This document shows positions 1 through 64,000 of a DNA stretch of 64,000 nucleotides, one piece after another. The stretch covers positions 32,001 to 96,000 of IMG/VR virus record IMGVR_UViG_3300031857_011362, one strand, 5' to 3'. Origin of the DNA: a virus. The notes beneath the pieces were generated by a model. The model had not been told where the DNA came from. It did not search any database and saw nothing but the letters and a program-made list of their open reading frames with translations. Both the position numbers and the translations under genes were made by a program. Within the stretch, counting starts at the first letter, position 1. Every line of letters begins with the position of its first letter.

Positions 1-988
1 TACTGGTGGAGGACTCTCTCCTACTCAAGTCGGTGCATTATCTACCTGGGTAAAAATTGACGGCGGCAATACAAGAACTGCAGGATTCAAAAATGATGGT
101 ACTATGTGGACCTGGGGAACTTATGCCGATCAGGTTAGCGGATCATGGATTGATAGATCATCTCCCGTCCAAGTTGGTACAGAAACTAATTGGCGCGATA
201 TGGCAGCAGGGACGTTTCACACCCTAGGAGTAAAAGACACCGGTACATTATGGGGCTGGGGAGTGCAGCAGCAAGGAGAAATTGTCAATCCAGGGCAATT
301 CCCCTTACCTCAGCAGATAGGTACATTAACTAATTGGTCATCAGTTGGCGCCGCGTCATATTCATCGGCAGCTATCAAGACAGATGGTACACTGTGGACC
401 TGGGGACAGAATGATTTTGGACAATTGGGATTAGGAACCACAATAAATATTTCAAGTCCTCAGCAAGTTGGTGCATTAACTAATTGGTATCAGGTTAGTG
501 TGGGCAGTTCGAAATATATGATGGCTCTCAAGACAAATGGTACACTTTGGGCATGGGGTAACGGTGCTTGGGGCCAACTGGGCCTAGGTAGCGGAACCAA
601 CGTTACTAGCCCGGTACAAATTGGTGCATTAACTAATTGGTCAAGTATTTCCGCCGGCGGATACACCTCAGCAGCAATCAACACGTCCAACGCATTGTGG
701 GTCTGGGGAATTAACAACTATGGGGGGTTAGGACAAGGTGACACTATTAGCCGCTCTAGTCCTGTACAAGTTGGAACTGATTATTCTAAAGTTGCTGCAA
801 ACTTTTCTCGCATAGCAGCTATTAAAACGAACGGTACTCTATGGGCTTGGGGTATCGGAGACAATGGCGGCGGCGGCGTGGGAGATGGTACTTCTTTAAA
901 TAGATTTAGTCCAACTCAGATTGGTGCACTAACTACCTGGCTAAATGTATATTCACCAGAGAACACCAATGGGGCAATTAGGTCCTAA
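1..988 (+). CDS. RCC1/BLIP-II repeat beta-propeller protein (5' partial)
   Basis: About 50-aa repeats [22 protein letters not shown]..SSPxQVG. The frame is open from base 2 (TGGGLSPTQVGALSTW...), so the true start lies upstream of the window. Confidence 0.9.
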   Translation, partial: TGGGLSPTQVGALSTWVKIDGGNTRTAGFKNDGTMWTWGTYADQVSGSWIDRSSPVQVGTETNWRDMAAGTFHTLGVKDTGTLWGWGVQQQGEIVNPGQFPLPQQIGTLTNWSSVGAASYSSAAIKTDGTLWTWGQNDFGQLGLGTTINISSPQQVGALTNWYQVSVGSSKYMMALKTNGTLWAWGNGAWGQLGLGSGTNVTSPVQIGALTNWSSISAGGYTSAAINTSNALWVWGINNYGGLGQGDTISRSSPVQVGTDYSKVAANFSRIAAIKTNGTLWAWGIGDNGGGGVGDGTSLNRFSPTQIGALTTWLNVYSPENTNGAIRS

Positions 989-1041
989 CTGATAATCAGA
1001 CTACTACCATTCTAAAAGAATAAAAGATAAAAGGATAATAA

Positions 1042-3195
1042 ATGGCCATTACTAGACTCCCCGGTTTCATTATAGACAGTACAACTTCGTTTACGTTTGC
1101 AAATGTAAGTGTGACGAGTAATGTCACGGCTAGTAATGCTAATTTAGGAAACGCAGCAACCGCAAACTTCTTTATAGGTAACGGTAGTCTATTGACAGGT
1201 ATCATTGCATCTGGTGGTACAGCAACTAAAACAGCAAATGGTACAAGTAACGTAGATATTACAACTGCTAATGGCAACATTACAATGGGTGTTGGTGGAA
1301 CCGGTAATGTAGTTATTGTAACTACCACTGGTGTTAATGTTGCAGGTACATTAAATGCGACTGGTAATCTAACAGCCGCTAATGCTAACTTGGGTAATCT
1401 AGTAATAGCTAATTTCTTTGCCGGTAATGGTAGTTCATTAACATCTATCACTGGTGCTAACGTAACAGGCGGAGTTAGTTTTGCGGCAACTGCAAATGCA
1501 GTAGCTGGTGCTAATGTCTCAGGTGCAGTAGCATATGCAACAACTGCTAACGCAGTAGCCGGCGCTAATGTCTCTGGACAAGTAGCTAATGCATTGGTCG
1601 CTGGTACTGTATATACTGCGGCCCAGCCAAATATCACCAGTGTTGGTACATTAACTAGTTTGGCTGTAACAGGTAATATCACATCTGGTAATGCTAACTT
1701 AGGTAACTTAGTTACAGCTAATTTCTTTACTGGTAACGGTAGTTTATTAAGTTCATTAACTTTTGGTAATATCACAACTTTCAGTACTGCCGGAATAACT
1801 ACAGATGAATTATATCTACCTAGTACAACACGGCTAAATGTCACTGCTAGTGGATCAAGTGGATATCTATTTGACCAACACGGCGCTACAATAAATCCTG
1901 CAATATATGTTACTAGTGGTCAAACATTGGCATTTAACTTAAATGTATCTGGTCATCCATTTTTAATTCAAACAAGTGGTGGTGCAAACTATAATGTTGG
2001 TTTAGAACATGTTGATAGTACAGGAACAGTATTAACTACTAGTTCAGCACAAGGACAAGTAGCAGGAACATTATACTGGAAGATACCGTATGGCATAACA
2101 GGTAATTACAAATATATATGCTCTATTCATGGTGGGATGAATGGTAATATTGTTGTAACCGACGCAAATGTTGCGAACATAACTGTTGGATTGGCAACAT
2201 ATGCTACTACAGCTAATGCAGTAGCAGGAGCTAATGTCTCTGGTCAAGTAGGCAATGCATTAATCGCAGACACAGTTTATACTGCGGCTCAACCTAATAT
2301 TACAAGTGTCGGCACATTAACAAGTTTAGCCGTTACTGGTAATATCACATCTGGCAACGCTAATTTAGGTAATGCAGTCACTGCTAATTACTTTATTGGT
2401 GACGGTAGTATGTTGACTGGTATTACTGGTGGTGGCGGTGGTGGCGGCACCCCCGGCGGGGCAAACACTTATATTCAGTTCAATGACGGTAGTGTTTTTG
2501 CAGGTAATGCAGGTTTAACTTTTAATAAAACAAATACTGTTCTTACTGCAAATAATTTAGTAGTAACGGCGACCACTAACTTAGGAGCTGTTAGTAACAT
2601 TACAGTTACTGGCGGCGTGGGTGGTCAAGTACTTGGTACTAATGGTAGCAATATTCTGTCTTGGATTACTCCAGCAACAACTTCAATCACATCGACAACT
2701 GGTATTACGGTTGATACATTTACAGGTGATGGTTCAACTGTAGTGTTCCCTTTAAGTGTTACCCCAGCAACTATTACGCAAACTCAAGTTAACTATAACG
2801 GTGTGTTGCAATTGCGTTCTGCATATACACTGACTGGTTCGACTATTATATTCTCAACTGCGCCAATAAGTGGGTCATTAATTGAAATCACAACGACACA
2901 GGGAGTTAGTGCAACTTCGGGTTCATACGGAGTGCGTTCATACACTGGTACAGGTTCACTAACTACATTTACAGTAACAAATGGCTCAACTACTAGTAGT
3001 GTGCTTGTTACAGAAAACGGAGTATTACAAACCCCAACAACTGATTACACGGTATCAGGTACTGTACTAACCTTCACTACAGCACCGGCTAATGGGGTGT
3101 CAATACAAATTAGAGAGCTTGGTATTTTCGTAGTAAATACCACATCACCTACAACGACTGACATATTAAGTCCGTTCTTATTGATGGGAGCTTAA
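1042..3195 (+). CDS. Virion fibre/baseplate-associated structural protein with an internal cupredoxin-like domain
   Basis: Repeated ANANLGN..ANFFxGNG and AQPNITSVGTLTSL segments, C-terminal FTGDGSTxxFxL modules, HPF...YICSIHGGMNG motif; SD AAGGA upstream. Confidence 0.7.
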   Translation: MAITRLPGFIIDSTTSFTFANVSVTSNVTASNANLGNAATANFFIGNGSLLTGIIASGGTATKTANGTSNVDITTANGNITMGVGGTGNVVIVTTTGVNVAGTLNATGNLTAANANLGNLVIANFFAGNGSSLTSITGANVTGGVSFAATANAVAGANVSGAVAYATTANAVAGANVSGQVANALVAGTVYTAAQPNITSVGTLTSLAVTGNITSGNANLGNLVTANFFTGNGSLLSSLTFGNITTFSTAGITTDELYLPSTTRLNVTASGSSGYLFDQHGATINPAIYVTSGQTLAFNLNVSGHPFLIQTSGGANYNVGLEHVDSTGTVLTTSSAQGQVAGTLYWKIPYGITGNYKYICSIHGGMNGNIVVTDANVANITVGLATYATTANAVAGANVSGQVGNALIADTVYTAAQPNITSVGTLTSLAVTGNITSGNANLGNAVTANYFIGDGSMLTGITGGGGGGGTPGGANTYIQFNDGSVFAGNAGLTFNKTNTVLTANNLVVTATTNLGAVSNITVTGGVGGQVLGTNGSNILSWITPATTSITSTTGITVDTFTGDGSTVVFPLSVTPATITQTQVNYNGVLQLRSAYTLTGSTIIFSTAPISGSLIEITTTQGVSATSGSYGVRSYTGTGSLTTFTVTNGSTTSSVLVTENGVLQTPTTDYTVSGTVLTFTTAPANGVSIQIRELGIFVVNTTSPTTTDILSPFLLMGA

Positions 3196-3201
3196 TAAAT
3201 A
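3196..3201 (+). promoter_or_regulatory. T4-like late promoter box TAAATA, 4 nt before ATG
   Basis: TAAATAcagcATG with no SD; matches the core of the T4 gp55 late consensus TATAAATA. Confidence 0.65.
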
Positions 3202-3205
3202 CAGC

Positions 3206-3826
3206 ATGGCAATAACATACAAAGTCCTTGGACAAATCAACCCCTCAGCAGCCACAGCTACTACCTTGTACACAGTGCCAGCCACTGTGAGCGCAGTGGT
3301 CAGTACCATTGTGATGTGCAATCAAGCAGCCACTGCAACTACATTTAGTTTGTTAATTAGACCAGCTGGTGCCACGGCTGACACTAAGCATTACTTGAAC
3401 TTTAACACTGCTATCTCAGCTAATGATATGATTCCATTAACACTGGGATTGACATTAGCACCAACTGATGTGTTGACTGCTAGTTCAGCATCGGGTAGTG
3501 TCAGCTTCAGTGCATTTGGTGCAGAAAGCACATTGGCAATCGGACCAGCACCCATCATCACACACTTGTACATAACTAACAGCAATTATGTGACACAAGT
3601 AGAAACAGTATTGCCTCTTGGGGGTGGATACATTAAATTGATTGGCATAGGGTTTGAGTCTGGTTGCGTAATTTATATCAACGGTGTTGCAGTTACTACC
3701 ACTGTAGTAAGCAGCACTGAACTTCGTACAGAACTATCTGCAAGAACAGCGGGCACATACTCAGTAATGGCGTTTAACACAACCGGCTCTGGTGCTATCT
3801 ATGCTAATGGCATTGTTTATTCGTAA
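3206..3826 (+). CDS. Structural protein: ~105-aa adaptor domain plus IPT/TIG-like Ig domain
   Basis: N-terminus paralogous to the 5637 and 7651 ORFs; GGYIKLIGxGFxxG..V.ING..T.VSSTELR IPT pattern. Confidence 0.7.
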   Translation: MAITYKVLGQINPSAATATTLYTVPATVSAVVSTIVMCNQAATATTFSLLIRPAGATADTKHYLNFNTAISANDMIPLTLGLTLAPTDVLTASSASGSVSFSAFGAESTLAIGPAPIITHLYITNSNYVTQVETVLPLGGGYIKLIGIGFESGCVIYINGVAVTTTVVSSTELRTELSARTAGTYSVMAFNTTGSGAIYANGIVYS

Positions 3827-3908
3827 TGCCATATTAGCCATTGTTAATTAAAAAGAAGAACAAAAATGAACTTTAACCTCTATCTAGACGAATAAACAGG
3901 AACAAATT

Positions 3909-5573
3909 ATGACAACAAAACTAACAATAGCTAACTTAGATTCTTCGTTAGCATCAATTCTACCAATAGTAACTGCTGTGTCAGTGTGTGACGTTAATGG
4001 AACTGTTTTACCAGACTTGGTATTAAGACCCACTGGCGGCCACTTAAAACTAACTGGTTCTAATTTTGTCACTGGTTGCATACTGTATGTAAACGGTTTG
4101 CCTGCTACAGCTACAACTGTTATAAGTGCAACCGAAGTTCGTGTTCAGATGCCAGCACTGGCTGTGGGAACATATTCAATCATGCTGTTCAACACTGCTA
4201 CTGTTGCTGCAATTTGGGTGGCTGGTATAGTATACTCAGCCGCACCCGTTTGGACTACTAGTTCATACAGTAACTCTGGTAATGTGGTCAATGTTCAATT
4301 ATTGACAACGGGTGATGTACCATTAATCTATAGCTTACAAGCGGGAAGTACATTACCGACTGGTGTTACATTAAGTAGCTCTGGATTATTATCAGGTACT
4401 GCTACCGAAATATCAAGTACAACCACAGTTACATTCACTGTGGTAGTGACTGATCTACAGTCGCAATCTACTCCTCAATTGATCAGTCTATCGATGACGT
4501 TTTATATTGGTAAGTTGTGGATGTGGGGCCGTAACACCAACGGCCAGCTTGGTGACAATACAACTATTAATAAGTCTTCGCCTGTTCAAATTGGTGCACA
4601 AACCGAATGGAATTTAATTGACGGCGGCGGCCAGGGATTTACTGCATCTATTAAAACAGATGGTACGTTGTGGTCATGGGGTAACAATAGTTATGGGCCA
4701 TTAGGTTTAGGAAATACTACATCTTATTCTAGTCCAAAACAGATTGGTTCATTAACTACTTGGTCAAGTATGACTCTTGGCTGGTCGCATATTGCAGCAA
4801 TTAAAACGGATGGAACACTTTGGACATGGGGAAAAAATGGGTCTGGCCAACTCGGTTTGAGCAATTCTACATCTTATTCTAGTCCAAAACAGATTGGTAC
4901 CCTCGCAGATTGGGTAAGGGTATCCAGTAACTATAACCATACTGTTGCAATAAAAACGAACTACACTCTTTGGGCATGGGGTCTCAATACCTCGGGGCAA
5001 CTTGGCGACAATACTACTGCTAATAAATTAAGTCCGGTGCAAATTGGCACATTAACCGACTGGGCAAATGTCAGTGCAGGGTTCCAGTATACTATAGCAA
5101 TTAAAACAAATGGTACCCTTTGGGCTTGGGGTAGGAATGGCTATGGTCAATTGGGAGATAATACTATAATAAACCGATCTAGTCCAGTACAAGTCGGCGC
5201 ACTAACTACCTGGACAAGTTCCGATTCTACCCTCGCATCGGGGTTGTATCACAATGTAGCAATTAAAACAGACGGCACACTATGGGCCTGGGGCCGGAAT
5301 TATTTAGGAAGAATCGGGGACGGCACAACTATCAATAGGTCTAGTCCGGTGCAGTTAGGTGCAATCACCAATTGGTTAAAAGTTAGCGCCGGCAACTATC
5401 ACAGTATCGCAACTAGGACAACTGGGACATTATGGGCATGGGGAGATGGTTGGTATGGGCAAATCGGTGACAACGCCAATACTACCAAAACTGGCCCAAC
5501 GCAAGTTGGCACGCTTACTAATTGGTTAAATATTGGTGCCGGTTCCTATCACAGTATGGCAGTTTCTGCCTAA
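3909..5573 (+). CDS. IPT/TIG + putative Ig (He_PIG-like) + RCC1 repeat protein
   Basis: LKLTGSNF IPT motif, LPTGVTLSSSGLLSGT Ig motif, seven RCC1 repeats. Confidence 0.85.
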   Translation: MTTKLTIANLDSSLASILPIVTAVSVCDVNGTVLPDLVLRPTGGHLKLTGSNFVTGCILYVNGLPATATTVISATEVRVQMPALAVGTYSIMLFNTATVAAIWVAGIVYSAAPVWTTSSYSNSGNVVNVQLLTTGDVPLIYSLQAGSTLPTGVTLSSSGLLSGTATEISSTTTVTFTVVVTDLQSQSTPQLISLSMTFYIGKLWMWGRNTNGQLGDNTTINKSSPVQIGAQTEWNLIDGGGQGFTASIKTDGTLWSWGNNSYGPLGLGNTTSYSSPKQIGSLTTWSSMTLGWSHIAAIKTDGTLWTWGKNGSGQLGLSNSTSYSSPKQIGTLADWVRVSSNYNHTVAIKTNYTLWAWGLNTSGQLGDNTTANKLSPVQIGTLTDWANVSAGFQYTIAIKTNGTLWAWGRNGYGQLGDNTIINRSSPVQVGALTTWTSSDSTLASGLYHNVAIKTDGTLWAWGRNYLGRIGDGTTINRSSPVQLGAITNWLKVSAGNYHSIATRTTGTLWAWGDGWYGQIGDNANTTKTGPTQVGTLTNWLNIGAGSYHSMAVSA

Positions 5574-5639
5574 TTGCCAGGCCAGATCTGGAAACCTCGA
5601 CAACTGCACTACTAGTACAAAATTAATAAATACATCATG
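5571..5639 (+). repeat. 69-bp intergenic repeat, copy 1 (contains TAAATA)
   Basis: 63/69 identical to 7585-7653 by manual alignment. Confidence 0.9.
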
Positions 5640-7583
5640 GCAATATCATATCTAGTTCTTGGTCAAATAATTCCCCCTGCTAATGCGGCTACTAATCTAT
5701 ACACAGTTCCGCCTTATATCAGCACAGTGGTCAGTACAATTGCAGTGTGCAATCAAGCAAATACTCCCACTACATTTAGTTTGTCAATTAGGCCGGCTGG
5801 AGCTAATGTAGAAACCAAACACTATTTAAATTACAACACTGCAATAGCCGGGAATGATACTATTGCATTGACACTGGGTATCACACTGGCAACCACAGAT
5901 GTAATCACTGCTACTTCTGCCTCGGGCACGGTCAGTTTTGTTGCATTTGGTGCAGAGACTGGTACATTGCCTGTGATAGTTGCTCCTGTTATTAACACGA
6001 TTGCTATCACTGATAGTTCTTATAGTACGATAAGTGCTACTGCTGTTGCATTAAGTGGTGGATATATTAAAATATTGGGTTCGGGATTTACACCTAGCTC
6101 AGTTGCATATTTGGGTGGAGTTGTTGCCACAACCACTACTTATATTAGTCCTGCTGAAGTCAGAGTACAATTGCCTGCAAAAACAGCAGGTACTCATTCA
6201 TTGATGTTGTTTACCGATATAGGCCTAGGAGCTATCTACGCTAATGGTGTGGTATATTCACCGACTCCAATATGGACATTTAGTTCTTACACCAATCCTA
6301 ATTTTAATAATATAGTTAACGTGCAGTTACTTGCAACTGGCGACGTGCCTTTGGTATACAGCTTGCAAAGTGGAAGTTCATTGCCAACTGGCGTTACACT
6401 AAGTTCGACTGGATTGATATCAGGTACTGCCACTGAAATTACTAGTACGACTACATTTACATTTACAGTAGTCGTGAGCGACCTGCAACTACAAACAGCA
6501 CCGCAATTGATTAGCTTGAGTATGACAGTTTATACTGGTATTATGTGGTCATGGGGCGCCGGCGGAAATGGCACCCTGGGGTTAGGCAATACTACATCTT
6601 ATTCTAGTCCAAAACAGATTGGTTCATTAACTGCTTGGTCAAAAGTTTCTGCAGGCTCCGCCCATGGGCTGGCCATCAAATTTGATGGTACTATGTGGTC
6701 ATGGGGTAGCGGTGGATCCGGCAAACTGGGGTTAGGCAATACTACATCTTATTCTAGTCCAGTACAGATTGGTTCATTAACTACTTGGTCAAGTATTTCT
6801 GCAAGTGATAGCAGCATAGCCGTCAAAACAGATGGTACCATGTGGTCATGGGGTACCAATGTTTGGGGTACTTTAGGTTTAAGCAATACTACATCTTATT
6901 CTAGTCCAAAACAGATTGGTTCATTAACTACTTGGTCAAATGTTTCTGCAGGTCAACGTCACGCCTTGGCCGTTAAAACAGATGGTACCATGTGGACATG
7001 GGGTAGCAATAGTTATGGGCAATTAGGTTTAAGCAATACTACATATTATTCTAGTCCAAAACAGATTGGTTCATTAACTACTTGGTCAAAAGTTTCTGCA
7101 GGTTTTAGTCACACCTTGGTCGTTAAAACAGATGGTACCATGTGGTCTTGGGGGCAAAATAGCTATGGGCAATTAGGTTTAGGTAATACTACATCTTATT
7201 CTAGTCCAAAACAGATTGGTTCATTAACTGCTTGGTCAAAAGTTTCTGTAGGTAATTATGGCAGCATGGCCATTAAAACAGATGGTACCATGTGGTCTTG
7301 GGGTTACAACATTGGTCAACTAGGATTAGGAGATACTATACGTAGATCCAGTCCAGTACAAGTTGGTGCATTAACTACTTGGTTAAATGTATCTGCCGGT
7401 AAGTATTACAGTGCAGCCATTAAAACAGATGGTACATTATGGGCTTGGGGTCGCAATTACGTCGGGCAATTAGGATTAGGCAATACTGCAAATACATCTA
7501 GTCCAGTACAGATTGGTGCGTTAACTACTTGGGCAAGTATTTCTGCGGGTCTTGGTAATTTTAGTTACGCAACTAGCAACTAA
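5637..7583 (+). CDS. Adaptor domain + IPT + Ig + RCC1 repeat protein
   Basis: Fusion of the 3206-type N-terminus to a 3909-type body; ~150-bp near-identical tandem DNA repeats at about 6540-7560. Confidence 0.88.
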   Translation: MAISYLVLGQIIPPANAATNLYTVPPYISTVVSTIAVCNQANTPTTFSLSIRPAGANVETKHYLNYNTAIAGNDTIALTLGITLATTDVITATSASGTVSFVAFGAETGTLPVIVAPVINTIAITDSSYSTISATAVALSGGYIKILGSGFTPSSVAYLGGVVATTTTYISPAEVRVQLPAKTAGTHSLMLFTDIGLGAIYANGVVYSPTPIWTFSSYTNPNFNNIVNVQLLATGDVPLVYSLQSGSSLPTGVTLSSTGLISGTATEITSTTTFTFTVVVSDLQLQTAPQLISLSMTVYTGIMWSWGAGGNGTLGLGNTTSYSSPKQIGSLTAWSKVSAGSAHGLAIKFDGTMWSWGSGGSGKLGLGNTTSYSSPVQIGSLTTWSSISASDSSIAVKTDGTMWSWGTNVWGTLGLSNTTSYSSPKQIGSLTTWSNVSAGQRHALAVKTDGTMWTWGSNSYGQLGLSNTTYYSSPKQIGSLTTWSKVSAGFSHTLVVKTDGTMWSWGQNSYGQLGLGNTTSYSSPKQIGSLTAWSKVSVGNYGSMAIKTDGTMWSWGYNIGQLGLGDTIRRSSPVQVGALTTWLNVSAGKYYSAAIKTDGTLWAWGRNYVGQLGLGNTANTSSPVQIGALTTWASISAGLGNFSYATSN

Positions 7584-7584
7584 C

Positions 7585-7653
7585 TAATTGCCTGGCCAGG
7601 TCTGAAAACCTCGATAACTACACTACTAGTACAAAATTAATAAATACAGCATG
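7585..7653 (+). repeat. 69-bp intergenic repeat, copy 2 (contains TAAATA)
   Basis: Near-identical to 5571-5639. Confidence 0.9.
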
Positions 7654-7980
7654 GCAAACACATATAAAATCTTAGGACAAGTCAACACAGCAGTTGACAC
7701 ACTGACCACACTGTACACAGTGCCAGTCGCAACCAGTACCATTATCAGTACTTTAGCAGTGTGCAATCAAGCAAACACTGCATCTACATACAGTATAGCA
7801 ATCAGACCGGCTGGAGCGGCAATAGACTCTAGGCACTATATCAACTACAACACCACTGTGCCAGCCAATGACACAGTGACACTAGCTATTGGCATAACAC
7901 TAGGTGCAACTGATGTAATCACAGTGAGTTCAAATTCCGTATTGGTCAGTTTTCTAGCATTCGGAAGTGAGATTTCGTAA
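7651..7980 (+). CDS. Stand-alone ~109-aa adaptor-domain structural protein
   Basis: MANTYKILGQ..TLYTVP..STLAVCNQ..RPAGA..HYINY..SFLAFGSE, paralogous to the N-termini of 3206 and 5637. Confidence 0.75.
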   Translation: MANTYKILGQVNTAVDTLTTLYTVPVATSTIISTLAVCNQANTASTYSIAIRPAGAAIDSRHYINYNTTVPANDTVTLAIGITLGATDVITVSSNSVLVSFLAFGSEIS

Positions 7981-9941
7981 TGGGAGTCAGGCTCAGTAGC
8001 AAGCAGTCAACCGCGAGTGCTAGTGCAGTATCTAGCACGGTGATTACCACTACTACCAGTGTTTCTGCACCTGTCATAAGTCAAATCTATTACACTGACA
8101 GTTCGTACAACAATACTGCATCTACACTAATTTTATCAACTGGTGGATATATTAAAATAATTGGCACAGGCTTTGAAGCTGGATCCGTTGTGTATGTAGG
8201 TGGACAAACTTCAAATGTTATAGAAAAAACTTTTGTTAGTAGCACAGAAATTCGTATTCAAGTTGGTGCATTAATTTCTGCTACATATTCACTCATGGTG
8301 TTTAATACTAACAATACCGGCGCAATATATGCAAACGGTGTTGTGTCATCTTCTGTACCAAATTGGACAATTCCAGCTGGCAGTATAGCGACTGTTTATG
8401 AAACAATAGCTGTCAACAATTTGGTTACTGCTCCTAGTGATAGCGCAGTAACTTATTCTATAACCGGTGGCGCACTCCCGCCTGGTGTACTGTTAAATTC
8501 AGTTACCGGCAGTTTGAGTGGAACTGCTCCAACAGTAGCAAATCAAACTATATATAATTTCACAGTTACTGCTATTGATGCCGAATTACAGACAACAAGC
8601 AGAGAATACAGTTACACAATTAACCCAGACGTAGTTACTTGGAACTCCCCCGCAGCAGGTGCAACATTAACCGCTCAAATAGGAACTGCATATACCCAAG
8701 CATTGAGCGCAACTAGTGCCGCAGGAAAGACGATTTCTTATTCCGCAAATGCATTGCCCGCTGGGTTAAGTATCAGTGGTTCAAGTATTACCGGAACGCC
8801 AAGTGCGACGTCTTCTATTTCATCATTAATAACTGCAACGGCTGCAACCACAAATAGAACTGCAACTAGGACATTTAATTGGAATATTCCTCTTTTACCT
8901 ACTTATACCATAACACCGGCAGCATCAAGTGTTAATGAGGGTTCAGCATTAACATTTAATGTTGGTGGAACAAATATTACCAATGGAACATATTACTGGT
9001 CAATTAATAATTCTACTACTGCAGCCGGTGATTTTTCAGCCAGTACTGGTTCATTTACAATAACCTCTAATGCCGGTTCATTTACAGTAACTGCGGTTGC
9101 CGATGTAACAACAGAAGGTGCTCAAACATTTACGGTGTCATTGAGAACTGGTAGTACCAGTGGTACCATAGTTGCCACAAGTAGTACTGTGACAATTAAT
9201 GATACAAGCAGAGCGTCAGGTCAAGAATCCTTCACAACCGCTGGCACTTACACTTGGGTTGCGCCAGTCGGAATCACTAGTGTATGTGTAGTTGCTGTTG
9301 GAGGCGGTGGCGCAAGTGGCGGATGGAACGGCGGCTCCGGCGGCGGCCTTGGATGGAAAAATAACATAGCAGTAACACCAGGAGCAAGTTATACAGTCAG
9401 AGTCGGTGCAGGCGGTACGAAAGTTAACGGGGCGGTCGCTGGCAGTGCCGGCGGTGACAGTTATTTCATCAATACGACCACTGTCAAAGGTGGTGGCGGC
9501 GCAGGTGGAGCACAGGGCTTTGATGCACCGGCTGCAGCAGGTGGAACATACACTGGCGACGGCGGTGGTAACGGCGGCGCGAGTGGAATATACAACCTAT
9601 CCCCAAGCCAATATGGTGGCGGGGGTGGTGCAGGGGGCTACGCAGGCGCCGGTGGCCGGGGCAACAACGCCACGAATCCGCCAACGGCCGGCAGTGGTGG
9701 CGGTGGCGGTGGCGGTAATAGCGCACCCGGCGGTGGCGTAGGACTGAATGGACAAGGTACCAATGGCGCCGCTGGCACTGGCGGCGTCGGTGGTGGTGGC
9801 TCGGGCGGCACTACTGCCGGTTATGGTGCTGGCTCAAGTCATGCCGGCGGCACACTGCCAGTCACTGCTTCCAGTGGTGCAGTTCGTATTATCTGGGGAC
9901 CGGGTCGAGCATTCCCATCTACACTCACTACAGATCAATAA
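7980..9941 (+). CDS. Virion protein: IPT + Ig + Calx-beta-like + glycine-rich C-terminal domain
   Basis: ITPAASSVNEG..TEGAQTFTVSLRTGS Calx-beta pattern; FTTAGTYTWVAP..GGGG..VRIIWG Gly-rich domain typical of phage fibre tips. Confidence 0.75.
   Translation: MGVRLSSKQSTASASAVSSTVITTTTSVSAPVISQIYYTDSSYNNTASTLILSTGGYIKIIGTGFEAGSVVYVGGQTSNVIEKTFVSSTEIRIQVGALISATYSLMVFNTNNTGAIYANGVVSSSVPNWTIPAGSIATVYETIAVNNLVTAPSDSAVTYSITGGALPPGVLLNSVTGSLSGTAPTVANQTIYNFTVTAIDAELQTTSREYSYTINPDVVTWNSPAAGATLTAQIGTAYTQALSATSAAGKTISYSANALPAGLSISGSSITGTPSATSSISSLITATAATTNRTATRTFNWNIPLLPTYTITPAASSVNEGSALTFNVGGTNITNGTYYWSINNSTTAAGDFSASTGSFTITSNAGSFTVTAVADVTTEGAQTFTVSLRTGSTSGTIVATSSTVTINDTSRASGQESFTTAGTYTWVAPVGITSVCVVAVGGGGASGGWNGGSGGGLGWKNNIAVTPGASYTVRVGAGGTKVNGAVAGSAGGDSYFINTTTVKGGGGAGGAQGFDAPAAAGGTYTGDGGGNGGASGIYNLSPSQYGGGGGAGGYAGAGGRGNNATNPPTAGSGGGGGGGNSAPGGGVGLNGQGTNGAAGTGGVGGGGSGGTTAGYGAGSSHAGGTLPVTASSGAVRIIWGPGRAFPSTLTTDQ
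8901..9205 (+). repeat. Duplicated Calx-beta-like coding module, copy 1 (copy 2 at 10906-11216)
   Basis: About 305 bp of high DNA identity to 10906-11216; copy 2 has a 6-nt insertion. Confidence 0.85.
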
Positions 9942-9954
9942 AAAGGAAAACAAA

Positions 9955-10215
9955 ATGCAAGAAAATCTTTATATTGAAATTGAAAACGGTGTAACAAAAA
10001 ACCATCCTGCGTATGAAAGTAATTTAATTCAAGCGTTTGGTTCAGTACCATCTAATTGGATGCCGTTTATCCGTGTTGAGCGCCCTAAACCTAGTAGTTA
10101 CCAAATTGTTTTAGATGATACACCTGTTTATACGATAGTAGATGGTGTTTGCATGGATGTTTGGTCAGTACGAGAAATGACCGAAGAAGAAAAAATAGAA
10201 TATGATAGTCAATAG
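9955..10215 (+). CDS. Small tail-fibre-associated (assembly-chaperone-like) protein
   Basis: ATG 9955 follows SD AAGGAAA (the ORF track start at 9748 overlaps the upstream gene); MQENLYIEIENG..HP..WMPFIRVERP; lies downstream of a fibre gene. Confidence 0.6.
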   Translation: MQENLYIEIENGVTKNHPAYESNLIQAFGSVPSNWMPFIRVERPKPSSYQIVLDDTPVYTIVDGVCMDVWSVREMTEEEKIEYDSQ

Positions 10216-10276
10216 AAAAAACTAGAAGAACTCTTGGCCATAAACACATAAACACATTTATTACAAAGGAAACAAA

Positions 10277-10534
10277 ATGATAGACTTAGAAAACATGCCT
10301 GCTCCAACAGCAGAACAAATTGCACAAGCCAGAGAAAACGCAATAAATGCTGAACGACCTGCAGCCGCAGGTTATGGCACAGATAAAGCTATATTTGGTT
10401 ATGGATTTAATAGTAGTTCACAAAGGGTATCAATGACAAATCTAGTATCAAACACTGGTATTGTAGCTACTGATACTGCAGGTGTTGGTACTGCTAGATT
10501 TTTATTAGCAGCCGCAGGGTATTCATTAAGTTAA
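10277..10534 (+). CDS. Small, probably chimeric/truncated protein with one AAAGYGxDKAIFGYG kelch-like unit
   Basis: SD AAGGAAA; the AAAGY motif occurs twice, bracketing a single repeat unit. Confidence 0.5.
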   Translation: MIDLENMPAPTAEQIAQARENAINAERPAAAGYGTDKAIFGYGFNSSSQRVSMTNLVSNTGIVATDTAGVGTARFLLAAAGYSLS

Positions 10535-10545
10535 AAGAGTAAAAA

Positions 10546-12285
10546 ATGGCGTATAAGACTACCAGCAAGAAATCAGTAGCAAACATTGGTGTTAAGGCTA
10601 GCAGTAATATAACTACAACTCCGCCTCCGGTGATCAGTCAAGTTTACTATACCGACAGTGCATACAATGTAATTCCAGCAATCACACCCGTTAGCTATCT
10701 CAAGTTAGTTGGCACTGGATTTCAGTACGGTGCCACCGTATATCTAAACGGATTAACAACCACAGTGTTGTCCACTACTGTGGTCAACAGCACAGAAATC
10801 AGAGTTCGCATCGCCGCACTCAGTGCAGGCACCTATTCACTCATGCTGTTTAATCCCAACAACACTGGCGGAATATATGCAACGGGTGTGACATTTTTAA
10901 CATCTACTTATACCATAACACCTGCAGCATCAAGTGTCAATGAAGGTAGTTCTTTAACATTTAATGTTGGTGGAACAAATATTATCAATGGAACATATTA
11001 CTGGTCGATTAATAATATCTCAACTGCGGCAGCTGATTTTTCTGGCTCAGTAACTTCTGGTTCATTTACAATAACTTCTAATGCCGGATCATTTACAGTA
11101 ACACCAACGGCTGATATAACAACCGAAGGTGCAGAAACATTTACGGTGTCATTGAGAACTGGTAGTGTTAGTGGTACCATAGTTGCAACAAGTAGTACTG
11201 TAACGATTAATGATACTAGTGTTCTTGTATATTATCTTTGGTCTTGGGGCCAGAATAACGGCACCCTGGGGTTAGGCAATAATACATCTTATTCTAGTCC
11301 AAAACAAGTGGGTGCATTAACTACTTGGTTAAATATTTCTGCAGGTAAATATCACTCCCTGGCCATTAAAACTGATGGTACGATGTGGTCATGGGGTGCT
11401 GGCGCAAACGGCAGAACAGGTTTAAGTAATACTACATTTTATTCTAGTCCAGTACAAATTGGTGCATTAACCACATGGTCAAGTATTTCTGCAAAAAATG
11501 CTGATCACTCCCTGGCCACCAAAACTGATGGTACGATGTGGTCATGGGGATTTAATGGCAACGGCCGACTTGGTTTAGGAGATACTACAGATAGATCCAG
11601 CCCAGTACAAATTGGTGCATTAACTACTTGGTCAAAGACTACTGTAAGTGAATACCACTGCCTGGCCATTAAAACTGATGGTACGATGTGGTCATGGGGT
11701 TCTGGCCAGAACGGCAAACTGGGTTTAAATAGTAGCGGAGAACAATATGTTCCAGCACAGATTGGTGCATTAACTACTTGGTCAAGTATTTCTGCAAGTA
11801 TTTATCACGGCATGGCCATTAAAACAAATGGTACTCTGTGGGTATGGGGTGGCAACCAGGTGGGCGTACTTGGTTTAGGAGATACTATATCTAGATCCAG
11901 TCCAGTACAAATTGGTGCATTAACTACTTGGTCAAAAATTAGTACAGGTCAGACTCACAACATGGCCATTAAAACAGATGGTACTCTGTGGGTATGGGGT
12001 GAAAATTCATATGGGCGGTTAGGTTTAGGAGATACCACAAATAGATCCAGTCCAGTACAAATTGGCGCATTAACTACTTGGTTAAATATTTCTGCCGGTA
12101 AGTATTACAGTTCGGCAATCAAAACAGATGGTACCATGTGGGCTTGGGGAAGAAATATATTCGGTGAGCTAGGACAAGGTGACACTATCAATCGGTCCAG
12201 CCCAGTGCAAGTTGGCGCATTAACTACTTGGTTAAATATTTCTGGAGGTGGTAGACACACCCTGGCTATTGGAGGCCTCCGATAA
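10546..12285 (+). CDS. IPT + Calx-beta-like + RCC1 repeat protein
   Basis: IPT N-terminus like 7980, shared Calx-beta module, seven RCC1 repeats. Confidence 0.88.
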   Translation: MAYKTTSKKSVANIGVKASSNITTTPPPVISQVYYTDSAYNVIPAITPVSYLKLVGTGFQYGATVYLNGLTTTVLSTTVVNSTEIRVRIAALSAGTYSLMLFNPNNTGGIYATGVTFLTSTYTITPAASSVNEGSSLTFNVGGTNIINGTYYWSINNISTAAADFSGSVTSGSFTITSNAGSFTVTPTADITTEGAETFTVSLRTGSVSGTIVATSSTVTINDTSVLVYYLWSWGQNNGTLGLGNNTSYSSPKQVGALTTWLNISAGKYHSLAIKTDGTMWSWGAGANGRTGLSNTTFYSSPVQIGALTTWSSISAKNADHSLATKTDGTMWSWGFNGNGRLGLGDTTDRSSPVQIGALTTWSKTTVSEYHCLAIKTDGTMWSWGSGQNGKLGLNSSGEQYVPAQIGALTTWSSISASIYHGMAIKTNGTLWVWGGNQVGVLGLGDTISRSSPVQIGALTTWSKISTGQTHNMAIKTDGTLWVWGENSYGRLGLGDTTNRSSPVQIGALTTWLNISAGKYYSSAIKTDGTMWAWGRNIFGELGQGDTINRSSPVQVGALTTWLNISGGGRHTLAIGGLR

Positions 12286-12323
12286 TTTTGGTCCGAAATT
12301 ATCGGTTAAAAGTAAATTTAAAT

Positions 12324-12465
12324 ATGACAATACTACAATTACCTATATATATTAGTTTTAATACCAACATTAGCTTTTGCTGATCCACAAATTCTTACTT
12401 TTGATGGTTACTGTGATAAAACTGAAAACATTTTTAAAGCATTAAGAGAAAGATTTAATGTATAG
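12324..12465 (+). pseudogene. Frameshifted and truncated remnant of a small secreted-type protein
   Basis: ATG 12324 is out of frame with YILVLIPTLAFA-DPQILTFDGYCDKTENIFKALRERFNV* (signal-peptide-like), which ends at TAG 12463-65. Confidence 0.4.
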
Positions 12466-12549
12466 TGGCGGATGGGTACTTTCATACGATTGCAATCTCT
12501 AGCTAACTAAACAATCAACTCAGCATAAATACAATAAGAGAACACAAAT

Positions 12550-12933
12550 ATGGCATTAACACAAATACTCAGCTCCAGCGTATCAAACATAGCATCCATT
12601 ATCTTGAACGACATTTCTAGTCAGTTTGACGGGGCGAAATCTGTGTTTCCATTGATGTTAGATCAAACAAGCATAAATACTATTATTGATAGTAAAGATT
12701 TAGAAGTAGTGGTCAATGGACAAAGGTTAGCTCCGTACGTGACTACTTATACGTATCCATGGTTAACACCATATGATTCATTCAAAGGATTCAAAGTTAG
12801 TGGTAGCAATCTTATAATTTACAATGCGCCTTATATTGGCGACACTGCATTTTTAAAGTTGACACCCGTGTCTGCAACTAAGCAGACGAGAAGGTACCCG
12901 TTTTCAGCAACAACAATTGTATTAGGAGATTAA
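12550..12933 (+). CDS. Small virion structural protein
   Basis: FDGAKSVFPL module resembling those in the 1042 C-terminus; TAAATA and SD upstream. Confidence 0.6.
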   Translation: MALTQILSSSVSNIASIILNDISSQFDGAKSVFPLMLDQTSINTIIDSKDLEVVVNGQRLAPYVTTYTYPWLTPYDSFKGFKVSGSNLIIYNAPYIGDTAFLKLTPVSATKQTRRYPFSATTIVLGD

Positions 12934-12937
12934 TTAA

Positions 12938-15832
12938 ATGGCAAAACACGTAATATTAGAGAGTTATACATTCACACCGTCAACTCGCACACTGGTAGTA
13001 AATGGTAAAAACATTCGCAGAGAGCAATTACTGCTAATTACTAATACCAACACCGGTACAGTAATATATAATTTCTCTGATCCGTCGTTACTTGCAACTG
13101 CTTACACTAATGCAGTGGACAGCGTAACGGGACTAGAAACAACTACACTGATATTGGCATACAATACCACTGCAATGCAGTCCTCAGATAAGATTTCAAT
13201 CGTAACAGAAGAAACTTATCAGGAAATCATTCCTTCGGAAGTGATGCGAGATCCAGTTGATAAACTTCGTGTGAGTACGCCACAATCATTGATTGATACT
13301 GACTTTGAATATGGTACACAGCCTACAAAATGGGACAATCTTAACTTATTACACAATCGCCCAATTGCATCATATGACCCAACACAAGGTATTAGTAATA
13401 CTTCAAGAAGCGATTTAACATTTGTTGGTTCTAATACTAGTGCTTATCAAATTACCAACGTTACATCAAGTGCAAAAGTAGTCACGGTTGCTATTAATAA
13501 CACTACTGGTATTACGGTTGGTTTACCAATCTATATTACAGGAACAGCAGATAACGCTAACGTAGATGGATGGTGGATAGTTGAAACAATTAGCGCCAAC
13601 ACTAATTTTACGTTCACTGTAACTAACACCCCAGTTACAACAGCATTATATGATGCTTTTAAAACTTATGTGTTTATTGGTGCTCGGTATACTGGGTCGG
13701 CAATTCCTCTTACAAGTATTGTAATGAATGGAACTGTAGGTACTGTCACTACATCTGTAGAACACGGGATGCGTGTGGGTGATGGTTTCAATATTGTTGG
13801 TACAACAGGTACAAGCGGTGCAGCTACAGCAGCCGGTACTATTAACTCAAGTTGGGTAGTAGCAACAACTCCCACTAATAGTACGTTTACGTTTGCGGCG
13901 GTATCAAATGCTGTTACTGCTACATTAAGCGCAGGAGTAGGTGCAACATTATTTCCAAGAGCACTGGGTTTCATACAACATAGACCATTTGACGGTGGAG
14001 TACAGTTTAGCAACGAAGTACCATATCACGGTTATCAATTAATTCGACAAACACGCCGCCAATTTCGCTATCAATCTGGTAAGGGTATACAGTTTTCAAC
14101 CGGTAGTATGATGAAACCATTAATTGTAACTGAAAATATTACATCAAGTGGTACTACGGTTACAGTCACTACAAAATATGCTCACGGCTTATTGCCGGGT
14201 GCATATGTGCGTGTTACAGGTTGCATTGAAACAGCTTACAATGGTACATTTGTTGTTGCAACCACAGCATCCGCAACAACTTTTACATATACTGCATTGT
14301 CTACTCCAACAGCATCACCGGCTACAGGTAACAATATAAATGTGAATCCGTGGACATGGTACGGTAGCAGTAACCGTCTCGGTATGTTTGATAGTCAAAA
14401 CGGATTCTTCTTTGAATTTGATGGGCAAACACTCTATGCTGTTAAACGCAGTAGTACCACACAACTATCAGGAGTAGCCTCAGTTACCAACGCTAGTCAA
14501 AGTATTACTGGTACAGGCACTAAATTTGGTAGTCAATTAAAACCAGGAGACTCCATTGTTATTCGAGGTATGACATATTTTGTAAACAATATTCAAAGTG
14601 ATACAGCAATGACTATCTCTCCAGAGTACAGGGGTGTTACCAACAGTTTAATTACAATAAGTAAAACTGTTGATACTCGTTTCCCACAGAGTTCTTGGAA
14701 CATTGACCGTTGTGACGGAACTGGTGCAAGTTTATTCAACATAGATTTGACTAAAATGCAAATGTTTTATATTGACTATACATGGTACGGTGCCGGTGCA
14801 ATACGATTTGGTTTTAAGAATAGTCGTGGTGAAGTGATCTACTGTCATAGAATTCCTAACAACAACTTAAATCCCGAAGCATACATGCGTTCTGGTAATT
14901 TAGTTGCTCGTTATGAAACTAATACAATACCGTACAGAACACATTTAACTGCTACACTAGCAAGTGCAGCCACTACCGGAGCTACAATTTCTGTAGCAGA
15001 TACAACAGATTGGCCATCTAGTGGTACTGTTGTGTTAAAACAGGCAGCGGCAACCGGTGCTGTGATTGAGTATATAACATACAGTGCCAAAACATTAACT
15101 TCATTGACTATTGCTGCCCGAGGACAAACAGGTGGCTCTAGTGCTACATTATTTACATTCTCTGCAACTGCTCCTATTTTAGCAGAACTATACAGTCCGC
15201 AGACTGCAAGTACAATCAGCCATTGGGGTAGTTCTGTCATTATGGACGGACGTTTTGATGACGATAAGTCATTGGTGTTTGTTGCGGGAATGCGCCGCAC
15301 ACAAACTATCACCAACGTAGGACAAGACGTTACTGTACCATTGATTAGTATTCGTATTGCACCAACTGTTGACAATGGTTTAACAGGTATATTAGGAGCA
15401 AGAGAAGTTATAAACCGTATGCAGTTAACAATGCGTAGTATGGGTTGTCAAACTACTGGTACTAACGCAACATTCTTAATTTCTCTGCGTTTGAATGGTC
15501 GTGTAAGTACAGGAACATTTAATTCAGCCGGCGGATCTAGTCTAGCGCAGGTAGCTTATCATGGTGCTGGTGCAACAATTACTGGTGGTGAAGATATATT
15601 TAGTTTCTATACAAACACCCCAGGTGTAACTGCACAGGACTTATCAACTGTTCGAGACATTGGCAATAGTATTTTAGGTGGCGGAACTAACAACACTTGC
15701 CCAACTACTGCCAGTGCTACTAACTTGTATCCAGATGGTCCTGATATTATTACAATTTGCGCCACAAACATTACTGCATCGAGTACAAACTCTATCAACG
15801 CACGTATTTCTTGGACTGAGGCTCAGGCTTAA
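12938..15832 (+). CDS. Large virion structural protein with repeated VTTxxxHGLxxG..YNG..TTFTY beta modules
   Basis: 964-aa Thr/Gly/Ser-rich ORF, SD AGGAG, several FCCH-like repeats, structural gene context. Confidence 0.7.
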   Translation: MAKHVILESYTFTPSTRTLVVNGKNIRREQLLLITNTNTGTVIYNFSDPSLLATAYTNAVDSVTGLETTTLILAYNTTAMQSSDKISIVTEETYQEIIPSEVMRDPVDKLRVSTPQSLIDTDFEYGTQPTKWDNLNLLHNRPIASYDPTQGISNTSRSDLTFVGSNTSAYQITNVTSSAKVVTVAINNTTGITVGLPIYITGTADNANVDGWWIVETISANTNFTFTVTNTPVTTALYDAFKTYVFIGARYTGSAIPLTSIVMNGTVGTVTTSVEHGMRVGDGFNIVGTTGTSGAATAAGTINSSWVVATTPTNSTFTFAAVSNAVTATLSAGVGATLFPRALGFIQHRPFDGGVQFSNEVPYHGYQLIRQTRRQFRYQSGKGIQFSTGSMMKPLIVTENITSSGTTVTVTTKYAHGLLPGAYVRVTGCIETAYNGTFVVATTASATTFTYTALSTPTASPATGNNINVNPWTWYGSSNRLGMFDSQNGFFFEFDGQTLYAVKRSSTTQLSGVASVTNASQSITGTGTKFGSQLKPGDSIVIRGMTYFVNNIQSDTAMTISPEYRGVTNSLITISKTVDTRFPQSSWNIDRCDGTGASLFNIDLTKMQMFYIDYTWYGAGAIRFGFKNSRGEVIYCHRIPNNNLNPEAYMRSGNLVARYETNTIPYRTHLTATLASAATTGATISVADTTDWPSSGTVVLKQAAATGAVIEYITYSAKTLTSLTIAARGQTGGSSATLFTFSATAPILAELYSPQTASTISHWGSSVIMDGRFDDDKSLVFVAGMRRTQTITNVGQDVTVPLISIRIAPTVDNGLTGILGAREVINRMQLTMRSMGCQTTGTNATFLISLRLNGRVSTGTFNSAGGSSLAQVAYHGAGATITGGEDIFSFYTNTPGVTAQDLSTVRDIGNSILGGGTNNTCPTTASATNLYPDGPDIITICATNITASSTNSINARISWTEAQA

Positions 15833-15847
15833 TCACAGGAATACCCA

Positions 15848-16732
15848 ATGTCAAGTAGAAATAGCTTACAACATACTGTGTCAGCGGTTGAACCCGTTGG
15901 CGCGGCCTTGGGTGACGAATGGTATAACTCCACTACCAACTTACTGTACAAACGTATGGTGGTTGGTGGCGTACCCCAATGGGCCACTATCACTGCTGGC
16001 GCCTCTTCGTCAACTAGTTCTGTAGTTGTTCCTACTAATATCTCAGAAAAAGTCAACAGGACTATTACTAATCAGACTAGCTACACTGTAACCAGCGCTT
16101 TGGCCGCGGCACTGACATTGCCTGTCACACCGGGCTATATGTACATCATACACTCAATTTATGTAACTAATGTTGATACAGCTTACGCTACTACCACTAC
16201 GGTCAGCGGCACTATAGCATATGCAACTCCCGTATCTACTGTGTCTTTTGCTAACAAGATACCAATTCCAGCAAGAGGCGCATTAGAACTACTACGCAAG
16301 CCGCAGTTGTTAAATCCCGGTGATGTAATTAATATACAGTCATTGGCTGCTGGCGTAGGCGCAAATAATTTGCTACAAGTTACTATAACATACGAACAAG
16401 TTCCTGCTGATGCCAACTACTTTGGTGTTGGTGTAAGTACTGCTGCTACAGTAGGCGATGTATATGTTGTGCCTGCAACTAGTGTTGCTGCTGTGATTGA
16501 CAGCATTAGAGTAGTAAATAGTAGTGACGTGGGTGATATTGCAATAACACTAACTTGGACTAATGCAACTAATTCGGTATTAGGAACACTGACTAGTAGT
16601 TTTATCGTACCAGCAAATTCTACTGTAGAATTATGTGAAACTGCCAAGCGTATTCCAACTGGAAATAAGATAAGAGCTGTGGCCACTACTGCATCAGCAA
16701 TAAGTGTTTTTGTATCTGGTAGGACACAGTAA
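15848..16732 (+). CDS. Structural protein with two divergent adaptor-like domains
   Basis: Two ~110-aa units (IIHSIYVTN../VIDSIRVVN..) reminiscent of the 7651 family. Confidence 0.6.
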
Positions 16733-17874
16733 TGCCCGGTGGGATTTTTAGCCTGACTCAGGTTACCGAGCAACAAATAGACGGTACTTGGCCTACTCAA
16801 TGGTATTCCCCTGGATTATATAGTTGGGGTAATAATGGATATGGTCGATTGGGTTTAGGTGATACTACAGCTAGATCTAGTCCTAACCAAACTAGTTCTT
16901 TGACGCCTTGGTCAAGTATTTCTGCAGGTAGATTTCACAACCTAGCAATTAAAACCGATGGTACCATGTGGTCATGGGGGTTAAATCAATATAGTTGGTT
17001 TGGAATTCTTGGTTTAGGTGATACTACAGATAGATCCAGCCCAGTACAAATTGGTGCATTAACTACTTGGTTAAGTATTTCTGCCGGTGCCGGCAGTTAT
17101 CACAACCTGGCCATCAAAACAGATGGTACCATGTGGACATGGGGTAGAAATCATTATGGGCAATTAGGTCAAGGCAATACTACAGATAGATCCAGCCCAG
17201 TACAAATAGGTGCATTAACTACTTGGTCAAAAATTTCTGCCGGCGGTTATCACAGCATGGTCATCAAAACCGATGGTACACTGTGGTCATGGGGTAGGAA
17301 TGGCTCTGGTAATTTGGGTTTAGGTGATACTACAGATAGATCCAGCCCAGTACAAATTGGTGCATTAACTACTTGGTCAAAAATTTCTGCAGGTAGTCAC
17401 AGCACAGCCATCAAAACCGATGGTACACTGTGGTCATGGGGATATAATGGTTGGGGTGGTTTAGGTTTAGGTGATCTAACAAATAGATCCAGTCCAGTAC
17501 AAATAGGTGCATTAACTAATTGGTTAAGTGTTTCTGCCAGCTACAATCAGACGTGCATAGCAATTAAAACAGATGGTACACTATGGTCATGGGGATATAA
17601 TGCTCAAGGGCAATTAGGTTTAGGAAATACTACATCTAGAAATAGTCCAGTACAGATTGGAGCATTAACTACTTGGTTAAATGTTTCTGCCGGTAGCTAT
17701 CTCGGCTTGGCCGTTAAAACCGATGGTACCATGTGGACATGGGGCCAAAATAATAATGGGGAATTAGGTCAAGGCAATACTACAGATAGATCCAGCCCAG
17801 TACAGGTTGGTGCATTAACTACTTGGGAAAAAATTGCTGCAGGATCTAGGCACAGCCTAGCCACCAAGAATTAA
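16732..17874 (+). CDS. RCC1 repeat beta-propeller protein with short N-terminal GTWP tag
   Basis: Seven RCC1 repeats; N-terminus [25 protein letters not shown]. Confidence 0.9.
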
Positions 17875-17893
17875 TAATAAAAAGAACAACTAA

Positions 17894-18268
17894 ATGCCAT
17901 TTACTTTTTCAGGCTTAAATTTCGTCGGCGACGTTAGCGCGCAAGCAGTCTTTGCTCCTACTCCAGAATATTACCTTTGGTCATGGGGTCGCAATAGTTA
18001 TGGTAATTTAGGTTTAGGTGATACTACAAATAAATCCAGTCCAGTACAGATTGGTGCATTAACCACATGGTCAAATATTTCTGCAGGTAATGCTAACAGT
18101 GCAGCCATTAAAACAAATGGTACACTGTGGGTCTGGGGAATTGGCAACTTTGGGGGGTTAGGACAAGGTAACACTATTAGCCGCTCTAGTCCTGTACAAA
18201 TTGGCGCATTAACTACTTGGTCAAATATTTCTGCAGCCAACAATCACATCCTTGCCATCTTTAATTAA
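17894..18268 (+). CDS. Truncated RCC1 protein (about 2 blades)
   Basis: 124 aa; contains only about two repeats, too few for a 7-blade propeller. Confidence 0.7.
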   Translation: MPFTFSGLNFVGDVSAQAVFAPTPEYYLWSWGRNSYGNLGLGDTTNKSSPVQIGALTTWSNISAGNANSAAIKTNGTLWVWGIGNFGGLGQGNTISRSSPVQIGALTTWSNISAANNHILAIFN

Positions 18269-18307
18269 TACTTCAATTTATTGATACCCTTGTAAAATAT
18301 TTTCCAC

Positions 18308-18335
18308 CATCAAGCATCACAGTAAATACTTGATG
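18308..18335 (+). promoter_or_regulatory. Inverted repeat CATCAAG-N14-CTTGATG enclosing TAAATA and the start codon
   Basis: Direct reading; same ATCAAG-N14-CTTGAT core as 23818-23845. Confidence 0.65.
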
Positions 18336-20105
18336 CAAAAAACACTTCACTTCTTATCAGGCATTCCCCGTTCGGGTTCAACGGTACTTGCTGCAATTTT
18401 AAATCAAAACCCACTTACTCATGTCAGTACAACTTCTGGGTTAGTTCATGCATTAGACGGACTAGCCAACACTTGGCACAGTGCTGGACTACTTAATGAA
18501 ACAGACGCTGACCGCTCTAAACTAGCTGCTACAATGCGAGGCACTATTGACGCATTTTATAGTGATATTGACAAACCAGTTATCATTGACAAATCACGAG
18601 GATGGCCTATTGCTCAAATCATGCAAGCAATGGCACAGGTACTACAACATGCACCCCGCATCATTGCTACTGTGCGCTCAGTACCTGACTGTGCTGCAAG
18701 TTTTATTCGTGTTGCAAAGCCCACTGACTTAGATGACTTTATGCAATCAGGGCAACTAATGGATCATTTACGGGCGGCATATATCTCATTGCAAAACGGG
18801 TATAACTTTGCACCCGAATGCTTCTTGTTTGTAGAGTATGAAGACTTAGTGCGTGACCCTAAAACAGAACTTGCAAGAGTACATGCTTTCTTGGGATTGC
18901 CTGACTTTGAATATGACTTTAACAACATCGACGGTTCCACTGTGTCTGAAGATGACGAGAACTTGCACGGACATGCAGGTATGCATGATGTTAAACCCGT
19001 GCTAGAGCGTCAACACAATCAAGACCCAAGAGAACTACTGAAGCACCACTATGCTACATTCTGTCAAGGTGAGTTCTGGTTAGAGCGGCCGCGCACTGTA
19101 CCCGAGATACATGATTTGGATTTGCAATTGGCAGCAAGCACAATTGGTGACTTCGTTGAAGGATGGAGATTAGCACAAAAGTTAGAAACAGAAGAACCTA
19201 ATAATCATCGTGCAGCATACAATCGTGGTTGGTACTTGCTACATCAAAGACAGATACAAAAAGGTTATCAGCTAATGAATCGCGGTAGATTGTCTAGTGT
19301 TTTTGGTGATGCAAGACCAAATGTACCTACCCCAGAATGGGATGGCAAGAGCAAGGGTATTGTGTTGTTATGCTTGGAAGGTGGACTGGGCGATCAGATT
19401 CATCAAATTCGTTATGCAAAGAACATTGCAGACCGTGGATGTAAAGTTATCGTAGCATGTTCGGGCCCACTAGCATCGCTATTCTTCAATGCAGAAGGTG
19501 TCTCTAGTGTGATTCAACATGAAGCAGTGTTTGGTATCTATCACGACTTTTGGGTTGCTGGCATGAGTGCAGTTGTGCCACTGGGCTTTGAGTTAGAAGA
19601 TATAAGTGGCAAGCCTTATCTAGCCAAGCCTAATGTAATCAAGGGTCATAAGAAACGAATCGGTCTACGCTGGCAGGGCAACAGCAAGTTTGAGCATGAG
19701 CATCACAAAAAGTTCCCCTTCTACTTGATGTTTGACGCAGTGAAAGATGCTGATGTTGAGTTTATCAGCTTGCAACGTGATGAAGGTGCAGAAGCATGTC
19801 CTTACTGGGTCAAGCAAGTTCCGTTAAACTCTTGGGAAGATACCCGTGCCGCAGTTGCCAGTTGTGATTTAGTTATCAGTTCTTGCACTTCAGTCAGTCA
19901 TTTGGCAGGAGCAATGGGAGTCGATACTTGGGTAGTTACCCCAATCATGCCCTACTTTTTGTATGCATTGCCCGGCGAGAAAACTCCCTATTATGACAGC
20001 TTTACTCTGTTCAGACAGGAATCTTTCGGAGACTGGACAGCACCGTTTGTCAAAATGAAAGAACGCTTGTCTATTACCAATCCCAAGCTAAAACTTGTGG
20101 GGTAA
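18333..20105 (+). CDS. Sulfotransferase + TPR + GT9-like glycosyltransferase fusion
   Basis: SGIPRSGST PAPS-binding motif, IIDKSR, TPR-like helix pair, EGGLGDQI and FISLQR..CDLVISSCTSVSHLAGAMG GT-B motifs. Confidence 0.8.
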   Translation: MQKTLHFLSGIPRSGSTVLAAILNQNPLTHVSTTSGLVHALDGLANTWHSAGLLNETDADRSKLAATMRGTIDAFYSDIDKPVIIDKSRGWPIAQIMQAMAQVLQHAPRIIATVRSVPDCAASFIRVAKPTDLDDFMQSGQLMDHLRAAYISLQNGYNFAPECFLFVEYEDLVRDPKTELARVHAFLGLPDFEYDFNNIDGSTVSEDDENLHGHAGMHDVKPVLERQHNQDPRELLKHHYATFCQGEFWLERPRTVPEIHDLDLQLAASTIGDFVEGWRLAQKLETEEPNNHRAAYNRGWYLLHQRQIQKGYQLMNRGRLSSVFGDARPNVPTPEWDGKSKGIVLLCLEGGLGDQIHQIRYAKNIADRGCKVIVACSGPLASLFFNAEGVSSVIQHEAVFGIYHDFWVAGMSAVVPLGFELEDISGKPYLAKPNVIKGHKKRIGLRWQGNSKFEHEHHKKFPFYLMFDAVKDADVEFISLQRDEGAEACPYWVKQVPLNSWEDTRAAVASCDLVISSCTSVSHLAGAMGVDTWVVTPIMPYFLYALPGEKTPYYDSFTLFRQESFGDWTAPFVKMKERLSITNPKLKLVG

Positions 20106-20162
20106 ATTACCAAACATATGTTGATAAATACTGTATGAAGAATTTATCAACGGAATATTATT

Positions 20163-21341
20163 ATGGCTGAAACAAATACAAAAGGCGTACTGACAGTAGG
20201 AGAAGTTTACGAACGGCAGACTGCTGGAGTGTGGCCAACTGAGCGGCATAATAATTATGTTAATCTGGCGATACGTACAGCTGGCCTTGCCACCAACGGC
20301 CAGCTTGGTAATGATAGTCGTATTGGACGCAGTAGCCCGGTACAAGTTGGTGAGCACGCCGACTGGAGTACTACCTCTGGTGGCACATACTTCACTACTG
20401 CAATCAAAACAAATGGAACACTATGGGCATGGGGATTTAATAATGTTGGCCAGCTAGGATTAGGTGATGCTGGTATTGGTATTAACAGATCCAGCCCAGT
20501 ACAAGTTGGTGCATTAACTAATTGGTCAAAGATTAGTGGAGGTGATGCGCACATTGCGGCCATCAAAACAGGCGGAACATTGTGGACATGGGGAAGCAAT
20601 ACAAATGGCGGCCTTGGCTTGGGTGACACTACTAGTAGATCCAGTCCGGTGCAAGTCGGTGCATTGACTACTTGGAAACAAGTAAGTGTATCTTTTTATA
20701 ATCATTTATATGCTGTTAAAACAGACGGCACCCTATGGAGCTGTGGAAATAACAGCTTCGGCCAGCTAGGACTAGGTGATACTCTTAGCCGATCCAGCCC
20801 GGTGCAAGTCGGAACATTAACTACCTGGAGTACTGTAGCTGCCTGCGGTTACCACGGAATTATGGTAAAGACAGATGGTACCCTTTGGACCTGCGGCTAC
20901 AATTTTCAAGGTCGGCTCGGCCTAGGTGATACTCTTAGCCGATCCAGCCCAGTGCAAGTTGGCTTATTAACTAATTGGAAATCTGCCACAGCATCGTTGA
21001 GCAGTAGCACTACACTTAAAACAGATGGTACTATTTGGGCTTGGGGCAGTAACAGCAATGGCCAGCTAGGACTAGGTGATACTCTTAGCCGATCCAGCCC
21101 AGTGCAAGTCGGCGCATTAACTACTTGGAAATCTATTGCTGCAGGTGGCGGAGGTCATGTAAGCGCAACTAGAATAACTACTGATACTCTATGGAACTGG
21201 GGAAATAACAACTATGGTCAACTAGGCTTAGGTGACACTGTTAGCCGATCTAGTCCGGTTCAAGTAAGTTCAATCACGCTTCGGACGATCTCAATTGGCG
21301 AACCGTCTGGATATTATCACATGTTAGCAATCATCGAATAA
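20163..21341 (+). CDS. RCC1 repeat beta-propeller protein with N-terminal GVWP tag
   Basis: Seven RCC1 repeats; KGVLTVGEVYERQTAGVWPT. Confidence 0.9.
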   Translation: MAETNTKGVLTVGEVYERQTAGVWPTERHNNYVNLAIRTAGLATNGQLGNDSRIGRSSPVQVGEHADWSTTSGGTYFTTAIKTNGTLWAWGFNNVGQLGLGDAGIGINRSSPVQVGALTNWSKISGGDAHIAAIKTGGTLWTWGSNTNGGLGLGDTTSRSSPVQVGALTTWKQVSVSFYNHLYAVKTDGTLWSCGNNSFGQLGLGDTLSRSSPVQVGTLTTWSTVAACGYHGIMVKTDGTLWTCGYNFQGRLGLGDTLSRSSPVQVGLLTNWKSATASLSSSTTLKTDGTIWAWGSNSNGQLGLGDTLSRSSPVQVGALTTWKSIAAGGGGHVSATRITTDTLWNWGNNNYGQLGLGDTVSRSSPVQVSSITLRTISIGEPSGYYHMLAIIE

Positions 21342-21407
21342 ACTATTTCTAAATAACTCAGCACAAAGAATAAATACATAACAGCATTTTACATAAAGGA
21401 AAACAAA

Positions 21408-21794
21408 ATGGCACTATTCGTACAAGTAATCAACGGTGAAGTCAAACAAGTCTGGGACTCTACTCCACCAGCCGGCGAAGCAGGCTGGGCAGATGCAGTA
21501 GAAGTTCGTTCACCTATTCAACCCGGGCGTCAGGGCTACCTAGCACATCGTTTTGATTTGACAACTACACCAATTCAAATCATCTGGGATACATATGATA
21601 TTTCGGTTGAGGATCGCAAAAATGACATGTCTGCTAATGCAGGTTTCGTGTTCCAGCAAGTTCTACAAGAACAAGCCCGCGATCCAGCATCTTACAATGC
21701 AGAGCAAGTTGAAGCAGCAAGAGAAGTAATGGTTGCTAAACAAGCGGCAATTGCAGCAACTACTACACATGACGAGCTAGACGCACTGGTTTGA
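21408..21794 (+). CDS. Small fibre-associated hypothetical protein
   Basis: TAAATA and SD AAGGAAA upstream; acidic helical C-terminus ending AATTHDELDALV. Confidence 0.6.
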   Translation: MALFVQVINGEVKQVWDSTPPAGEAGWADAVEVRSPIQPGRQGYLAHRFDLTTTPIQIIWDTYDISVEDRKNDMSANAGFVFQQVLQEQARDPASYNAEQVEAAREVMVAKQAAIAATTTHDELDALV

Positions 21795-22573
21795 TGATTT
21801 ATTTCTTAAGTGGCTTGCCACGATCGGGTTCAACATTGTTAGGCTCAATATTGAATCAAAATCCAGATGTTTATGTTTCACCAACAAGTCCTTTATTGGA
21901 CTTGTTGTGCCTACAGAATGAAGCATTAAACCGTGTCAAAGAGCAGTATACATTTGATGAAGATAAACAATCTGAATCAATTTACAAAGCATTGCCCCAG
22001 GCTTTCTATCAGCATATAAACAAACCACATATCATTGACAAGCACAGAGCTTGGGCAAGAAATGTGTTGCCAGCACAAATGCATATCAATAGTGACCCCA
22101 AAGTCATTTGCACATATCGTCCTGTTGCTGAAGTTGTAGTTAGTTTTTTAAAACTAATCAACAAAGACCCCAACAACTTTGTTGACGCTGAGTTACGAAA
22201 AAAAAGCATTGCTATTACTACCGAGAATCGTGCTAGAGAGTTATGGGAAGGCTATATCAGTGACCCGTGGCAAAGTATACAGATAGGATTGCAAAACTAT
22301 AAAAATAACTTATATTTTGTGTCATATGATGATTTAGTCAATAAACCTGAGACCACTATTGCAAGTGTATATAACTTTCTCGGTATTGATCAATACCAGC
22401 ATGTGTTTGATAGTATCAGCAATAGTTGCGGTGAATCAAAAGACGCAGCATGGGGACTCAAAGACCTACATACAATTAGACCTAAGCTAGCTAAGACTAG
22501 TGATGATCCTGTAACTGTGTTAGGTGAGAATTTGTGTAAATACTTTAATCAATTTGATATTAAACGAGTATAA
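21794..22573 (+). CDS. Sulfotransferase family protein
   Basis: SGLPRSGST, IIDKHRAW, YDDLV motifs; paralog of the 18333 N-terminal domain; ATG overlaps the upstream TGA. Confidence 0.85.
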   Translation: MIYFLSGLPRSGSTLLGSILNQNPDVYVSPTSPLLDLLCLQNEALNRVKEQYTFDEDKQSESIYKALPQAFYQHINKPHIIDKHRAWARNVLPAQMHINSDPKVICTYRPVAEVVVSFLKLINKDPNNFVDAELRKKSIAITTENRARELWEGYISDPWQSIQIGLQNYKNNLYFVSYDDLVNKPETTIASVYNFLGIDQYQHVFDSISNSCGESKDAAWGLKDLHTIRPKLAKTSDDPVTVLGENLCKYFNQFDIKRV

Positions 22574-22576
22574 CAC

Positions 22577-23707
22577 ATGACTAACAAGACCGCCCTGACA
22601 TTAACTCAAGCATACAATAAGCAATTAAGCGGCACTTGGCCTACTCAATGGTATATACCCATTGGATTATATAGTTGGGGATTTAATGGTAATGGTAACT
22701 TAGGTTTAGGCAATACTACAAATTATTCTAGTCCAAAACAGATTGGTGCATTAACTACTTGGTCAAAAATTGCTGCAGGTTATGATCACAACATAGCCGT
22801 AAAAACAGATGGTACGATGTGGTCATGGGGGCAAAATTTCTATGGCGCCTTGGGTTTAGGTAATACTACAAATAGATCTAGTCCAGTACAGGTTGGTGCA
22901 TTAACCACTTGGTCAAGTATTGTTGCCAACAGTTTTAATGGCAGCATAGCTATTAAAACAGATGGTACTATATGGTCTTGGGGTTACAATAATAATGGTG
23001 AATTAGGTTTAGGCAATACTACAGATAGATCCAGCCCAGTACAAATTGGAGCATTAAGTACTTGGTCAAGTATTTCTGGAGGTAGATTTCGCAGCCATGC
23101 AATTAAAACAGATGGTACACTGTGGTCATGGGGATCTAATAACCATGGTCGCTTGGGGTTAGGTAATACTACAAATTATTCTAGTCCAAAACAAATAGGT
23201 GCATTAACTACTTGGTTAAGTATTTCTGCAGGTAATTATCATAGCATAGCCATCAAAACCGATGGTACACTGTGGACGTGGGGGCAAAATAGCTATGGCC
23301 AATTAGGTCAAGGTGATACTACATCTAGATCCAGTCCAGTACAGATTGGTGCATTAACTACTTGGTTAAAGATTGCTGGAGGTATTTATCACAGCATGGC
23401 CATTAAAACAGATGGTACACTATGGACATGGGGCCAAAACAGTCATGGTCAATTAGGTTTAAGTGATACTATACGTAGATCCAGCCCAGTACAAATTGGT
23501 GCATTGACTAATTGGTTAAATATTGCTGCTGCATATCACAGCATGGCCATTAAAACAGATGGTACCATGTGGTCATGGGGATTGAATCAAGATGGCCAGC
23601 TTGGGGTAGGAGATACTACAGCTAAATCTAGTCCAGTACAAGTTGGTGCATTAACTAATTGGTTAAATGTTTCTGCAGGTAATAATCACAGCCTGGCCAT
23701 CGGTTAA
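22577..23707 (+). CDS. RCC1 repeat beta-propeller protein with GTWPTQWY tag
   Basis: Seven RCC1 repeats; tag shared at DNA level with 16732. Confidence 0.9.
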   Translation: MTNKTALTLTQAYNKQLSGTWPTQWYIPIGLYSWGFNGNGNLGLGNTTNYSSPKQIGALTTWSKIAAGYDHNIAVKTDGTMWSWGQNFYGALGLGNTTNRSSPVQVGALTTWSSIVANSFNGSIAIKTDGTIWSWGYNNNGELGLGNTTDRSSPVQIGALSTWSSISGGRFRSHAIKTDGTLWSWGSNNHGRLGLGNTTNYSSPKQIGALTTWLSISAGNYHSIAIKTDGTLWTWGQNSYGQLGQGDTTSRSSPVQIGALTTWLKIAGGIYHSMAIKTDGTLWTWGQNSHGQLGLSDTIRRSSPVQIGALTNWLNIAAAYHSMAIKTDGTMWSWGLNQDGQLGVGDTTAKSSPVQVGALTNWLNVSAGNNHSLAIG

Positions 23708-23817
23708 TTAAAAAGAAGAACAAAAAACATAGAATTTGTAGGAATAACTATATGGTTAATAGTTATATATCTAATAGATACAATTTATTGGTGATCCGTT
23801 CATGAAATATTTCACAC

Positions 23818-23845
23818 TATCAAGTATCTTAGTAAATACTTGATA
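23818..23845 (+). promoter_or_regulatory. 9-bp inverted repeat TATCAAGTA-N10-TACTTGATA overlapping TAAATA
   Basis: Direct reading; immediately precedes ATG 23846. Confidence 0.65.
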
Positions 23846-24412
23846 ATGAAATTAAACTTAGGCTGTGGGTACAACAAGTTGCCCGGATATATCAATGTAG
23901 ATCACGACCCTATTTGTAAACCAGATGTGGTCGCTGATTTAGAAGCAACATTACCTTTCGAAGACAACACGATAGATGAGATTGTGCTTCACCATGTGCT
24001 AGAACATCTGGGACAGACAACCGAAACATACTTCAGTGTTTGGCGCGAGTTCTATAGAATTCTAAAAGATCAAGGTGTTATCAAAATCACCGTGCCGCAT
24101 TGGCAGCACGATAATTTCCATCACGACCCCACCCATGTACGCAAAGTAACACCCGTTGGGGTAGACATGTTTAGTCAGTCACGCAACATGAACACAATAA
24201 AAACTGGTGGCAATGAAACTACACTGGGCTTACAACTTAACATTGATATTGGGGTGACTGATGTGGGCTATGACATTGTGCCTGAATTCCAACAACAGAT
24301 CGAAAGTCAGCCAAAAAACTTCTTAGAAAATGCTATGGCAACATATAACAATGTATGTTATCAGATACAGATTCATGCAAAGGCACACAAGCCAGCTAGG
24401 AGCACCTTATGA
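23846..24412 (+). CDS. Class I SAM-dependent methyltransferase (Methyltransf_11-like)
   Basis: KLNLGCG..YINVD..DL..LPF..HVLEHL..RILK..G. Confidence 0.85.
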   Translation: MKLNLGCGYNKLPGYINVDHDPICKPDVVADLEATLPFEDNTIDEIVLHHVLEHLGQTTETYFSVWREFYRILKDQGVIKITVPHWQHDNFHHDPTHVRKVTPVGVDMFSQSRNMNTIKTGGNETTLGLQLNIDIGVTDVGYDIVPEFQQQIESQPKNFLENAMATYNNVCYQIQIHAKAHKPARSTL

Positions 24413-25038
24413 TTTTTGATAAAAAAATCATCATCATTGATGACTTCTACCCTGATCCTTACTCAGTGCGACAAACTGCATTGAATGCAGAGTACGAAGA
24501 TGTACCGGGAATTAAGAACTATCCCGGTAATAATACAACAAAATCATTCTGGAGTGATGAATTAACTAGACTTGTATGCAATGCTACTGGGGAGAATATA
24601 GAACCAGAACCCACATCAAGCTGTGGTCATTTTAGATATACACCTGCTACTGCAACCTCTAGACAAATCATTCACTTTGATCCTAAGCCAACTCAATGTT
24701 GGGCGGGAGTAGCATATCTAAGTTTGCCCGAACACTGTATCCCTGACGCTGGAACTAAGATATACTCACACAAGCGTACTGGCATGAGCACCGCACCCAA
24801 AGATCACATAGAAGCAAGTATCATTGGTGTTCGTACTGTAGAAGATATGAAAACTTTCTTTGAAACAGAGGGGTTAGATGAATCACTATGGCAAACAGAA
24901 CTAAATGTAGAAATCAAATTCAACAGATTAGTATTGTTCAGACCCTGGTTATGGCATGGAATATCTAAACATTTTGGCACAGACCTTACCAACAGCAGAT
25001 TAACTCAACTAATATTCTTACAACCTAAAGGACAATAA
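24409..25038 (+). CDS. DUF6445-like protein (2OG-Fe(II) oxygenase fold)
   Basis: IIIDDFYPDP..R..AL..YPG; HFD and FNRLVLF..WHG..RLTQLIF motifs. Confidence 0.7.
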   Translation: MIFDKKIIIIDDFYPDPYSVRQTALNAEYEDVPGIKNYPGNNTTKSFWSDELTRLVCNATGENIEPEPTSSCGHFRYTPATATSRQIIHFDPKPTQCWAGVAYLSLPEHCIPDAGTKIYSHKRTGMSTAPKDHIEASIIGVRTVEDMKTFFETEGLDESLWQTELNVEIKFNRLVLFRPWLWHGISKHFGTDLTNSRLTQLIFLQPKGQ

Positions 25039-25040
25039 AC

Positions 25041-25892
25041 ATGAAAAAAATTCTCATCATGGGCTTACCAGGCTCAGGTAAAACATTTCTAGCAACAGCA
25101 CTTAAAAAGTATTTGGAAGAAAACTCCAACATACAAACGATGCCAATTGAGCGTATGCTACATTTAGAATTGCCACCTATCTCGTATACTAGCAAAGTTG
25201 ACTGGTTCAACGCAGACGAGATTCGAAAACGATTCAATGACTGGGACTTTAGTCGTGAAGGACGCATTAGACAGAGTTTGCGCATGGCAGAGTTTGCATT
25301 GAAGTCAACTGGTGACTTTGTTATCTGTGACTTTGTTGCACCACTAGTAGAGATGCGTAATAACTTCAAAGCAGACTGGACTATCTGGATGGATACTATT
25401 GATGCTGGAAGATTCGATGATACTAACAAAGCATTTGTTCCACCAGAAGTATATGACTTTAGAGTAACAGAACAGAATGCAGACAAGTGGGCAGAGTTTA
25501 TCGGCAATCATATTTTAGAAAATCGTCGGAGACCTGTGTTTGATTGGCAAAAAGAAACAGTGCAACAACTTGGCCGGTGGCAACCTTGGCACCCGGGACA
25601 CCGTGCATTATTTGACAGATTGATTCAACGCACTGGTCAAGTTGTGATTCAAATTAGAGATTGTCAGGGATGGCAAGGAAGCAATCCATTTGCAATCGAT
25701 CAAGTTAAAAATGCAATTCGCAGAGACTTAGATCCGGTGTATCAGGGTCAATACGAGATTCAAGTCGTGCCTAATATCACGCACATTGGATGGGGTCGTG
25801 GTGTTGGGTATACCTCAGGTGAAGAAACATTTGACGAATCTATCACTAGTATCTCGGGTACACAAATTCGTAAGGAAATGGGCCTTGGTTGA
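25041..25892 (+). CDS. cysC: Adenylylsulfate kinase fused to a HIGH-family nucleotidyltransferase (putative compact PAPS synthase)
   Basis: GLPGSGKT P-loop, NADEIRK..DF..R.RQ..RM..VICDFVAP APS-kinase pattern; C-terminal GRWQPWHPGH and SISGTQIR. Confidence 0.75.
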   Translation: MKKILIMGLPGSGKTFLATALKKYLEENSNIQTMPIERMLHLELPPISYTSKVDWFNADEIRKRFNDWDFSREGRIRQSLRMAEFALKSTGDFVICDFVAPLVEMRNNFKADWTIWMDTIDAGRFDDTNKAFVPPEVYDFRVTEQNADKWAEFIGNHILENRRRPVFDWQKETVQQLGRWQPWHPGHRALFDRLIQRTGQVVIQIRDCQGWQGSNPFAIDQVKNAIRRDLDPVYQGQYEIQVVPNITHIGWGRGVGYTSGEETFDESITSISGTQIRKEMGLG

Positions 25893-26088
25893 AACCGGAA
25901 CACGAAGTTTAGTCAAAACAATAAGCTGGCGGATAACCGGTTCTGGCGCGACATTTCTAGTTGCGTGGTTGATTTCTGGAAACCTAGCAGTATCCACTTC
26001 CATTGCAATAGTACAATTAACAATTAACACGATATTGTATTACTTTCACGAACGAATTTGGAACAGAGTATCTTGGGGCAAAGAGTAA
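25885..26088 (+). CDS. DUF2061-like small membrane protein
   Basis: ETxxRSLVKTISWRITG..LYYFHERIW; probable TTG start overlapping the cysC stop. Confidence 0.75.
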   Translation: MVETGTRSLVKTISWRITGSGATFLVAWLISGNLAVSTSIAIVQLTINTILYYFHERIWNRVSWGKE

Positions 26089-26093
26089 ACATA

Positions 26094-26810
26094 ATGGATA
26101 ATACACTTAATTTATTTTATTCACGTAACTGTGAAGTAGAACGTGCATACATCATTACTGTAAAAGGTAATGAGTCATCTGAGAAATATTCAGAACGATG
26201 CCAGAAAAGTTGCACTCAAGTGGGTATGAAATATCAAGTCTGGGACGCATTTGATGGCACTAAAGGCCCAATTACTACACCGGCGCAGTGCGAGAACGAT
26301 TCGTTCATGCGTATGCTGAAAGTAACGGATCATTATCTCACTAGGGGTGAAGTTGCTTGTGCATTGAGTCACATTAGTCTCTGGGCGCATTGTGTGAAGA
26401 TAGATCGTCCCATTGTTATTTTAGAGCATGACAGTATTGTTGTGAAAAAATTCGAAATGATGAGCACCTACAACTCTGTAGTATATCTAGGCGGCAGCGA
26501 ATGGGCTGAACAGGGTTGGAATATGTATCCTATCCCCCCACATGCTAGCGAAGGTCCTAATTATTTGTTCATTTGCCGTGCCCATGCATACGCAATTGAC
26601 CCGGTGGTTGCTAAGAATCTACTAAGTCATGTATTAAAGATGGGAATCTGTGCTCCATTAGATATTATTATGAAAGCTGACTTGTTTAACATATCGCATC
26701 AGGGTTTGTTTGCCTATGACAAGAATATTGATCTAGTGAATGATACTACTATTAAGTCACGCCCCAAAGCTGGCAGAACAACTGACCGCAACGATAACCT
26801 AACAACATAA
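26094..26810 (+). CDS. Glycosyltransferase family 25-like protein
   Basis: GEVACALSHISLW..IVILEHD..AHAYAI. Confidence 0.75.
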   Translation: MDNTLNLFYSRNCEVERAYIITVKGNESSEKYSERCQKSCTQVGMKYQVWDAFDGTKGPITTPAQCENDSFMRMLKVTDHYLTRGEVACALSHISLWAHCVKIDRPIVILEHDSIVVKKFEMMSTYNSVVYLGGSEWAEQGWNMYPIPPHASEGPNYLFICRAHAYAIDPVVAKNLLSHVLKMGICAPLDIIMKADLFNISHQGLFAYDKNIDLVNDTTIKSRPKAGRTTDRNDNLTT

Positions 26811-26811
26811 T

Positions 26812-27417
26812 ATGTACAAATTCAGCATGGATTTTAACATGGGCAAGGGTGCGATGCAAAACATCAGTAATCTTGTCGGCATCTACGGTGTACCACACAC
26901 TATCATTGAAGTTGGTGTGTTCGAGGGTGGCACTACGTTCTGGATCAGTGAGCAACTTGCTAAAACTAGTGCAACATCACAGATTTATGCCATTGATCCG
27001 CATGTGGGCAGCAATGACATGAGTGAAGATTTTGCAGTAATCAAGCAGAACTTTGAATATAACTTGTCAGTTCACCCAGCTAAAAATGTAACTTACATTC
27101 AAAAGCACAGCAAGAATGGACTGATTGACCTGATCAATTTGGGTGTCCGTGCTGAGTTAATCTACATCGACGGTGACCACAAAGCTGCTGAAGTATTAAC
27201 CGATCTTGTGCTAGCATGGGAACTACTTAAAGTAGGTGGCATCATGCTATGTGACGATACTACGACATGGAAGTACAAAGACGCTAATGGAACGCAATCT
27301 GCACAAATGAGTCCTAGACTTGCAGTTGAAACCTTTATACAATGCAATTGGCACAAGCTAAATGTGTTGAGTCTCCCAGACGGCGCACAAACTGCGTTTA
27401 TTAAAATTCAAGAATAG
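26812..27417 (+). CDS. Class I SAM methyltransferase (Methyltransf_24-like)
   Basis: IEVGVFEGGTT..AIDPH..LIYIDGDH..GGIMLCDD. Confidence 0.85.
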   Translation: MYKFSMDFNMGKGAMQNISNLVGIYGVPHTIIEVGVFEGGTTFWISEQLAKTSATSQIYAIDPHVGSNDMSEDFAVIKQNFEYNLSVHPAKNVTYIQKHSKNGLIDLINLGVRAELIYIDGDHKAAEVLTDLVLAWELLKVGGIMLCDDTTTWKYKDANGTQSAQMSPRLAVETFIQCNWHKLNVLSLPDGAQTAFIKIQE

Positions 27418-27462
27418 TCAGTAATTCTTAGTCATAATATCTATCTGATAAGTATAGTTGTA

Positions 27463-27897
27463 ATGAATGTATTCCAATTGAATTATGATACCAGGCTCAG
27501 CGACTGGTATAAGTTAAGGTCAAAACTAGAACATAGTGATACTAAAACCAAATGTGTGGAAATTGATAACTGGTGGCAAAAAGCTCCATTAGTTAATCAC
27601 CACCTACATATTTTGGACAGTGAGAATTGGCCCGGCCCCTGGGATCTTTTGGTAGAAAATACCTACTGTATGGTTGCAAGAGCATTAGGAATGTGTTATA
27701 CTTTACTTCTGACTGGAGTACAGGATATAGATTTGGTAGAAGCAACAGACATGCAGGGTGAAGATATGGTATTAGTCCTGGTCGATAGTGCAAAGTATGT
27801 ACTTAATTACTGGCCCGATACTGTAGTAAATAACAGTTCAAACGACTTTACAATTAAACGGCACATCGATGTGTCACCAATAAAATTAAAATTATAA
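27463..27897 (+). CDS. Hypothetical protein
   Basis: 144-aa ORF with TAAGTA late-like box upstream; no motif recognised. Confidence 0.6.
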   Translation: MNVFQLNYDTRLSDWYKLRSKLEHSDTKTKCVEIDNWWQKAPLVNHHLHILDSENWPGPWDLLVENTYCMVARALGMCYTLLLTGVQDIDLVEATDMQGEDMVLVLVDSAKYVLNYWPDTVVNNSSNDFTIKRHIDVSPIKLKL

Positions 27898-27908
27898 TAG
27901 GCAAAAAT

Positions 27909-30239
27909 ATGAATATAAACGTAGTTAAACGCAACGGGGAAACCGTACCCTTAGATATTTCAAAAATACAAAGACAGGTAGCATATGGATGTAGAGGCAT
28001 CGATAACGTTAGCCCGAGTATGATCGAAATCAAAGCACAAATAGAACTATGTGATGGAATGACTACAAAAACAATTGATGAACTACTGCTTAAAGCAATG
28101 GTTAATCTGATTGATGAAAGCGAAAACAGCGATATCAATAACGTAAACTATCAATACGTAGCCGGTAGACAAAAAGTCTCTATGCTACGTAAAGAAGTAT
28201 ATGGAACCTATGATCCCCCTCCTTTATATGATATTGTAAAGACAAATATTGAAAAGGGAATGTACACTAGCGAACTACTAGACTGGTATACTAAAGAAGA
28301 ATGGGATATCATCGACTTATTTCTTGACCACAGCAAGGACGAAAATTACACTTATGCGGCTATCGCACAACTAACCGAAAAGTACTTAGTGCAGAACCGT
28401 GCTACTGGCCAAGTTTTTGAAAGTCCTCAAGTACGTTATGCAATCGCGGCCGCCACTGCCTTCCACAATGAACCCAAAGAAAAAAGATTAAAATATGTTA
28501 AAGAATATTATGAATGTGCGTCTGATGGTCATTTTACTCTCGCTACTCCTGTGCTCGCTGGCCTCGGTACTACAACTAAACAGTTCAGCAGTTGTGTGCT
28601 TATTAGCAGTGACGATACCCTTGATTCGATATTCGCCTCAGGAGAAATGATGGCAAAGTATGCTAGCAAACGTGCTGGCATTGGATTAGAGTTAGGGCGC
28701 ATTCGCCCACTAGGAGCCGCCATTCGTAATGGAGAAATCAAACACACAGGCATGATTCCTTTCTTAAAGAAGTGGTTTGGTGATCTACGTAGTTGCAGTC
28801 AAGGTGGTGTTCGCAATGCATCCTGCACAGTTACATTCCCAGTATGGCACTATCAATTTGAAGACCTTATTGTGTTAAAGAACAATCAAGGCACAGAAGA
28901 AACACGTGTGCGTCAAATGGATTACTCTGTTGTAGTCAACAAGATGTTCTGGAATCGTTATCGTAACAACGAAAATATTACATTGTTTGATCCACACGAA
29001 GTTCCTGATTTGTATGAAGCATATTACAGAGACAGTGAAGAATTTGAGAAACTGTATAAAAAATATGAACAAGATAAGACAAAGAAAAAGAAGGTACTAC
29101 CCGCGGTTGAAATATTCAAAAATGGAATACTTAAAGAACGCACTGATACTGGCAGAATTTATCTTGTCAATATCGACAACGTTATCAATCAGGGCCCGTT
29201 CGACACAAAACTTGATCCAATATATCAATCAAACCTATGCCAAGAGATACTTTTACCCACCCGTCCTTTCCAGAGAATTGAAGACGAAAAGGGCAGAATT
29301 GCTCTTTGCACTCTTGGTAGCATAAACTGGGGAGCATTCAAAACCCCACAAGAAATGCGTAAAGCATGTCGTGTATTAGTACGTAGCTTAAGTAATTTGT
29401 TAACCTATCAAGACTTTCTATCAATACAAAGTAAACTGGCTAACTTAGATTTTGAACCGTTAGGTGTTGGTATTACTAACTTAGCTTACTGGCATGCACG
29501 TAAGAGTTTCAAGTATGGTGAAGCAGATGCACTAGCAGAAGTCAAGCGTTGGATGGAACATCAAGCATACTACCTCACTGAGATGAGCGTAGAACTAGCA
29601 CAAGAAAAAGGTGCGTGTAAACGCAGTGAACATACGTATTATGGCAAGGGAGTATTTCCTTGGGAACGTAGAAATCCCGGAGTCAATGAACTAACAGATT
29701 TTACTCCTAGTGCAAATTTAGACTGGGAAGTCTTGCGCCAAAATCTATTGAAGTATGGCATTAGAAATGCTACACTAATGGCAGTAGCACCAGTTGAAAG
29801 TTCAAGCGTTGTATTGAATAGTACAAATGGTATTGAGATGCCAATGGAATTGATTAGTGTTAAGGAAAGCAAAGCTGGATCGTTTGTACAAGTAGTACCA
29901 GAATACAGACGATTAAAGAATCGATATCAACTAATGTGGGATCAAAAAGACTGTGTAGAGTATTTAAAAACTAGTGCAGTATTGGCAGTATACATTGACC
30001 AATCACTATCAACAAATACGTTCTATAACCCTGCATTCTTTGATCAAGGTAAAGTACCTGGCACATTGATTGCTAAGAACTTGATGCTAGCATATAAGTG
30101 GGGAATCAAAACTATATATTATAGTTTGATTAACAAAGTAGGTAGCAAAGCGTCCCTACAAGAAGAAAATAATATTATTCCTTTTGTAAAGTTAGATGCA
30201 ATAGAAGATGAAGAATACTGTGAAAGTTGTGTATTATGA
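27909..30239 (+). CDS. nrdA: Ribonucleotide reductase class Ia alpha subunit with ATP cone
   Basis: VVKRNG ATP cone, FSSCVL, SNLCQEI, APVESSS, KTIYY, C-terminal CESC. Confidence 0.97.
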   Translation: MNINVVKRNGETVPLDISKIQRQVAYGCRGIDNVSPSMIEIKAQIELCDGMTTKTIDELLLKAMVNLIDESENSDINNVNYQYVAGRQKVSMLRKEVYGTYDPPPLYDIVKTNIEKGMYTSELLDWYTKEEWDIIDLFLDHSKDENYTYAAIAQLTEKYLVQNRATGQVFESPQVRYAIAAATAFHNEPKEKRLKYVKEYYECASDGHFTLATPVLAGLGTTTKQFSSCVLISSDDTLDSIFASGEMMAKYASKRAGIGLELGRIRPLGAAIRNGEIKHTGMIPFLKKWFGDLRSCSQGGVRNASCTVTFPVWHYQFEDLIVLKNNQGTEETRVRQMDYSVVVNKMFWNRYRNNENITLFDPHEVPDLYEAYYRDSEEFEKLYKKYEQDKTKKKKVLPAVEIFKNGILKERTDTGRIYLVNIDNVINQGPFDTKLDPIYQSNLCQEILLPTRPFQRIEDEKGRIALCTLGSINWGAFKTPQEMRKACRVLVRSLSNLLTYQDFLSIQSKLANLDFEPLGVGITNLAYWHARKSFKYGEADALAEVKRWMEHQAYYLTEMSVELAQEKGACKRSEHTYYGKGVFPWERRNPGVNELTDFTPSANLDWEVLRQNLLKYGIRNATLMAVAPVESSSVVLNSTNGIEMPMELISVKESKAGSFVQVVPEYRRLKNRYQLMWDQKDCVEYLKTSAVLAVYIDQSLSTNTFYNPAFFDQGKVPGTLIAKNLMLAYKWGIKTIYYSLINKVGSKASLQEENNIIPFVKLDAIEDEEYCESCVL

Positions 30240-31336
30240 GTAAAGAACAATATAATTTAAGTAAGCAAACAAACTACCTCAAGCGTACAATGTTTTTAGA
30301 CCCAGCCGGTCCTGTAACAGTACAACGTTTTGAAGAAGTTAAGTACCCTCGCATTGCCAAGTATGAAGAAACAGCACGTGGCTTCTTTTGGGTGCCCGAA
30401 GAGATTTCGTTGACTAAAGATAAAATGGATCACAAAGATTCCAGTGATGCTATCAAGCATATTTTTACTAGCAACCTACTAAGACAAACAGCCTTAGACA
30501 GTATTCAAGGTCGTGCACCTAGTCAAGTGTTTAGTCCTGTAATCAGTATACCTGAACTTGAAGCACTAGTGGGTAACTGGAGTTTCTTTGAGACTAACAT
30601 TCACAGTAAGTCATACAGTCATATCATTCGCAATGTATATGGTGTACCTAAAGAAGAATTCAACAAGATACATGATACAAAAGAGATTATTGACATGGCT
30701 GCTAGCATCGGTAGATACTATGAAGCACTACATCAACTTAATTGTTTAAAAGAAACAGGTTCTGAAGTATCAGAACGTGAACACATTAAAGCTATTTGGA
30801 TGGCACTACATGCAAGTTATGCATTAGAAGCATTTAGATTTATGGTAAGTTTTGCAACAAGTCTTGCTATGGTAGAGAATCGAATTTACATTGGTAACGG
30901 AAACATTATCTCCTTGATCCTGCAAGATGAGTTGCTTCACGCTGAGTGGACAGCATGGTTGATTAATAACGTGACTAAGGATGATACTAGATTTGCTTCT
31001 ATTGTAGAAGAATGTCGTGTCGAAGTGTATGCATTGTATATGGAAGTTATTAAAGAAGAAAAAGAGTGGGCCGAGTATCTATTCAGTAAGGGTGTAGTAA
31101 TTGGCTTGAATGCAGAGATATTAAAAGACTTTGTAGACTTTACTGCATTTACTCGTTTGAAAGAAATTGGTATCAAGTACACGGAAAACTATCCTAAGCA
31201 TAGTCCTATCCCATGGTTCAACAAGCACGTTAATTTAAATAAAAAACAGGCCGCGCTCCAGGAGACAGAAAGTACATCCTATGTAATAGGGGTAATGTCA
31301 GATACAGTTAATTATGATGAGTTGCCAATTCTATGA
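30236..31336 (+). CDS. nrdB: Ribonucleotide reductase class Ia beta subunit
   Basis: [35 protein letters not shown] di-iron ligands; ATG overlaps the nrdA stop. Confidence 0.97.
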
Positions 31337-31872
31337 CGACAATTATCAAAATGATACCTCTTCATTGCATTTGAGCCACCTTCTAGCTCACAGTGTGGGC
31401 AAGTAGTTTTAAGTTTTGACCCTAATTTTTTGCCCTTCAATATATTAGGCAACCCTTTATTCCAAGCAACATATCCTCTAGCCTTAGGACTAGCTAATCT
31501 AGCAGCCACAACATTCGCAATGTGCTCTGGTGATTTTTTACGGCCAGTAAGTTGTTTACTTGCATTGGATTTAAATTCATCGGACCTAATACATCCGGTA
31601 CCTCCTTCGCCACCGTCTGTCATATTGTGAAGTATCCCGTTACCCAAGTCTTTACGACCGTACCATTTGATATAACGTCTTTCTAATGCAAAAGCGCCTA
31701 GCTCAGATAGATTTTTCTCTAAAAAAACAATCCTACGTAGATCCTTAGGTGTATGTACTCCACCTCTCTTGGTACGATGTGATTGAAATGCTCTGCTATC
31801 TTTACCCTTACCAATGTAGTAGGGTTTGCCGTCTTTTCTTATATAGGCGTAGACATAATATGCTAAATACAT
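31312..31872 (-). mobile_element. Free-standing GIY-YIG (Seg-like) homing endonuclease with NUMOD3-like and C-terminal Zn motifs
   Basis: [41 protein letters not shown]; converges on the nrdB 3' end. Confidence 0.85.
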
Positions 31873-31940
31873 TGCTGATTGCTCCCTTAAAGCGTTAGAG
31901 TAGTTAGGAACTCCAATTCCGTGAACTACACTAATATTTA
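31873..31940 (-). promoter_or_regulatory. Late promoter, nested hairpin and SD leader of the endonuclease
   Basis: Minus strand: TAAATA, then GTAGTT-cac-GGAAT-tgga-GTTCC-t-AACTAC, then AAGGGAG and ATG. Confidence 0.6.
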
Positions 31941-31951
31941 TGCCATTATCA

Positions 31952-31980
31952 TTGATAATGATAGGTATATCGTGTATAAT
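31952..31980 (+). promoter_or_regulatory. sigma70-type promoter
   Basis: TTGATA-N17-TATAAT. Confidence 0.75.
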
Positions 31981-32001
31981 ATAAAATTATAAAGGAAAAA
32001 T

Positions 32002-32232
32002 ATGACAGCAATCATATGGAGTAAGTACCACTGCCCTTATTGCGACCAAGCAAAGGCATTACTAACTAGTAAGGGTATCCAATTTGAAGAAAAGAAAATT
32101 GGTGATGGATACACCAAAGAAGAATTATTAGAAGCTGTACCAACAGCCAGAACAGTCCCGCAGATTTTCCTAGACGGAGAATTGATCGGTGGGTTCAATG
32201 AACTCAAAACAAAATTAAAAGAAAGCGCATAA
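32002..32232 (+). CDS. Glutaredoxin
   Basis: CPYC active site, TVPQIF..IGG. Confidence 0.95.
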   Translation: MTAIIWSKYHCPYCDQAKALLTSKGIQFEEKKIGDGYTKEELLEAVPTARTVPQIFLDGELIGGFNELKTKLKESA

Positions 32233-32540
32233 TGCTACAAATAGCCCTAGAACCAAATACAGTATATACATTTAAATTAAACAGCGGAGAAGAACTTATT
32301 GCTAAAGTAAGATTGTCCGGTGGTGATTGGATTCACATTGAAGAACCCGTTTCTATTGCACCAATGCAACAGGGTATGCAAATGATCCCTAGCGTGTTTA
32401 CCGCAGATCCGAAGGCTGAATTCAAGCTAAATACTAATAGTATTGCAATAGTTGCAACTACAGATGATAGCTTAAAGATGAAATATTTAGAAGCTACAAC
32501 AGGTATTAAAGTACCTGACAAGAAAATTGTATTAGGATAA
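32232..32540 (+). CDS. Small phage protein, possibly Sm-like fold
   Basis: FKLNSGEELIAKV pattern; ATG overlaps the glutaredoxin stop. Confidence 0.6.
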   Translation: MLQIALEPNTVYTFKLNSGEELIAKVRLSGGDWIHIEEPVSIAPMQQGMQMIPSVFTADPKAEFKLNTNSIAIVATTDDSLKMKYLEATTGIKVPDKKIVLG

Positions 32541-32541
32541 T

Positions 32542-32823
32542 ATGCCAGCATTAAGTCGTGTAGGAGATCAGAATCAGCCCGGTGGAGCAATTGTCCGCGG
32601 CGCCGATTCAGTGTATGCGAATGGAATCCGTGTTGGATTACATGTTAGCACCATCACTCCTCACGCACCCTGGGGTAGACCACATCCACCACACAAATCA
32701 GCAACCACTACCGAAGGTAGTCCTACTGTGTTTGCAGAAGGTGCACCTGTTCTTAGAGTAGGGTCAGGAAACAGTTGCGGTCATAGTATCGTACAAGGTA
32801 GTCCTGATGTATTTGTGCCATGA
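32542..32823 (+). CDS. PAAR-repeat baseplate spike tip (gp5.4-like)
   Basis: RVGD..GS..V..NG, His-rich PHxxH, CGH..GSPDVF. Confidence 0.9.
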   Translation: MPALSRVGDQNQPGGAIVRGADSVYANGIRVGLHVSTITPHAPWGRPHPPHKSATTTEGSPTVFAEGAPVLRVGSGNSCGHSIVQGSPDVFVP

Positions 32824-35456
32824 GTTTAACCGGTAAATATTCTCCCCTTAACTTAAACAGTTTAGGGTCTTTTGTTCAGAACCAAGGCTTACGCATCAAC
32901 GCAGTTGCACAAAGTCATATGGGAACTAGTAACTCCCTATCTAATTATGTAATGGGATCTACTACACAAGGTACTGTATTGCGTATGTTGGTGTTGAGTA
33001 TTAGAGCAGGATTCTTAAACAGTAACCTGACTGTCTATAATAATTTAATTTCAATAGGCTCTACTTCTATCCCAGCATTGGGTGACAGCAAACCACCTGA
33101 ATATACTAGAACAGCATCACTTAATCCTTACCCTAATGCAGTACCTTACACAAGTGAGTATACTAGTTTCGGATGGTTACGTATTATACCGTTACAAGCA
33201 CATTATGAATTTTATATAAACAACGGATCATACACTGATTTCTTGTTCACGTTTAATATGGCTCATGGATTTATTAGTCAGTCAAACAAAGCGATTGATG
33301 CAATGAATGCATCAGATACATACTTAGATGGTGCATATAGCAATATGAACGACCTAGTAACTGCTGATTTTTCGGGAGTTACCTTAGCATTGTTCTTTTG
33401 GGGGCAAGACTTAATTGCATCCGGTAGAAGTATTGACTTGCATAATATCGATAAGTTCGGTAGCCCTGTAGTATTATTAAGAACGTTATTTAAAACTAAG
33501 TCACTTACTAAAGCGGTAAATCTAGCATTACTAGCAGCCGGTTTTTCTTCTGATGAAATAGATTCTCTTGTTGCAGGGGCAGAGCCTAGTACTGACCAGC
33601 AGAAAAAACTATATAGCGCATACTGTATTGTTATGGGTATAGACCTTGTTGAAGTTATGATAGGTTTGAATTGTCAAACCAAAGGAGTAAGAACACTTGC
33701 AGATTTATTAGATCCAAAGTATTTGTTCCCAAATAGTTATGCTACACTAACGTCACCTACATACAATGGTGTACCGGGCCCTACTAATAGTAAAACTTAT
33801 TACCTAATATATACTGCCGGCGAAGTAACTTCTTACATAGTAAACAACTATGGTGAGAGCTTAAAAATAATTTTACCAGAGTCATTAGCTTCTGCGTGTG
33901 ATGCATTTTCTACGACAATGTTACAAATTAAAAACATCAAGTCAATGGATATTGAAAGATTTAGTCAAGTAGTACAAAATTTAGAAACAGTATCTGATCT
34001 AGGAGTTAATGGTACAAATGTCCCTGCAAATCAACCTATTAGAAATACCACACTGCCACTTATTGCATTAGGCAATGGCGAAAAAGGTAGATATACTACT
34101 TGTGATTTCTTTGGAGCAATGTCAGGTCTCTCGTATGATTGGCGAATATTAGAAGGGTATATTAAGAGTTTACAAACTGCAAAGTTGTTTAAAATATACA
34201 ATGAACTGTACTTAGCAATAACTTGGAAACAAGCTACATTCAATGTAACTACGGAACAAAGAGCAGTTGAAACAAGTCCTGATTCAGGCGTATACACATG
34301 GCAGTATAGAATCAACAGCACTACTATAACTGATTCAGGCGGCGGTTATGGAAGAAACGGAGCCCCGGGCCCGGGTGGCGATTACACCTTCTCTGATGGT
34401 ACTCTTGCTAGTTCCGGTGGTGCACTTCTTACTTGTAATCCTGACACTAATCCTAGTAATGCACCAAGTACATATGGTAGAATAGTAAATTTAAATTTAT
34501 CATCCATACCCGGATCATGGGTGACTTATGGTACAGGTGGATCAACTCCTGCTAATCCCGGAATTCAATATCGTTTACAGGCACCACCTGTAACATATAT
34601 TAGTTATCCTTATACTGGTGGAACTAACTCTCCTTTTGGTACAGCTGGATGGCCTACTATGAACAGTGTGGTTCAATCTTTAATAAATGATGCTAACACT
34701 GAGATTGCATCTATTGCAACCAACAATCCTGCATTAATGGTAACAGCTAATAACTTATACAATGTATTCGGCAAACACATGAGATTAGAACAGAATGCTA
34801 GAAGTCTAGGATTAAGACAAGAAAAATATTTACCTGACCTAGATACTACTGTCACTGAGATATATGGATTCATGGAAAGTTTGAATGGCTATGCTACTCA
34901 GACAGAAAAATGGGGTCCTGTACAAAACTTAGAAGCCATAACTGATACTTCTAAAGTGGGAGGTAACAGTATGATTGGTAGTATGCGTGAAGTACGTAAT
35001 GCGCATAGACTAGGATTGACCGGAGCTGAACAAGACAATGAGGTTGGTATTGAGAAATTATCATTGCCTAGAGTCAACGGTTCAATACCAACCACTACCA
35101 AAACAGATCCTGTAACAGGTAATACTATTACAGTACCACTAATCACTACTAGCCCTCTGATTGGTCTGCCTATCATAACGGGCGGTCCTGGACCAGTTGG
35201 TCCACCGTGGGGAGATGTTATAACAGGTTCAAGCAATAATGAAACAACACCAAATGATTCAGACATTGCTTCACCGTATCCGGTCATTAACCCAAATACA
35301 GGTAATCCGAATACATCGCCGTGGACTACATTAGTCCCATCATCGATAGATTTAATTAATATTACTGATATCGTAAAACCGTCAATTATTACGCCGTCTC
35401 AGGCAATCGATGAAGTTGTGTTATGTAACTGCGATTGCTGGGATCATATAATCTAA
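32820..35456 (+). CDS. Large hypothetical, probably baseplate-associated structural protein
   Basis: 878 aa, overlaps the PAAR stop, C-terminal CNCDCW. Confidence 0.6.
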   Translation: MSLTGKYSPLNLNSLGSFVQNQGLRINAVAQSHMGTSNSLSNYVMGSTTQGTVLRMLVLSIRAGFLNSNLTVYNNLISIGSTSIPALGDSKPPEYTRTASLNPYPNAVPYTSEYTSFGWLRIIPLQAHYEFYINNGSYTDFLFTFNMAHGFISQSNKAIDAMNASDTYLDGAYSNMNDLVTADFSGVTLALFFWGQDLIASGRSIDLHNIDKFGSPVVLLRTLFKTKSLTKAVNLALLAAGFSSDEIDSLVAGAEPSTDQQKKLYSAYCIVMGIDLVEVMIGLNCQTKGVRTLADLLDPKYLFPNSYATLTSPTYNGVPGPTNSKTYYLIYTAGEVTSYIVNNYGESLKIILPESLASACDAFSTTMLQIKNIKSMDIERFSQVVQNLETVSDLGVNGTNVPANQPIRNTTLPLIALGNGEKGRYTTCDFFGAMSGLSYDWRILEGYIKSLQTAKLFKIYNELYLAITWKQATFNVTTEQRAVETSPDSGVYTWQYRINSTTITDSGGGYGRNGAPGPGGDYTFSDGTLASSGGALLTCNPDTNPSNAPSTYGRIVNLNLSSIPGSWVTYGTGGSTPANPGIQYRLQAPPVTYISYPYTGGTNSPFGTAGWPTMNSVVQSLINDANTEIASIATNNPALMVTANNLYNVFGKHMRLEQNARSLGLRQEKYLPDLDTTVTEIYGFMESLNGYATQTEKWGPVQNLEAITDTSKVGGNSMIGSMREVRNAHRLGLTGAEQDNEVGIEKLSLPRVNGSIPTTTKTDPVTGNTITVPLITTSPLIGLPIITGGPGPVGPPWGDVITGSSNNETTPNDSDIASPYPVINPNTGNPNTSPWTTLVPSSIDLINITDIVKPSIITPSQAIDEVVLCNCDCWDHII

Positions 35457-35466
35457 TCCAAAACAA

Positions 35467-35495
35467 TTGACATTAACCCTTACATAGTGTATTCT
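35467..35495 (+). promoter_or_regulatory. sigma70-type promoter
   Basis: TTGACA-N17-TATTCT; SD AAGGAG follows. Confidence 0.7.
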
Positions 35496-35517
35496 ATGTA
35501 TAGAAAAAGGAGTGTAT

Positions 35518-36138
35518 ATGAAAAATATAGCCCTAAATCCCACTAAGATATTTGCAATATTATTAGTCGTATTTACACTTATCGTAGTGCTTAGTAACAC
35601 CAGTATAGAACCAGAACCAGAACCAGAACCAGAAAAAATTGCAGAAGTTGTAGAAGCCAAACCAGTTGACAACAAACAATTAAAATGTTTAGCTGAAAAT
35701 ATATTCTATGAAGCCCGAGGCGAAAGTATTACTGGAAAGGCAGCAGTAGCTAGAGTAGTAATGAATAGAGTAAACCACGGTTTTGCTAGTACTCCTTGCA
35801 ACGTGATATACCAAGTAACAATGGTAACCAAGATTAATGAAGAAACATTAGATGAATACAAAGTTAGACTTTGCCAGTTTAGTTGGGTATGCGAGAACAG
35901 ACAAAAAATAAACGTCAACGACCCTAAATATATACAAGCAATGGATATTGCATATCAAGTGTTAGCGTATGATGCATACCATGATGTATTACCTAGAAGT
36001 GCATTATTCTTTCATAACTTGACCGTTGATCCGTTCTGGCCATATAAACAAGTAGCAAGAATAGGTAATCATATTTTTTATAGTAAACAGAAAGTAAAAC
36101 AAAATGATAAGCAGAAGTCCTCAGAGAGGAACATTTAG
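35518..36138 (+). CDS. Cell wall hydrolase, SleB/Hydrolase_2 family, N-terminal membrane anchor
   Basis: CLAENIFYEARGE..AVARVVMNRV..CQFSW..ALFFH..IGNHIFY. Confidence 0.92.
   Translation: MKNIALNPTKIFAILLVVFTLIVVLSNTSIEPEPEPEPEKIAEVVEAKPVDNKQLKCLAENIFYEARGESITGKAAVARVVMNRVNHGFASTPCNVIYQVTMVTKINEETLDEYKVRLCQFSWVCENRQKINVNDPKYIQAMDIAYQVLAYDAYHDVLPRSALFFHNLTVDPFWPYKQVARIGNHIFYSKQKVKQNDKQKSSERNI
35608..35634 (+). repeat. (GAACCA)4.5 microsatellite encoding an EP linker
   Basis: Direct reading. Confidence 0.9.
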
Positions 36139-36139
36139 T

Positions 36140-36670
36140 ATGGAACGTTATGAGAAAAAACTCATAGAAGATCCACAGGATGAAACTGCACGTTCTATGA
36201 TAGAGTATTTTAAAACTAGTACTCAACATAAACTAGATTTAGAAGAAACTGATGAGTGGCGCATTGATAATATGGAATATGATTTGCGAACCAGCGAACT
36301 TATCATAGAGAAGTGCAATGATAGTATCTATGCGCAACATCTCTATGCCGCAATGTGCAACAATGAATTTATTAAAAACGATGTGTGGCCTATATTATCA
36401 GACAAACGATGGGGTTGTTCATGGAGATACGCTGGTGGAATAGTTGCTGACATACGACAAGAGGGTGATTATATTGACTGGTACTGTAGCGGCATACGTA
36501 ACAACGAAGACCTAACTGACGAAGAATATAACCAGCTTAGTAGAGAAGCACAAGAAAAGTATTTGGAAACTAAAGCCAGTGTAGCCGAAAGCGTAGTGAC
36601 TGATGAAATACGAAAAGATTTGTTATCAATTGGGTGGCTTGTAGTAGATTCGGACAACCAAGACTACTAA
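36140..36670 (+). CDS. Hypothetical phage protein
   Basis: SD GAGGA before ATG 36140; YAQHLYAAMCNN..WGCSWRYAGGIVAD..YIDWYCSG. Confidence 0.65.
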   Translation: MERYEKKLIEDPQDETARSMIEYFKTSTQHKLDLEETDEWRIDNMEYDLRTSELIIEKCNDSIYAQHLYAAMCNNEFIKNDVWPILSDKRWGCSWRYAGGIVADIRQEGDYIDWYCSGIRNNEDLTDEEYNQLSREAQEKYLETKASVAESVVTDEIRKDLLSIGWLVVDSDNQDY

Positions 36671-36734
36671 ATATAGTTATGTGTCAACGGAAACGTCCTC
36701 TGAGGCGTTATATTAGTATGACTAGGAGAATGTT

Positions 36735-37040
36735 ATGAAAAAATTTATATTTGCACTATTGTTATTATTGGCTAGCGTTCCCGCTTTTGCTCAACATCAT
36801 TTTCGCTATCATGGTCACGGACACGGCCATCAGCGTGGTGGATGGGGTTTGGGACAAGTTGTTGGTGGTGCTATAGTGGGTGCAGTCATATACGATATCT
36901 ACAATAGACCTCTCGTAGTTCAACAACCACAAGTAGTTATTCAACAACAGCCTGTAATACAAAGTCAAAACTGTACGCCGTGGACTGAAACTTATCACTC
37001 TGATGGCACTATCACACGTACTAGAACTTGTCAGCAATAA
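36735..37040 (+). CDS. Secreted/membrane His/Gly/Gln-rich small protein
   Basis: Signal peptide MKKFIFALLLLLASVPAFA; glycine-zipper-like GGAIVGAVI; SD AGGAG. Confidence 0.7.
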   Translation: MKKFIFALLLLLASVPAFAQHHFRYHGHGHGHQRGGWGLGQVVGGAIVGAVIYDIYNRPLVVQQPQVVIQQQPVIQSQNCTPWTETYHSDGTITRTRTCQQ

Positions 37041-37093
37041 ATATTTTGGTTACTGTATTTTGCTATAAATTATAGTAACTGAGAGATTTTTTA

Positions 37094-37948
37094 ATGTCAA
37101 CTGAAGAAGAAATTCAACAAACCATCGATTCAATGAAGGATTCACTGCTACTTACTGATAGTAGAGTGGGAGTCTTTTTGGTATATAGAAATGATAACAC
37201 TGTAAGTAAGTCAATTGACATGTACGGTGAATACTGCCAAGCAGAAATTAACATAATTAAGCAATACTTACCCGATGATACTAGTCAATATATCGATATA
37301 GGTACTAACGTTGGATATCATTTAGTAGCGGTGCATAAAGAAACAAACTGTAATGCACTGGGATTTGAACCCAATCCTAAGCATTTTGCAGTAGCATCTT
37401 ACAACAGCAAAGACTACCCTAAAATTCAAATTATCAACGCTGGCGCTAGTAATAAAAAATCTGAACGTGTTTTAAAAGATTTCGACCCCGAAGTAAAATC
37501 TAACTACGGTGATATACATATCACTAATAGTAGCGAAGGCATTCCTGTTAGAATGCTTACCTTAGATAATGTAGAACTTGCCCACTGTAACGTTATCAAA
37601 ATTGACGTAGAAGGGCATGAGTTTGAAGCACTACAAGGATGTGTTAAGACTATCAGCAAATTCAGACCTGTTATCTTTTATGAAGCAATGGAATGGGATG
37701 TTTGGAATAACTGCCAACAGTTTTTAGAAGCTAGAAAATACAAACAATATTGGGTAGCTTGCAGAACTAAGCCTATTGCAGAAACATTTAAACATAGTGA
37801 TGAAAACCCATTTGAAGACAGCACCGTAGCTAACATTTTAGCAGTACCGGCTGAATTAGCACAACCAGACTACTTAGTTGAAGTAGTCCCGGGTGAGGGA
37901 TTTATGACATGTTTCGAACGCTATAAAAAAATTAAGATACTATTTTGA
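37094..37948 (+). CDS. FkbM-family methyltransferase
   Basis: YIDIGTNVGYH, FEP, IKIDVEGHE..PVIFYE. Confidence 0.88.
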   Translation: MSTEEEIQQTIDSMKDSLLLTDSRVGVFLVYRNDNTVSKSIDMYGEYCQAEINIIKQYLPDDTSQYIDIGTNVGYHLVAVHKETNCNALGFEPNPKHFAVASYNSKDYPKIQIINAGASNKKSERVLKDFDPEVKSNYGDIHITNSSEGIPVRMLTLDNVELAHCNVIKIDVEGHEFEALQGCVKTISKFRPVIFYEAMEWDVWNNCQQFLEARKYKQYWVACRTKPIAETFKHSDENPFEDSTVANILAVPAELAQPDYLVEVVPGEGFMTCFERYKKIKILF

Positions 37949-37961
37949 TATAGTAACTACC

Positions 37962-38576
37962 ATGCAAATAGACACAGACCATTTACATCATTGGATGAGA
38001 GCTATTCGTGGTAGTAAAGATCCTTTAAGAACAATGGATGCGTTTTGGAACGGTCAAATAAAAAGCAAAGAGTGGTTAATAGATAGTTTAGATTTTGTCA
38101 TTCGACCCTATATCAATAAAACAGTACTGTCAATAGACATTCACGGCGGCTGGGTTGGAGTACTAGCCAGCATGTTGTTTCAAAGTAACCTACACATATC
38201 AACTATTCGTAATATAGATATTGACCCTGATTGTCAAGATATAGCTCACACTATGAATCAGCTAGAAACTCATGCAGGAAGATTTCGTGCTATTACTGCT
38301 GATATGTGTGTAATTAGGTCAGATGCAGATATTGTCATAAACACTAGCTGTGAACATATATCACAAGATGCGTATGAATTATGGTTGTCTGGAATTAGGA
38401 ACGACAGTTTGATAGTTCTGCAAAGTAATAATTACTCAATACCAGAACATGTTCGGATTGCTAATAGCCTGGCAGAATTTAAGAGGCAGGCATGTATAGA
38501 AAATATATTATATACCGGTGAACTTGATTTGCCCCTGTATAAAAGATACATGATTATAGGAAAAAAGTATGTTTAA
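37962..38576 (+). CDS. Class I methyltransferase-fold protein
   Basis: IHGGWVG..NIDID..ADM..VINTSCEH. Confidence 0.65.
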   Translation: MQIDTDHLHHWMRAIRGSKDPLRTMDAFWNGQIKSKEWLIDSLDFVIRPYINKTVLSIDIHGGWVGVLASMLFQSNLHISTIRNIDIDPDCQDIAHTMNQLETHAGRFRAITADMCVIRSDADIVINTSCEHISQDAYELWLSGIRNDSLIVLQSNNYSIPEHVRIANSLAEFKRQACIENILYTGELDLPLYKRYMIIGKKYV

Positions 38577-39660
38577 ATTCTCTGAGTTAAAAACTTTGCA
38601 CATAGAGCTAACATCACGTTGTCAAGCTAGTTGCCCTATGTGTGCAAGAAACTATCATTCGGGACAAGAAAATACAAACTTACCTTTAGATGAAATTTCC
38701 GTAGATGATTTCAAAAGTATAGTTAATACAGAAGTGCTTTCTCAAATAGAATACATTTATTTTTGTGGTAACTACGGAGATCCGATAATATCTAACAACT
38801 TATTAGAGATAGTCTCTTATTGCAAAAGTCAGAAAGAAAACATCAAGTTAGGAATACACACTAATGGTAGTGCAAGAACACCTGACTGGTGGAGTAAATT
38901 AGCAACGATATTGCCAACGGAACACAGTGTGCATTTTGCCTTAGATGGACTTGCTGACACTCATCACTTATACAGAGTAGGTACTAGCTTTGATAAAATT
39001 TTAGAAAATGCTAAGGCATTTATATCTGCAGGTGGACGTGCTGAATGGGTTTTCTTATCCTTCAAGCATAACGAACATCAAGTTGAAACAGCCAGACAGA
39101 TGGCAAAAGATTTAGGGTTTGAAAAATTTACTCATAAAGCAACTAGTAGATTTTTAGAAAAGCCGTGGTTAGATGTTATGAATGCGCAGGGTGAAGTATT
39201 ATATAAAATTGAACCACCATCTGAGCATAAGATAACTTTCATACACCCTGATATTATCAAGTCTTATAAAAAGGTAGTCGAGACGGCATCCATCAACTGC
39301 AAAGCAATAAATACTAAATCATTGTATATTGATGCATTTAAGAATTTATGGCCCTGTTGTTGGATAGGAATGATACCGTATACTTATAGTAAGCCTGCAG
39401 ATATTGTACATGAATATCAAACTGAACAGGCTAATGTTATTAATGAACTAGTAACATCTATTGGGGGTTATGATTCAATAGACCTTCTTAAAAATTCAGT
39501 GAAGACAATTTTAGAAAACCCTGATTGGTCAACCGTGTGGGAGAAGTATTGGAATACACATAGTCTAGCAACATGCGCTAAGATATGTGGTACATTCCCA
39601 GAAAAAATAATCACACAATATGACGAACAATTTATCAAAGTAGAATCATTTAATGAGTAA
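38569..39660 (+). CDS. Radical SAM protein with C-terminal Twitch/SPASM-like domain
   Basis: CQASCPMC; C-terminal C..PCC..C...C. Confidence 0.9.
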   Translation: MFKFSELKTLHIELTSRCQASCPMCARNYHSGQENTNLPLDEISVDDFKSIVNTEVLSQIEYIYFCGNYGDPIISNNLLEIVSYCKSQKENIKLGIHTNGSARTPDWWSKLATILPTEHSVHFALDGLADTHHLYRVGTSFDKILENAKAFISAGGRAEWVFLSFKHNEHQVETARQMAKDLGFEKFTHKATSRFLEKPWLDVMNAQGEVLYKIEPPSEHKITFIHPDIIKSYKKVVETASINCKAINTKSLYIDAFKNLWPCCWIGMIPYTYSKPADIVHEYQTEQANVINELVTSIGGYDSIDLLKNSVKTILENPDWSTVWEKYWNTHSLATCAKICGTFPEKIITQYDEQFIKVESFNE

Positions 39661-41065
39661 CATATATTGGCTACAACCAGAAGATAACCTGTTAGGTAAA
39701 TGGCAACGCAAAGTCGCAGACATATCAGGCAGCAATACCTTTTGTATCCTGCCCTGGATTCATTTTGCCACACGACCTAACGGCGATATGAGGCTGTGCT
39801 GTGGTTCTAATTCTAGTGGTGCAGGGTCAGACCATGAGATTGGATTAGTAAAGAATGAGGCCGGATCTCCTGCTAACTTTGGCAGCGAGACTCCCATGAG
39901 TGCATGGAACAATAGCTATATGCGTTCTGTTAGAACAACAATGCTTAACGGTGAGATTCCTAGAAGCTGTACCAAATGCTTTGATGAAGAATCAAACGGT
40001 GTGGCTAGCAAGAGAATGTGGGAGTCTGGTACATGGATACAAGATGGTCTGGATGTTAAAGAACTTATCAAGCAAACAGAAGAAGACGGAACAGTTCCTG
40101 AAAAGCTATTATACTTAGACCTAAGATTAGGTCATAACTGTAATATCAAATGTATTATGTGTAGCCCGCATGATTCGAGTAGATGGGTACAAGATTACAA
40201 AAAAGTGTTTCCTATACTTAAGTCACCTGAAATTAAATCTCAACTGAGTTGGAATGAAGAATCATTCAATAACAAGTGGCACGAAAATCCAGACTTTTGG
40301 AAAGAGATGTATGCGCAAATCCCTAACTTAAAGCAAGTATATTTTGCTGGTGGCGAACCTCTAATGATTAAAGAGCATAAGTTGTTCTTAGAGGAAATTG
40401 TTCGTCAAGGTTATGCTGATAAGATTCTAATTAGATACAACTCTAATGGATTGTTACTAGATGATAGCATTATTAAACTGTGGGAGAAGTTTAGAAAAGT
40501 TAAGTTTGCATGTAGTCAGGATATGTTTGGAGACAGAAACCACTATATCAGATACCCAACAGAGTGGGACATTGTGGAAGAGAAGCTAGATATACTAGAT
40601 AACACACAGGACAACATTGAAGTAAGCATTGCTACCGCGATACAAATTTTAAACGTCAAGAAACTACCCGAGTTTGCTAAGTGGAAGATTCAAAAGAATT
40701 TTAAGAAAATAAACAAAGCAACTGTCATGGACGAGTCTGATGCAGGTGGTGGAATCTTTAACATGCATTTTGTTTATATCCCCACGTTTCTAAGTGTCAA
40801 AATATTGCCCGAAAAAGACAAGCAAGAAGTAAGAGAAATCTACTCAGAGTTTAAGACTTGGCTGTGGGATAACTATAGACAAGACGATAACTTTTGGCAT
40901 CATAACCCATATGGATGGAAACGTTGGCAAGCTGTATTGGATTTTATGGACAGTGAAGACCATACTCATTTACTGCCGGCGTTCAAAGAGTATATAGAGA
41001 CTATGGACAGTGTTAGGGGGAATAGTTTCAAAGAAACGTTCCCTGAGTTAAGTCACTTGATTTAA
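39653..41065 (+). CDS. Radical SAM protein with N-terminal Twitch-like domain
   Basis: FCILPW..LCC..CTKCF; CNIKCIMC; FAGGEP. Confidence 0.92.
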   Translation: MSNIYWLQPEDNLLGKWQRKVADISGSNTFCILPWIHFATRPNGDMRLCCGSNSSGAGSDHEIGLVKNEAGSPANFGSETPMSAWNNSYMRSVRTTMLNGEIPRSCTKCFDEESNGVASKRMWESGTWIQDGLDVKELIKQTEEDGTVPEKLLYLDLRLGHNCNIKCIMCSPHDSSRWVQDYKKVFPILKSPEIKSQLSWNEESFNNKWHENPDFWKEMYAQIPNLKQVYFAGGEPLMIKEHKLFLEEIVRQGYADKILIRYNSNGLLLDDSIIKLWEKFRKVKFACSQDMFGDRNHYIRYPTEWDIVEEKLDILDNTQDNIEVSIATAIQILNVKKLPEFAKWKIQKNFKKINKATVMDESDAGGGIFNMHFVYIPTFLSVKILPEKDKQEVREIYSEFKTWLWDNYRQDDNFWHHNPYGWKRWQAVLDFMDSEDHTHLLPAFKEYIETMDSVRGNSFKETFPELSHLI

Positions 41066-41950
41066 CTTTGTCAATGGTATATCTGCCGCGCACGTACAGT
41101 AATTCCTATCACAGATAACGGGCCCGGTGGGTATAACGAACGAGTTGGTATATATATTTCCTAATGTTCCACCAACTCTACACGTAGCCCGATGTACGTC
41201 ACCGTCCCAGTTAATCATTAAACTTTCTAATCCTGCATTGCAATGCCAACCTTTATATTGATTTAAATGCTTTTTAATCACATCATTGGCATGCATCATT
41301 AGTTCACGGTCCTTGTATATCAATACAGTATTAGGTTCTACTGTACTACTCTTACTCAGTATCCAATCTAAGTCGTTTTGGTCATACTTCATATCATCAA
41401 ACAAATCGTGGTCACCTTCAGTCCAACGTATCCTACGTATACCGTGATTAATAGTATGGTGCTCTAATAAGCCCGCCGCCGTCTTTACTTCTCGCATATG
41501 ATTATGATGAGCCATAACATTAACTAACACGTGAGTGTGCATAACAGTTTCATGGACAGCTTTGATAGTGTATAATACATTTAACCAATCATATTCAAAG
41601 TGTAGTGAGAACACCCATTGGTCTACTTGCTGAGATGTATACCAGCTATCCTTTCTAGTTCCATTAGTAGTAATACTAAGCCAAAAGCCCTTACTCTTAA
41701 TATATGCTATGAGTTCTTCTATACGAGGATGTACGCATGGTTCACCACCAGTTAAACTTAAGCGAATAGGTTTTTCTAAGTCACATAATCTATCTACAGT
41801 TGCCTTAAGTAGTTCAATATCGGTATGGGGACTAGAATTATCGTGTATAACTGACGGACAATAACTACAGTCATAGTTACAGCGTTTCCCTATGTTCCAT
41901 TCAATCTTAATACTGTCCTGATGATTCCATCGACTTTTAACTTTATGCAT
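41048..41950 (-). CDS. Radical SAM protein
   Basis: CNYDCSYC, LTGGEP, C-terminal CNAG..C..C..C.C.AD. Confidence 0.92.
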   Translation of the reverse strand: MHKVKSRWNHQDSIKIEWNIGKRCNYDCSYCPSVIHDNSSPHTDIELLKATVDRLCDLEKPIRLSLTGGEPCVHPRIEELIAYIKSKGFWLSITTNGTRKDSWYTSQQVDQWVFSLHFEYDWLNVLYTIKAVHETVMHTHVLVNVMAHHNHMREVKTAAGLLEHHTINHGIRRIRWTEGDHDLFDDMKYDQNDLDWILSKSSTVEPNTVLIYKDRELMMHANDVIKKHLNQYKGWHCNAGLESLMINWDGDVHRATCRVGGTLGNIYTNSFVIPTGPVICDRNYCTCAADIPLTKLNQVT

Positions 41951-43196
41951 AGGGCTTAAACTCTGGAATCACTGTTAATAAACTTTGGTTACGACTACTA
42001 TCTAGTTCATAGTTAAATGATAAAAAATCTTGCCACAAGTGATGTTGATCCTTTGCACGTAAGTAATTGATATTGTCTTTTATCTGTTGCTGTGTTACCT
42101 TTTCTAGTATGGGGTGCTTAACAACATTACTAAATGTGTGGACTTTTTTACTGACTGTTTCAAGACGTTGTATAGCTAATTCTTTGAGTTCATGTGGTAA
42201 CACTTGTGCTGAAAGACAATTGGGATAGCTGACACGATGACTATAGAACACAATATTCATCTTATTGATAAAATAGTCAATGCATTCAGCTGCCTGCAGT
42301 ATATTACCTGCTTGTGCTGTAAACGCACCCACTACACGACTTACATTGGTTATTGTTTGAATTTCTTTTATATTTCTTTCTACCTCAGTAAAGTCACCGT
42401 TGCCTCTTATGTAGTCATACACATCGTTGATTCCATCTAGACTAACATTAACTGCAATGCTTCTAAAGTGTGGCCAATAATCATGTATTGTGCGTCCCTT
42501 ACTGATACCAAGTGTGGTCCCGTTAGTAGCATATTTGAGTTCAATGTTTTTACCATATGGTTTTAACATGTCTAGTATCTTATAATGTTGCGGGTCCATT
42601 AATGGCTCACCACCTGCAAATTCTACTCGCCTAAAGTGTGGTAGTAATTTTTCAAAGCTAGCCCACCAGTTGTCAGTGTCATCAAATGCACCTATATACT
42701 TGCCGGGCTTGTTTACCAATGATTCAATTGTGGGTACTAAAAAGTTATTTTCTTTTTTATAAAAGGGTACAACTTTATCCCAATCCGTCCAATTAGTGCT
42801 ATCTAATGGATTGCACATGCGACATTTCAAGTTGCATAGATTGTTAAGTTTAATTTCCATCGTAGGAAATGTGAAGGGCAGTATTTCTTGTAGAGGCGTA
42901 TCTGGATACAAGTTGATTCGTGCTTCGGGAATGACTCCATTAATATGTCGCTGACGTAGACTTTCTACGCCCTGATCTTCTAAATCAAAGCAAGGCTTGC
43001 ATACCTCAGGACGTTCTCCACACAGTACTTGCCTACGAACAAGTTGCATTGTATCATTATTCCAAATTTCTTCTAGTGTGTTATCTGCTATATTACCAAT
43101 TGGTGCACTACGACAACAGACTTTAACTGCCCCATCTTCACGTGTAGCTAGCCCGGTAAAAGGATGCATACAAAACGTTTTACTTTGATTGTTCAA
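41943..43196 (-). CDS. Radical SAM protein with N-terminal Twitch-like domain
   Basis: FCMHPF..VCC..CKPCF; CNLKCRMC; FAGGEP; start inferred at TTG 43196. Confidence 0.9.
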   Translation of the reverse strand: MNNQSKTFCMHPFTGLATREDGAVKVCCRSAPIGNIADNTLEEIWNNDTMQLVRRQVLCGERPEVCKPCFDLEDQGVESLRQRHINGVIPEARINLYPDTPLQEILPFTFPTMEIKLNNLCNLKCRMCNPLDSTNWTDWDKVVPFYKKENNFLVPTIESLVNKPGKYIGAFDDTDNWWASFEKLLPHFRRVEFAGGEPLMDPQHYKILDMLKPYGKNIELKYATNGTTLGISKGRTIHDYWPHFRSIAVNVSLDGINDVYDYIRGNGDFTEVERNIKEIQTITNVSRVVGAFTAQAGNILQAAECIDYFINKMNIVFYSHRVSYPNCLSAQVLPHELKELAIQRLETVSKKVHTFSNVVKHPILEKVTQQQIKDNINYLRAKDQHHLWQDFLSFNYELDSSRNQSLLTVIPEFKPYA

Positions 43197-43881
43197 TTGC
43201 CCACTCTCTTTCCTTACACCAAAAACATGTATTACACAACGGAACATATTGTCCTGTTATGTAATTTTTATAATTTAAATCGTCAAACACGCCTTCACAA
43301 CTTCTAGTTAGTTCAAACAGTTCTAGTAAGTTTTGCTTTCTATACTCAGTTAGTATTTCTTTCTTTTCTAAGAATCTAAAAGGATGAATGGCAAGTTTAC
43401 CCATATGAGTAGTATACTCTAAATGCTTATTGTACTCCGTGGGGTCAATGTCTCTAGTATGCATCCCGTCAAATTCTACAGCTTTTGGATTTCGTGTCAC
43501 CGCGTTATAATATACGTCAATGTCATGTGAATAGCATATGTATTCAGCAAAAGAACGTAACTCAATATTATCGCCGCTGACTGTCTTTCCATATTCGTCA
43601 GTTAGAGTGGGTCCTAAGGCTCCCCACTCCATTTCTGGCGGGATAAAGTTTTCATGCCTAAACATCTTAACGTTAGGAAACTTAATCTGTAACCAATTAT
43701 ATATACCAAGAGCATCATTTCTTTGCCAGGGCTTTGTTTTCCAGCATCTGACATGTGATATTATATGTAGTTCTTGATTGGTTATTTGCTGACATATGAG
43801 AAATGCTAGCAATGCACTATCGGCACCACCACTTAGACTAATAGATATCTTGTTCCAACTATTATCAAAGTGAATATTCAT
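43180..43881 (-). CDS. QueC-like PP-loop ATPase
   Basis: LSGGADS PP-loop; TRSC..CNTCFWCKER Zn-binding tail as in the QueC family. Confidence 0.7.
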   Translation of the reverse strand: MNIHFDNSWNKISISLSGGADSALLAFLICQQITNQELHIISHVRCWKTKPWQRNDALGIYNWLQIKFPNVKMFRHENFIPPEMEWGALGPTLTDEYGKTVSGDNIELRSFAEYICYSHDIDVYYNAVTRNPKAVEFDGMHTRDIDPTEYNKHLEYTTHMGKLAIHPFRFLEKKEILTEYRKQNLLELFELTRSCEGVFDDLNYKNYITGQYVPLCNTCFWCKEREWAIEQSK

Positions 43882-43886
43882 GTATA

Positions 43887-43918
43887 TATTTATTAGCTAC
43901 CTTACAGTCTTATAAATA
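43887..43918. promoter_or_regulatory. Back-to-back divergent late promoter boxes
   Basis: TATTTA 43887-92 (minus-strand TAAATA, 5 nt from ATG); TATAAATA 43911-18 on plus. Confidence 0.7.
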
Positions 43919-43920
43919 AT

Positions 43921-44607
43921 ATGATGCTTAAAGAATTAAATCACACTGTACCAAAAGATATTCTAGATAAAGCCATGGCAGAATTTTCTTATAGTGACTT
44001 TAAGACACCTATTAATGAGCCCACTGGTAACTTTTTCTATAGTCCATGGACTATTAGACCAGAGTTTAAAGATACTGTATGGGAATATATCTTACAAACT
44101 CTGCCCTATTCAATTGGGGAAGCAAGATTAATAAACTTAAAATACGGAACATGCTATCAAAGTCATGCTGATATAGATGATAGATATCATTTAAACATAC
44201 AGGGTGACATTTCTGCACTGATTAATTTAGAGACAAACACAATGTATCCTGTAACTACAGATGGTAAATGGTACGAAATGGATGCGTCAAATAGACACAG
44301 CGCCGCAAACTTTGGATATGTAGAAAGAATACAGTTGGTAGTTAGAAAGCTGTTAAACAAGAATGATATATCAAATCCAACAATGATTGTTATAAAGAGT
44401 AAAACGGATAATGAATTTAGCAATAGATTTCTATTCGATAATCAGATAAGCGGAGTTCTCAACAGCTACAACAAAAACAATATTATTACAGATTTCAATC
44501 CTACTAGCAAAGAAGTCAGACTCTGTATTAATTCAGATTACATTAGTGAATTAGAATCTAAAATGTCTGAAAACTTCTATATAGAACATATCAAGGAACA
44601 ACAATGA
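43921..44607 (+). CDS. Asp/Asn beta-hydroxylase-like 2OG-Fe(II) oxygenase
   Basis: YQSHAD..RYHL..HSAAN..RIQLV (HxD...H). Confidence 0.65.
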   Translation: MMLKELNHTVPKDILDKAMAEFSYSDFKTPINEPTGNFFYSPWTIRPEFKDTVWEYILQTLPYSIGEARLINLKYGTCYQSHADIDDRYHLNIQGDISALINLETNTMYPVTTDGKWYEMDASNRHSAANFGYVERIQLVVRKLLNKNDISNPTMIVIKSKTDNEFSNRFLFDNQISGVLNSYNKNNIITDFNPTSKEVRLCINSDYISELESKMSENFYIEHIKEQQ

Positions 44608-45296
44608 TTAACAATACCGGATGGGAATATATTTACAAATTAACGAACGGCTACCCCTGTTCTACTAATGTACTATATACTCCTACTACGAATGCACAAC
44701 GTGACCGAATGTGTATGCACTTTTCCACATATTCTCCTGAATATATGACTGGTAGTTGCGTACCACGATCAGATGAGCTTATGGACTCATTCTTTCAACG
44801 TGAATTAAAGTATTTAAGTCTATTTCAGGGTCAAGCCTGGTGTCCTGAAATATATGAAGTTGATGCAACTGAGAGAAAGATTCTAGTAGAGTTTAATGGC
44901 GAAAGTTTAAACTGGCCTGTATATACTGAGGGTAGAGATTTAAATCATGAATTCCCGTCATGGAAAGAAGACTTGTACAATATTATTAAAAGTATTCATG
45001 ATTTGGGTTATCATAAGGCATCTATATATCCCCATTGCTTCTTCTATACAAAGACTAACCAGCTTAAAATGGTAGACTATTATGCAACATTAGATAAAAA
45101 TGACACAAGAATGCATAAAAGCCTTATTGAGCCAATCATTGGTGTAGATAGTCAGCAACGTTTTATAGAAGTTAAAGACGGTGATTACTATGAAATGGCA
45201 GATCACTTTAAGAATTCAATGAAGACTTGGATTAAATGGCCGGACGATCCTTTACCAGAATTCTATGATAGAATTATTCAAGGAATTTCAACATGA
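44604..45296 (+). CDS. Protein-kinase-like fold protein (degenerate)
   Basis: FQRELKYL..PEIY..LVEF..YHKASIYP..KMVDYY; paralog of 50778. Confidence 0.55.
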   Translation: MINNTGWEYIYKLTNGYPCSTNVLYTPTTNAQRDRMCMHFSTYSPEYMTGSCVPRSDELMDSFFQRELKYLSLFQGQAWCPEIYEVDATERKILVEFNGESLNWPVYTEGRDLNHEFPSWKEDLYNIIKSIHDLGYHKASIYPHCFFYTKTNQLKMVDYYATLDKNDTRMHKSLIEPIIGVDSQQRFIEVKDGDYYEMADHFKNSMKTWIKWPDDPLPEFYDRIIQGIST

Positions 45297-45844
45297 CACC
45301 AGTTAATGCAGAATATATAACAGTCGATGTACCCTTTGACTGGGCTAGTATATTAGACAGTTTAAAAGATAAAGAGGGTGTTGACATAACACCTGATCCT
45401 AGCATTTGGAGAATGGAAGTTCCTGCATACACTGAGATATTAAATATCTGGAAAGATGCAAATTACAAACTTGATTCTGTCAAATGGACTAACTATTACC
45501 CGGGCGAACATTACGATACGGGCGATATTGACGAAACACTATGTAAGATACTTAATGTACAATTAAGACGTAGTTGGATAAGTAGAATTGATCCGGGTTA
45601 TTCAGCACCCTGGCATTGGGATGTTGAAGATGACCCGGAAGAAGTGGGTGATGCACTACGATATACTGTATTCTTGGGAGACGCTAAATTAGGACATATC
45701 TTTATATTAGGTGAAGAAGATTACTTTTTCAATGTTAAACACGGAACAATGATTAAGTGGAATAGATATGATGAGTGGCATATAGGAATGAATGCAGGAT
45801 TAGTTCCTAAATATATGTATCACCTTAAAGCTAAACGTCTTTAA
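45293..45844 (+). CDS. 2OG-Fe(II)/cupin oxygenase
   Basis: IDPG..PWHWD..WHIGMN. Confidence 0.7.
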   Translation: MTPVNAEYITVDVPFDWASILDSLKDKEGVDITPDPSIWRMEVPAYTEILNIWKDANYKLDSVKWTNYYPGEHYDTGDIDETLCKILNVQLRRSWISRIDPGYSAPWHWDVEDDPEEVGDALRYTVFLGDAKLGHIFILGEEDYFFNVKHGTMIKWNRYDEWHIGMNAGLVPKYMYHLKAKRL

Positions 45845-46382
45845 GCATTCTCCACTTGCTTAATCTATTGTTATTTACTTTATCTACATAAATTAAAGGT
45901 ATATCAATATTAGACTCAATGATGAATTTAATTGTTTCAACAATATCATCGGGGTCTATTTTGACATCTTCTTCTACTCCAAATCTTTGAAACCCGCTGG
46001 TTATTAAGTGTGTAGTTTTTATATGTTCGCTAGCTAATTCTAAGCTAGCATTTCTTATAGACAGTTTTTCATTACCAGTCACTGGATCAAGGTGTTTCCA
46101 CTCGTCAAATTCTAATATAGTTCCTATACTAATGATATGTCCGTTGTCTAATATACTAGCAACATCACGTAATGCTCTTTCTTGAAACCCCAATTCAATC
46201 TGTGAATGATTAATAAACACATTAAATTCTTTAACTATATTAAGAAATCTATTATATCCTTCAACTGTTTTTAAATCATACCCCGTAGTTCTACTGATAA
46301 ACACTGTGTCAGGGTAATACTTCAACAAACTTTTAGTGATGCCACCGTGATTAGGATCACCTGTGCATATAATCTTAGTCAT
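45831..46382 (-). CDS. Short-chain dehydrogenase-like Rossmann protein
   Basis: KIICTG..GI..L..SR..GYDL..FINHS..IISIG. Confidence 0.65.
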   Translation of the reverse strand: MTKIICTGDPNHGGITKSLLKYYPDTVFISRTTGYDLKTVEGYNRFLNIVKEFNVFINHSQIELGFQERALRDVASILDNGHIISIGTILEFDEWKHLDPVTGNEKLSIRNASLELASEHIKTTHLITSGFQRFGVEEDVKIDPDDIVETIKFIIESNIDIPLIYVDKVNNNRLSKWRMLKDV

Positions 46383-46899
46383 ATAATGTAATTTGCAAGG
46401 TATATCTTACTGTATAGCTAATGTTAACACACCCGTGAATGCATTCAGGGTCACTCCATTCAAAGATATCACCTGCTTTATAGTTAGTTGCTAGAAAGTC
46501 ATCAAACATGAATATATGCCCGGGTACATAGTCTTGTAAAAACATAGAATAACGTACAGGGTTCTTTACGCCTATTAAATGAGGATCAATGTGCATAGTT
46601 TGCATTTGTCCGGGTAATAATTTGATAAACCACCAGTGCATATGAGTTCTAGACTCGGGTACTATAGGCATAGTAACCGGGAAGTCTTGCATATCTTTGC
46701 TTCTAGAATTAAATTGTTGGAAATACGGAGTGCTAGTTTCAAAGAAAGGTCTAGCAGTTTCTCTGAATATATCTAGTGTTGGGTGCCCCGTCCATCTTTC
46801 AGGTTGCCATACGGGAATTGTATCACCCTTTTTATCTGCTAGATGATTCATTAAATCACTGGTTATCCAGGCTTTATCATTGTTAACGTAATTGAACAT
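46375..46899 (-). CDS. 2OG-Fe(II)/cupin oxygenase
   Basis: LLPGQ..MHID..IHGCVN..RYTLQ. Confidence 0.7.
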   Translation of the reverse strand: MFNYVNNDKAWITSDLMNHLADKKGDTIPVWQPERWTGHPTLDIFRETARPFFETSTPYFQQFNSRSKDMQDFPVTMPIVPESRTHMHWWFIKLLPGQMQTMHIDPHLIGVKNPVRYSMFLQDYVPGHIFMFDDFLATNYKAGDIFEWSDPECIHGCVNISYTVRYTLQITLYD

Positions 46900-47408
46900 T
46901 ATGTGTAATATTGAAAATTTAGTGTATAGCGTGGAATGCCCATACTTATATTAAATGCACCATGACGGTCGGACTCGTTAGTATACTCAAACACATCGCC
47001 CGCTTTATAGTCTTTGATAAAATCATGTTCTATGATAAAAATATGTCCTTCAACATAGTCTTGTAACGGCATCCAAAATCGTCTAACAGTCATATCTGCT
47101 AAGTGATTCTGCGGTGCATGGTCTTTGTGAAACGGTATGAAATTGCCACAACCCATCTTAACAAACCACCAATCAGTGTGTTCACTTAGACCTAGTGGTG
47201 GTGTTAGTTTAAACGGAAAGCTACGACTCTCATAACTCTCCCAAAAGGTATCTTCTAGTTTATATCCATAACCTCTTAGCTTATCTAGTGGATTACCAGA
47301 TCCATACTCTTTTGGATCAATTCTAGGATGTTTCTCTCCGTTGTTATTACTTAGATAGTCTATCCACTGTGGATTAATCCAATCTTTAAAATTTCCTATA
47401 TATTCCAT
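46899..47408 (-). CDS. 2OG-Fe(II)/cupin oxygenase
   Basis: PFHKD..RHGAFN..RYTL; paralog of 46375. Confidence 0.7.
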   Translation of the reverse strand: MEYIGNFKDWINPQWIDYLSNNNGEKHPRIDPKEYGSGNPLDKLRGYGYKLEDTFWESYESRSFPFKLTPPLGLSEHTDWWFVKMGCGNFIPFHKDHAPQNHLADMTVRRFWMPLQDYVEGHIFIIEHDFIKDYKAGDVFEYTNESDRHGAFNISMGIPRYTLNFQYYT

Positions 47409-48220
47409 TAGTATGTCTCCAAATGATCTATGCCTAATTTTTTACGAAAGTCTTCAGTAAACTTACCGTCGATTCGTAGTCCATAACTCTGTTCCATAAT
47501 ACGCTCTCCGCCATGCCAGTCTGTATCATTCCACCAGGCTGCACGTGTATTCAAATATGTTTTATCTTTGTTCTCTGGATCCCATAGATAAAAGGCTTTC
47601 TTAGTGTTAGGGCGTACATGTATAAATTCATTACGATGTGGCTTAACTATATTAACTCCGTTCTTAGCATCTAAGTCTCTGTGTTCAAATGGGATACCAT
47701 CATGTTCACAGTGAAAGAATATAACACGACCAATGTCTTCAAACACTGGACCAACTAAACTCTCGACCCATTTGACTACGTTAGGAAAGTATTGAGCCTC
47801 AGGTGTAAGTTTGCGCACTGCTGTTCTATCATCCCATGAACCTTCTTCCCATAAATAGTAGTATATATACGGGTCATACGCACCCATACTCATTTTTAAG
47901 TATCGTGTAAATATGTTTCGTTCTTGGAAGTTTTTAAAGTCCTTAGGCATTACTTCTAATCCTGCAATTTTAATAGGGTCAGTGTCGGGTAGCTTCATAA
48001 ACTCTTGCATTGACTCGTAGATCGGTTTCCAATGAATCCTGTAGCTCATTTTCTCAAAGGTAAAGCCGGGTTCCATCCACGTTCCTTCTTTTGCAAACAT
48101 TCTTGCTTCTGCAAATCCTTTGTATATCTCTGGTTGCATTTTATCAAATGCATTCATATCTAGATATGAAGTCATATCGATATATGGTTGATTGTTAATA
48201 CCTTTAATCATAATTTCCAA
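47408..48220 (-). CDS. Putative 2OG-Fe(II) oxygenase
   Basis: EHRD..DWHGG..LRIDG. Confidence 0.55.
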   Translation of the reverse strand: MEIMIKGINNQPYIDMTSYLDMNAFDKMQPEIYKGFAEARMFAKEGTWMEPGFTFEKMSYRIHWKPIYESMQEFMKLPDTDPIKIAGLEVMPKDFKNFQERNIFTRYLKMSMGAYDPYIYYYLWEEGSWDDRTAVRKLTPEAQYFPNVVKWVESLVGPVFEDIGRVIFFHCEHDGIPFEHRDLDAKNGVNIVKPHRNEFIHVRPNTKKAFYLWDPENKDKTYLNTRAAWWNDTDWHGGERIMEQSYGLRIDGKFTEDFRKKLGIDHLETY

Positions 48221-49674
48221 CTTAATTTTTTATATTTGTAATTTGTAATGAATCTATTCATATTGTCAGACTCATCATTACACCATTTAATCTTAATAAT
48301 ATCAGCAACATTATTAGTATTGTGCTCAATAAACCCTGATACGAAGTTAAACCCAGTGCAATTAAAATTATCCGAGAACACAATGTCGTAGAAATTCTGC
48401 ATAATGTCAATAGCAGTTAATTGATCCATACCGTCATGCTCCCAAATAGTGACTTCTTCTAGTCCGGGATAAAAGCTAATGATATCTGGTTTCTTATCTA
48501 CCTTTTTCTTTCTTATACCGTACTTTTCTAAGTTCTTAGAAAACTCACTTAGATTAGACATTTGTGAATTATACTCTGGTATTTCTAAGTACCATGATGT
48601 AACACTTTGATCTTGCCAATTTTGCACACACCAGTCAATACCATCTTGAAACGTTTCTGGAGTTTCCTTAGGTAATCCGCAAATAAGACTGACAGTACCT
48701 CGATACATATTATGCGGTTCAAAGAAGTTTCTTGCATCAAGTAGTCCTTGTTTAAGTTTGACAGGATTCATTCCCTTACCTATAATTTTCCCGGCTTGAT
48801 GATTAAATGTTTCTACTCCGTAAAAATGTCCACCAAGTCCCATAGCTAACATTTTGTCCCAGTGACTGCGTTGATTTACTAACAAGTCAGCTCTCATAAA
48901 TGCCATAAACCATGGTTTAAAATTCAAACTGGATACAGCATCAGAATACTTTTCAATTTTCTCTATACGGTCATTGAATGTTTCGTCTGCAATAGTATAG
49001 TTTTTAACACCCCATTCATCGTAATTAAACATTAATTCATCTTTAATATCGTCTCTGGATCTAGAAGTATCTTCTTTAACTCCCAATATTGGAAAATTAC
49101 AGAAATCACATTTGAACTTACAGCCACGACTCGTTTCAATAGTAAGCATTTCAAACGATTCAATAAAGTCTCGTTTCTCATGTGTGTTTCTGTATGTAGG
49201 TAGATTCCATGCAGGAAAGTTATGTAGTGCTCTAATTACTTTTCTACCTTGATAATCTTCAAACTGTAATCCAGTGTGAAATATCAGATTTCCTGAGATA
49301 TGTCTACATAACTCTAGCATTGCAACTTCTCCAAAGCTGTCTACCCAGTAGTCAATGTTTTGTGCAGGTGTAATTAAACATCCGTGACCACCCAGTATCG
49401 TTGGGATGTTTGGATAAGTTTCTTTAAGCCATTTAGTAAAGTTATTAGTGTCTTCCGGCCACCAATTAATAAACGAACTAAATCCAAAGAATTTAGTATT
49501 AGAATTAACTCTGCTACGAACAAATTCTTTTAGTTCATCAAGTGTAAACTCAATAGCAAAGTCAAGTACTTCAATATCCCAGTTACTGGCTCTTAGATAA
49601 GAAGCTATACGATGTGCACCGGTCCCCCTGTGCCCACGCTCTTTTCTGTAACTAAACATTAACCCGTGATGCAT
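48208..49674 (-). CDS. B12-binding (class B-like) radical SAM protein
   Basis: N-terminal cobalamin-binding Rossmann region (FGFSS..ILGG); ETSRGCKFKCDFC..ADETF..GVETF..LICGLPKET. Confidence 0.85.
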   Translation of the reverse strand: MHHGLMFSYRKERGHRGTGAHRIASYLRASNWDIEVLDFAIEFTLDELKEFVRSRVNSNTKFFGFSSFINWWPEDTNNFTKWLKETYPNIPTILGGHGCLITPAQNIDYWVDSFGEVAMLELCRHISGNLIFHTGLQFEDYQGRKVIRALHNFPAWNLPTYRNTHEKRDFIESFEMLTIETSRGCKFKCDFCNFPILGVKEDTSRSRDDIKDELMFNYDEWGVKNYTIADETFNDRIEKIEKYSDAVSSLNFKPWFMAFMRADLLVNQRSHWDKMLAMGLGGHFYGVETFNHQAGKIIGKGMNPVKLKQGLLDARNFFEPHNMYRGTVSLICGLPKETPETFQDGIDWCVQNWQDQSVTSWYLEIPEYNSQMSNLSEFSKNLEKYGIRKKKVDKKPDIISFYPGLEEVTIWEHDGMDQLTAIDIMQNFYDIVFSDNFNCTGFNFVSGFIEHNTNNVADIIKIKWCNDESDNMNRFITNYKYKKLSWKL

Positions 49675-50735
49675 TACACTAACCTATATTGTTCAGGTAC
49701 CGTATCTAATAAAGGTAATTTATTATTAACTAATCTATCACGCAATAACACTTGATGCACCAATGGCGATATTGGCATGCCGGGCAACATATCAGCCCAA
49801 GACTCAGTTTGTGTTTCTACTAAGTCAAGTGTTTTGATATCAGGCCATTGTATTAGTTTAACTAATACTCCGTTGATTTCTACAGGGTAATGAGCACGAA
49901 TTCCCAGTTCGGGTCTAGGATTAAATGTCCAATTATTCTTTTCTGCTATGGTACGACTATTTTTCACTAAATCACTCATAAACATCTTATCCTGTACAGG
50001 ACTTCTTCCAATCTCGGTGCCTACACGTATACGATACATTTTGCAATATTGTTTTTCTTTGTTAAATTTCTGTATTTCTTCTAAGCAATACTCTAATTGG
50101 TGATATCCTTCAAGCGTATAGCTAATGTTCTTTATTGACATGTTTCTAGCTTTACAATTTTCAATACCTTGTATTTGTTTTCGTCTAACAGTGTGACCCT
50201 GATAATCCGGATGATTTAATCCAAATGTAAAGTGAACATTATTAAATTCTGTAAATTCATCAATGTATTCTTCTTTACTAAGTCTAACGCCGTTAGTCAA
50301 AATCATGATAGGTCTTATAGATACTTCATTGATTGCACGAATAAGATCGGGTAAATCTTCTCTAACTGTGGGTTCAGCACCCATTAATACAACAGATTGG
50401 TTACCGGGCCAGTTCTTAATCTGAGCTATAATGCTTTCAATGCTTGGGTCTTTGCTGGTACTGTCGGGCAATTGATAACAATGCGGGCATGTTAAATTGC
50501 ATCTATTTGTTATATCCAAGCATATAGCATCTAAGAATGTTTTTAATTCACGTTTTGGATACTGATAATTTAAATAAAATTCTGAGTCAGGATCAACTAA
50601 ATGTGTCTCTCCGATATGATTTGGGCATTTCTTTTTCAAGTACACTCTACCATCTTTTTCAAATAACTCAGCAGGTATATGTTTACTGCATGTAGTACAT
50701 AAACTAGTGGTGTGGTGTATGTGATTGATTGTCAT
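49674..50735 (-). CDS. Radical SAM protein with N-terminal SLC..C..KKCPxH extension
   Basis: CNLTCPHC, MGAEPT; N-terminus like the MJ0619-type pterin methyltransferase rSAM group. Confidence 0.85.
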   Translation of the reverse strand: MTINHIHHTTSLCTTCSKHIPAELFEKDGRVYLKKKCPNHIGETHLVDPDSEFYLNYQYPKRELKTFLDAICLDITNRCNLTCPHCYQLPDSTSKDPSIESIIAQIKNWPGNQSVVLMGAEPTVREDLPDLIRAINEVSIRPIMILTNGVRLSKEEYIDEFTEFNNVHFTFGLNHPDYQGHTVRRKQIQGIENCKARNMSIKNISYTLEGYHQLEYCLEEIQKFNKEKQYCKMYRIRVGTEIGRSPVQDKMFMSDLVKNSRTIAEKNNWTFNPRPELGIRAHYPVEINGVLVKLIQWPDIKTLDLVETQTESWADMLPGMPISPLVHQVLLRDRLVNNKLPLLDTVPEQYRLV

Positions 50736-50739
50736 ATAT

Positions 50740-50770
50740 TATTTATGTTCTATGTCTAACCTTATAAATA
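50740..50770. promoter_or_regulatory. Back-to-back divergent late promoter boxes
   Basis: TATTTA 50740-45 (4 nt from minus ATG); TATAAATA 50763-70. Confidence 0.7.
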
Positions 50771-50777
50771 TTATGCA

Positions 50778-51461
50778 ATGAACTATCAATATTATTATAA
50801 CAACGTCCCGGGTGTTGGGTTAACTAGAAACAATTTAATCTATACCAGTCTTATTTCTGACGATAAAAAGACATTTGTACAATGGTACTACAATGATTCT
50901 GTATATCATGCTGGACAAAATGAAGTAATTGATTCAGATAAAATGGAAGAAAAATGGCAACGGGAAGTAAAGTATTTGTCTTTAATGAGAGACCAACACC
51001 CTGACTTAGTACCCAAAATCAATGACATAGATTACGCCAATAAAAAAATCTATTTAAGTATAGATGGTATTGATTTTTGGAATCGTGCTGAATGCTCATC
51101 TGATAATTATGATAATGTATTACCTGATTGGCAAGAACAAATGCTTGAGATTTTTAATGCTCATAAAGCCTTAGGTGTACACAAATATTCAATGCATCCT
51201 AGTAGTTACTTTATAGTAGACGGTCAGCTTAAAAGTTTCAATTACTTTTTCACATACCATAATACAGAACCCTGTGTTAGTGTAAAGGATGTTCAAAGTC
51301 ATATACACAGTAATAGACAAGTAGAAATACGTAAGCATTTAGAAAGTTTAGGAATTGAATGGGATGTGCCGCAACCATGGCCATTAATGGATAAATTATG
51401 TTGGAACAGTTTTAGAACTAATTACCCTGAAGACTTCATTACTAAGGCTTTAAATGTATAG
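50778..51461 (+). CDS. Protein-kinase-like fold protein (degenerate)
   Basis: WQREVKYL..VPKI..HKYSMHPSS..KSFNYF; paralog of 44604. Confidence 0.55.
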   Translation: MNYQYYYNNVPGVGLTRNNLIYTSLISDDKKTFVQWYYNDSVYHAGQNEVIDSDKMEEKWQREVKYLSLMRDQHPDLVPKINDIDYANKKIYLSIDGIDFWNRAECSSDNYDNVLPDWQEQMLEIFNAHKALGVHKYSMHPSSYFIVDGQLKSFNYFFTYHNTEPCVSVKDVQSHIHSNRQVEIRKHLESLGIEWDVPQPWPLMDKLCWNSFRTNYPEDFITKALNV

Positions 51462-52005
51462 AATTGTTCCTTTTTCGGACGATTTAGATTTAGAAGAATT
51501 TTATATTAAAGCTCTTGCCCGAGGCTATAAAAACAACAGTAGTAAATTCTGGATTAAAGATTGCTTTCGCAACGAACAGAGTAGTCAAACTTGGATACTA
51601 TATTATAATAGTAACCCGGTTGGGTCTGTCGTAGCACACACGTTCCCCGAGATGGGCTCTAAATCATACAGAATAGCGGCTAGAACCTGTGTGCTTACTG
51701 ATGATATACCCACGCCGTCATTAAGAACAAGAAATCAAATTATCACACATCAACATGCTACTGCGCAGTTTTTAATTCCGTCATGCATTGAATGGGCAGG
51801 TAAAGAAAATGATTTGTATATTACTTCCAACAACCTAGAAAGTGGAAGTCAAAGACTAGTACACAACATATATTTTCCTTCTATGGCTAAATCAGGGCAA
51901 GTAACCCGTATTTGTGAACTAGAGTATCGAGGATCTATGCAAACAGTTTGGAAATTATGTGTAGATAGATTCTATGAAGAACTTAACAAACACCCTAGAT
52001 GGTAG
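51454..52005 (+). CDS. GNAT-like acyltransferase
   Basis: VGSVVAH..YRIAAR..LIPSCIEWA..LYITSN beta-alpha pattern. Confidence 0.5.
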   Translation: MYRIVPFSDDLDLEEFYIKALARGYKNNSSKFWIKDCFRNEQSSQTWILYYNSNPVGSVVAHTFPEMGSKSYRIAARTCVLTDDIPTPSLRTRNQIITHQHATAQFLIPSCIEWAGKENDLYITSNNLESGSQRLVHNIYFPSMAKSGQVTRICELEYRGSMQTVWKLCVDRFYEELNKHPRW

Positions 52006-52593
52006 TTAGATAGTTAAATTTAGATTATAGATATCGTCAAATTGATCGGTATCACACACAATAATTATGTGTGCTCTAGTCACATGACCGCAATTTATAG
52101 TTCCGTGTCTTTGCTTAACATCTAGTATATAAGCACTGCCCGGATACATATGATCGAACCCATAGTCAGTTACCCACCAATGTGTCTCGTCTGCGATAAT
52201 TGGAATATGTATTTTAATTTTGTTTTCTTGGTCAGTGTGAGGGGTTACTATGGTAGCTGGCGGGGCAATAGCTACAATACTTCTGTGTGCTGTAGGAAAT
52301 GACTCAATTGCTTTAGCCGCCCAATCTACGCAACATCCGGTGTTTTTGTATAGTTTATAATCCCCTACTGTATTGTTTTCAAATGCATGATATGTTTGAT
52401 TGACGTTCTCATATATAGTTTGAAGTCCCCAGCCGTATGCTTGATGGTCTGCCCACGGATTTTCACATGCACATCCTCCCATACCCACCCACTTTTGACT
52501 TTGAAATTCATTTTCTAAACGCTTGTAGAAGTTTAGTGCGGCATCAACGTCAATAACAATGTTTGGTATTTTCGTAATCGTTTTTCTTTGCAT
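52006..52593 (-). CDS. Asp/Asn beta-hydroxylase-like oxygenase
   Basis: PP...PHTD..KIHIPI..HGTINCG..RAHII. Confidence 0.75.
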   Translation of the reverse strand: MQRKTITKIPNIVIDVDAALNFYKRLENEFQSQKWVGMGGCACENPWADHQAYGWGLQTIYENVNQTYHAFENNTVGDYKLYKNTGCCVDWAAKAIESFPTAHRSIVAIAPPATIVTPHTDQENKIKIHIPIIADETHWWVTDYGFDHMYPGSAYILDVKQRHGTINCGHVTRAHIIIVCDTDQFDDIYNLNLTI

Positions 52594-52601
52594 GTTAAAT
52601 C

Positions 52602-53159
52602 CTAATGTAAATCTACCCAAACTCCGTTTGCATAACCTTGGAATTTGTGAGTATCATCATTGTACACAATCATTCCGTTTTTGGGTTGTATACTATTTAT
52701 AGACAAAGTACTTTGTTCGATGCATTGAACCATTTTAGTTTCAAACCCACCGTCTTTATTGAATCTCCAGCCCCTATAATCGTCTAATATCTCACCCTGC
52801 CCGTCGCCTGCACCAACAAGGATACTTAAACTACTTGCGGGTGCATTGTCGGTTTTGTCAGCAGTGGGATCCATTCTTGAAAGTAGTGACACTAGACTTT
52901 TGCTAATGTCATCGTTATTTTCGTTAGAATAAGTAGTGAAACTCAACGTTACGCCATAGTCACCCGGGTGTAGTGCCTCAGGTTCGTCAATAGTTCCACG
53001 CACTGCATGTATCTCGACCCTAGGCTTATCGCCTCCTGCAACACCAACCATACGCACTACTCTATTACTATTAGACTGTAATATGACCCCTTTGTCTGTG
53101 CTTACAGTCAAATGCTGGTCATTGGCATTAATAACATCTACTGATATTTCTTTTTTCAT
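52602..53159 (-). CDS. Structural/fibre-fragment-like protein
   Basis: RGTxxxPxALxxGD and C-terminal PKNGMIVYNDDTHKFQGYANGVWVDLH motifs typical of phage virion proteins. Confidence 0.55.
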   Translation of the reverse strand: MKKEISVDVINANDQHLTVSTDKGVILQSNSNRVVRMVGVAGGDKPRVEIHAVRGTIDEPEALHPGDYGVTLSFTTYSNENNDDISKSLVSLLSRMDPTADKTDNAPASSLSILVGAGDGQGEILDDYRGWRFNKDGGFETKMVQCIEQSTLSINSIQPKNGMIVYNDDTHKFQGYANGVWVDLH

Positions 53160-53812
53160 ACCAACACTTCATGGTTATGGTATTTGCCAGTTACATTTTG
53201 TTCTATGCAAGCCTTGTCAAACTTTTGTTTCCATTCATCAGTGCAGTCTAGTCGATGAATGATTAAGTGAAATCTATCCTCATTGCTATTATTGATAACC
53301 GAATGAGGGTAATGTATGTTCATCACATACGATTTCCCGGGTTCCATAAACAATGTTTCTTTATCTCCCCACTGCCATAAACAGTCTACGGGATTACTAA
53401 GGCTTATGTTTGTGTTATCTAATAGTGGTACCCTAGAATCCATGTGTTCTGAGATATAACCACCGGCTTCTACTAACATAAATCTAACTCTACCAAACAT
53501 GTTGCTAGGGAAACGATTTTTAACAAAGTCTACAGTGACAGGACATTGCTTAGATAATTCTGTCCACTGCATATCTTTCACTACTTCTTCAATATCGGTA
53601 TATCCGTAGTCTTTCCAATGCCCCGACTTATGTTCATCTAGTCCGTGTAATACAAGACTGCGCCAGCCTTTATGGTCATAACTTCCGGGTCTGTGTGTCA
53701 CAAAATGTTCTTTAAGTGCCTTAGCCTCAGCTAGCATACCCAAATAGTCTATGTCAAAATCTAAGATAAGATATTTGGAATCTGATATGAAATAGTCTTT
53801 GAGTAGGGTCAT
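53156..53812 (-). CDS. Asp/Asn beta-hydroxylase-like oxygenase
   Basis: RVRFM..GGYISEHMD..HSVIN..RFHLIIH; start reassigned to ATG 53812 behind a TAAATA box. Confidence 0.78.
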   Translation of the reverse strand: MTLLKDYFISDSKYLILDFDIDYLGMLAEAKALKEHFVTHRPGSYDHKGWRSLVLHGLDEHKSGHWKDYGYTDIEEVVKDMQWTELSKQCPVTVDFVKNRFPSNMFGRVRFMLVEAGGYISEHMDSRVPLLDNTNISLSNPVDCLWQWGDKETLFMEPGKSYVMNIHYPHSVINNSNEDRFHLIIHRLDCTDEWKQKFDKACIEQNVTGKYHNHEVLV

Positions 53813-53832
53813 TAATTTTATTCTCTTATCAA

Positions 53833-53845
53833 TATTTATTAAATA
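53833..53845. promoter_or_regulatory. Adjacent divergent late promoter boxes
   Basis: TATTTA 53833-38 and TAAATA 53840-45 (5 nt before ATG 53851). Confidence 0.65.
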
Positions 53846-53850
53846 TGCGT

Positions 53851-55251
53851 ATGCTACAGAAAATTCACACCAACCACCATGCAAAATCGATATTAATTTG
53901 CATACATGATATTTTAAATGATTGTCAATCTGATTGGTCAAGAGAGATAGCTAAAAATTTATCCGACTATATGGTTAATCGTTTCTTAAAATACGGTTAT
54001 GATGTGTGTATAGGAACCGATGAAAATGAATTATTGAGCCATGGATTAGACCAATATAGTCATGCTGTCATTATAGCTACTGGTACTAGCCCTAAGTTGT
54101 CGGATAGACTGATAGGTGCAATAGAAGACAAGTGTATGGAAGATTTTTACCTAGCAGGACATGTATTAGATAGAAAAGAAAAGTATTTTGAACTACACCA
54201 TCAATTCTATATAGTAAATTTAAAAACCCATGCTGAGTTAGGATGCCCAATTATTGGTGATGTATCTGATAATACACATACCTTAACTAAACCCATATCA
54301 GATAGTAATGATGATTATATTGCCCAAGTACTGAAATGTGGCACAGAAGACTACTCATACTCTGGGGTTATGCATGGTTGGAATATATTATCTACTGCAT
54401 TAGAACATAATAAACCTATTATTGATTTGGGCAATGATATACGAAACAACAAGAAATATTTCTATTATGAATACGACCATGTATTTTTAAAAGAGTCTAC
54501 GTCTTTATATTACAATCAGTATTTCTTCAATAACTTTGTAGTCCCGTTCAACAGCGATAGATTAAGCGAAAACTTAGTATTTGAAGGACCAATAGAACAA
54601 TATATAACTTTAGGTACAGGTATTAATTGGGTTGAAAATCTACACAAGGTTGGCTTTACAGAATCTACCGTTGTGTATTTTACAGATATCAATCCATTGG
54701 TTTTACAATTTATGCAGTCTATGGTAAAAGAATGGGACGGGGAAGATTATGTAGATTTTTACATGTCAAAGAATTTTATAATCCCAAATAATATTCAGTA
54801 TGATTATGATAGCTATATGGAACAAACTAGAAGCCAATGGCTTGCATTCAGAGTTAATAATCCCGACTGGTTGACTAAATGGAATAATATACGCGGTCTT
54901 ACTTTCAAATTCATATCTATTGATTACATGAGTGAATACAACTTTGATTGGTTTGATAGTAACAAAAAAACAATTTTTAATGCCAGTGATATGTTTGACC
55001 ATGTCCCGGTTATCTTTCAGCAAAGTATGAAGTATAGAATAGCGGCAGAGAATCGCTTTATTACTAGGCTTCAAGAAAAAGATCCCAACTTATACTTACT
55101 TTGGACAAGTCGAGCCTGCACTGAGTTTATGAAAACTAGTGATGCCCCTAAGTTTCAAACAATATGTGAAGTTAATGTAGTTGACATAGAACAAATTGTT
55201 CGACCATATTGGCATAAGGACGATTGGAATACATTAAGACCATTGGTCTAA
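53851..55251 (+). CDS. Hypothetical enzyme-like protein
   Basis: About 466-aa ORF; C-terminal half has a Rossmann-like YITLGTG..FTDIN segment. Confidence 0.55.
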   Translation: MLQKIHTNHHAKSILICIHDILNDCQSDWSREIAKNLSDYMVNRFLKYGYDVCIGTDENELLSHGLDQYSHAVIIATGTSPKLSDRLIGAIEDKCMEDFYLAGHVLDRKEKYFELHHQFYIVNLKTHAELGCPIIGDVSDNTHTLTKPISDSNDDYIAQVLKCGTEDYSYSGVMHGWNILSTALEHNKPIIDLGNDIRNNKKYFYYEYDHVFLKESTSLYYNQYFFNNFVVPFNSDRLSENLVFEGPIEQYITLGTGINWVENLHKVGFTESTVVYFTDINPLVLQFMQSMVKEWDGEDYVDFYMSKNFIIPNNIQYDYDSYMEQTRSQWLAFRVNNPDWLTKWNNIRGLTFKFISIDYMSEYNFDWFDSNKKTIFNASDMFDHVPVIFQQSMKYRIAAENRFITRLQEKDPNLYLLWTSRACTEFMKTSDAPKFQTICEVNVVDIEQIVRPYWHKDDWNTLRPLV

Positions 55252-55255
55252 TGTT

Positions 55256-55927
55256 TTATATTAGTGAAGACTCAACTAAACATTCTTTAATGTCTTTTGC
55301 TATTTGTTCATGTGTTAGTGGACCTGGGTGACAATTATCTAATGCGTAATCTACAAAATTCCCTACTATTAACTTAATATCCTTATAAGGTATTTTAACG
55401 TATTTGGGTTTATAATCTCTTAAGCTGTCATAATCTACAAAGAAATTATAATGCGGAACATTTATACTAGATAGATATAAATTAGCATGATGTACATGTA
55501 ACCAAGTCCTCATTATTAAATCAGTGTCATTGTGGGCCAACATCCAGTCTTTTGATAGACCATCATGGGCCCAAGATCCAACATGCACTGCCATATCAGC
55601 GTGGTCTATTTTTTTACTAAAAAACTCTAACGTCGGGTTGTACTTTTCGTGGAATATCATATCCCTACTATGAAAACTCCACATTACCACACATAGTGAG
55701 TCATTATTAAAGTTAGTGTTGAGTATTCTATGCAATATTGCAAGATTGCTAAACCCCGGCCCACTACGGTTGACCATGTTGTATTCTAAATCTTTTGCTA
55801 GTAAAGACGGCCACGCATATTGACTACATACTGAGCCAACCGTATAATCATTACCCTGCTTCATCCAGCAGTCTTCTAAGCCGTGACCGTATGTATATGA
55901 ATCTCCAAAAGCAAATAGTGTTCTCAT
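55256..55927 (-). CDS. SGNH/GDSL hydrolase-like protein
   Basis: FGDSYT block I, G.SN block II, D..HP block V. Confidence 0.75.
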   Translation of the reverse strand: MRTLFAFGDSYTYGHGLEDCWMKQGNDYTVGSVCSQYAWPSLLAKDLEYNMVNRSGPGFSNLAILHRILNTNFNNDSLCVVMWSFHSRDMIFHEKYNPTLEFFSKKIDHADMAVHVGSWAHDGLSKDWMLAHNDTDLIMRTWLHVHHANLYLSSINVPHYNFFVDYDSLRDYKPKYVKIPYKDIKLIVGNFVDYALDNCHPGPLTHEQIAKDIKECLVESSLI

Positions 55928-56916
55928 AATTTTTCTTTTGGTATCTTACTGTCAGCACTAGAGACACATGAAGGTGTAGTACAAATTACCGGTTTGTCAA
56001 AGATAGTAAAACCTTTACTTAGTGACCCTAACGGTGTATCACTGCAACTATAACTACGTTTTACTTCATCACTGCGTATCACTATGCCCTGATACCCACT
56101 ATTACACATCCATCCTTCAAACTTGTTGAATCCAAATGCATTGAATCGTTCTGCTTGATCTAGCCAGTGCACCTTGTTTGTATCATCTATTAGTTTAACT
56201 TGTAGTACAGGCTCATCATTTGCCTGTTGAGGAAATCCATTACGCATGATTTGTATCATTTCATCAGTATACCCACTAACAACAAAACTAGCAGTAGGAT
56301 CACTCTGTGGCTTAAGTGTGACATTGATCCCACGTTTATGAAAACGTTGTAGTCGTTCATAGCTTTCCCAAAAGAATTCAGGAACCATAACTTGATTGAC
56401 TGTTACATAGACTTGTTCCTGCATCAATGCTAGAATCTTATCTCCAAACTCGTTCTCTTTGGCAAACTCTGCATGAAAACTAGCAGTTAGGCTTCTACGT
56501 TGTAATAGACTAGTAGCTTTATCCCAACGTAGCCACCAATTGATACTGGGCGACAGATTGGTAGTCATGTGGACACTTTGATAACCTTCGACTGGACCTT
56601 CATCTAAGTGTTGAGTGAGTTCTAGCAAATGCTTATATGCTGTGGGTTCTCCACCACTAAAGCTCCAGTGAAACTTGTTAAACCCATTACGTCTAGCTTG
56701 TTCTTTGATACTGTCAATAGAGTTCTTGTATATTTGTAAATCTTGATGGTCTGGCACATTGCTATTAGCATATGGCCAGCAATAGCTACAGCTATAATTA
56801 CAGAATCTTCCAAGTATCCAGCTAACGGTGAATAAGTCCATGTCAAGCATATTTGCTTGCCCAAACTTAACTATCCTATCGAATGGAATATCACTGAAGT
56901 TGTTTTGTGTACTCAT
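55924..56916 (-). CDS. Radical SAM protein
   Basis: CNYSCSYC, FSGGEP, C-terminal CNSG..C..C..C...AD; paralog of 41048. Confidence 0.92.
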   Translation of the reverse strand: MSTQNNFSDIPFDRIVKFGQANMLDMDLFTVSWILGRFCNYSCSYCWPYANSNVPDHQDLQIYKNSIDSIKEQARRNGFNKFHWSFSGGEPTAYKHLLELTQHLDEGPVEGYQSVHMTTNLSPSINWWLRWDKATSLLQRRSLTASFHAEFAKENEFGDKILALMQEQVYVTVNQVMVPEFFWESYERLQRFHKRGINVTLKPQSDPTASFVVSGYTDEMIQIMRNGFPQQANDEPVLQVKLIDDTNKVHWLDQAERFNAFGFNKFEGWMCNSGYQGIVIRSDEVKRSYSCSDTPLGSLSKGFTIFDKPVICTTPSCVSSADSKIPKEKL

Positions 56917-58432
56917 CGTGTAGCCATTCGTAGTTGTTGATTAGTTTAAGTTTTTCGTTATCGTTTTTGTTTGCTTCGCCATATAGCTTGCCCATCAATG
57001 CACCTCGAATTGTCTCACGACCGTATTGTTCTTCAGCACCAACACTGCACCACGTGAACAGTCTGTCTAATGTTTCACTTGATTGTTGCCTGTCAATAAC
57101 TTGGCTAGATAGTTTGACACATTCACGGAAAGCAGTACGCCAAGAACTAAACTCATCTGTGTTAAACTTGTGTATGTTGCTTATGATGTGTACAGGCTCA
57201 TACAGTGTGCTAATGCTGGTAGTCATATCTACTTTATCAGTACTCATACGCATGGTAGCAAGACGAGGAAGCAGTTTAATTCCACCGTGACCGTATACTA
57301 ATTTGTTTACAGGATTGATAGAACGAAATACTCTGACAGTAGGTTGTTCGTAAAACTTCACATCATTGTATACAAAGTTAAAATCATCGTGTATGATTGC
57401 ATCACCATCTACTACCCAAAAGTAATCAGTCTGACACATCTTTGCCGCACGTATGTGTGCATTGTGTATACCCTGAACCCCACTCAATACTTTAGTACGG
57501 GGGAAACGTTCTTTAACTTTGTTGAAATTTTCTTCTGCTTCGGGTTCGTTGTTGTGAATGAATACAATATCATACTTTGGGGTATAGTTTACAGGGCTAC
57601 GTGTTGGGTTAGTAATACGGGTCCTGTAATCACTACATACCCAACCTTGTAGTGCTATCCCGATGTTATTATCGTTGGTCTTTTCTTTTATCAATATACC
57701 TAGTACATTTACTTCTTCTAATAATGTCCCTGGCATTACATTTGTCATATGCTCAAACAGTTTATCAAGGAATGAAAAATTCTTAACGTTGTTTGAACCG
57801 TCCCAGTAATTGACCTTGAGCATAAAGTAAGCTAGTCTTGCACCATAAACAGCGTATAGTCCGTTCTCTATATCTTCGCCAATGTGCATCCAACGCCATA
57901 TCCTATCATAATTACGCCAGTCTATGTTATCATCACGTGTGAGTTTTATGACTTCACGGAAGCCTGCACGCCATGCTTGTAGTGGGCTAGCATTAATGTG
58001 CAAATCGCTACCTATATTGTTTAGTTCTATGTACTTGTTTAACACAAAGTCAATGCTATCGTCATCACCGTTTTCGTGTGTACGCATTTCTATGATATGT
58101 TTAACAGGCCAGCATTTGATACCACCATTTCCATAACTAGTGCCATTGACAATGTTATATCCTGCATAGCTTATAACATCCTCATCCGAATACTCTATAT
58201 CAATATCAGTTGTATAGAAGTCATCTCTGACCCAATTGTCTCCGTCAATGATGACAACACGGTCAGTTGTTGCTAGTTTAGCACATTCTTTGTGTGCAGT
58301 ATCACTACCCTCTACCCCATGCACTCTTAGAGCATTTGGGTTTAGAGTTAATAAATGTTGATAGTTTTCTTCACAGTTTGGTTCATCATAGCTTAGAAAC
58401 ACTGTGGTATAGTCTGAGGGATTAAATCGCAT
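56891..58432 (-). CDS. Tandem two-domain GT-A glycosyltransferase-like protein
   Basis: Two homologous halves (FLSYDEP..VHGVEG..IIDGD / FIHNNEP..GVQG..VVDGD), each with GHGG/NGG..WR..FRE..KL. Confidence 0.65.
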   Translation of the reverse strand: MRFNPSDYTTVFLSYDEPNCEENYQHLLTLNPNALRVHGVEGSDTAHKECAKLATTDRVVIIDGDNWVRDDFYTTDIDIEYSDEDVISYAGYNIVNGTSYGNGGIKCWPVKHIIEMRTHENGDDDSIDFVLNKYIELNNIGSDLHINASPLQAWRAGFREVIKLTRDDNIDWRNYDRIWRWMHIGEDIENGLYAVYGARLAYFMLKVNYWDGSNNVKNFSFLDKLFEHMTNVMPGTLLEEVNVLGILIKEKTNDNNIGIALQGWVCSDYRTRITNPTRSPVNYTPKYDIVFIHNNEPEAEENFNKVKERFPRTKVLSGVQGIHNAHIRAAKMCQTDYFWVVDGDAIIHDDFNFVYNDVKFYEQPTVRVFRSINPVNKLVYGHGGIKLLPRLATMRMSTDKVDMTTSISTLYEPVHIISNIHKFNTDEFSSWRTAFRECVKLSSQVIDRQQSSETLDRLFTWCSVGAEEQYGRETIRGALMGKLYGEANKNDNEKLKLINNYEWLHDEYTKQLQ

Positions 58433-58437
58433 GACTG

Positions 58438-58454
58438 TATTTATAATGTAAATA
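58438..58454. promoter_or_regulatory. Back-to-back divergent late promoter boxes
   Basis: TATTTATA 58438-45 (5 nt from minus ATG); TAAATA 58449-54 (4 nt before ATG 58459). Confidence 0.75.
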
Positions 58455-58458
58455 TGTC

Positions 58459-59817
58459 ATGCTTAAGATTATTAGTTCGCCACCATTTGATGATTATAGT
58501 AAAAAACTGTTCTTTCAATTATTCGGTCAAAAGAAAAAATTGGGTCTGGATAGTGCTAGTTTTATATACTTGTGGACTGGACCATTAACTAATAACAACA
58601 CCTATTCATACAGCAATTCTATATCGTTTAATACAAACCCTACATCATTGCCCAAATTTGTTGATTTTATGTTATCTCATGCACGGATGCTAGCCGGTAA
58701 AAAAAGATTTTTTAACTCACGTGATGAAATGTTTTCTTTATATCTTGAGTATGTTGGGGTAGATGTTTCACGTGAAATATTTGACCAGTACTATTCTACC
58801 TATGTAGAAAGCATCATAGACCGTAGTACAATGGAAGATATGATTCAAGAGGCATGCATAAATGACGTTATAGTATTATTTGTCAAAGATCACTTTAGAA
58901 TAAATTTTAAAAATTCTTGGATTGATCCAATACCCGAACTGGTTACTTACTTTGCAAATTTGTGTAATTACTTCCCTGATAAAAAATTTATCATTGTTAC
59001 TAGTTTGGAAAACTTAGATAAAGAACTAAAATCTAGCAATTGTAAAATAGTGAACATGGGCGGAGATATAACTAATCAGATATCAAGTTATATGAATTTT
59101 ACCCCTTTGATAGAAAAATCCGCAACTAAGAATTTTATATCATTGAACCGAGGAGATAGACCCCATAGGGTGTATCTGGTTTCAAATTTATATGCTAAAA
59201 ATTTACACAATCACGGGCAGATTAGTTTATTAACCCCGCAGAACCCGAATGCAAAACTCAATGAAGCAATTATCTATAACTATAAAAATGACCAAAATTA
59301 TGAATTATCAAACATTGGTTTCAGTAAGTATGTGGCCGAACATAACCATCAGATAGCCGATAGCTATAATATTTACCCTCAGCGTGGTAATGACAATTTA
59401 CGAAATTTCCAAGATTCTTTACAGAGTAAGTATCTTAATAGTTATGTGGAATTTGTTTCGGAAACCAGTTTCAATGAAAAGAGCTTTAACATAACGGAAA
59501 AAACACTACATTTCATATACGGTTGCAATTATCCTATAATGATTTCTAGTCCCGGCGTAGTCAAATTTCTGCGAGAAATGGGAATAGATATGTTTGATGA
59601 TATAATTGACCATTCATATGATGATATAGAAGATCCTTGTGACCGCATAGTCCAGGCTATAAACAAAAATATAAAAATTTTAACTATGGATCTGAATTCT
59701 CTACGGAAACAGTGGGAAAATGATAAATACAGAATGGAGCAAAATATTAAATTTGTCCAGACCAAATTAGCTAAATTCTATCAGGATAGATTTTGGCAAC
59801 AGATTAAAGGATTATAA
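58459..59817 (+). CDS. Glycosyltransferase-like protein (GT-B-type C-terminus)
   Basis: FISLNR..HR..VSET..ITEKT..P..G..FDDIIDHSYD. Confidence 0.55.
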   Translation: MLKIISSPPFDDYSKKLFFQLFGQKKKLGLDSASFIYLWTGPLTNNNTYSYSNSISFNTNPTSLPKFVDFMLSHARMLAGKKRFFNSRDEMFSLYLEYVGVDVSREIFDQYYSTYVESIIDRSTMEDMIQEACINDVIVLFVKDHFRINFKNSWIDPIPELVTYFANLCNYFPDKKFIIVTSLENLDKELKSSNCKIVNMGGDITNQISSYMNFTPLIEKSATKNFISLNRGDRPHRVYLVSNLYAKNLHNHGQISLLTPQNPNAKLNEAIIYNYKNDQNYELSNIGFSKYVAEHNHQIADSYNIYPQRGNDNLRNFQDSLQSKYLNSYVEFVSETSFNEKSFNITEKTLHFIYGCNYPIMISSPGVVKFLREMGIDMFDDIIDHSYDDIEDPCDRIVQAINKNIKILTMDLNSLRKQWENDKYRMEQNIKFVQTKLAKFYQDRFWQQIKGL

Positions 59818-59818
59818 C

Positions 59819-60421
59819 ATGGTACATTACACACTGATGCAAGACGCAATCCCTTCAGTATTCAACATTGATTTTCTACAAGCATGTAGTCAAAAATTAG
59901 AATATTTTATAGATACTAAAACCCTATTAGGGGGAGAAGCTATTCACCCTATTAATGAAATAGATGAAATATTTGATTTATCAAACTCAGAGGAGTTTAA
60001 AACTATTGCAGTCAAAATTAATCCATTCAAGCGAGTAGTACTACACTATTTTGCATATAATAACTATCCTGCTGAAGAATACTCTGACTCTGAATATTAC
60101 ACTCAATTTACTGATACTGATGATTTTGATAAGTTTGTGGAACATTATTTTTCACCAGATAACCTTGAAGGACCGTTAGTGAACTCAAGTGACTACTACT
60201 TCACTGACAAGTTGTCGGTTACGTATTTGTTAGAATTTGACACTTTTGCCACCGACATAAAACAAATTCCAGAATTCAGTACAGTAGAAAATACTGATTA
60301 TTTTCACGTAGCTCAAGACTTATCTGCCGATTACCGTAGCTATTACACTACACAAGCTACAATTGATAAGGTCGCTCAAGTTTATGCTAAAGACCTTGCC
60401 AAATACGGATATACATTCTAA
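59819..60421 (+). CDS. Sulfotransfer_2-like protein (degenerate)
   Basis: INPFKRVV 3'-PB-like motif; YRSYY..VAQVYAKDLAKYGYTF tail; 5' PAPS motif not evident. Confidence 0.55.
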   Translation: MVHYTLMQDAIPSVFNIDFLQACSQKLEYFIDTKTLLGGEAIHPINEIDEIFDLSNSEEFKTIAVKINPFKRVVLHYFAYNNYPAEEYSDSEYYTQFTDTDDFDKFVEHYFSPDNLEGPLVNSSDYYFTDKLSVTYLLEFDTFATDIKQIPEFSTVENTDYFHVAQDLSADYRSYYTTQATIDKVAQVYAKDLAKYGYTF

Positions 60422-60455
60422 CAGTAGTCACCAATGGGTGACTGTATAAAGTTAC

Positions 60456-61059
60456 GTGATGCTAAACCAACCCAGTCTGGCAATTCTTATTGATTTTTGG
60501 AATCCAATAGCAATCAAAAGGGTTAACAATACTATTGAATTTTTGAGTACCAATGATACTATCAAAACTGTAGTATTATCAACTTATAATTCCCGCTCTG
60601 AGTTATTTTTTAATAATACTATTTGGTACCGTAATCGAAAAGAATGGTATAAAAAATCACCAACATGGGCCCAAAATAAGTCAACGGTAGAAGACACTGC
60701 ATATATAAAAAACAACAGTTTAAAAAATGTAACCACTGATACGCATATACTTCAGTATTATAATTCAAAACAATATCAAATTGCAATGCTCCAGTTACTG
60801 GGAACTAGAGTATTATTTGTCTATGCACCCGGAAATAAAAAACGTATATATATTTGGTTGTGCATGGGAGGACTGTGTTAAACATAGACCGATTGGTTAT
60901 TTGGCACTGTCACAGCTACAAAATGTTAACATATTAACTAATACTACTTTAGTAAGTAACATTGCAATGAAACGTCCCGATTTATCTTTAGATCGTGACT
61001 GGATCAATGTAGAGGGAAACGTATATAGGTATTTGGGCAACGAGAAGGTTGACTCTTAA
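60456..61059 (+). pseudogene. Isochorismatase-like hydrolase split by a frameshift near 60790
   Basis: ORF 60456-60881 (LAILIDFW..) continues in another frame as WELEYYL..VYIFGCAWEDCV (60781-61059). Confidence 0.6.
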
Positions 61060-61077
61060 TCGATATTCTGTTATACT
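61049..61077 (+). promoter_or_regulatory. sigma70-type promoter
   Basis: TTGACT-N17-TATACT. Confidence 0.7.
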
Positions 61078-61151
61078 TCACATATGAATTAAAAAGTGTA
61101 AATAACATATGTTAATTACACTAATTTGAAACCAGGACTAAATAACTTACT

Positions 61152-61289
61152 ATGATGAATAAAACTTGTAACACGCTGAAACATATGGGACTATGGCTGT
61201 CAATAGCCAGTGTATCCTTTACGCCAGTGTATCCAACAAGTATTCGCGGCTTAAATGATAACCAAGAGAGAGGCCCCGGGACTAGGTAA
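61152..61289 (+). CDS. Putative 45-aa leader peptide containing all 20 amino acids
   Basis: MMNKTCNTLKHMGLWLSIASVSFTPVYPTSIRGLNDNQERGPGTR*; TAAATA at 61139-44; hairpin 28 nt downstream. Confidence 0.55.
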   Translation: MMNKTCNTLKHMGLWLSIASVSFTPVYPTSIRGLNDNQERGPGTR

Positions 61290-61317
61290 CAAGTTAACAT
61301 CATAACTAAAATTATCT

Positions 61318-61350
61318 AACCCCTGGGAAACTAAAAAGTCTCAGGGGTTT
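61318..61350 (+). terminator. GC-rich terminator-like hairpin
   Basis: AACCCCTGGGA-aactaaaaag-TCTCAGGGGTT (11 bp, one G-U); short U tail. Confidence 0.65.
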
Positions 61351-61426
61351 CCAGTTAATGAAAGAAGCAAAATAAAAAACACTTGTTTTTTTACTTTTTT
61401 GATAAATAAAATGAAGGAATCATTTT

Positions 61427-61801
61427 ATGAACAAAGAACAAAAAAGCGAGTATGCGAAAGAAAGATATAAAAAGAATAGAGAAAGGTTACTAGAGTATCA
61501 GAACAAACGATACAACGAAACATTGGATATCTTCCAGCAATGGAGAAAAACTTTGAAGTGTTGTAGATGTGAGGAGAATGATGTTGCTTGTTTAGAGTTT
61601 CATCATAGCGATCCAGAGACAAAGGAAAATAATGTCGTAAGGATGGTATCTCGCAGTGTGAAGTCTGTTATCAAAGAACTCAAAAAATGTGTTGTAGTTT
61701 GTGCTAATTGTCATCGCAGGATACATGCGTATGACATAAAAACAGACCCTAACACCGAGGATCTAGGAACAAGTTTTGAAAATTTTTTGAAAGAAATTTG
61801 A
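61427..61801 (+). mobile_element. HNH endonuclease
   Basis: CCRC..LEFHH..C..VCANCHRRIH; own TAAATA and SD. Confidence 0.85.
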
Positions 61802-61826
61802 CAATAAATGGACAAAAAGATACAAT
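61798..61826 (+). promoter_or_regulatory. sigma70-type promoter
   Basis: TTGACA-N17-TACAAT. Confidence 0.8.
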
Positions 61827-61989
61827 ACAAAACTTCTGAAACAAAACGTGATTGGTATTCTACTCACACATTGACGAAGGAACAATACGCACAGTTGATA
61901 CAAAATAAGATCGACCGTGTAAAGTCTTATCAAGAGGCTACCAAGAAAGCTAACAAGCTAGCAGGTATCACTTGATAGGCAGCGTGAAC

Positions 61990-62122
61990 AGGCAACGAGA
62001 GCCGTAATACAGCGCAAAATGTATAGAATGGGCGGACAGGAAACATGAACGAGTGGCGATAACACTCTTAGTAAGACTCCTGGGTAGGGTATCAACCCTA
62101 TCATGTCGTGTAGCAATACACG
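61990..62122 (+). ncRNA. Candidate multi-stem structured RNA
   Basis: ACATGA/TCATGT closing GAGTG/CACTC and TAGGGT/ACCCTA hairpins; CGTGTA-GCAA-TACACG GNRA hairpin. Confidence 0.5.
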
Positions 62123-62210
62123 GCATTCTAAAACATACGTAGTGAAACACTTTAGCTTACAACGCTATACCCACACGACTCGGGAGTACTAGGTGTGTTT
62201 TAGAATGCCA
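62122..62210 (+). ncRNA. Cloverleaf-like element closed by a 17-bp stem, ending in CCA
   Basis: GGCATTCTAAAACATAC (62122-38) pairs with GTGTGTTTTAGAATGCC (62193-209); three small internal hairpins. Confidence 0.55.
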
Positions 62211-62211
62211 C

Positions 62212-62787
62212 TTAAGTATTTGGTGTATTATAGATTCTTTCTATATATTTTTTTATATTGTATATGTTAACAGGCTCTATGATCTTAGCATTATGTGACC
62301 CCAACAGATTATTGTTTAACAAATATTCATAAGTTAATTCTTCGTCAAATTTTATAGCTAAGTCATTGATTAATTTATCATTTTTGTTTATTATATCGAT
62401 TGATTTTCTAACCGAATCAGCTAGAAATTTTACTGTATATTTTTCACCTCGGGCAAGACTATTCTTTGAGTTCCATATTGTTGTCATCTCGGCTACATAG
62501 TAGCTAGCAATTTGTTCAATTTTATTTTCTCTGGTCAATTTTATTTTATAACAATCGCTGTTTAAAATTTCTTGATAAAGTAAATGTTTATCAATTTGGT
62601 CAGGCATAAATTTTACTACAAATGGTTCGTTATTTACAAACAACTTTTCTAAAAGATTGTATTCTTCTTCATAAAGATGCGGTTCAGGAAAACATTTGGC
62701 TTCATTGTCTTTTGATAATTTGAAAGTGTAGTCACTAGAACCTGTTCTATAATTTGCCAATAGTAATATACGATTTTTTGTTGTCAT
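62212..62787 (-). CDS. Stf0-like sulfotransferase-fold protein
   Basis: ILLLANYRTGSS; LTREN..QIASYYVA; TAAATA-N4-ATG. Confidence 0.6.
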   Translation of the reverse strand: MTTKNRILLLANYRTGSSDYTFKLSKDNEAKCFPEPHLYEEEYNLLEKLFVNNEPFVVKFMPDQIDKHLLYQEILNSDCYKIKLTRENKIEQIASYYVAEMTTIWNSKNSLARGEKYTVKFLADSVRKSIDIINKNDKLINDLAIKFDEELTYEYLLNNNLLGSHNAKIIEPVNIYNIKKYIERIYNTPNT

Positions 62788-62825
62788 TCGATATTTAGTT
62801 ATTGTCTTTCAACCACGTTAATAAT

Positions 62826-62902
62826 GCGACCTTAGCTCAGATGGATAGAGCACCAGGCTACGAACTTGGGGGTCAGGAGTTCGAATCTCTTAGGTCGCAC
62901 CA
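62826..62902 (+). tRNA. trnR: tRNA-Arg(ACG)
   Basis: Acceptor GCGACCT/AGGTCGC; loop CT-ACG-AA; TTCGAAT; encoded CCA. Confidence 0.95.
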
Positions 62903-62904
62903 AT

Positions 62905-62979
62905 GGATGTATAACACAGCGGTAGTGTATCTCCTTCATACGGAGCAGGTCAGTAGTTCAAATCTACTTACATCCACCA
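62905..62979 (+). tRNA. tRNA-Met/Ile2(CAT), not initiator type
   Basis: GGATGTA/TACATCC; loop TT-CAT-AC; CCA; lacks fMet hallmarks. Confidence 0.85.
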
Positions 62980-62987
62980 AACAATAT

Positions 62988-63064
62988 AGCCTCATAGCTC
63001 AGTTGGTTAGAGCACCGTCTTGATAAGGCGGGGGTCCTGTGTTCGAGTCACAGTGAGGCTACCA
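62988..63064 (+). tRNA. trnI: tRNA-Ile(GAT)
   Basis: AGCCTCA/TGAGGCT; TT-GAT-AA; CCA. Confidence 0.95.
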
Positions 63065-63071
63065 AATTTAT

Positions 63072-63145
63072 TCCCGGATTGTGTAATGGTAGCACAACAG
63101 ACTTTGACTCTGTTAGCCTAGGTTCGATCCCTAGTCCGGGTGCCA
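63072..63145 (+). tRNA. trnQ: tRNA-Gln(TTG)
   Basis: ACAGA-CT-TTG-AC-TCTGT; U1:U72 mismatch; G73 then CCA. Confidence 0.92.
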
Positions 63146-63149
63146 GTTT

Positions 63150-63302
63150 ATGGGATAGACGATAGGTTCGAGTCCCTGTCAATCTAGTCACAGTGGGGTT
63201 AACTGTGATGACACTATAGTATGATTGATGGGTGTATAAACTTGCCTATACGAGACAATCTAACGAGGCTTATTAACAATAAGATAGTTAGGCGCCCAAT
63301 CT
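63150..63302 (+). ncRNA. Candidate structured RNA or tRNA remnant in the array spacer
   Basis: GATAGG-TTCGAGTC-CCTGTC T-arm-like hairpin, TCACAGT/ACTGTGA, GGGTGT/GCGCCC, CTTATT/AATAAG. Confidence 0.4.
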
Positions 63303-63312
63303 ATAAGGAGTT

Positions 63313-63684
63313 ATGATGTTAAAACAATTTACTATTGATGAAAAATTTATATGTGATGTTACTGTTAGAACTGAATTCGATTTAGTCAAAGATAGAAACA
63401 ATCCCACATATGATGATCTTATCAAAGTCCTTAAAGGATGGGATAAGATGACTAGCACTAGTAACAAAGACCACGATGAATTTACCAAGTTACGTAATCA
63501 ATTAGAAGAACTGGGTTATATCAAAATTGAACGTGGATGGTGGAACGGTGACAGAGTATTAAAATCGTTCAAGTTAAACGAATGGACTTTTCGTAAAGGA
63601 CATAAATTTTCTTGTGCGGCAGCAATGAACAACAGTATTCATTGTGCTAGAAAATTCGGATGGAAGACTATTTCATCTTTATAA
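63313..63684 (+). CDS. Hypothetical protein within the tRNA array
   Basis: SD AAGGAG; 123 aa; no motif recognised. Confidence 0.7.
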   Translation: MMLKQFTIDEKFICDVTVRTEFDLVKDRNNPTYDDLIKVLKGWDKMTSTSNKDHDEFTKLRNQLEELGYIKIERGWWNGDRVLKSFKLNEWTFRKGHKFSCAAAMNNSIHCARKFGWKTISSL

Positions 63685-63687
63685 TAT

Positions 63688-63763
63688 GGTGTTGGTAGCT
63701 CAATGGTAGAGCAACGGATTGTGATTCCGTTGGTTGTGGGTTCGAGTCCCATCCTTCACCCCA
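63688..63763 (+). tRNA. trnH: tRNA-His(GTG) with encoded G-1
   Basis: ACGGA-TT-GTG-AT-TCCGT; G-1:C73; two U:U mismatches in the acceptor stem. Confidence 0.88.
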
Positions 63764-63767
63764 ATAT

Positions 63768-63843
63768 GCAACTTTAGCTGATGTGGTCATAGCGGCGGTC
63801 TGAAGAACCGTTGAACGTGGTTCGATCCCACGAGGTTGCACCA
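63768..63843 (+). tRNA. trnF: tRNA-Phe(GAA)
   Basis: GCAACTT/AGGTTGC; CT-GAA-GA; CCA. Confidence 0.93.
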
Positions 63844-63848
63844 GACAT

Positions 63849-63935
63849 GCCCCCATAGACAAATTGGCAAAGTCACTCTCCTCAAAAGGGAGTATCTTAA
63901 AGGAAATCTGAGTTCGAATCTCAGTGGGGGCACCA
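63849..63935 (+). tRNA. trnL: tRNA-Leu(CAA)
   Basis: GCCCCCA/TGGGGGC; CT-CAA-AA; long variable region; CCA. Confidence 0.93.
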
Positions 63936-63939
63936 ATAG

Positions 63940-63968
63940 TTGACAACAAACACATTTTGTGTTATGAT
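63940..63968 (+). promoter_or_regulatory. sigma70-type promoter
   Basis: TTGACA-N17-TATGAT. Confidence 0.8.
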
Positions 63969-63975
63969 ATATTAA

Positions 63976-64000
63976 GGGTCTTTAGTTCAATGGATAGAAT
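63976..64000 (+). tRNA. 5' part of a further tRNA (cut by the window end)
   Basis: GGGTCTT-TA-GTTC-AATGGATA-GAAT acceptor and D-arm pattern. Confidence 0.7.

Follow-up and report, generated by a model that had tools for sequence, protein, structure and literature searches.

A putative ribosome-mediated attenuator with an amino acid-complete leader ORF ahead of the tRNA array of an uncultured freshwater phage

Genomic context of the leader locus

The analyzed stretch of DNA (here referred to as the window) comprises 64,000 nt and corresponds to positions 32,001 to 96,000 of a 124-kb viral record from a metagenome (IMGVR_UViG_3300031857_011362). The CheckV completeness of the record is 35%, and its tail-fibre-like protein shares approximately 42% identity with proteins from T4-like Synechococcus phages. 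DNA of freshwater and lake samples contained the stretch studied here. All features described below are located on the forward strand unless stated otherwise.

A self-contained leader module of approximately 270 nt is located near the end of the window and was found as a single copy when the genome was searched. The alignment of related contigs revealed a conserved order of its parts: a TGGGYAA box, a promoter (P1), a 5' hairpin, an invariant 16-mer, a short ORF, a conserved 3' UTR and a hairpin. The genes upstream of the module differed from contig to contig, and for the upstream 92-aa ORF of the window no relatives were found.

Cultured phages yielded no blastn match to positions 60700–62300. 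The tblastn search with the leader peptide against cultured phages gave a single spurious match (E 0.3), and hence no isolate carrying the module. An Rfam search of positions 58000–64000 (E ≤1) reported only tRNAs and sub-threshold matches overlapping them, with neither a T-box nor any other family. Pfam and PHROG returned nothing for the leader peptide and nothing for a 60-aa antisense ORF; the latter was dropped as a candidate gene, since its frame also carries a stop in one relative.

Homologous leaders in uncultured phages

Searching 5.8 billion proteins identified six homologues of the leader peptide with 45–46 aa and 61–89% identity. A profile search of 1.8 billion representatives resulted in 39 matches, about 25 of which were small peptides of 43–59 aa. 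The long matches of this search were WD40-repeat proteins in which a weak likeness to one repeat unit was summed over many units; they look spurious and were not counted as homologues. The 16-mer AACCAGGACTAAATAA (61130–61145) alone retrieved at least 119 viral contigs with an exact match. An ORF of the family was present in about 118 loci, these included. Altogether more than 110 uncultured freshwater viral contigs share the module, several of them 250–520 kb long. The leader peptides range from 43 to 58 aa and have diverged to less than 40% identity.

Promoter and 5' region

The TGGGYAA box (61034–61040) lies upstream of the -35 element; TGGG.AA was invariant in 11 aligned loci even though their upstream genes differed. 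The sigma70-type promoter of the preliminary description was present as described at 61049–61077. It consists of the -35 element TTGACT (61049–61054), a spacer of 17 nt and the extended -10 element TGn-TATACT (61069–61077), matching the consensus at 10 of 12 positions, with a predicted transcription start near 61084. GTTGAC and TATACTTCA of P1 are invariant among the aligned relatives, and a P1-like match of at least 10/12 was found at a fixed distance in 63 of 73 distinct loci.

The 'late boxes' that had been noted beside the promoter are GTAAATA and CTAAATA. Neither fits the late consensus of cyanomyoviruses, NATAAATA (PMC2984593), and CTAAATA was rejected as a late promoter for this reason. 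Structural genes of the phage carry ATAAATA 11 nt ahead of their ATG.

A 5' stem-loop formed by a near-perfect palindrome (61096–61121) is predicted in the leader transcript. At the same place the relatives carry another sequence which still forms a hairpin. The 16-mer follows. It includes AGGA, which is likely ribosome-binding, with a spacing to the AUG of 13 nt that is far for a Shine-Dalgarno site. An ATG 4–8 nt past the 16-mer was found in about 118 loci, and P1 and the 16-mer with its AGGA are conserved as well. Furthermore, CCAGG of the 16-mer is able to pair alternatively with CCUGG of the terminator 5' arm described below.

RNA contigs from three lake metatranscriptomes covered positions 61079–61369 and did not cover 60594–61078, as would be expected if transcription starts at P1. 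One perfectly matching RNA contig (61165–61516) crosses the terminator into the adjacent HNH gene. These data are contigs and show neither transcript levels nor transcript ends. Contig depth was seen to drop about four-fold after 61370; such depth cannot rank parts of a transcript and is not evidence of termination.

The leader ORF and its coding evidence

The leader ORF (61152–61289, stop codon at 61287–61289) comprises 45 codons with 34 distinct codons and contains all 20 amino acids, nine of which occur only once. Its position before a GC-rich hairpin, as stated in the preliminary description, was confirmed. The chance that a 45-aa peptide is complete amounts to 2.1–2.2% based on composition and to 1.5% based on 45-aa windows of the phage's own proteins. 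The window contains 49 ATG-initiated ORFs of 40–50 aa, so that approximately one complete ORF is expected, and one was seen. Three further complete ORFs, 54–59 aa in length, occur elsewhere in the genome. Completeness of this single ORF is by itself not above chance; the complete leader gains significance only from its relatives.

Each of the 73 distinct full-length loci retained the open frame, even though identity falls below 40% and in-frame length changes are frequent. In contrast, the other two frames of the same strand hold four to six stops each. The dN/dS ratio was 0.15–0.4 in most pairs. At conserved Pro, Arg, Asn and Gly positions the codon varies synonymously, for example between CCT (29), CCA (28) and CCG (11) for the conserved Pro and between CGC (58) and CGT (14) for the conserved Arg. 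The stretch Y-P-(T)-S-I-R-G and other positions are likewise kept at the amino acid level with synonymous codon change. Within the window's clade, the ORF begins with 18 invariant nucleotides. Judged by these patterns, the leader ORF looks translated.

AlphaFold2 gave no confident fold for the peptide (pLDDT 64, pTM 0.21), as would suit a leader peptide. According to a manual wobble count, about 42 of the 45 leader codons are readable by the 28 tRNAs of the phage, a match that cannot discriminate since the tRNA set reads nearly all codons. The GC3 content of the leader was 0.44 vs 0.28 in the genome and may only reflect its helices.

The C-terminal RGPG had been compared with ribosome arrest motifs. 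This was not supported, as the relatives end in ARGTE, PRGTE, SQGTE or PGSFIEG... and the peptide is not conserved. What is kept among them is the 10-mer GGCCCGGGGA, which one frame reads as ...GPGTR and another as ...ARGTE. Since the same nucleotides are read in two frames, the constraint acts at the RNA level and is not that of an RGPG arrest peptide.

Retention of all 20 amino acids

As the preliminary description had suggested checking, homologous leaders were found to keep all 20 residues despite their divergence. Among 97 distinct peptides of the family, 84 contained 20 residue types, 11 contained 19 and two contained 18. Two null models were applied. Simulation along the family tree with per-site rates and a complete root (200 runs) gave 10.4 ± 6.8 complete peptides of 97 and never more than 35. 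In the second null, residues were shuffled within the columns of the alignment (2000 shuffles), by which conserved columns are preserved; it gave 23 ± 3.7 with a maximum of 37. Kinship of the sequences inflates such counts and both nulls allow for it partly; the effect persisted in the non-redundant sets, with 22 of 27 complete peptides at 60% identity (3.8 by column shuffle) and nine of 10 at 50% identity (1.6 by column shuffle).

The excess of complete leaders arises because lost residues are compensated elsewhere in the peptide. When a residue was missing from its usual column, it was present at another position in 4 of 4 cases for Trp (expected 0.3), 19 of 20 for His (4.9), 9 of 15 for Cys (2.2), 26 of 29 for Asp (11.3) and 16 of 16 for Tyr (7.3). 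An internal Met was present in 72 of 73 leaders. The leaders use on average 35 distinct codons compared to 26.7 ± 3.2 in windows of the same size from the phage's proteins. In the family of the neighbouring ORF55, which served as control, none of 32 members was complete and 16–18 residue types were found. The twentieth amino acid first appears ahead of the antiterminator strand (see below) in 68 of 69 leaders, even where 10–14 codons follow that strand. Taken together, the comparison of family peptides indicates that completeness of the leader is selected.

Terminator and competing RNA folds

The GC hairpin previously noted after the ORF was confirmed at 61318–61349. It has the features of an intrinsic terminator (61318–61352), with an 11-bp stem including one G-U pair (61318–61328 with 61339–61349), a 10-nt loop and the weak tail TTTCC. 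A terminator scanner did not call it, since the T run is too short, and with a U tract of only TTT termination may be weak in the window. A hairpin 20–34 nt after the stop codon was present in all 69 loci examined. Its tail is mostly TTTTT, and its stem varies in a compensatory manner between loci.

In the window, the terminator 5' arm pairs best with the sequence GCCCCGGGACU at 61273–61283 inside codons 41–44 (-13.2 kcal/mol, z -2.2), here referred to as the antiterminator 5' strand. The ORF 3' end was the best upstream partner of this arm in most of the 69 loci and in every major clade. Compared to shuffles, the median z-score of the 5'-arm pairing over all loci was -3.1, and 83% were below -2. 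The strand is located at about -14 from the stop codon in 37 of the 69 loci and at about -34 in 22. In the window's clade GCCCGGGGA at about -14 forms 7 bp with -15.4 kcal/mol, compared to -16 to -19 kcal/mol for the terminator. In the clade with peptides of 52–58 aa, CCAGGG(A/G)GUUUCA at about -34 pairs over 11–14 bp with GAAACCCCUGG, and the antiterminator (-19 to -23 kcal/mol) equals the terminator (-19 to -22 kcal/mol) in predicted strength. For this long-peptide clade per-sequence duplexes were used, as RNAalifold missed the full antiterminator due to a strand that is one column off in half of the rows.

When the nascent RNA was folded before the 3' arm exists, pairing between the 5' arm and the ORF end was predicted in six of eight representatives. 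The exceptions were the window and the relative L115, in which the 5' arm paired with the 16-mer instead of the ORF end. In one representative the antiterminator pairing was part of the full-length minimum-energy fold. The predicted antiterminator hairpin encloses the stop codon of the leader. The mutually exclusive fold that had been proposed between CCCCGGGACT (61274–61283, within the last leader codons) and the right arm of the hairpin stands in modified form: such a fold is conserved, but its conserved partner is the terminator 5' arm and not the 3' arm, while both pairings are possible in the window.

Additional helices were predicted, and the predicted structure is strong (z -3.3). An ORF-closing helix combines a 5' strand over both AUG codons (61151–61169) with a 3' strand directly after the stop codon (61289–61304), a non-coding stretch that is near-invariant in the window's clade. 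RNAalifold paired 61151–61157 with 61298–61304 and 61163–61169 with 61289–61295; the duplex in the window reached -12.8 kcal/mol (z -4.7). Between clades this helix covaries (AUGAUG/CAUCAU, ACUAUG/CAUAGU, AUAUGAAC/GUUCAUAU), and it could limit translation to the first ribosome. A mid-ORF hairpin (61191–61212) belongs to the consensus structure with compensatory changes at two pairs and is possibly a pause hairpin. Most helices are invariant inside the window's own clade, so that covariation comes from the comparison between clades. RNAalifold also displayed a 1:2-type anti-antiterminator (I-R-G codons with a CCCNGGG strand), which was weak and bulged and is not relied on.

Region downstream of the terminator

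Downstream of the terminator the window carries an HNH homing-endonuclease gene (61427–61801; PHROG HNH match, E 2e-24) with its own NATAAATA-type box at 61401–61408. The gene is an insertion between the terminator and a second promoter, P2, and is not found at this place in relatives. P2 (61798–61826) consists of TTGACA, 17 nt and TACAAT and matches the consensus at 11 of 12 positions. A 55-aa ORF of a family conserved at the protein level follows (61808–61975). Its ATG lies inside the P2 spacer and hence it can be encoded only by transcripts started upstream. Next to it is a conserved structured RNA (61978–62210) composed of a core and a cassette closed by a long stem, which is kept in relatives and there abuts the first tRNA. 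In the window, a gene of 191 aa on the reverse strand (62212–62787) is inserted between the structured RNA and tRNA-Arg, as judged from the gene layout of the relatives. The tRNA array starts thereafter, with seven tRNAs called in the window (62826–63935). Genome-wide, 28 tRNAs were counted, which together serve all 20 amino acids. The caveats made at the outset, a short U tail and an HNH gene plus a second promoter in between, were all true, and the reverse-strand gene intervenes as well.

That homologous leaders should precede tRNA arrays in related phages had been put forward as a further check. Among the 64 loci with at least 1500 nt of downstream sequence, to which this count is limited, all 64 carried a same-strand array of 4–21 tRNAs after the leader, beginning 313–2067 nt past the leader stop codon. 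Gene layouts across the relatives indicate the ancestral order leader, terminator, an optional P2 with a 49–55-aa ORF, a structured RNA of approximately 230 nt and, directly adjoining, the first tRNA.

In relatives P2 is located 20–40 nt after the terminator. Of 62 loci, 46 possess it, 45 of these matching the consensus at 10 or more of 12 positions; the remaining 16 had none within the scanned 140 nt, the window being counted among them since its HNH insertion puts P2 beyond this distance. About 15 of the 62 loci thus contain no promoter between the terminator and the structured RNA or tRNAs. In many P2-less loci the terminator abuts the structured RNA and P1 is the sole visible promoter. Given P2 after the terminator in 46 loci and in the window, the tRNAs do not depend on read-through alone.

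Proposed mechanism and alternative explanations

Sequence comparison shows the parts of the module and that they are conserved, that two folds compete, that completeness is selected and that the leader is linked to tRNA arrays. Based on these findings we consider it probable that the stretch is a ribosome-mediated transcription attenuator which senses decoding as a whole and controls whether transcription continues into the structured RNA and the tRNA operon. In the attenuator reading, host RNA polymerase would initiate at P1 near 61084, and a ribosome would translate the 45-codon leader. As the ORF end (61273–61283) is complementary to the terminator 5' arm (61318–61328), the antiterminator hairpin would span the stop codon. 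A ribosome keeping pace with the polymerase would unwind or cover 61273–61283, so that the terminator (61318–61349) folds and the transcript ends. With a ribosome lagging at any codon, the antiterminator would hold and the polymerase would continue into the structured RNA, which in this attenuator model is the first product of the gated operon, and into the tRNA genes. As the leader carries every amino acid and unusually many different codons, running short of any one charged tRNA would slow the ribosome. The switch would thereby gauge overall decoding capacity and feed back on the phage's own complete tRNA set.

The preliminary description had likewise proposed a switch that reads translation, samples all amino acids and steers read-through to the tRNAs. 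Here the tRNA link, the retention of 20 residues and the exclusive fold hold, while we infer the response of termination to leader translation. The direction of the switch is taken by analogy from trp-type attenuators: fast translation would favour termination and a lagging ribosome would favour read-through. Glu, Gln or Asp are often located two to four codons before the antiterminator strand, and a ribosome stalled there might cover the strand rather than free it.

More tentatively, and with somewhat less than even confidence, the leader may be viewed as a gauge of the entire tRNA supply. Every amino acid and approximately 35 codons would report any decoding gap, and the answer would be more transcription of phage tRNAs followed by self-shut-off in a homeostatic loop. 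Such gaps could originate from host codon mismatch, from host shut-off or from tRNA cleavage by anti-phage anticodon nucleases. In this view, the conserved Y-P-T-S-I-R-G stretch may contribute a pause of the nascent chain shortly ahead of the antiterminator.

Alternatively, the module might be no more than an ordinary early gene, equipped with promoter and terminator, whose small product acts in trans, with the ribosome, tRNAs or a host factor as possible targets. Its proximity to the tRNAs would then reflect only shared early expression. Conservation of Y-P-(T)-S-I-R-G and other positions as amino acids with synonymously varying codons agrees with such a gene, as do the complete transcription unit formed by the module and the presence of P2 as a separate promoter for the downstream genes in most loci. 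However, nothing would oblige a free-standing gene to preserve, in clade after clade, 3' codons that are complementary to its terminator, nor is a nucleotide motif expected to be retained in it while the frame shifts. There is also no known reason why a folded protein of 45 aa would require every amino acid and relocate the lost ones, and neither the AlphaFold2 scores nor the Pfam and PHROG searches point to such a protein. We therefore regard this explanation as unlikely. Similarly improbable in our view is that leader translation acts on a step other than termination, for instance on how the tRNA precursor is processed or how stable it is, or through a single round of translation enforced by the ORF-closing helix, with the hairpin serving mainly as a processing or stability element. 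This explanation would accommodate the conserved helix between start codon and 3' UTR with its covariation between clades, the weak U tract of the window and several relatives, and the RNA contigs that cross the hairpin. Against it stand the canonical GC stem followed by TTTTT in most relatives and the specificity of the antiterminator complementarity for the terminator 5' arm.

That the locus encodes a non-coding regulatory RNA with an incidental open frame is very unlikely. The strong predicted structure, the invariance of the non-coding 16-mer and 3' UTR and the invariant first 18 nt of the ORF in the window's clade could be understood in this way; the frame, however, is open in 73 of 73 loci despite strong divergence and in-frame length changes, stops accumulate in the other frames, third positions vary at conserved residues, and the RNA level cannot explain amino acid completeness. 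Coincidence, i.e. a chance ORF with all 20 residues beside an unrelated terminator, would be compatible with the one such ORF expected per 64-kb window and with the other complete ORFs of the genome, but it is contradicted by more than 110 conserved loci, by the retention of completeness and by the invariable tRNA context, and we consider it extremely improbable.

Genes for tRNAs are common in phages. If true, the attenuator would represent a novel kind of regulator that senses decoding speed in general and couples it to tRNA supply, placed ahead of a complete set of viral tRNAs. It offers a testable model for how large phages match tRNA output to need, for whether they detect depletion or cleavage of host tRNAs and for how a phage adjusts translation to hosts that differ in codon usage. 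The leader module might furthermore serve as a generic sensor of translation stress.

Comparison with known regulatory systems

A published description of a leader peptide ahead of phage tRNA genes was not found in the literature searched. Arrest peptides of the SecM/RAPG kind are similar in that a conserved short nascent peptide is located upstream of the regulated unit, and the I-R-G of the phage leader is conserved as amino acids. We presume a resemblance of this I-R-G to I-R-A-G-P of SecM, which is only a lead. In contrast to arrest peptides, the C-terminal RGPG of the phage leader is kept as a nucleotide motif and not as a peptide.

T-box riboswitches bind one uncharged tRNA directly and work without a leader peptide. 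Like the proposed switch, they couple tRNA charging to read-through by the choice between terminator and antiterminator. The phage module differs from them by its leader peptide, and the Rfam search gave no T-box match at the locus.

The leader attenuators of amino acid operons include trpL, hisL, pheL, thrL, leuL and the ilv leaders. The trpL-type leaders resemble the phage module in their promoter, in a short leader ORF that in the phage looks translated, in an intrinsic terminator, in an antiterminator 5' strand in the path of the ribosome and in downstream genes on the same strand. No sequence relation exists between them. Moreover, in trpL-type leaders one or a few regulatory codons occur in runs and the regulated genes encode biosynthetic enzymes, whereas the phage leader shows no codon enrichment for any one amino acid, keeps all 20 instead and precedes tRNA genes. 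Because completeness replaces the enrichment of regulatory codons, we would rather classify the module as a variant than as a plain member of these attenuators, of which pheL is a described example of transcription attenuation by a leader peptide (PMC3082878).

Broad sensing of translation stress would be shared with the whiB7 attenuator of mycobacteria. There, stalling on a uORF is believed to cause antitermination, and the attenuator is activated by depletion of many amino acids, tRNAs and tRNA synthetases, with the uORF sequence setting what is sensed (PMC10274678). The two systems are not homologous: the whiB7 uORF is enriched in alanine and controls a bacterial transcription factor, whereas the phage leader keeps its completeness and would have a viral tRNA operon as its output.

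Region between the proposed attenuator and the tRNA array

The region between the attenuator (the proposed leader-peptide switch of promoter P1, leader ORF and terminator hairpin) and the first tRNA contains a conserved structured RNA core at window positions 61978-62121, which comprises GGCAACGAGRGCC, GGGCGGAC, GGCGA.AAC and a GGGTAT/ACCC hairpin in this order. The hairpin was found to covary, and nearly all related loci, i.e. uncultured freshwater viral contigs with the same leader module, carried the core. A search of Rfam with it gave no match. The RNA contigs obtained from three lake metatranscriptomes each stopped within the core, at 62056-62059.

The adjacent cassette (62122-62210) is bounded by a long stem with the closing strands ATTCTAAAACA and TGTTTTAGAAT. 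According to the family alignment, compensatory changes were present at all 10 closing pairs and the enclosed core varied from locus to locus. In the relatives the first tRNA is located directly 3' of the cassette. In the window, a 191-aa gene on the minus strand (62212-62787), with only a weak resemblance to Stf0 sulphotransferases (E 0.0035), separates the structured RNA from tRNA-Arg; nothing was found at this place in the relatives.

The array itself comprises 28 tRNA genes on a single strand at 94826-105927 of the whole viral record (window 62826 onward), representing all 20 amino acids and including three CAU tRNAs (ARAGORN). A promoter-like site (TTGACA-17-TATGAT) is present within the array at 63940-63968.

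HNH gene, second promoter and 55-aa ORF

Immediately 3' of the terminator an HNH homing-endonuclease gene is inserted together with its own box (61401-61801 in total), the latter being GATAAATA (61401-61408) of the NATAAATA-type. Other loci carried different HNH genes, sited within their tRNA arrays. The stop codon of the gene is contained in the -35 element of P2, the second promoter (61798-61826). Since the ATG of a 55-aa ORF (61808-61975) lies within the P2 spacer, P2 transcripts are unable to encode this ORF; it can be encoded only by transcripts from upstream, for instance by read-through from P1. The ORF was conserved at the protein level with the pattern KR.W...HTLT.EQ..LI.

Region upstream of the leader ORF

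The TGGGYAA box 5' of P1 (61034-61040) and an invariant 16-mer 5' of the leader ORF (61130-61145) were both more strictly conserved than the leader peptide; a promoter or ribosome-binding site by itself does not account for either of them. Further upstream, two ORFs (60456-60881 and 60781-61059) overlap in different frames, the second terminating within P1. No family match and no relatives were found for them, and they represent either two orphan genes or a single gene with a frameshift.

ATAAATA motifs

Several structural genes (window 3195, 5626, 7640 and others) carried ATAAATA exactly 11 nt 5' of the ATG. For a late promoter of the T4 type this is a very small distance, and it suggests late mRNAs with very short leaders.
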